Under the pieces are notes generated by a model. The model saw only the letters and a program-made list of their open reading frames with translations. It was not told where the DNA came from and did not search any database. A DNA stretch of 27,820 nucleotides, from positions 1-27,820 of IMG/VR virus record IMGVR_UViG_3300005512_000262. One strand, given 5' to 3'. The stretch is from a virus. Its lineage: Duplodnaviria > Caudoviricetes. Position numbers and translations under genes: made by a program. Every line of letters begins with the position of its first letter. The stretch's first letter is position 1. Below are positions 1 through 27,820 of the stretch, one piece after another.

Positions 1-123
1 CACATATAGACTTGTTGAATGCTTTTGGTGCATCTCAGATTGCTTTGGGAATGGCTGCAGGACTTCAGAAGTGGGAGAAGAACCGATGACTGAACAACTG
101 ATGATTGAAGTATTGACTGGCCC
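1..123. repeat. Terminal direct repeat (circular assembly overlap), left copy
   Basis: Bases 1-123 (cacatataga...gactggccc) are identical to 27698-27820. The endolysin stop and holin start (ATGA) read through the junction. Confidence 0.97.
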
Positions 124-367
124 TGTTGCTGCATTGGGTCTATGTGTCGTGTGTTTGTATGCAATTGCAAAGTGGGTGGGTGCAAATGTTCCAGTATGGG
201 TGAACAGACACTTGGACCAGTTGGACAAGATTGTTGACTCACACAATCAAGACCGCGAAATGTACCGCGAATCATTGGGCACTTTGACAATCAGCCTGCA
301 AGAGTTGAACAAAGAAGTGGATGTTATCAAAGATGATGTGAAGGAAATCAAGATTGCATTGAAGTAG
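86..367 (+). CDS. Putative holin (single TM helix plus coiled coil, BhlA-like architecture)
   Basis: ATG at 86 overlaps the endolysin stop (ATGA) across the circular junction. Hydrophobic segment VLTGPVAALGLCVVCLYAIAKWVG is followed by a heptad-rich tail. Confidence 0.6.
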   Translation: MTEQLMIEVLTGPVAALGLCVVCLYAIAKWVGANVPVWVNRHLDQLDKIVDSHNQDREMYRESLGTLTISLQELNKEVDVIKDDVKEIKIALK

Positions 368-419
368 TAATTGTTTTTACATAAGAAAGGCCATATGTAA
401 AGATTTTAGACTTTTCTTA

Positions 420-944
420 TCAGAATGAATCTATAATCTTTTCAACCCATTCATCCAATCCCCAGTCATAAAATGAAACGCGCTTGAACCAGGTGTAGTC
501 ATTCTGATTTCTGATTGTAAACTTGTGCAGGCCTTCAAAGTGTTTGTCTACAACATCCAGCAATCTGATTGTTGGGACCATAGCAATGTATGACTTGTCA
601 TTGTAAAAGAAGCCTTCAATTGTCCAGTCACTGAGAAGACCACCATTGTGAAAAGCATCCATTCTACTACCCAGTTCCAATTTTCTGAATGGGTCGCTGG
701 TCCTTTTCCATCTCAAGGTGAAATGACTTTTGGGGTGGGACATCCAAACACGCGCTGCAATGGTTGTGATTGATGCACCATTGACAACCACATAGTCAAT
801 GCCATGTTCATAGTCCAATGGTTGTTCATTGCACGAGTGCCACACTCCAGGAAACTTATCTTGCACCAATGGCAGAAGATATTTTTCAAAGTTCTGTTCT
901 CCACGTGTCATGCGCTGCTTTCGGTTCATTATTGGATTTGTCAT
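420..944 (-). CDS. Hypothetical protein, possible PD-(D/E)xK restriction-endonuclease-like fold
   Basis: Start moved to ATG 944 (MTNPIMN), since the upstream extension crosses the promoter region. LDYEHGIDYVVV...TIAARV resembles the nuclease core, but the (D/E)xK is not canonical. Confidence 0.45.
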   Translation of the reverse strand: MTNPIMNRKQRMTRGEQNFEKYLLPLVQDKFPGVWHSCNEQPLDYEHGIDYVVVNGASITTIAARVWMSHPKSHFTLRWKRTSDPFRKLELGSRMDAFHNGGLLSDWTIEGFFYNDKSYIAMVPTIRLLDVVDKHFEGLHKFTIRNQNDYTWFKRVSFYDWGLDEWVEKIIDSF

Positions 945-950
945 GGAAAT

Positions 951-959
951 ACTATAACA
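951..959 (-). promoter_or_regulatory. Extended -10 promoter (TGtTATAGT) for the leftward gene, probably leaderless
   Basis: Minus strand reads gatgTGtTATAGTatttccATG, with no Shine-Dalgarno. Confidence 0.55.
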
Positions 960-984
960 CATCGAAAATAAAATAAAAAAAGTG

Positions 985-1013
985 TTGACATATGTGAACG
1001 AACAGTGCATAAT
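985..1013 (+). promoter_or_regulatory. Sigma70-type early promoter
   Basis: TTGACA (985-990), 17 bp spacer, CATAAT (1008-1013), with an A-rich UP-like tract upstream. Confidence 0.8.
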
Positions 1014-1060
1014 CATAAACAGATGGACAAACTATCTGACAACAATCAATGAGGTACAAC

Positions 1061-1411
1061 ATGACACAATCAATCAAAAATAACATTACATACAATAAGG
1101 GTGAAACGGTCAAAGCGGGAAAAAAAACAAAACACATTATGCTTGTTGGAAATGTTGAACATGTTCGCACAAGTTTAACAGAATACAAATATGGTGTAGT
1201 GGTTGAGTTTTTCAGTAGTTCATTTGTAATTTGCAGTAAAAACCCAATTACTGAAGGTCGAATCAAAAGTGAACCATATCAGGGGTTAACAAGTTTAATT
1301 GGTGCACCATGGAATCAAAAAAGTAGAATCAAACGTGAAAACAAACAACTTGTTAACCAATGGATTGAAAATGGTGATTTAAAAATGAACTTCTTCACAT
1401 TCAATCAATAA
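1061..1411 (+). CDS. Hypothetical early protein (AT-rich)
   Basis: RBS GAGGTAC at 1051-1057 fixes the start at 1061 (MTQSIKNN). Confidence 0.75.
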   Translation: MTQSIKNNITYNKGETVKAGKKTKHIMLVGNVEHVRTSLTEYKYGVVVEFFSSSFVICSKNPITEGRIKSEPYQGLTSLIGAPWNQKSRIKRENKQLVNQWIENGDLKMNFFTFNQ

Positions 1412-1418
1412 TCAAACA

Positions 1419-1442
1419 GGTGGGTGGGTCAAACCATCCACC
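1419..1442 (+). other. Intergenic stem-loop without U-tract
   Basis: ggtgggtgg-gtcaaa-ccatccacc, a 9 bp stem with one G-U pair. Confidence 0.65.
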
Positions 1443-1462
1443 ATCAATCAATGAGGTACACA

Positions 1463-1870
1463 ATGAAAAAAGAAATAAGTCGCAGCTACTATGGACAAAA
1501 AATCAAACAATCAAATATGGTATTTGAATACCGCTTTTATGAACTTGATGAAGATGGGGACATGATAAACGATAATATAGAATACAGCAACAGAGTCTTT
1601 ACCCTAGAAAATATAGTATCTGTCAAAGATGCCATTCAAGAATGCAGATTTTATGAATGCAATAATATAGAGCTCTTCTGCTGGTCTAATGATGATTCTG
1701 AAAATGAGATTCTACAATTGATTTGTGATGTCTGTCATCTTTGTAAAGATGGGATTGATTGGACATATGATTTACATACTTCCCATGTAGTTTTGTCTTC
1801 TTCTATAAATGTGGCTATGCCTTCCAAAATTTTGAATGATTGGAACACAGCAAGAAAACAAATCAAATGA
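1463..1870 (+). CDS. Hypothetical acidic early protein (AT-rich)
   Basis: RBS GAGGTAC at 1453-1459 fixes the start at 1463 (MKKEISRS). Confidence 0.75.
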   Translation: MKKEISRSYYGQKIKQSNMVFEYRFYELDEDGDMINDNIEYSNRVFTLENIVSVKDAIQECRFYECNNIELFCWSNDDSENEILQLICDVCHLCKDGIDWTYDLHTSHVVLSSSINVAMPSKILNDWNTARKQIK

Positions 1871-1878
1871 GGTACAAC

Positions 1879-1986
1879 ATGAACAACCAAATCAAACAAC
1901 ATCTTGCTGGGACATTATTGGTGACTGGCTTCTTTTCTGCAATCGGATTGACATTTGCACTGCTGTGCATGGCGGTGGGTGTATGA
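1879..1986 (+). CDS. 35-aa single-pass membrane peptide (not in ORF track)
   Basis: RBS GAGGTAC at 1869-1875; translates as MNNQIKQHLAGTLLVTGFFSAIGLTFALLCMAVGV; the stop overlaps the next ATG. Confidence 0.75.
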   Translation: MNNQIKQHLAGTLLVTGFFSAIGLTFALLCMAVGV

Positions 1987-2189
1987 TGATGAGAACACTA
2001 TACATCTTGATTGTTGCCAGTTATCAAGAAGCACACAGTCAAGTATTCTACTGCAGAAGCACTGCAGAGCATTTCATCAAGTGCAGATACAACAGTTCAG
2101 ACAAAACATGGATAGAGTTTGTCAAGTATTTAGAAATCAACCACCCACAAATCAAAGTAACAATACAAGAAATAGGAATGGAACTATGA
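1983..2189 (+). CDS. Hypothetical protein
   Basis: MMMRTLYIL..., ATGA-coupled to both neighbours. Confidence 0.65.
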   Translation: MMMRTLYILIVASYQEAHSQVFYCRSTAEHFIKCRYNSSDKTWIEFVKYLEINHPQIKVTIQEIGMEL

Positions 2190-2419
2190 CATTTGAAGAA
2201 CAGCTGACACAATACCTAGTGGAATCAAAGATGTCTTTGACATATCTCACCCACAAAACATTGATACACAGAACCTACTTTGAAAAGTGGTTTTCTGGAA
2301 TGGGCAGACCAACTGAAACCCAAATGATTCTGATTGTGGAACACTTGCGCAGAAAGCACTTGGACCAACCTTTTGAAATCATGCGCAAACTGTATATCTC
2401 ACTAGGTGACCAGCAATGA
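2186..2419 (+). CDS. XRE/Cro-like helix-turn-helix protein
   Basis: TFEEQLTQYLVESKMSLTYLTHKTLIHRTYFEKWFSGMGRP follows the XRE pattern; ATGA-coupled. Confidence 0.65.
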   Translation: MTFEEQLTQYLVESKMSLTYLTHKTLIHRTYFEKWFSGMGRPTETQMILIVEHLRRKHLDQPFEIMRKLYISLGDQQ

Positions 2420-2646
2420 CATACTTGGACAGAATACACATCTATTTGGATGACCTGGGCTGGACAATGGAAGACTTGCAATGGAGAACAGGATTCAAAG
2501 AAAGCATTGAAGAACATCTTCAGCAGGACAAGATTGACAACTTGTTTCTGTACACAGTCATTTTCACAATACAAAAACAATACCCAAGAGAAAAACATTG
2601 GGAAATCTTTCACAACATATCATTCAATAAACTAGGGAAGGAATAA
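2416..2646 (+). CDS. Hypothetical protein, possibly degenerate HTH
   Basis: LDDLGWTMEDLQWRTG resembles the first XRE helices; ATGA-coupled. Confidence 0.55.
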   Translation: MTYLDRIHIYLDDLGWTMEDLQWRTGFKESIEEHLQQDKIDNLFLYTVIFTIQKQYPREKHWEIFHNISFNKLGKE

Positions 2647-2650
2647 CAAC

Positions 2651-3139
2651 ATGACAAGAACAATCAGAGAATACATCAAAGAACATGGCAGAACTGCAGC
2701 GCGCATGAAGTTTGGTGATAGAATAGATGACATGCCCATTTGCATTGCAGGTAGGGAAGTTGGAATCTTGAAACGATACAAGCACAAAGGCTATCAGCAA
2801 TGGGTTTGGGAAGCATCAGTTGTCTATAAAGATGTCGAATACCAATACATTGACTTTGACAATCAGATTACAGCACTTGACTGGGGATACAGAAAGATTG
2901 AAGCACTGGAGAACCCACAGTTTGGAATCATGCTGCGGGAACAGATTGCATCCAGTTCACTCACAGTTGAACAGATTGCAGACATTGCCAACTGCAGCCG
3001 ATATGTCATATTCAAATGGATGCGCTCAGAGTCATACCCATCCATCACACATCTGCAAAGAATAACCAGGGCAATCAGTCCAATGGGCTGGCCACCTTTG
3101 TTTGATGCTTGGTGTTCTCAGATTGAGATGGAACAATGA
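2651..3139 (+). CDS. Protein with C-terminal XRE HTH domain
   Basis: FGIMLREQIASSSLTVEQIADIANCSRYVIFKWMRSESYPSITHLQRI; RBS aagga upstream. Confidence 0.75.
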   Translation: MTRTIREYIKEHGRTAARMKFGDRIDDMPICIAGREVGILKRYKHKGYQQWVWEASVVYKDVEYQYIDFDNQITALDWGYRKIEALENPQFGIMLREQIASSSLTVEQIADIANCSRYVIFKWMRSESYPSITHLQRITRAISPMGWPPLFDAWCSQIEMEQ

Positions 3140-3546
3140 TGTGGATACTACATAGCCAAGGAACATTTCACGCTAGCCCAGTTGCTTTGGGTCGGCCTAG
3201 AATGTCCAAGTGGGGTGCATACACTCCAAAGAAATCAGTGGAATACCAGCGCAGCATGTTGAAAGAAATAGAGATTGACCATGAACCAATCAATGGTCCA
3301 ATCAAAGTTTCCATGACATTCTGCCACAAAAGGCCAGCAAGATTGAACCGCAAGAAAGACACAGTTGCAAGAATACCCAAGGTCACCAAACCAGACATTG
3401 ACAACATGATTAAGATGCTGTTGGATGTCCTGACAAAAGCAAAGGTTTGGAATGATGACAATCAAGTTGTCTGTGTCACTGCAGAAGACTGGTATTGCAG
3501 CAAACAAGAAGAACCACACACCCAATGGAGGATTTACACGCTATGA
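3136..3546 (+). CDS. rusA: RusA-family Holliday junction resolvase
   Basis: GRPR...YTPK N-terminus and the catalytic motifs KPDIDNMIKMLLD and WNDDNQV. Confidence 0.92.
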   Translation: MMWILHSQGTFHASPVALGRPRMSKWGAYTPKKSVEYQRSMLKEIEIDHEPINGPIKVSMTFCHKRPARLNRKKDTVARIPKVTKPDIDNMIKMLLDVLTKAKVWNDDNQVVCVTAEDWYCSKQEEPHTQWRIYTL

Positions 3547-4418
3547 GAAAACACTGGAGATTTACAACATTCAACGACTTACGAGATACCAGGGCAACAG
3601 AACATGCTATGACATTTGACCAACTGGTAAAAGGTTTTACAACTTCATATGGTAAGGAGTTCACACATCAGAAAGACCAGCTGCCTTTGTGGAGTCCAAC
3701 AACATTTACAAGAATGCGCAGGGCAGGAAAGAACGCAGAGAAGATTTGGTTCTTGGTCTTTGACATTGATGATGGATGCACCACCTTTGATACTTGGCGG
3801 TTATTCCATGAATACAATGTGATTGCACACACATCATTCAGCAACAGACCACACTATCACAAATACAGAATCATTCTGCCATTGGAAGAACCAGTTCCAG
3901 CAGAAGATTGGCCACGTGCAAGCATTGCTGCCAAAGGTGTTTGGGATTGTGTTGTTGGTATTGGTGAACCTGACAGTTCAGCACTGAATGACAGAGCAAG
4001 AATCTATTTCAGATATGGAATACCAACACCACCCAGTGCAGACATGAAAAGTCACCACCCAATGTTTCCAGCAAACTACCATCAAACAGCATGGAATGTG
4101 GGCAGAAACTTTGTGCTGGAGTACCAACACATTGAAATCAAACAACCAGTGCGAAAACAATATATTCCAAAGGTGTATTCCAATGGCAAAGCATCTATCA
4201 ATGAAGTCATGATGGACCCCAGCTTTAGACTTGCTTTGGCGAACAAGGCTGGTGCAACTATCCAAGACAATGAAGCCAGATATATATCTTGCCCACAGTG
4301 CAACAGAAACAGTGTACATTTCAGCATTGACCCATGTACTGGAATCGCATATAAATGGCCAACCTGCAACCATGTAAACAGTTGCGGGTGGTGGGGTCGC
4401 TTCGAAGACTTATTATAA
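3543..4418 (+). CDS. AEP-type primase-polymerase with C-terminal zinc ribbon
   Basis: Motifs LVFDIDDG, HTSFS and KYRIILPL; C-terminal CPQC...CNHVNSC. Start moved to the ATGA overlap with rusA. Confidence 0.8.
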   Translation: MRKHWRFTTFNDLRDTRATEHAMTFDQLVKGFTTSYGKEFTHQKDQLPLWSPTTFTRMRRAGKNAEKIWFLVFDIDDGCTTFDTWRLFHEYNVIAHTSFSNRPHYHKYRIILPLEEPVPAEDWPRASIAAKGVWDCVVGIGEPDSSALNDRARIYFRYGIPTPPSADMKSHHPMFPANYHQTAWNVGRNFVLEYQHIEIKQPVRKQYIPKVYSNGKASINEVMMDPSFRLALANKAGATIQDNEARYISCPQCNRNSVHFSIDPCTGIAYKWPTCNHVNSCGWWGRFEDLL

Positions 4419-4459
4419 CCAACCAACAAAACAACATACTGACATCATAGAGAGAGAAA

Positions 4460-5743
4460 ATGACACACTTAACAAACAAACAAAGAACAGAACTACTGAT
4501 TCAACTTGCACAAGAAGCAACGGGTCTGACAGTCGAAGCCAAGGGAAACCCACCTGAAGCAGACATTGACACTTGGGATATGCTGCGCAAGAAAACCAAA
4601 CGAGGGACAAACATTATGATTCCACTGAACTGCAGATGGAACACAGCAAGCATCTTGCGCAATGACCCAAGATACTCCAGTCTTTGCTATAACGAACATT
4701 CAGACCAAATCTTGCTGAATGGTGAGATGGTCAGTGATGTAACCTTGGAGGTCATCGCATTGAACTTCGAGGAGCACTACAGATACAGAGTAACAGACAA
4801 AGCATTGCGTGCTTCAGTCATCATGGTTGCACAAGAAAGAGCCATTGAACCCATCAAAGAATGGTTGCTGGACTTGCCTGAATGGGATGGTGAACACAGG
4901 ATTGAACCATTCTTTCAGAATGTATTGAATGCCAAGACTCCAGAAGCATGTGAAGAACTGATGGTTGAACTGAGTTGCAAGTGGTTCATCTCATGTGTGG
5001 CCAGAGTCATGAAACCTGGATGCAAGATGGATACTTGTCTTGTGTTGGTTGGTTCCAAAGGAATGCGCAAGTCAACTGCATTGAAACTGTTGGCAGGTGA
5101 AGAATGGTTTTCTGATTCCAATATCAACATCTCACACAAAGATTCATATGAACTGTTACACCAGTCAGGTGTTTGGATTTGGGAACTGGCAGAAATGCAC
5201 GCGCTGCAAGGAAAGACAGCTGCGAATGCAAAACAGTTTCTGACTTCAGCAAGTGACAGATACAGACCAGCCTATGCAAAGATGCCCATTCAAAGACAAA
5301 GAAGAACAGTATTCACAGCATCCACCAATGATTACCAGTTTCTGAGTGATGGTCCTGAACGAAGGTTTTGGATTGTCGATATCACAAAGAAGATTGACAC
5401 AGAATACATTGTGAACAACAGAACTCAATTGTGGGCAGAAGCATTGCACTGGTACAATCAAGGAATCAAGTGGTGGTTGGAAGAAGACAGTGAAGACAGA
5501 TTGATGGAATACCAACAGTCATTCATCATTGATGACCCCTGGACAGTCAAAGTGTTGGACTGTATCAAAAGGAATGCAGGCAAGGCAACCACAGCACAAA
5601 TTATGGAGTTCTTAGACCTGTCAGCAGTGAACCAGCACAAAGGATTCACCAAAAGGATTGCACAAATCTGCAGAGACTGTGGATATGAACAGTTCTATTC
5701 CAATACCCACAAATCAAGAATGTGGAGGAAGAAGACAAGTTGA
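4460..5743 (+). CDS. VirE/VapE-family P-loop ATPase (replicative helicase partner of the primase)
   Basis: WDGEHR and PGCKMD motifs, Walker A GSKGMRKST, Walker B WIWELAE, YRPAY, and STND...FLSDGPERRF. Confidence 0.9.
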   Translation: MTHLTNKQRTELLIQLAQEATGLTVEAKGNPPEADIDTWDMLRKKTKRGTNIMIPLNCRWNTASILRNDPRYSSLCYNEHSDQILLNGEMVSDVTLEVIALNFEEHYRYRVTDKALRASVIMVAQERAIEPIKEWLLDLPEWDGEHRIEPFFQNVLNAKTPEACEELMVELSCKWFISCVARVMKPGCKMDTCLVLVGSKGMRKSTALKLLAGEEWFSDSNINISHKDSYELLHQSGVWIWELAEMHALQGKTAANAKQFLTSASDRYRPAYAKMPIQRQRRTVFTASTNDYQFLSDGPERRFWIVDITKKIDTEYIVNNRTQLWAEALHWYNQGIKWWLEEDSEDRLMEYQQSFIIDDPWTVKVLDCIKRNAGKATTAQIMEFLDLSAVNQHKGFTKRIAQICRDCGYEQFYSNTHKSRMWRKKTS

Positions 5744-5767
5744 TACATTCTGTAGATGTGTTACAAT
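5740..5767 (+). promoter_or_regulatory. Promoter for a candidate small RNA
   Basis: TTGATA (5740-5745), 16 bp spacer, TACAAT (5762-5767), with extended -10 TG at 5759-5760. Confidence 0.6.
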
Positions 5768-5773
5768 GATTCT

Positions 5774-5852
5774 GCAGACAGAGATGTTTGTATGTTGTAA
5801 GACTCCTATGGTTGGGACCAGTTCATTCAGGTGGGCTGGTCTTTTTCTTTTT
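5774..5852 (+). ncRNA. Candidate ~80 nt small regulatory RNA
   Basis: Bounded by a promoter and an intrinsic terminator, with no credible ORF. Complementary to the helicase leader (4419-4446) and contains the anti-SD ACTCCT. Confidence 0.5.
5816..5852 (+). terminator. Rho-independent terminator
   Basis: gaccagttcat-tcag-gtgggctggtc (11 bp including G-U pairs) followed by tttttcttttt. Confidence 0.85.
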
Positions 5853-5908
5853 GGTTTACTTTCCAGTTTAGGTGTCAACTGATACTTTATTTTTACCAGT
5901 TAGACCAA

Positions 5909-6223
5909 ACCAATACACCAAAACTGTGCACCAATACACCAAAACTACACTTAAATACACGTAAATACAGGATACCCATTCACACTTTGCGCTGTTGGTG
6001 GCGGTCACATAGAAAGAAATACCTGATTTTCTCAATGTTGTTTTCTACGTTTACTATCTTTCAGATACCAGTTATTAAAATGTTTCAAAGAATTTTAGTA
6101 TAATAGTATAGGTATAGGGTACTAGATGACTGTTACTAGCGGGTCAAAGTACCAATACAGGTACGTGTATTAACGTGTATTTACGTGTATTTACGTGTAT
6201 TTATTGGCAAAACTGGTGTATTG
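5909..6223. repeat. Putative replication origin with inverted iteron arrays
   Basis: AATACAC-type repeats at 5912, 5933, 5954 and 5964. The inverse ACGTGTAT occurs 4 times at 10 bp period (6163-6200). The core is AT-rich and lies directly after primase-helicase. Confidence 0.7.
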
Positions 6224-6226
6224 ATT

Positions 6227-6568
6227 TCACTTTTCCAGTTGTTTGATTGCACGCTTGACCCATCTTTGTCCATCACTGCCACCCCACAAAGCCCATGCAA
6301 TTGCTGCTTTGGATGTCTTGTCTTGTCTGGCTTTGGATTCTGCTTCTGCTTCTCCATGTCTAGCAAACCAAGCATCCATCAATTTCAACTGTTCCAAATC
6401 AACTGAACCACTGGCCAATCTTCGAGCGGTTCGCATTCCAGTGCCAGGAACTCTTTTATTGTTCTCATCTTTGTATGCAGCGCGATTGGACATTGGAAGT
6501 GACATATTGTATTCAATAGCGCGGTTGGCAATCATTTGAATTCTCTTTGGTACATTGATGGTTGGCAT
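6227..6568 (-). CDS. Conserved phage protein with WxLWGG motif
   Basis: G.RTARRLA...M.AWFARH...IAWALWGGSDGQRW, a domain I recognise from phage head-gene regions. RBS gaggt lies upstream on the minus strand. Confidence 0.75.
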   Translation of the reverse strand: MPTINVPKRIQMIANRAIEYNMSLPMSNRAAYKDENNKRVPGTGMRTARRLASGSVDLEQLKLMDAWFARHGEAEAESKARQDKTSKAAIAWALWGGSDGQRWVKRAIKQLEK

Positions 6569-6602
6569 GGAAAAACCTCTTGTTTGGTGTTATATTTACA
6601 GT

Positions 6603-6938
6603 ATGAGTATATCAGAAAGAAACATTGTTGAACTGGTTTCAATGCTTATGCGTGGCATTGTTTCCAAAGTTCTTGTCAATCCAACAACAGCAGCAGAATC
6701 ATTCCAGAAAAGGATTGAAGAACTGGGTGCAGACTATGCGCATGCAGATGGTATTGGATATGTAACTGTTGATGGTGAAGATGTGATGATGGTACACTGG
6801 ACAAATGATGGAGTGGAATTCGATGACCATCATGAACACCCAATGACATTGGACTTGATAAAAGAAGCATTGAATGTTTTGAATCACATTGAAGAAATCC
6901 AGACAGAAGAAGACAGTGAAGATTGGGAGTGGGTCTAA
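6603..6938 (+). CDS. Hypothetical acidic protein
   Basis: Start moved to ATG 6603 (MSISERN), 6 nt after TGtTATATT; the stop overlaps the next start (TAATG). Confidence 0.7.
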   Translation: MSISERNIVELVSMLMRGIVSKVLVNPTTAAESFQKRIEELGADYAHADGIGYVTVDGEDVMMVHWTNDGVEFDDHHEHPMTLDLIKEALNVLNHIEEIQTEEDSEDWEWV

Positions 6939-7156
6939 TGGCAAAGAGAACAGAGATACAAAACTATGCAATCTCAAGAAAGATTGTGCGGTTGACTCGT
7001 GAAGGATACCCACAGAAGCAAGCAACTGCAATTGCATTCAGAATGTTCAAAGATGGTGAACTTCCATTGCCACCCAGTCCAAAACAAAAGAGAGAGTCAA
7101 GAAAGAAAAGAATGGATGACTATCGGAAGCGAATGACTGCGCGCAGGAGAAGATGA
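6938..7156 (+). CDS. Small basic protein with QAxAIA motif
   Basis: MAKRTEIQ...EGYPQKQATAIA...RRRR; TAATG coupling. Confidence 0.7.
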   Translation: MAKRTEIQNYAISRKIVRLTREGYPQKQATAIAFRMFKDGELPLPPSPKQKRESRKKRMDDYRKRMTARRRR

Positions 7157-7157
7157 A

Positions 7158-7226
7158 ATGTATTACAAGAAACCAAAGAAGAAGAAGACACCAAGCAAAC
7201 CACAGCGAACCCGCAGAAGAAGATGA
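7158..7226 (+). CDS. 22-aa protamine-like basic peptide (not in ORF track)
   Basis: MYYKKPKKKKTPSKPQRTRRRR; starts 1 nt after the upstream stop, with aggag upstream. Confidence 0.55.
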   Translation: MYYKKPKKKKTPSKPQRTRRRR

Positions 7227-7309
7227 CCAATATATTGTTCAAGATTGGGAAGTTCTGAACAGTATTTTATCCACTAGGTACACCATGAAAACACATAGCC
7301 AAAAAATAC

Positions 7310-7400
7310 AGGCCATGTACCCCCTGCGACCCCCCCCCGCACTGCTCTCACCACGACTTTTTTGCGCTACTATATATTTTTTCTCAGAAAAACTGGATAT
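7310..7400. other. Candidate packaging (cos/pac) region
   Basis: The C-rich run cccctgcgacccccccccgc and T-tracts stand out from the rest of the genome and lie in the gap just upstream of terS. Confidence 0.4.
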
Positions 7401-7561
7401 TAAATGGACAGAACTATTCAAGTCATTCCCAAACATTACTTCCAGCAGATTTTCACCATTGATTGTCCAGTATGTCAGAAAAGAATTCTTTTGCGAATCG
7501 AAAAAGTCACTGCTGTCCGATGTGTTGAATGCAAAACTAAACTCAAACTACAAGGTACAAC

Positions 7562-8221
7562 ATGAAAAAGAAAGGAAGGCCAAGCAAGTTCACCAAGGCC
7601 AGGAAAGAAAGAATTGTCAAAGCCATCGAAGCAGGTTGCACTTATGAAATGGCAGCGGATTATGCAGGCATCTCAAGAACCACACTTTGGTCATGGCTTC
7701 GAAAAGGTGAAGACCCAAAAGAAAAGTCATACTGCACATTTTTGAACGCAGTAAAAAAAGCAGAGATTGAAGGCGCGATGGTTCACTTGGGTACAATCAC
7801 CCAAGCCAGTCAGAAAGATTGGAAGGCTAGCGCATGGATGCTGGAACGCAGACATGGATATTCAAAAGACAGACCAACCAGCCAACCAGACCAAGAAGAA
7901 ATCATTGTTTCTGAAAACACATTGGAACTGTTGAGAACTCAGGCAGTAGATTTGAAACGTGGAATGTCTAAAGCTGAAGCATCTGAATCTTGGCAAGCAT
8001 ATGCAGCACTGCAAAGACAACTGCTTCAAGTGGTTGCACAAATCAGACAAGTGGAAGCAGAAGAAGGTCTGCAAGATGAGATGGATGGTTTGACAGATGA
8101 ACAGCTGTTGTCAGAAATCAGCAATGCAATCATTTCTTTGCCACCTATATTGAGACAAAGACTTGAATCTGATATAGGTGATATGGGGAATGTAATACAA
8201 ATAAAAAAGAAAGAGGTATAG
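7562..8221 (+). CDS. terS: Terminase small subunit
   Basis: GRPSKFT N-terminus, HTH (YEMAADYAGISRTTLWSW) and DWKASAWMLERR; upstream of terL. Confidence 0.8.
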   Translation: MKKKGRPSKFTKARKERIVKAIEAGCTYEMAADYAGISRTTLWSWLRKGEDPKEKSYCTFLNAVKKAEIEGAMVHLGTITQASQKDWKASAWMLERRHGYSKDRPTSQPDQEEIIVSENTLELLRTQAVDLKRGMSKAEASESWQAYAALQRQLLQVVAQIRQVEAEEGLQDEMDGLTDEQLLSEISNAIISLPPILRQRLESDIGDMGNVIQIKKKEV

Positions 8222-8222
8222 A

Positions 8223-8852
8223 ATGACAATAGAACTTGTCAATGGTGATTGTCTTCAGTATATGGCCACACTTGAAGACAACAGTTTTGATTTGGCTGTG
8301 GTTGACCCACCTTATGGAATAAAACAACACAAAGGGATTTCATATGGTAAATATGCCAGAGATATACACGTAGAAAAGAATTGGGACAATGACATTCCAT
8401 CTCAAAAGTATTTTGAGGAGTTGGTAAGAGTCTCCAAAAATCAAATCATATGGGGTGGAAACTATTTTTTGGACTATCTTACAAATACTCGATGTATGTT
8501 GGTTTGGGACAAACACAATGGATCAAATCCAATGAGTGATTGTGAGTTGGCATGGACATCATTTTCATCATCAGTACGTAAATTCACATATTCACATATT
8601 GAGGATCACAATCAAGGTATAAAAAGAATCCATCCAACACAAAAACCAATCCAATTGTATCAATGGATATTTGATAAGTATACAAAGAAAGGCATGAAGA
8701 TATTGGACACCCATCTTGGAAGCGGTTCAAGTGCTATTGCAGCACATGACAGTGGGTTGAACTTTGTTGGTATTGAACTGGATGCTGACTATTTCCAAGC
8801 AGCAAAAGAAAGACTGGAAACACACCAACAACAACTGAGGTTATTTACATGA
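8223..8852 (+). CDS. Beta-class N6-adenine/N4-cytosine DNA methyltransferase
   Basis: DPPY catalytic motif precedes HPTQKP and the SAM-binding LDTHLGSGS; GIELD follows. Confidence 0.95.
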   Translation: MTIELVNGDCLQYMATLEDNSFDLAVVDPPYGIKQHKGISYGKYARDIHVEKNWDNDIPSQKYFEELVRVSKNQIIWGGNYFLDYLTNTRCMLVWDKHNGSNPMSDCELAWTSFSSSVRKFTYSHIEDHNQGIKRIHPTQKPIQLYQWIFDKYTKKGMKILDTHLGSGSSAIAAHDSGLNFVGIELDADYFQAAKERLETHQQQLRLFT

Positions 8853-9274
8853 CAATCATTCAAGCAATTGCTTTTGGGCTTCTTGGTGGTGCGTTGGGTA
8901 CAACTGCCATTCATGGCTGGATTAACTCAAAGCGCAACAAACAAGCAGACATCATTGCAAATCAAAATGACACACTGACACAGCTGGCTTCCATCCAGTC
9001 CACACTTGCACTTGGTGAACAGGAGATTGCAAAGCAACTGACTGACACTGATTTATTACAAGTGTCTTGTTCCAAAGAATGGATGAATGACCATGGTGAT
9101 TTGTTGTGTCGTGAAATGTTCTGTAGACTGCAGACACGAGAAGGAGATGGGGCCAGTCAAATAGAATGCAATGAAATCAGCAATATTGAAAACACATTTG
9201 TCATCATTGAACGATGTGAACAGCATGCAATGAGCATTGACAAATGTTTGGAAGTCCTGGAGAAAAGAAAATGA
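8849..9274 (+). CDS. Membrane-anchored coiled-coil protein with six cysteines
   Basis: N-terminal hydrophobic helix, Gln-rich helical region and 6 Cys in the C-terminal half; ATGA-coupled at both ends. Confidence 0.7.
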   Translation: MTIIQAIAFGLLGGALGTTAIHGWINSKRNKQADIIANQNDTLTQLASIQSTLALGEQEIAKQLTDTDLLQVSCSKEWMNDHGDLLCREMFCRLQTREGDGASQIECNEISNIENTFVIIERCEQHAMSIDKCLEVLEKRK

Positions 9275-9564
9275 GGGATTTAATGGAAATATGGCTAGAC
9301 AAGCAAATTGCGAAATCCAACATTTCACATAAAGACTTGGCAGAGAAAACAGGCATTTCACCAACCAGCATTTCAAAGTGGACCAATGGTGTTGTTTATC
9401 CAAAGGTCATTCACTTGGTTGCAATGTGTGAAGTGTTTGCAATGTACCAAGACAGAAATCCCAGACAACTGGTATTTGAAGCATTGATGAACACAGCAGA
9501 AATGAACAACGCACAAAAGCGATGGATGAAAAGAAATGCAAAACGAGAAGCAATTAACAAATGA
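9271..9564 (+). CDS. XRE-family HTH protein
   Basis: NISHKDLAEKTGISPTSISKWTNGVVYP; start at the ATGA overlap. Confidence 0.88.
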   Translation: MRDLMEIWLDKQIAKSNISHKDLAEKTGISPTSISKWTNGVVYPKVIHLVAMCEVFAMYQDRNPRQLVFEALMNTAEMNNAQKRWMKRNAKREAINK

Positions 9565-9608
9565 ATGTCCATGTTGTGGGTGCAATCCTTGCGATTGTCA
9601 TGGGGTGA

Positions 9609-9851
9609 ATGATGAACTTTGGGGAATGGGTGCGAAGACAGGTAACCAGTCAAGGCAAAACAGTTGCATGGTTGGCAAAAGAGATTGGAACAAATCAATC
9701 AGTGGTCAGCCGCTGGAGAACAGGAAGCATACCAAGAACAGAGTATTTCCTGAGGACTTGCACAGTGATTTCGAAGTTATCGCGCAAGCCCGTTTTGCAG
9801 GTCATCCAAGAAGGTGCTTTTTGTATCGGTGTCGTGTTTGATGTCGATTAA
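9609..9851 (+). CDS. XRE-family HTH protein
   Basis: MNFGEWV...KTVAWLAKEIGTNQSVVSRWRTGSIP. Confidence 0.85.
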   Translation: MMNFGEWVRRQVTSQGKTVAWLAKEIGTNQSVVSRWRTGSIPRTEYFLRTCTVISKLSRKPVLQVIQEGAFCIGVVFDVD

Positions 9852-11256
9852 GAATGCAACCAAGAAGATGCGCTCACTGCAGGCCAGAGCGGTTCAAAAC
9901 CCTTTGACCTACTTTTGTCCAACACCACCACAAGAAGCATGGTTGAAAGACACCAGTAAAATCAAACTGTTTCTTGGTGGCAATCAAGTTGGAAAGACAA
10001 CAACTGGATGTGTTGAGCTGTTGCATAGATGTCTTGGAACCCATCCATATCTGAAGACAGACCCACCACCAATTCAAGCATATTTGATAACGCACTCACA
10101 CCAGCAGTCTGTCACCATCCAAGAAAAATTGTATGCACTGACTCCAAAAGGATCGCTGCATCCAGATTGTGAGTTTGTACCTGGTAAGGGCTTCAGAGGA
10201 GTGAACCCAATAGTCAGATTCAACAATGGTTCTATCATATACATAAAAACAGCAAACCAAGGTTTGGGATTGGCCAGTTTTTCGGCTTCGTTTGTGCACG
10301 TGGACGAACCTGTGCCACAAGAGGTCTGGAATGAGGTCGCTGCAAGAACATTGCGCGGTGGGGCAGGTGGTAAAAGTGGAACTATTGCAGTGACCATGAC
10401 CCCAGTGGGATGTGATGTCAGATACATGCAGAAATTGGTGGAAGAAGGTGTCATATCTTGCACCAAAGCACCATTGACAGTTAAAATGACAACTCCAAAG
10501 TTCTGCAAGCCTACAATCACACAGGACACCATCGACCGAATTACGCAGACTTATTTGCCAATAGACAGAAACGCGCGCTTGAACGGTGACTTCGTAATTG
10601 GGATACCTGAAGGCAGAGTCTTTGACTGTTTTGATGAGTCGATGATTTCCAGTATTCCACCACCACCAGCCAACTATGAGATTGCAATTGGCATTGACCA
10701 TGGAAGTCAACCCAACACACAGATTGCATTGTTGTCTGCAGTGAATGCCAGCAATCCGCAAGACCCTTGGGTCTATGTTTTGGATGAATACATTTCTGGT
10801 GCTGCTCCTCCAGAAAGCCATGCCAGGGCAATCTTGGAAATGTGCAGCAGAAACAATGTGCAACCAGCACAATGTCACTGGACTGGTGACAATGTCCACT
10901 TTGGGAGTGGAAAGAATGGAAGTGGTAAAATGTCAAACAGTTTGCTCATGCGCGCCTTTGAAAACATTCTGAGAATGCCCAATTTGCCTTTCAGAATTCG
11001 AACTATCAGAAAGCCAAGATACAGTGTATACTATGGCAGTGCAATGCTGCATTCAATCATGGCCCGAAAACAGTTCTTCATTCATCCAAAGTGCAACCGC
11101 ACTATTCAATCCATTCAGAGATGGACAATGAAAAAGAACCAGTCTGCAAGGTCGCGTGATGAGTGGGGACATTGCGTTGATGCTTTGCGATATTGCGTTA
11201 CTCCAGTTATAGAAAATACAAGATTTACCAACATACCAAGCCATTTGAGGTTCTAA
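9841..11256 (+). CDS. terL: Terminase large subunit
   Basis: PTPPQ Q-motif, Walker A GGNQVGKT, Walker B VHVDE, MTP coupling motif, and nuclease motifs GIDHG and HCVDALRY. Start moved to ATG 9841. Confidence 0.93.
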   Translation: MSIKNATKKMRSLQARAVQNPLTYFCPTPPQEAWLKDTSKIKLFLGGNQVGKTTTGCVELLHRCLGTHPYLKTDPPPIQAYLITHSHQQSVTIQEKLYALTPKGSLHPDCEFVPGKGFRGVNPIVRFNNGSIIYIKTANQGLGLASFSASFVHVDEPVPQEVWNEVAARTLRGGAGGKSGTIAVTMTPVGCDVRYMQKLVEEGVISCTKAPLTVKMTTPKFCKPTITQDTIDRITQTYLPIDRNARLNGDFVIGIPEGRVFDCFDESMISSIPPPPANYEIAIGIDHGSQPNTQIALLSAVNASNPQDPWVYVLDEYISGAAPPESHARAILEMCSRNNVQPAQCHWTGDNVHFGSGKNGSGKMSNSLLMRAFENILRMPNLPFRIRTIRKPRYSVYYGSAMLHSIMARKQFFIHPKCNRTIQSIQRWTMKKNQSARSRDEWGHCVDALRYCVTPVIENTRFTNIPSHLRF

Positions 11257-11257
11257 C

Positions 11258-12715
11258 ATGTACAATGAAAAACCCATGAAACCACTAGCACCCAATCCAG
11301 GAGAGCAAGCACGTTGGGACCACACTGGTCTTCGACGAAGAATGATTCTTGGTGCTTGGGAAGAAGATTTGGAAGAAGAACTTGCAAGACACCTTCCAGC
11401 AGATAGGCGCGAAGCATGGGGTCCAAGTGACATGAGTTCAAACCCATTTGAACAAATCACACGCCAACTGAGTGTCTTGTACCATGAGAACCCAGCAATC
11501 ACAAACATGAATGGTGACATTGATGATATGGTTGGTCGTGAAGGACTGGTCACAAAAGCAGGTCTTTGGCAACTGATGCAGCGCGCACAGCAAATGGTCA
11601 TTGGATTGCGTGAATCCATCATTCGTATTGATGTGAATCCACACACAGAAGACACTCCAGCACGAGTGCCAGGAATCCAATACAGGTTGGTTACTCCAGA
11701 TTTGGTCTTTTGTGAAGCGCATCCAGACCAGCCAGATGTTCCAGTTTACTATCAAGAATACAGATTGCGCAAGACTTCCAGTGGATACCATTGGGTTGCA
11801 GATGTGATGGACATCCGAGATATGAACAATCCAATATTTGGAATGTTTGAAATCAATCAAGATGGTTCACTGGGTGCAGATGTCAGTGAAATGTATATGG
11901 GACATCCAACACACATCGGTGCAGACTACCCATACAGAGACAAGAACAATCAGCCATTCATTCCAGTTGTCATGTACCATGCAGAAAAGACTGGTTATTT
12001 GTGGGACCCGTATTGCGGTTCTCAGATGGTCTATGGTTCTTTGACTTCTGCAGTGCTGTATTCTTTTTGGACTCACTTGGTGAAATCAGCCAGTTGGTCA
12101 CAGAAGTATGTGGCTGGTCTAACGGTGGCCGGACTTAGTCAGATTGACCAGAACAATGTTGCAAGGCGCGCTTCCATATCAACTGACCCTTCCAGCATTC
12201 TTGTCTTCACTCAAGACCCAGATGCACAGGGCCAACCAATGGTGGGTTCATTTGGGATTGCAACAGACCCACATGACTTGCTGGCATCTATTGCCAAATA
12301 TGAAATGCGTGTTGCAATGGCCGCTGGTCTTTCTCCTGCAGAAGTCAGCAGAACCAATGGTGACCCAATGAGCGGTTACGCATTGTCAGTTTCTAAAGCT
12401 GGACAACGCGAAGCACAAAAGAAGTTTGCACCAGTGTTCAGAATGGCAGATGAAGAACTGTTGGCCAAGACTGCAATGCTGGCCAATAGATTTCTTGGAA
12501 CAAATCTTCCAGAAGATGGGTATCGTGTTTCATATCACAGCATGCCATTGACACCAACAGAGATGCAAGCACAGAGAGAAGACATCATTGCAAAGATGCA
12601 GGCTGGTTTGATTTCTCCAGTTACAGCTGTGATGATGATGTATGATGATATGGATGCAAAAGAAGCCAGGGAATACTTATTGCAGATTCGCAGAGAACGC
12701 GCGGAGTTTTTATAA
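11258..12715 (+). CDS. Portal protein
   Basis: 485 aa, immediately after terL; SGYAL motif and a portal-like C-terminus (AGLISPVTA). Confidence 0.8.
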   Translation: MYNEKPMKPLAPNPGEQARWDHTGLRRRMILGAWEEDLEEELARHLPADRREAWGPSDMSSNPFEQITRQLSVLYHENPAITNMNGDIDDMVGREGLVTKAGLWQLMQRAQQMVIGLRESIIRIDVNPHTEDTPARVPGIQYRLVTPDLVFCEAHPDQPDVPVYYQEYRLRKTSSGYHWVADVMDIRDMNNPIFGMFEINQDGSLGADVSEMYMGHPTHIGADYPYRDKNNQPFIPVVMYHAEKTGYLWDPYCGSQMVYGSLTSAVLYSFWTHLVKSASWSQKYVAGLTVAGLSQIDQNNVARRASISTDPSSILVFTQDPDAQGQPMVGSFGIATDPHDLLASIAKYEMRVAMAAGLSPAEVSRTNGDPMSGYALSVSKAGQREAQKKFAPVFRMADEELLAKTAMLANRFLGTNLPEDGYRVSYHSMPLTPTEMQAQREDIIAKMQAGLISPVTAVMMMYDDMDAKEAREYLLQIRRERAEFL

Positions 12716-13050
12716 TGCGACCAATGATTTGCCAGCAATGCAGAGAGGAAATGAACCCACTGCATGCAAAAGTGGAATGGATGTCAAACAAGTTGTTTCT
12801 GTCATTGATGGAAACAATCAGACTTGTGCACCCACATTGTCAATACCAGTTCACCCATCCAAAGACAATGGATATGTTGGACTTGCATGACCACTGGTTG
12901 CCCTTTTGGAGTCTTTCAGAGTTCATGGAAATACCAGATGAACATGACTGGGACAATAAACAAATTGCATTCGAGATTTTCAAAGATTTTATTCACCATC
13001 AACAATTGAGAAGTAAAGAGGTACAAAACAATGAAGACAATCAATCATGA
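12715..13050 (+). CDS. Hypothetical protein, possible Zn ligands
   Basis: CQQC...HPHC; TAATG-coupled to the portal gene. Confidence 0.55.
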   Translation: MRPMICQQCREEMNPLHAKVEWMSNKLFLSLMETIRLVHPHCQYQFTHPKTMDMLDLHDHWLPFWSLSEFMEIPDEHDWDNKQIAFEIFKDFIHHQQLRSKEVQNNEDNQS

Positions 13051-13660
13051 AGGCCAAGACTATGTTCTGAAATCAGACATTGAAAACGCATTCAAAGACA
13101 GGATACAGAAACTGTCTGCGCGCGCAATCACTGCAGAAGAACAAGCAAAAGCATTTCAAGACCAATTGGACAATCAAAGTGGAGAACTGGAAAAGATAAC
13201 CAAGTTGTCTTCACGTGTTCAAGAACTGGAAGGAGAACTGGACAATGCAAACAACAGGTATTCCAGACATACTGCAATGGCTGATTTGGGCATTGTAGAT
13301 TCAGAGGTTCGTGAACTGGTAGAATGGCAATATGAGAAGGCCACCAAAGGAGATGACAAAGCACCTGGATTGAATGAATGGTTGGCTGCCATGAAAGAAG
13401 ACCCAACCAAAGCACCAATAACATTGAGACACCATCTCACTGCAAAAGAACCAAGTGCAGCTGCAGAACAAGTGACCGAACAAGTGACAGAACAAGTTCA
13501 ACCAGACCAACCAGTTCTGATTGCACCCAAGACAAACACTGGTGCAACAGTCGCACCTGTTCAATCCAGTGACATGTTGAAACGTGGTGCAGATGACTTT
13601 GAATTTTACAAGGCCAATCGTGAAGCAATCCGAACTGCATACAGGAAAGGCAAGAAATGA
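13031..13660 (+). CDS. Capsid scaffolding protein
   Basis: Coiled-coil N-terminal half, low-complexity linker with EQVT repeats (13466-13501) and a short basic C-terminal helix; RBS GAGGTAC. Confidence 0.7.
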   Translation: MKTINHEGQDYVLKSDIENAFKDRIQKLSARAITAEEQAKAFQDQLDNQSGELEKITKLSSRVQELEGELDNANNRYSRHTAMADLGIVDSEVRELVEWQYEKATKGDDKAPGLNEWLAAMKEDPTKAPITLRHHLTAKEPSAAAEQVTEQVTEQVQPDQPVLIAPKTNTGATVAPVQSSDMLKRGADDFEFYKANREAIRTAYRKGKK

Positions 13661-13968
13661 GCCAAGATTTTTCAAGAATCAACATATACCCAATCATCAA
13701 GAACTTCAGTGCAGTGCAAACATGGACTGAAGTCGATTTGCCCTCCAAAGGTCGACTGGTCACAGTTGGATGTGAATCAGCAGACATCTATGTTTCTTTG
13801 GAAGCAACAGAAGGAGGTTCAACAGGTACAGTGAACAAACTGTTCATCAAATCTGGTGGATACATGATGATTGATATGGGAAGGGGAACAAACAACCTGT
13901 CCAGCATCCAGATTGCAACAAAGACTTTGGCCAGTGCTGAAGTCACTGTCATTATTGAGGAAAAATGA
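13657..13968 (+). CDS. Small beta-rich protein, possible head decoration protein
   Basis: Alternating beta-strand pattern; located in the head module. Confidence 0.5.
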   Translation: MSQDFSRINIYPIIKNFSAVQTWTEVDLPSKGRLVTVGCESADIYVSLEATEGGSTGTVNKLFIKSGGYMMIDMGRGTNNLSSIQIATKTLASAEVTVIIEEK

Positions 13969-13995
13969 CATAAAATATATAAATGAGGTACAACC

Positions 13996-14211
13996 ATGGC
14001 ACAATCAGTTTTCTTTCCATCGCGACCGGTGGAATATACATTTTCGAACTCTACCCAAGTCACTGTGAATCACAATCTTGGATATATACCAACTGTCCAA
14101 GTTTTGTTGGATGATGGAACAGTTGTCTATGCAGATGTAGAACACACATCAACAAACAGTCTTGTGGTGACTTTCGTAAATGCAAAGACTGGTTCAGTGA
14201 TTATCAGATAA
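13996..14211 (+). CDS. Small beta-domain protein (HNLG motif)
   Basis: VTVNHNLGYIPTVQV; RBS GAGGTAC; similar to the C-terminus of the next protein. Confidence 0.75.
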   Translation: MAQSVFFPSRPVEYTFSNSTQVTVNHNLGYIPTVQVLLDDGTVVYADVEHTSTNSLVVTFVNAKTGSVIIR

Positions 14212-14269
14212 GATACCCACAGTCCATAAAGGACAAACAAACATAAACATTCCACACAGGTGAAATACC

Positions 14270-15649
14270 ATGCAATTTCTTGCACCCACAAATGTATTTG
14301 AAGGCGTTGTTCAACTTAACCAAAACCCGACTTCAGACAATCATGCTGTAACCAAATCCTATCTTGAAGCCAACAGTGTAGTTGGAATCGCTTCTGATTC
14401 TGCAAACTATGCTGAATTGGTAACTGAAGGTGGAGACTTAAAACTAAAGCTTAAGCCATTGACAATCACTGATGTATCTGTTGACACATCTGCTGCTTCT
14501 TTGTCTGCTTGGGTTACTGCTAACTATTCAAATGGCGATGAAAAGCAAGAAGGCGATATAATCGTTTTAACTGCTGTAAGTGGCCGCGCTCAGACTTTCA
14601 TTCACAATGGTGGAACTGCTGGAACAGATGCTGACTTTGCTGAAATCGAAGGTGCTGATGTCACTGATGCTGAAGTTCGAAGTGCTTTGTCTGCTTCTGC
14701 TGGTATTGATTTCAACAGTGCAACTGGTGAGTTCACTGCTGACCAAGGTGAAATCCGCGGTTTCTTCGCTGCTGGTTCTGGCCTTGCATACGATGCTTCC
14801 AATGGAACATACTCTTTGAATGTTGATACTGATGGAATCAGTGAAGGTGCATCCAACTTGTACTTCACAGATGCTCGTGCTCGTTTGGCCATGAGTGTTT
14901 CAGGTGATGGTATCTCATACAACAGTGCAACTGGTGTAATCACTTTGGCTGCTGACACTGATGATGTTGCTGAAGGTTCAAACTTGTACTTCACAGATGC
15001 TCGTGCACGTGGTGCTGTTTCTTTGGGTGCTGTTACAAGTCCTGATGTTCAGTTGCTTCAGTACAACAGTGCAAATGGTGAATTGAAAGTTCAGTTGTCA
15101 GACATATTTGCTGAGTTTTCTGCTGGAACAGGCCTTGCTTGGGATGGTGGCGGACAATTCTCATTGAATGCAGACACTGACAATGTTGCTGAAGGTGCTG
15201 GAAACTTGTACTTCACAGATGCTCGTGCTCGTTTGGCTATGTCTGTCAATACTGATGGACTTGCATACAACAGTGCAACTGGTCAGATTGCTTTAGATGC
15301 AGACACTGATGACATCGCTGAAGGTTCAAACTTGTTCTTCACAGATGCTCGTGCTCGTGCAGCTGTTCAAGCAGACCCAGCCGCTGGAAACTTGGTTCAG
15401 TACAACAACAGCACTGGTGACATCCTTGTTGCTTTGTCTTCTTTCCGCAAGACCTTTGCTCCTCAGAACTTGACTGCAAACACCTTTGCAACATTGAACC
15501 ACCAACTTGGTGAAAAGATTGTTCATGTTTCTTGCTATGACAGCAGTGGAAACTTGATTCAATGTGAAGTTCAATTGGTTGATGCTAACAATGTCAAAAT
15601 CAAATCAGTCATCAATGTGACTGGTGCTGAAATTGTAGTTTCAATGTAA
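14270..15649 (+). CDS. Repetitive virion fibre protein (likely head fibre)
   Basis: HAVTKSY motif, four NL(Y/F)FTDARAR repeats, YNSATG repeats and a C-terminal HQLG domain; lies between scaffold and capsid genes. Confidence 0.7.
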   Translation: MQFLAPTNVFEGVVQLNQNPTSDNHAVTKSYLEANSVVGIASDSANYAELVTEGGDLKLKLKPLTITDVSVDTSAASLSAWVTANYSNGDEKQEGDIIVLTAVSGRAQTFIHNGGTAGTDADFAEIEGADVTDAEVRSALSASAGIDFNSATGEFTADQGEIRGFFAAGSGLAYDASNGTYSLNVDTDGISEGASNLYFTDARARLAMSVSGDGISYNSATGVITLAADTDDVAEGSNLYFTDARARGAVSLGAVTSPDVQLLQYNSANGELKVQLSDIFAEFSAGTGLAWDGGGQFSLNADTDNVAEGAGNLYFTDARARLAMSVNTDGLAYNSATGQIALDADTDDIAEGSNLFFTDARARAAVQADPAAGNLVQYNNSTGDILVALSSFRKTFAPQNLTANTFATLNHQLGEKIVHVSCYDSSGNLIQCEVQLVDANNVKIKSVINVTGAEIVVSM

Positions 15650-15692
15650 TCCGCATTTCCCCACAAAAAAAAGGGTCGTACCTCCTCTTTTT

Positions 15693-15719
15693 CCCCGCTG
15701 TTCCTCAGTGGGGTTTTTT
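15693..15719 (+). terminator. Rho-independent terminator
   Basis: ccccgctg-ttcct-cagtgggg followed by tttttt. Confidence 0.85.
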
Positions 15720-15724
15720 GTTAC

Positions 15725-15753
15725 TTGCCAAAGCCGGTTATATCATATAAAAT
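15725..15753 (+). promoter_or_regulatory. Sigma70-type promoter for the capsid gene
   Basis: TTGCCA, 17 bp spacer, TAAAAT, immediately after the terminator. Confidence 0.7.
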
Positions 15754-15854
15754 ACAGTACACACTTTGTCAGTGGAAGGGTCGCACCCGCAACAGCAGAA
15801 AGTCCACACAAAACCACCCCACAAAACTTTTAACTTCCCTAACAGGTGTTTATC

Positions 15855-16796
15855 ATGGCTATTACTCAATATGGGCTGTCTACCCCAAATGAAGACCTTC
15901 GCATGCAAAAGATGATTTCTCAAGAAATCAGACTTTTACTCACTGACTCAACCAACCTTAGAAACACTCCATTTGTTGACTTTGTCGGCAGCATTAATGG
16001 AATGGGTTCTGATACCATTCGTGTTCGCAAAGCGGGCCTTGATGGATTCGATGCTTTCACTGCATTCACTGGTGCAACTGAAGCAAATGCTGTAACTCCC
16101 AGCAACTTGACAGATGGTCATGTTGATGTGGTTTGCAAAAGAAATTCTTTAGCGTACGAAATCACAGACTTGGCTTCTATGACTGGTTTGAATTCAGGTG
16201 ATTTGGACCCATTCCGAATTGCTGAAAGTATTGCAAACTCTTATGAAGCATTGTTTGCAAACATCACTGGTGCAGCTGTTGCTGGTTTTACTGCAACACG
16301 CGGTTCAACTGGTGCTGATTTGACACTTGCTGTTTTCTTGGCTGCAATCCAAGACCTTGAAAAAGCTTCTTCTGGAAAAGGTGCACCTGGACCATACGTT
16401 GCTTTATTGCATCCTAAACAATGGGCTGACCTGCAAGATGCTATTCTTGCTCAGACCACTGGAATCTTGCAATTTGTTGCAGCATCTTATGAAGCAATCA
16501 GTGCAAAAGGTTCACACTACAAAGGAAACTTCATGGGTGTTGAAATCTATACTTCTTCATACATCACTGATGATTCTGTTGACCATGCTGGTGCTATCTT
16601 TGCTCCTGGTGCTTTGGGATTCGCTACTGGAATGCCAAGTATTGTTGGTGCAAATGAAGCAATGGAAATGGGTGAAGTTTCTATTGAAATGGACCGCGAT
16701 GCTACAAAAGCATTGACAAAAGTTGTTGGACATGCGTACTTAGGAATGAGTATTATTGATGATGACCGCGGTGTTACTCTTATTTCAGCAGTATAA
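15855..16796 (+). CDS. Major capsid protein
   Basis: 313 aa from ATG 15855 (RBS caggtg). Features include GSDTIRV, PYVALLHPKQWADL and GNFMGVEIYTS, a strongly biased codon choice, and its own promoter and terminator. Confidence 0.85.
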   Translation: MAITQYGLSTPNEDLRMQKMISQEIRLLLTDSTNLRNTPFVDFVGSINGMGSDTIRVRKAGLDGFDAFTAFTGATEANAVTPSNLTDGHVDVVCKRNSLAYEITDLASMTGLNSGDLDPFRIAESIANSYEALFANITGAAVAGFTATRGSTGADLTLAVFLAAIQDLEKASSGKGAPGPYVALLHPKQWADLQDAILAQTTGILQFVAASYEAISAKGSHYKGNFMGVEIYTSSYITDDSVDHAGAIFAPGALGFATGMPSIVGANEAMEMGEVSIEMDRDATKALTKVVGHAYLGMSIIDDDRGVTLISAV

Positions 16797-16810
16797 TCTG
16801 CACAAACTTG

Positions 16811-16841
16811 GGTGGTGGTCTTCCATGGCCACCACCTTTTT
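16811..16841 (+). terminator. Rho-independent terminator after the capsid gene
   Basis: ggtggtggtc-ttccat-ggccaccacc followed by ttttt. Confidence 0.8.
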
Positions 16842-16857
16842 CCAATGAGGTACAAAC

Positions 16858-17526
16858 ATGGAAATCAAACCACAACAATGGCAACCAATGACACAGCAGA
16901 CAACCAGTGTGTTGCCTGCACGACCCAACCACCCTTTCTATTACAAGTGGCATCCGACCAACTGGCAATTTGTCTATAAAGATGTTCTTTCCACAACAGG
17001 AAAGAAGACAGCTTCAGTGAAGAAAGGTTTCTTTGTTCCACATCTCAGAATGGAACGTGTCATGCCTGGAGTGAATGGCATTCATCAAATCAATGGTGAA
17101 CTGGGAAATCCTGGTTCTCGTATTGGACAACTTCAGCAGCAGGGTTGGATATACTTGGACCCACAGAAATATGACTATATGCACGTTTATCCAGTGCGCG
17201 GTGGTCGCTACCATGTTCCAAAGTGGATGCAAATCAAAGTGGTTGCCAACAGACTGATTGAAAACATGGATTTGAATGCTTTTCAAGTTTGGTCTGTCAA
17301 TCTCCTGCGCTCAAACATCTTGGGAAATCCTGAACCGCACTTTTGGCAACTGGCCATTCATGAACTGGAACGCAGCAGAGAAATTGAGATTCTTATCAAG
17401 CAGCAACATCTTCCTGAAAAGAAAGAGCAACTGGATGAATTGCGTGGTAAAGTCAAGGACATGAAAGCCTTTGTTGCTGGATATAACAAACAAGGCCTTG
17501 CAATCTATGAGGATTTCACACAATGA
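16858..17526 (+). CDS. Hypothetical protein
   Basis: 222-aa ORF with RBS GAGGTAC; no family recognised. Confidence 0.8.
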   Translation: MEIKPQQWQPMTQQTTSVLPARPNHPFYYKWHPTNWQFVYKDVLSTTGKKTASVKKGFFVPHLRMERVMPGVNGIHQINGELGNPGSRIGQLQQQGWIYLDPQKYDYMHVYPVRGGRYHVPKWMQIKVVANRLIENMDLNAFQVWSVNLLRSNILGNPEPHFWQLAIHELERSREIEILIKQQHLPEKKEQLDELRGKVKDMKAFVAGYNKQGLAIYEDFTQ

Positions 17527-18293
17527 GCAATTCAACACCATATGCACCACAAATCAAGATACCTGAACTATTAGAGCGTGGGAAATCACAGTTGACCACA
17601 CTCCCAGTGTATCGTGATGGTGCATTGGTGGTTCCATCGGATGTGCGCTACAGTCTAACAGCACCCAATGGAACAAAGATTGTTGATGAAGCAGCAGGGA
17701 CATTTCCAGCCAACATTTCACAATACACACATTCAGCATCCAACTTGGCAGACACTTTGGAACTGGGTGAAGGGTATTTGCAATCTTGGGAAATCACATT
17801 TTCAACTGGTGTCTATAACTTCAGGCGCAGTGCAGCTATTGTGAAGCGCAGATTGTACCCAGTTGTCAGTGATGGAGATTTGACCAGCACATATTCACAA
17901 CTGGCAGACATCAGACCAAGCAACTTGACTTCATACCAGTCATACATTGATGAGGCCTGGTATGCAATGATTCAGAAGATGAGAACAGAAGGTGGTGGTC
18001 TTGAATACTTGGTGATGAGTGCAGAAGCATTCAGAGCAGCACACCAGAACTTGACACTGTATTACATCTTCAGAGATTTCCACAGTTCACTGGGTCAGTC
18101 CAATGGTCGATATTTAGACCTAGCAAGTGAGCATTTCAAGCAATACACCTATGAGTGGAAACAAATCAACTTTGTCTATGACTATGACCACGATGGACAA
18201 AGCGACCAACCGAACAACCGCAAAGCAAAACAGCCAGTCATCTACACTTGCCAACCTGGTTCTAACTATCGACGCAGGTACAGAAGAAGATGA
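17523..18293 (+). CDS. Putative head-tail adaptor
   Basis: Synteny; beta-rich N-terminal part and helical C-terminal part (YQSYIDEAW). Confidence 0.5.
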   Translation: MSNSTPYAPQIKIPELLERGKSQLTTLPVYRDGALVVPSDVRYSLTAPNGTKIVDEAAGTFPANISQYTHSASNLADTLELGEGYLQSWEITFSTGVYNFRRSAAIVKRRLYPVVSDGDLTSTYSQLADIRPSNLTSYQSYIDEAWYAMIQKMRTEGGGLEYLVMSAEAFRAAHQNLTLYYIFRDFHSSLGQSNGRYLDLASEHFKQYTYEWKQINFVYDYDHDGQSDQPNNRKAKQPVIYTCQPGSNYRRRYRRR

Positions 18294-18718
18294 ACCTCAG
18301 TACAGTCAGACAGGCCATTGCAGAAAAGGTGGCAGCAATCAGTGGATTCAAGATGTCCAAACACAGTCCAGACTACTTTGGAAGGACTGAAAACACTGTT
18401 GCACATCTAGCATTCACAGTTGGACTGTCAAACAGCACAGCAATGGAAGAAAGACAGCGCAGTTCTGTTGGTGTTTATATCAATACTCCTGTCCAAGTCA
18501 TCTTCTCATATCGGTTGAGACCTTTGGACATATACCCAACTGATTATGATTTGGCCTTGGATACTGAGCAGCAAATCATTGCAGACATATTGACTGCATA
18601 TATTTCACCAAAGAATGCCTTCACAATCAGATATAATGGGTCAACTCGTGAAGTGACAGAGTCCCAAGAATACATTATAATTACTATTGATTTTACCACC
18701 CTACACACTCTAAATTAG
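18290..18718 (+). CDS. Putative tail terminator/completion protein
   Basis: 142 aa, begins LSTVRQAIAEKV, lies directly before the tail tube gene. Confidence 0.55.
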   Translation: MNLSTVRQAIAEKVAAISGFKMSKHSPDYFGRTENTVAHLAFTVGLSNSTAMEERQRSSVGVYINTPVQVIFSYRLRPLDIYPTDYDLALDTEQQIIADILTAYISPKNAFTIRYNGSTREVTESQEYIIITIDFTTLHTLN

Positions 18719-18728
18719 GATACCCACT

Positions 18729-19232
18729 ATGGCTTATTCAGTTGTACCAAAGACAAAGCGCGATGGCGTTATAACATTAAAAGATGGCGGAGCAGTCACA
18801 CTTGATGTTGCATTCGAAGATGGAAACTTTTCATTCTCACAACCACAACAGTTTTCTGAACTGGTAGTGATGGACCGCGGAAACTTTGCAGCAATCCGCA
18901 AGCAAGATGAGCAAGCAATCACTGGTTCATTTTCATTTCACTTCAGACAGTTCACAGATGCCAGTGAAGCGGGTTCAATTCGCGACTTCATAAATCAGTC
19001 TGGTTTCTATAGTGGAAATGTTTCAACTGGTACTGCTGGAACTCCATATGTTGAACATTACTGTGTTGACATCGAATACAAAGCAGAAGGAACAGACTTT
19101 GGTGATGATGCAGACCACACAGTGACCCTTGCCAAGTGTGTTTGCACTTTGGACTTTGCAGAAGGTGACCCCAGTGCATTCACGTTGAACTTCACTTGTT
19201 ATGGTGGTTCAACTGTTACAGGTCCTGTATAA
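18729..19232 (+). CDS. Major tail (tube) protein
   Basis: 167 aa, acidic and beta-rich (ITGSFSF, FTLNFTC); precedes the chaperone and tape measure genes. Confidence 0.7.
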   Translation: MAYSVVPKTKRDGVITLKDGGAVTLDVAFEDGNFSFSQPQQFSELVVMDRGNFAAIRKQDEQAITGSFSFHFRQFTDASEAGSIRDFINQSGFYSGNVSTGTAGTPYVEHYCVDIEYKAEGTDFGDDADHTVTLAKCVCTLDFAEGDPSAFTLNFTCYGGSTVTGPV

Positions 19233-19293
19233 TTTACAAAAACTTAGGGCTGTCCGATGGATAGCCCATCTTTCATAAAATGTGAGGTACTGA

Positions 19294-19641
19294 ATGAAAG
19301 TTGATTTGAAGAAACTTGGAGAACATGAAGTTGTTCTGCCCAAATCCATTGCTGTTTGTCTTGATTTCATTAGCATATGGGGTTCTGAACCAAACCGCGC
19401 CCAGTTGGGAAGACTGTGCGCAGCTGCAATTGCAGTTGGTGTTGACCACTCCAAATGTCTTCCAGCATATCCAGTTGCAAGTGGTGACCCAATTGTTTTT
19501 GGATTCAAGTGTTTGGACAGATTGTTGGATGCTGGGCTGACTCCTGGGCAGATATATGAACAAGGTTCTGCAGTGTTGGTGGAGATGATGAAAGTCATAC
19601 CCACTGAACAAGAAGTTGAGGACACAGCAAATTTTTCATAA
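19294..19641 (+). CDS. Tail assembly chaperone (gpG-like)
   Basis: Synteny, RBS GAGGTAC, and a slippery heptamer just before the stop. Confidence 0.75.
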   Translation: MKVDLKKLGEHEVVLPKSIAVCLDFISIWGSEPNRAQLGRLCAAAIAVGVDHSKCLPAYPVASGDPIVFGFKCLDRLLDAGLTPGQIYEQGSAVLVEMMKVIPTEQEVEDTANFS

Positions 19642-19853
19642 GTCGATGGGGTTCGTTTGATTTGATGGTTATGCGGATTGCAATGCGCTGGAATCAAGAA
19701 CCAAACTGGTTTTATACCCTAGACCCATCGACAAAAGTGAAAGTGGTTGCAGAATATAGACTTCATTGTGAATCTCCAGAAGACAAACATGCTAGACAAG
19801 AAGCCATAAAAAGGGCTAGAATGGAAGCAATGATAAAAAAGCGGATGGGATAA
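19629..19853 (+). CDS. -1 frameshift extension of the tail chaperone (gpGT-like)
   Basis: A AAT TTT at 19629-19635. The -1 frame is open (FISRWGSFDLMVMRIAMRW...) to TAA at 19853 and has no RBS of its own. Confidence 0.8.
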   Translation, partial: KFFISRWGSFDLMVMRIAMRWNQEPNWFYTLDPSTKVKVVAEYRLHCESPEDKHARQEAIKRARMEAMIKKRMG

Positions 19854-19854
19854 A

Positions 19855-20325
19855 ATGAAGAAGTATTTAAGTGGCAATGCAACTGTAACAGTTCAAGAAG
19901 ACATGACTGAAATGTTCATGGGCTTCTTGAGACTTGTTGCACCTGGTGCTGAAGCCATTATGGATGCAGAACTGAAGCGGATTGAAAAGGAAGCCAAACT
20001 GGACTGGCCAAAACGACAACCCATAGTCAGAAGAAATAAAGAAGGGGATGTCACCAGCACATTCAAAGTTTCGAAGGGTAGTTATAAGAAGTTCAAGCGT
20101 GGTATCAAAGTGGATGCCCATGGCAAAGTGATTGTCTTCTTGAAGAACACTGCACCATATTCCTATGTCATCAAGTACGGTGTTGATTCTGAGAACTGGA
20201 AAAGTCAAGACATCATCAGACCCAAGGGCAAACGGGTTGCTGATGAAACACTGGTCAAACCACACAGAAAAACTGCAAACAAGGTTGTCAAGGCACTTGC
20301 TGATGACCTCATGAAGAAGGTGTAA
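19855..20325 (+). CDS. Basic neck/tail-completion protein (HK97 gp10-like)
   Basis: 156 aa, basic; motif LKNTAPYSYVIKYG and a C-terminal amphipathic helix. Confidence 0.55.
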   Translation: MKKYLSGNATVTVQEDMTEMFMGFLRLVAPGAEAIMDAELKRIEKEAKLDWPKRQPIVRRNKEGDVTSTFKVSKGSYKKFKRGIKVDAHGKVIVFLKNTAPYSYVIKYGVDSENWKSQDIIRPKGKRVADETLVKPHRKTANKVVKALADDLMKKV

Positions 20326-20328
20326 ACC

Positions 20329-22254
20329 ATGGCAAACGAAGTTCAAAAGAGCATCCAGATTTCATACAAGGCCGACCTGAAAGACTTGATGGCCAAGTTA
20401 AAACAGATACCCAATGTCACTGACCAAGAAGCAAAGAAGATGGTGTCAGCTTTAGACAGACAACTGAAGCAGGCAGAGAAGGCAGCAAAGAAATCAGCCG
20501 ATGCCAGCAAGAAAGCAGCAAAAGAAGCGGCCAATGCTGCAAGTCGTGGGGCCAAAGACTTTGATGATTTGGCAGACAGTGCAAGACAAGCAGAAGAAAG
20601 ATTGGAACATGTTGCAGATGCCAGTGGAGACATCGACCGCGGTTTCAGTTCTATTGGGTTGGCCTTGCGTGGTGTGAATCCCCAGTTGGCAGAAGCCGCA
20701 GATGGTCTTGCTGATGCTTTTGCAGTGACAGAAGGACTGACAATGTCATTCACTGCGCTGAATCCTTTGGTCTTGGCAGCTGCTGCAGTTGTCGGTGGTT
20801 TGACTCTAGCATATGCGAACTATCAAGATAGTATTGAGCAAGCAAAAATCAAGACTGAAGAGATAAAAGAAGAAATTGAGAAGTTGAATACAACTATTCA
20901 AGAACAGACAGACATTGTCAATAATATGGACAAGCAGTTTGGTGGGTTAACCAAGAGAGTCAATGAAAGCAGTTTGGAATTGGCTTTGATGCGTGGTGAG
21001 ATTTCAGAACTGGATGCAGCAACAATGAAAGCATCTGCAACTGCATCTGAGTTTCAAAAACAATCAGAAACAACATTTAACACACAGAAAGAAGCTTTGG
21101 ATTCCAGTATCAAAGCAAGAAAAGATGAGTTGAAAATAACAAATCTTCAACTAGCCCAAATGAAAGAACAGCGCAAGATTACACAATCACTTAGCGAAAG
21201 AATGGGTGGGGTATCTCCTAAATTTAAGGAAATGACATTTGAAGAACAGCAACTGCGATTAAATCAACAAATCCTTAAAGAAAATCTGGAAGAAGATAAG
21301 AAAAGATTGGCTGAATTGGAAGGCCAAGAAAACATGATTGCCAAGCAATCAAAGCAACTTGAATCCAATCTGATTGCGATTGAAAAAATCAAAGCAGCAG
21401 AGAAAGCCAGAAAACCAATACAGAAAGATACCAATACAGGAAAAGAAGAAGAAGCAGACACATTGCGCAATCTGATTGAACTAGACCAAAAGAGATTTGC
21501 AGCACAACAGAGTGCTTCAGAGCAATTAAGAGAAATGACATTGGAACAAGGTCTTTCAGATACTGAGATGGAAGAATTGAGCTTTGCAAGAGAATTGGAA
21601 AGGATTGCAGAACTGGGTGAAACATCTCAACTGCAAGCAGAAGCACAAGACTTGATGAATGCTAAAATTGCAGAGCGTGAAAAGAAAAGAATTGCTGACT
21701 TGGCAAAACTCAAAAGAGAAAAATTCAATGAAGATATGGCCATGGCAGAAAGTATGTTGTCTTCTTTGAGTGAATTTGCCAAAGCCGGTATGGACTTTAT
21801 GAAAGCAAAAGGTCGTGAAGATTCTAAAGCTGCAAAAGCACTTTTCAACATGTCCAAGGCTGCTGCAATTGGTGACATTGCATTTGAAGCAGCAAAAGCA
21901 GTAATGGCAGCAATGATTCTTCCACCTGGTGTTCGTGGTGCAAAGATTGGTTTGATTACTGCAACAGCAGCAATGCAAACAGGTGCTATCATGGCACAAC
22001 AACCACCCCAAAGTTCATTTCATATGGGTGGTATGGCTCCTGATGAAATGAATGCGCGTGTTTTACAAGGTGAAGCAGTATTGGACAGGGCCACAGTTCA
22101 AAGAATAGGTGGTGAAGAAGGTGTTCAGCAATTGCAGCAAGGCGGTGGAATGGATAGTCAAGTTGTAGTGATTCAGCCATTCAGACACTTTGGAAGATTT
22201 GCAAGAGAGATAGGATTTAGACCACAGAAACAAACTGGAATAAGGGCATATTGA
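20329..22254 (+). CDS. Tail tape measure protein
   Basis: 641 aa, Ala/Glu/Lys-rich helical sequence with hydrophobic segments and a C-terminal FHMGG...GEAVL motif. Confidence 0.88.
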   Translation: MANEVQKSIQISYKADLKDLMAKLKQIPNVTDQEAKKMVSALDRQLKQAEKAAKKSADASKKAAKEAANAASRGAKDFDDLADSARQAEERLEHVADASGDIDRGFSSIGLALRGVNPQLAEAADGLADAFAVTEGLTMSFTALNPLVLAAAAVVGGLTLAYANYQDSIEQAKIKTEEIKEEIEKLNTTIQEQTDIVNNMDKQFGGLTKRVNESSLELALMRGEISELDAATMKASATASEFQKQSETTFNTQKEALDSSIKARKDELKITNLQLAQMKEQRKITQSLSERMGGVSPKFKEMTFEEQQLRLNQQILKENLEEDKKRLAELEGQENMIAKQSKQLESNLIAIEKIKAAEKARKPIQKDTNTGKEEEADTLRNLIELDQKRFAAQQSASEQLREMTLEQGLSDTEMEELSFARELERIAELGETSQLQAEAQDLMNAKIAEREKKRIADLAKLKREKFNEDMAMAESMLSSLSEFAKAGMDFMKAKGREDSKAAKALFNMSKAAAIGDIAFEAAKAVMAAMILPPGVRGAKIGLITATAAMQTGAIMAQQPPQSSFHMGGMAPDEMNARVLQGEAVLDRATVQRIGGEEGVQQLQQGGGMDSQVVVIQPFRHFGRFAREIGFRPQKQTGIRAY

Positions 22255-22255
22255 T

Positions 22256-25200
22256 ATGGGCACAAATACTACACCAGAAAACATGCGCGGGTTCATTATC
22301 CCAACATGCAACATAACAAAAGAGAACATTTGGCCAGCACAGTCAACATTCACTGAAAAGAATCCTCGTGCTGGAGTTGCCAAAGCATCACAACCATACA
22401 CTGGTTTAACTTTGTCCATGGCTGGTTCACAGTCCCAAGACATCACAGTTGAAACAGTCGAAGGTGGTACACCTGGAGAGAAGGCCAGTTTTGTATGGTC
22501 TGGAACAGATGGTGCACAGTTAGGACAAAATAGTAACAATGTCATAACAGACTGGAAATACTTTGCTTTTGGAAGTGGTACAGCATTTTATGATGATTTC
22601 GCTGCAGTTGCAACGGATGATGGAACATTGTATTGGGTTCAAGAACTGGAGAATGCTGGAGTCTACACCATAGCAGTCCGAAGACAGAAGAAGAACAACA
22701 GCATTGAAGCACTACAGACATTGTTGACTGTTACTTTGGCCGGAGCACCAAACACCACAGCCAAACCAGCAATTGCACAGTTGAAAGATGGGTCATTGAT
22801 TGTCACCTTCTTTGATTACACTGGAACAGACCAAGTCAATCTGTTTGTATGGCGAAGTTATGACAATGGGGACAACTGGAAAGAAGTCAGCCGCAGAGCA
22901 ATGGTTGAGAATCCAATATTGGTTGGTGCAACTGGTGTCTTCATTGATACAACAACATTGCTGGTGACTGATGATATTGTTTCTTTGGTAGTTGGTACGC
23001 GCTCCAAGATAACTACAGCAGGAAGAAATGCACTGGTCCAATTTGTATCAAGGGATTCAGGAACAACTTTCTTCACATTGGGTAACTTTGGAGAAGACCA
23101 CGCGTTTCCAACTGCAGTCAGTCTTCCAGATGGCCAGCAGGGATTTGCATACATATCTGCAACAGACACAGTTTCATTCCTTAAGATTCCGCATCCAGGT
23201 ATTGCAGCAGCTGCAACAGATTACACCACACAATATGAAGTGGACATTTCAAGCGGTGCCAAGACTTTTGCAACCCAAACTGGAACAGTGTTGCTTGGTG
23301 GTACTGTTGCAATGTGGTATCAGAATGAAAAAATCTTTGTGGTTGCTAGGGACACAGACAATGATGTTTATGGATGGGTATCAGATGACCTTGGCGACAC
23401 TTGGAACTTCATCAGTCAAAACAATACACCAGGCATTGACACAGCATTGGTCTTTGGTCCTGACTCCACAACTACCATCGACAACTTCAAAGCAGTTGTA
23501 TGGGAAGGGCGCGCGCTGTTGATGTGCAATACATTCCAAAGTATTGCTGGAATGTACCTTGGTGGATGGTCTACTGTTCAGCATCCAGCTTTAGTTGTTC
23601 AACCAGACAGAAATCAATATGTTGGATTTGATGCCAACTGGATTCACAATCAAGTTCCAGACAACAGTGGGCACTGGTCAACCAGTGGAGCAGGAACAGC
23701 AACAGTATTGCAAGAAGGTCTGAGAATAAGCACTTCAACAACAGTCAAACAATACAACTATGCTGGTTCAATCTATTCAGAAGGATTCTACAGGTTCAAG
23801 ATGCGCGTTGAAACTGGAACAAATCAGACATTGAATTACATTGCATTGACCTTGCAGAATACAGATGGTGCAAACAGTTACACCATACAAATGAGATTTG
23901 CAACCAGTGGTTTCAAAGTTCGCGACCATTCAACCCAACTGGCTGACATCTTGATTGATTTAACCAATTTACATGAGTTCATGCTGTTTCAAAGTGGTGT
24001 GAATGTGAAGTTGTACCATCGTGAATGGGATGAAAAGCAAGCAAACAAGTGGACTGAAACTGTTTTGACTTTGGGTACTCAAGCACCTGGTTTAAGTGCA
24101 AGATTGGACTGGGGTCACATTGATTTGTTCACAGGTTCACTAGAATCATACTGGTCAGAAATGCACGTGTCTGAAGCGGGATTTGGAAAGCCAGAAACAG
24201 AAAAGCGCGGTGGGCTGTACCCAAGTTATGGTTCATATCAGTACATTGATGAAGGTCTGTTGCTGTCAGCAAAGGACAGCCCAGCACGAGCAGAAGACCA
24301 GTATACTATTGAACCGCGGTATGATTTCCCAGTTGAACACATCTTTCATGATGTTGCCTTGTCTCCTCGTGTTGTATGGCGCAGTGTGGATGACTCCAGT
24401 GCAAACAGAATTGCTTTCTTCACTGACCCAGTTGCAAAAGACACAGCGCGTTCATTGGGTCTGTCAGATGTTGCAGGCATCCACTTGAACAACATCAACT
24501 GGAGAACTGGAACACTGAAATCATGGAATGGGGCCAGTTGGGACAACATAGCAACCATTGACACATCTGAAAATCTGCAGGGTACATTCAAGCGCAGTGG
24601 TTCAACAATCCTTCCAGGTGCAGCAACCAAAGAGTTCTATTTAAAATACAATGAAGCCAATGGTTGGCGCGCTGCACTGATAAGTGGTGAAGATACAATC
24701 ATTGTTCAAATCAAGCAAAACAGTGAAGGTCTTTTCAGCAATGCCAGTGATTCCAAGCAATGTGTCTTGGTGATTGACACAGCACAAACAGACCCTGCAA
24801 CGCTGCCAACAACAGGAACATTGAAACTGATGCCAACCAGCATTTCATTGATTGCAGAACTGTATCAAGATGCTGTTTCCAATGTTGGTGCATTCGCATA
24901 TGCCATAGAGATAGACAACCAAAACACACTGGAAGGATACTTTCAGATTGGAACAATGCTATGGGGCAATGTGTATTTCATGGCACCCCAGTATCAAAGG
25001 GGCCGCAGCATATCATATGATACAAATGTCATGGCATATGAAACCAATGATGGCCAATACTATGCGCGCAAGATGTCCAATGGCCGCAGGTCTTTCAGAG
25101 TGGGTTGGACTGAACCAGTGGACACAAGAACCATTCATGCACTGAATCCAGACTATTGGCAGTTCAACAATACTGCAGATGCTCAACCAGTTGCACACTA

Positions 25201-25441
25201 TGGAGATGCAATATTTGGAATGATGGGTATTGCTCAGTATCTCAGTGAACAGAAACCACTGGTGTACTTGCCAGCAATCCCAAAAGACACTGCAGACAAT
25301 GGTGTGTATCAGTTTAATCGATACCACAATCAAGCACTTGTCAGAACTGCAGGAGCAGTGACAATGCAAAGTGTACTTGGTGAAGAAGAACAAGATGAAA
25401 TGTTCAGACTGTCAACAGTCAATATGATTGAGGTGGAGTGA
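22256..25441 (+). CDS. Large tail-tip protein with Asp-box (BNR) beta-propeller
   Basis: 1061 aa; Asp-boxes RSYDNGDNW, SRDSGTTF and SDDLGDTW; follows the tape measure gene. Confidence 0.75.
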   Translation: MGTNTTPENMRGFIIPTCNITKENIWPAQSTFTEKNPRAGVAKASQPYTGLTLSMAGSQSQDITVETVEGGTPGEKASFVWSGTDGAQLGQNSNNVITDWKYFAFGSGTAFYDDFAAVATDDGTLYWVQELENAGVYTIAVRRQKKNNSIEALQTLLTVTLAGAPNTTAKPAIAQLKDGSLIVTFFDYTGTDQVNLFVWRSYDNGDNWKEVSRRAMVENPILVGATGVFIDTTTLLVTDDIVSLVVGTRSKITTAGRNALVQFVSRDSGTTFFTLGNFGEDHAFPTAVSLPDGQQGFAYISATDTVSFLKIPHPGIAAAATDYTTQYEVDISSGAKTFATQTGTVLLGGTVAMWYQNEKIFVVARDTDNDVYGWVSDDLGDTWNFISQNNTPGIDTALVFGPDSTTTIDNFKAVVWEGRALLMCNTFQSIAGMYLGGWSTVQHPALVVQPDRNQYVGFDANWIHNQVPDNSGHWSTSGAGTATVLQEGLRISTSTTVKQYNYAGSIYSEGFYRFKMRVETGTNQTLNYIALTLQNTDGANSYTIQMRFATSGFKVRDHSTQLADILIDLTNLHEFMLFQSGVNVKLYHREWDEKQANKWTETVLTLGTQAPGLSARLDWGHIDLFTGSLESYWSEMHVSEAGFGKPETEKRGGLYPSYGSYQYIDEGLLLSAKDSPARAEDQYTIEPRYDFPVEHIFHDVALSPRVVWRSVDDSSANRIAFFTDPVAKDTARSLGLSDVAGIHLNNINWRTGTLKSWNGASWDNIATIDTSENLQGTFKRSGSTILPGAATKEFYLKYNEANGWRAALISGEDTIIVQIKQNSEGLFSNASDSKQCVLVIDTAQTDPATLPTTGTLKLMPTSISLIAELYQDAVSNVGAFAYAIEIDNQNTLEGYFQIGTMLWGNVYFMAPQYQRGRSISYDTNVMAYETNDGQYYARKMSNGRRSFRVGWTEPVDTRTIHALNPDYWQFNNTADAQPVAHYGDAIFGMMGIAQYLSEQKPLVYLPAIPKDTADNGVYQFNRYHNQALVRTAGAVTMQSVLGEEEQDEMFRLSTVNMIEVE

Positions 25442-27165
25442 TGTTGCATCCAAATGACATACAAGGTGCAGAACTGTGTTTTCTGTTGGATGTTGATTGG
25501 TTGGGTAAGACATACCGCTTCAGCACTGTACCCATTGACATCACAGACACAAACACTGGTGAACTGTACAGATACAATGGTGGTCTTGGAAATCCAACGA
25601 TTGACCAACAGACAGACTTTGTTGGATTCGATATAGATGGCTCCAGCATTGCAATGGAATTGACTTTCAATGATGTCAACTGGATTGCAGAATGGTTGCA
25701 TGGTCGAAGTTTGGAACTTGCAGCTGCAGAACTATCAATGATTATAGTTGATGAGTACAATGGTCATACATCATTCAAGTATTCAGACAGAGTTCCATTG
25801 TTTCTTGGAAAGGTGAAGGACCCAATCATTGGAACACCAACAAGACCCGCTGGGCATATTATGTTCAGCATTGAGAACAGCACCAATGTTAAAGCAATCA
25901 AGATGTTGGACAACAGTTTTGAGATTGACCCATATGTGTTTCCAGGCCTTGACCAACGTGCAGCGACCCTTGGCAGGGTCATTGAAACACCAATTGGTCA
26001 ATATGTCCCATTTGTCTTTGGTGCATTGGGTGAGTGGTATATTAGAAAGAGTGGGTCAGGTCGGTTTCAAATACTAGCAGACCAAGACAGTGCAAGATGT
26101 TCACCCAGTTACATCATCAATGCAACTGGCACTGGTGGTTCATTGCGCATTGAACTGATTATTGCAATGGGTACAGTCACAGCACCAAGAATCAGAATAT
26201 GGGACCAAGATGGTGGTAACTTTGTAAACTATGTATACACAGATACAAATGCAGATGGAACACAGTATTCATACACTTGGTATGAACTTGGACATGTGAT
26301 TGAAGATAACAGTTTTATTCCTGGACTGGATGAAGACCAAACCTTTTGGGTTTCATGGGCTGAGTTTGGCGAAGGCATCCAAGACCCATTGACTGGACAG
26401 AGTCTTGGACCTGCAGGCAATATGTCTTTGTATTGTCTTGAACAGATTGGTCTTGAATATGACAAGGCAGCATGGGTTGGATTGGTCCCAGTTCTAAACA
26501 GATACAAGTTTGCTGGTTATATCAATGACCCAAGCATTCTTGTATTTGATTGGTTCAAACAGAACATTGTTGCCAATCTTCCAATTGAAGTCTTCAATGG
26601 TCCCAATGGACTGACACCAAGACTGAATCTGTACTTCACCCAAGACACCATTCCTGCAAATCACTACATTCTGGAATCTGGAATGTTTGAAGTCCAAACA
26701 GGTCTGCAACCTTTGGAAGTTCAGCCAGTCAACAAAGTGACAGTCAAGTATGGGTTCACTGGTCGGTTAGAACATTATTTGTCCACAGTCATCATTGACC
26801 CAACATACAATGGAAATGACAATGCCTTCATTCAAAGGGACCCAGTTAGCGATATGTCTTTTTCCAGATTTGGATTGTTGGAAACTGTGATTGAACTGCC
26901 ATTTGTTTGGGAAATGCACACTGCATACAGGATTGCCCGCGATAGAATCAGAATGTCTGCCCTAGGTGCTTACGGTATCGAAGTATCAGCATTTCCACAG
27001 TTCGGATTCTTGGAAGTGGGTGAAATCATTGCATTGACTAGTCACAACTTAGGACTGGATGAACATAAATGTCAGATTGTTGGGAAGTCGTGGAGTGGTG
27101 GAAAGTGGAACTTTGTACTGCAATTAGAAGACAATACACTGGTCAACCCATCTACAGTTTCGTAA
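25438..27165 (+). CDS. Tail tip/baseplate hub protein
   Basis: 575 aa; PFVFG motif and a C-terminal LEVGEIIALT...CQIVGK OB-like signature. The start may be ATG 25441. Confidence 0.65.
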   Translation: MMLHPNDIQGAELCFLLDVDWLGKTYRFSTVPIDITDTNTGELYRYNGGLGNPTIDQQTDFVGFDIDGSSIAMELTFNDVNWIAEWLHGRSLELAAAELSMIIVDEYNGHTSFKYSDRVPLFLGKVKDPIIGTPTRPAGHIMFSIENSTNVKAIKMLDNSFEIDPYVFPGLDQRAATLGRVIETPIGQYVPFVFGALGEWYIRKSGSGRFQILADQDSARCSPSYIINATGTGGSLRIELIIAMGTVTAPRIRIWDQDGGNFVNYVYTDTNADGTQYSYTWYELGHVIEDNSFIPGLDEDQTFWVSWAEFGEGIQDPLTGQSLGPAGNMSLYCLEQIGLEYDKAAWVGLVPVLNRYKFAGYINDPSILVFDWFKQNIVANLPIEVFNGPNGLTPRLNLYFTQDTIPANHYILESGMFEVQTGLQPLEVQPVNKVTVKYGFTGRLEHYLSTVIIDPTYNGNDNAFIQRDPVSDMSFSRFGLLETVIELPFVWEMHTAYRIARDRIRMSALGAYGIEVSAFPQFGFLEVGEIIALTSHNLGLDEHKCQIVGKSWSGGKWNFVLQLEDNTLVNPSTVS

Positions 27166-27195
27166 ATACAACTAAATACATGATAGAGTACACCC

Positions 27196-27786
27196 ATGAT
27201 AGTTTTCATAGACAGACAGCATGCTGGACAAGCACACAGAATAAATGCCCGCGGTGCATCGGTGGACATCAATGGTGATGGAAAGATTACCAAAGATGAA
27301 CAAGAAGCGCACTGGACTGGGTATATCAGTTTAATGCTGGAAATGCAGTTGCTGAAGATGGGTTACAAGGTGATCCCAATCAGTGATGGGAAGTATTCAG
27401 AAAGACATGCCAGGGTCAATGAATATGCAAGCATGTTCAATGAACCAACTGTGTATTTGGCCATGCACTTGAATGCTGGTGGTGGCCATTATGGTTCAAT
27501 GTTTTATGACCATCGAAGCAGCACAGGCAAACAGCTGGCTGAATCAATCTGCAATGGTTTGAAAACATCAATCAAAAGCATACGAGAATTCAAGGCCATT
27601 GACTGTAAACCAGAGGGATGGACAAAGAACGCTTTCTACACAATCAAAGGAGTTGCAAAGCCAGTTGCCATTTGTTGTGAACCGATTTTTATGGATACAC
27701 ATATAGACTTGTTGAATGCTTTTGGTGCATCTCAGATTGCTTTGGGAATGGCTGCAGGACTTCAGAAGTGGGAGAAGAACCGATGA
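27196..27786 (+). CDS. N-acetylmuramoyl-L-alanine amidase endolysin (Amidase_3 family)
   Basis: Zn ligands and catalytic residue in order: IDRQH, QEAH, MHLNA, CEPIFMD; also YSERHARVN. Confidence 0.9.
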   Translation: MIVFIDRQHAGQAHRINARGASVDINGDGKITKDEQEAHWTGYISLMLEMQLLKMGYKVIPISDGKYSERHARVNEYASMFNEPTVYLAMHLNAGGGHYGSMFYDHRSSTGKQLAESICNGLKTSIKSIREFKAIDCKPEGWTKNAFYTIKGVAKPVAICCEPIFMDTHIDLLNAFGASQIALGMAAGLQKWEKNR

Positions 27787-27820
27787 CTGAACAACTGATG
27801 ATTGAAGTATTGACTGGCCC
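27698..27820. repeat. Terminal direct repeat, right copy
   Basis: Identical to 1-123. Confidence 0.97.

Follow-up and report, generated by a model that had tools for sequence, protein, structure and literature searches.

A candidate small RNA at the end of a tailed-phage replication operon and its lineage-by-lineage complementarity to the helicase leader

The window, that is, the whole stretch of 27,820 nucleotides that was analysed, is a complete tailed-phage genome of ~27.7 kb without a close cultured relative. It has a terminal repeat of 123 nt. Protein-family searches indicate that it codes for RusA, a putative primase, a VapE-like helicase, the terminase subunits, a methyltransferase, HTH proteins (three in this genome), a head protein and an amidase. 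The search with the major head protein gave a single weak match. No tRNA genes were found in the window. Searches with sets of 30, 26 and 17 of its proteins, which took in part of the tail-region frames, matched no integrase or partition gene. No helicase relative above 37% identity was found in the genome contigs searched, and the best matches listed from a phage collection are 30–36% identical. Cultured phages and cellular genomes offer just ~30–37% helicase relatives, and therefore no host is assigned. The source records of some relatives carry marine names. The early genes relevant here are preceded by a predicted promoter.

985–1013, plus strand: predicted early promoter TTGACA-17-CATAAT at the head of operon 1061–5743 (top match, 11/12, in a promoter scan)
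3543–4418, plus strand: putative primase (weak PHROG primase matches, best E 6e-6)
4460–5743, plus strand: VapE-like helicase, final gene of the early operon (PF05272, E 2e-65; phrog_1313, E 7e-76)

A single transcript probably covers operon 1061–5743. One terminator scan gives no terminator-like site on the plus strand from 704 to 5157 and a weak one at 5158, and a second scan gives none ahead of 5815. Within the operon, positions 1879–1986 hold a strong start motif and a frame of ~35 codons with a hydrophobic end, whose stop lies at the start of the next gene; it falls below the cut-off of the open reading frame list. The methyltransferase gene (8223–8852 in the window) shifts among relatives L019, L036, L040, L141 and L142, being found after terS, before the primase gene or right behind the helicase gene. 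The contigs of many relatives stop 1.5–3 kb past the helicase gene, just ahead of terS, where the window (about 7250–7400) has a C-run and T-runs; this region may be the packaged genome end.

Directly behind the helicase gene, the initial annotation had placed a candidate small RNA enclosed by a promoter and a terminator. The locus consists of the following elements.

5740–5767, plus strand: predicted sigma-70-type promoter with -35 TTGATA, extended TG and -10 TACAAT (sequence scan; conserved signature)
5774–5852, plus strand: predicted small RNA of 79 nt with +1 at G5774 (lineage-conserved +1 signature)
5774–5791, plus strand: 5' hairpin of 7 bp with a GAGA loop, from the predicted +1 (predicted fold)
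5783–5816, plus strand: G/U-rich pairing tract (duplex energies; own-leader tests)
5814–5852, plus strand: intrinsic terminator, with its stem at 5814–5843 and a T run up to 5852

On re-reading, the letters of promoter and terminator are as first annotated, with TTGATA at 5740–5745, TG at 5759–5760 and TACAAT at 5762–5767. The -35 hexamer overlaps the helicase stop codon (TGA, 5741–5743). A scan of positions 1–10,000 finds 17 promoter-like sites, with 24.4 expected, so the promoter match by itself is not above chance. The terminator is the sole one with 13 pairs among the 6 terminator-like sites in the same interval, and it likely closes the early operon mRNA as well. The predicted RNA gene is present in one copy, and no ATG-started frame fits inside 5774–5852. 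In the fold of 5774–5852 the linker at 5792–5813 is predicted to be single-stranded and would form the seed. A non-coding stretch with a promoter and a terminator apparently its own is what the class of trans-encoded base-pairing sRNAs would lead one to expect. A search of the window with the covariance models of Rfam 15 returned no match at the gathering threshold, and region 5650–6300 gave 7 sub-threshold matches (E 0.34–7.4). Of 12 sequencing runs considered as RNA evidence, all of them assembled into contigs, 8 were compared with the window. Contigs from three marsh RNA runs and two runs classed as 'probably DNA' contain scattered pieces of the window, not 5754–5860; assembled contigs show neither ends nor strand. 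A lost minus-strand gene with AGGAG as its Shine–Dalgarno (SD) sequence was considered and rejected: the spacing expected behind an SD lacks an ATG, and relatives do not share the feature.

The predicted main target of the RNA lies between the two replication genes.

4419–4446, plus strand: A/C-rich leader between the primase stop and the helicase start (rank 2 of 37 gene starts, -18.0 kcal/mol)

Segment 5783–5815 matches the reverse complement of 4419–4446 in three blocks (5, 9 and 7), and the pairing stops at 4446, 13 nt short of the helicase ATG at 4460; the letters bear out the initial annotation on both points. The target sits directly 5' of an SD-like GAGAGAG, its leader has a predicted mean unpaired probability of 0.88, and 4 ACA triplets occur in 4416–4459. 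On these predicted folds, an open G/U seed would thus face a likewise unpaired stretch with ACA triplets on the 5' side of the SD, the arrangement of GcvB-type RNAs. In the comparison with shuffled controls that had been proposed, the duplex reaches -27.7 kcal/mol, dinucleotide shuffles give about -14 +/- 3, and 0 of 2000 shuffles were as good in each of 4 controls. With accessibility-aware (co-folding) energies, 1.3% of 300 shuffles equal the interaction with the helicase leader. Long loose hybrids prevailed in a plain duplex scan of the genome, which left the helicase leader outside the top 25, and co-folding energies were used instead. The leader is then the 5th best distinct site of 1842 sense-strand windows, with a terL coding site first and the primase start also ahead. 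That terL site lies at 10,696–10,740; nowhere else in the genome is the RNA predicted to bind better.

Such a ranking leaves some room for compositional chance, i.e. an ordinary terminator with a U/G-rich run-up that happens to be complementary to an A/C-rich leader. A/C-rich leaders are common in the window genome, other sites in it outrank the helicase leader, and the elements compared below were partly selected on G+T content. Conservation among relatives and the comparison of own with foreign leaders bear on this account.

The comparison set comprises 196 loci including the window, each retaining an almost complete helicase (identity at least 43%) together with 250 nt of sequence behind it, drawn from five scans of viral and metagenome contigs; 85 are distinct. 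An automatic scan, with a terminator preceded by a G+T-rich stretch as its criterion, finds the unit of promoter, 5' hairpin, G/U-rich linker and terminator in 72 of the 85 distinct relatives (helicase 45–100% identical), namely in 38/41 at 68% helicase identity or above and in 34/44 below. Inspection by eye adds L022, L141, L166 and L039. Across this family of uncultured aquatic phages the predicted RNA is 60–80 nt long. As for the remaining loci, the sequence of L142 ends early and the unit was not seen in L032, L033, L035, L052, L148, L149, L150 and L163. Because it was used for selection, the G+T richness of the tracts is not evidence. The promoter and the +1 signature were not selection criteria and therefore count as support. 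A promoter score of at least 10 is reached by 39 of the 72 elements, which are related to one another; for downstream windows the figure is 8/211, and 4.2% of 3600 shuffles score as high. In an alignment of one locus per lineage (n=24), anchored on the -10-like hexamer (picked from six variants, two by hand), the position 7 nt past the -10 box is a purine in 24/24 lineages, the one before it is a pyrimidine in 20/24, and TTG occurs at -35 spacing in 14–16. A stem begins at +1 in 16/24 lineages, with 3.6 expected. The energy of the 5' hairpin is no better than that of shuffles (mean z -0.45). Where a methyltransferase gene or a DnaA-box-like array parts the tract from the helicase gene (insertions of up to ~1 kb), the promoter moves with the tract.

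When the structure taken from the window is imposed on 13 close relatives, pairing holds in 84.6% of cells, with 10 two-sided changes against 3.9 in shuffles of these related sequences; the terminator has two-sided changes at 3 of its 13 pairs. A covariance model built on these 13 relatives gave 13 matches in 360 kb: one is the copy in the window, and the other 12 are the element at loci that did not enter the model. Of 11 distant-clade elements it recovers 2 (L271 and the genome of L056), both weakly, and for that reason the homology of the distant-clade element rests on position and layout. The model has no match in L032, L033, L034, L035, L052, L148, L150 and L163, and it misses most distant-clade elements in any case. 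About 620–750 nt past the helicase stop, L034 has a different promoter-like site, a stretch that is not G/U-rich and a strong terminator, possibly another small RNA in a clade without the present element. The element is real and conserved, and it is likely regulatory.

Tracts and leaders both vary widely among lineages, which makes it possible to compare each tract with its own and with other leaders such that composition cancels. In 9 lineages, with a random member per 90% helicase cluster, the own leader binds better by 3.8 to 5.1 kcal/mol (-3.8 to -5.1; p<=1.5e-4, 8/8 draws), and in the same draws the longest exact tract–leader run is 2.6–3.3 nt longer for the own leader (p<=2.5e-4, 8/8). 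With 12 lineages the difference at the helicase leader is -4.6 to -5.2 kcal/mol (p=1e-4). The effect is seen only within the 60 nt before the helicase ATG, in the windows that begin at -60 and -40. None of 6 control regions, made up of five coding windows plus the convergent gene's leader, shows it (p 0.19–0.95). Target windows and lineage groups were picked after inspection of the data. In disjoint pairs, hand-picked from a quick-version tree, the own leader exceeds the swapped one in 6/6 close and 3/5 distant pairs (9/11 overall, p=0.033). Covariation between the two sites, which the initial annotation had named as a check, is thus positive in the own-versus-other tests. Short, imperfect complementarity to a distant translation-initiation region appears to have been kept in evolution, as in the sRNA class, and the proposal that a distinct small RNA gene targets the helicase leader gains backing from this covariation and from the conserved promoter signature. 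Compositional chance is scarcely credible as an account of these data: the own-versus-other design removes composition and is still significant, with null controls, and the promoter signature is an additional argument. For the close clade, it is largely refuted.

In the near-identical L001–L003 (97–99%), the RNA is almost unchanged, the leader is shortened and binding is just -10 to -13 kcal/mol; the best sites in L001 are the primase site (rank 1) and the opening codons of the helicase gene (rank 2). A 9x9 fine matrix of near-identical phages does not track the match, own leaders not being best. The own-leader match is no better than shuffles in L011 and L136, and no start region stood out among the best sites in L012, L015, L037, L038, L040, L047 and L048.

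The longest exact tract–leader block measures 11–16 nt in 8 of 14 loci (16 nt in L140, 14 in L117 and 12 in L005, L006, L017 and L019). Such blocks could also arise at the DNA level, as copies of one protein-binding site or as low-complexity repeats kept alike by copying, with no RNA–RNA pairing. Strict Watson–Crick complementarity at 238 of 271 paired positions, the simple repeats that form the tracts in many lineages and the three HTH proteins encoded in the genome would all suit this explanation. G-U and A-C mismatches number 7 and 4, a difference that does not separate the RNA from the DNA level. The match in L137 (TTGTCATATTA) is non-repetitive. However, the orientation is always the one that permits RNA pairing, and the matched block holds a fixed place beside the SD: in 11 of the 14 loci listed it falls at -39 to -15 relative to the ATG, immediately before the SD-like motif. 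A promoter and operator with a terminator directly behind it would govern no gene, and another A/C-rich leader (gene 6568–6230) has no own-genome effect. A match at the DNA level alone is accordingly judged improbable.

The sequences themselves show the conserved layout, the complementarity and the way in which tract and leader match within each lineage. As to function, we consider it reasonably probable that a 79-nt RNA, predicted to be made from its own promoter, pairs with the helicase leader and, more weakly, with the primase start, and so damps translation of the replication enzymes. The RNA would be transcribed from 5774 at the end of the early operon, and its open G/U-rich linker would nucleate pairing with the A/C-rich leader upstream of the helicase ribosome-binding site. 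It would act in trans, and pairing would repress; its likely purpose would be to cap or time the synthesis of primase and helicase. Repression is favoured because the leader is predicted to be open, so that there is no inhibitory structure to undo, and because the site lies where the ACA enhancers silenced by GcvB lie.

The same pairing might instead take place in cis, or involve a processed 3' fragment. The early mRNA, ending at this terminator, would fold its 3' end back onto the helicase leader, or that end would be cut off and bind there, as an OppZ-like feedback once the full operon has been transcribed. The element does lie at the 3' end of the operon on the same strand, and covariation is blind to the difference between cis and trans. 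The long-range stem bracketing the helicase mRNA that was suggested initially appears in the predicted fold of 4380–5860 as a leader–tract helix with about 13.6 expected pairs. However, the conserved promoter, the +1 purine in 24/24 lineages and the hairpin that starts from +1 would all be superfluous for cis action, and the promoter stays with the tract over insertions of up to ~1 kb. Ribosomes on the 1.3-kb frame would presumably impede a stem in cis. We therefore regard this variant as unlikely, with the proviso that cis and trans modes can coexist.

The helicase leader would not be the sole target. When the 37 gene starts are ordered by energy, the primase (-19.8 kcal/mol) and helicase (-18.0 kcal/mol) starts stand apart, and the next, gene 1061, is at -13.4 kcal/mol. 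The primase site was missed in the initial annotation.

3556–3574, plus strand: predicted second target, primase codons 5–11, GGAGATTTACAACATTCAA (rank 1 of 37, -19.8 kcal/mol)

This site is predicted to form 14 bp with the free linker, the 5' hairpin remaining closed, and 1% of 300 shuffles are as good. Its own-genome effect in 12 lineages is -1.6 to -2.4 kcal/mol (p 0.0008–0.018), and the primase start would be a second target, weaker than the helicase leader. The HTH gene at 2651 is marginal (p 0.03–0.10). The initial annotation had pointed to complementarity between the RNA and TACAACAT/TACAAACAT at the starts 1061, 1879, 7562 (terS) and 16,858. The letters are indeed there, but they are the spacer of a common start motif, (G)AGGTACAACATG. 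As targets, 7562 and 16,858 (-10.5 and -7.3 kcal/mol) are ordinary among the 37 starts and lack support; 1879 is unstable between tests (-14.2 vs -8.0 kcal/mol), and 1061 ranks 3 of 37. ACTCCT had likewise been taken for an anti-SD; a general role of this kind is not supported, its letters being restricted to the closest relatives of the window. In the window, its predicted partners are GGAG in the first primase codons and the SD of gene 1061. A general anti-leader directed against every gene was also considered and rejected, as early and late starts differ at no better than p=0.05 and two of the starts are set off from the others.

Genomes of the distant clade carry small HTH-like genes between the primase and helicase genes, the last one abutting the helicase start. 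Here the effect is weak at the helicase start itself and moves to the A/C-rich leader of the HTH-like gene right before it (-2.1 to -2.8 kcal/mol, p 0.001–0.014). Two of the five distant pairs fail to favour the own leader, own exact runs are just 6–8 nt in 9 of 12 lineages, and the control cds700 is significant by the exact-run measure (p 0.002–0.04). In L048, the HTH-like gene, 38 nt before the helicase start, is trimmed to 13 codons, with its A/C-rich leader and a stop at the helicase start kept; this remnant resembles a coupling leader peptide. We put forward only tentatively, and with some doubt, the broader idea that the whole family encodes a separately transcribed RNA governor of replication, with a seed rewritten in each lineage to mirror the translation enhancer before the helicase or a gene coupled to it, and with the primase start as a second site.

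Several known systems invite comparison. In enterobacteria, GcvB is said to pair through an unstructured G/U-rich region with several targets, at C/A-rich stretches with ACA that lie within the ribosome-binding site or immediately before it; its R1 region is described as highly conserved, and ACA-rich enhancers are silenced by it (PMC3879156). As far as that account goes, the phage RNA is similar in that its G/U-rich pairing region faces an ACA-containing stretch upstream of the ribosome-binding site, and it differs in being phage-encoded, in being aimed at its own replication operon, in a seed that changes with the target by lineage and in giving no Rfam GcvB match. OppZ and CarZ of Vibrio cholerae are described as autoregulatory 3'-end sRNAs, OppZ being cut by RNase E and Hfq-dependent (PMC9438474). 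The phage RNA shares with them, on this description, its position at the 3' end of an operon, the use of the operon's terminator and complementarity to an intergenic leader in what is presumably its own operon. In contrast to OppZ, it has a predicted promoter of its own, as MicX-type RNAs do, and extra processing is possible. An origin by RNase E cleavage instead of from such a promoter, which marks the OppZ/CarZ type, is thus not what the phage locus suggests.

P4 CI RNA is grouped with the C4 antisense RNA. C4 of phages P1/P7 is described as an RNA of ~77 nt that pairs by short stretches with the ribosome-binding regions of the phage's own mRNA; it folds into three stem-loops bearing a'/b' loops, is processed by RNase P and acts in immunity (PMC5320573). 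By that outline the present RNA is again a small phage RNA with short pairing stretches against the phage's own ribosome-binding regions, but its predicted fold has two hairpins and no three-stem a'/b' architecture, and it has no Rfam C4 match. R1 CopA and ColE2 RNA I are copy-number antisense RNAs that are encoded opposite their target and fully complementary to it. The phage RNA resembles them in that its predicted target is the leader of a replication protein, and the small gene abutting the helicase in the distant clade recalls tap-repA coupling. Unlike them, it lies on the same strand as its target, at least 1.3 kb away, and matches it in blocks of 9–16 nt. The likeness to plasmid copy-number control drawn in the initial annotation therefore holds as an analogy and fails in that the RNA gene lies apart from the target and complementarity is partial. 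Lambda OOP RNA is described as antisense to cII from the opposite strand (PMC12197685). Within that description it too is a small phage RNA with its own promoter near the replication region, and the difference is that the phage RNA here is on the same strand as its predicted target. By analogy, the best reading is that of an RNA outside the GcvB, C4 and plasmid antisense families whose mode of action, in the replication operon of a phage, would be that of GcvB or OppZ. A literature search that covered few subscription papers found no description of the element.

To our knowledge, few phage sRNAs have known targets, and visible coevolution is rare in trans-acting sRNA–target pairs. The ~24 natural lineages amount to a natural swap experiment with matched and mismatched RNA–leader pairs. 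The system could serve to test A/C-rich (ACA) leaders as translation enhancers outside enterobacteria, as well as RNA-based self-limitation of the replisome by phages, and complementarity within the own genome offers a route to such RNAs in metagenomes without conserved sequence. If the RNA does govern replication, it would parallel plasmid copy-number control with a regulator encoded in trans, and lineage-specific superinfection exclusion could also result.

The RNA locus is followed by a region with repeats.

5914–6223, strand not assigned: origin-like region with a long inverted repeat, TACGTGTA repeats and an A/T-rich centre (sequence; putative origin)

The spacing of the inverted-repeat arms, about 220–240 nt, is kept in many relatives (L001, L006, L011, L288, L038 and L159) though the repeat letters change. 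Cumulative GC skew of the window indicates no origin switch. Several relatives carry arrays of up to 10 DnaA-box-like 9-mers; they lie upstream of the RNA promoter in L019–L025, L126 and L128 and after the terminator in L056, L155, L159 and L272, and are absent in the window. A short transcript at this place might serve the adjacent origin as a primer, through transcriptional activation or as insulation, as was first proposed for lambda OOP, with the leader match being secondary. Adjacency to the inverted repeat in the window and to the arrays in several relatives is in keeping with such a role. However, it would leave the lineage-specific matching to the helicase leader unexplained, the strong terminator would end the transcript short of the repeats, and whether the arrays are upstream or downstream depends on the lineage; we regard an origin transcript as highly improbable. 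If instead the RNA governs replication through the helicase leader, a promoter that abuts DnaA-box arrays in some lineages could link it to the replication state of the host. In L024, one of the DnaA-box-like 9-mers overlaps the -35 region.
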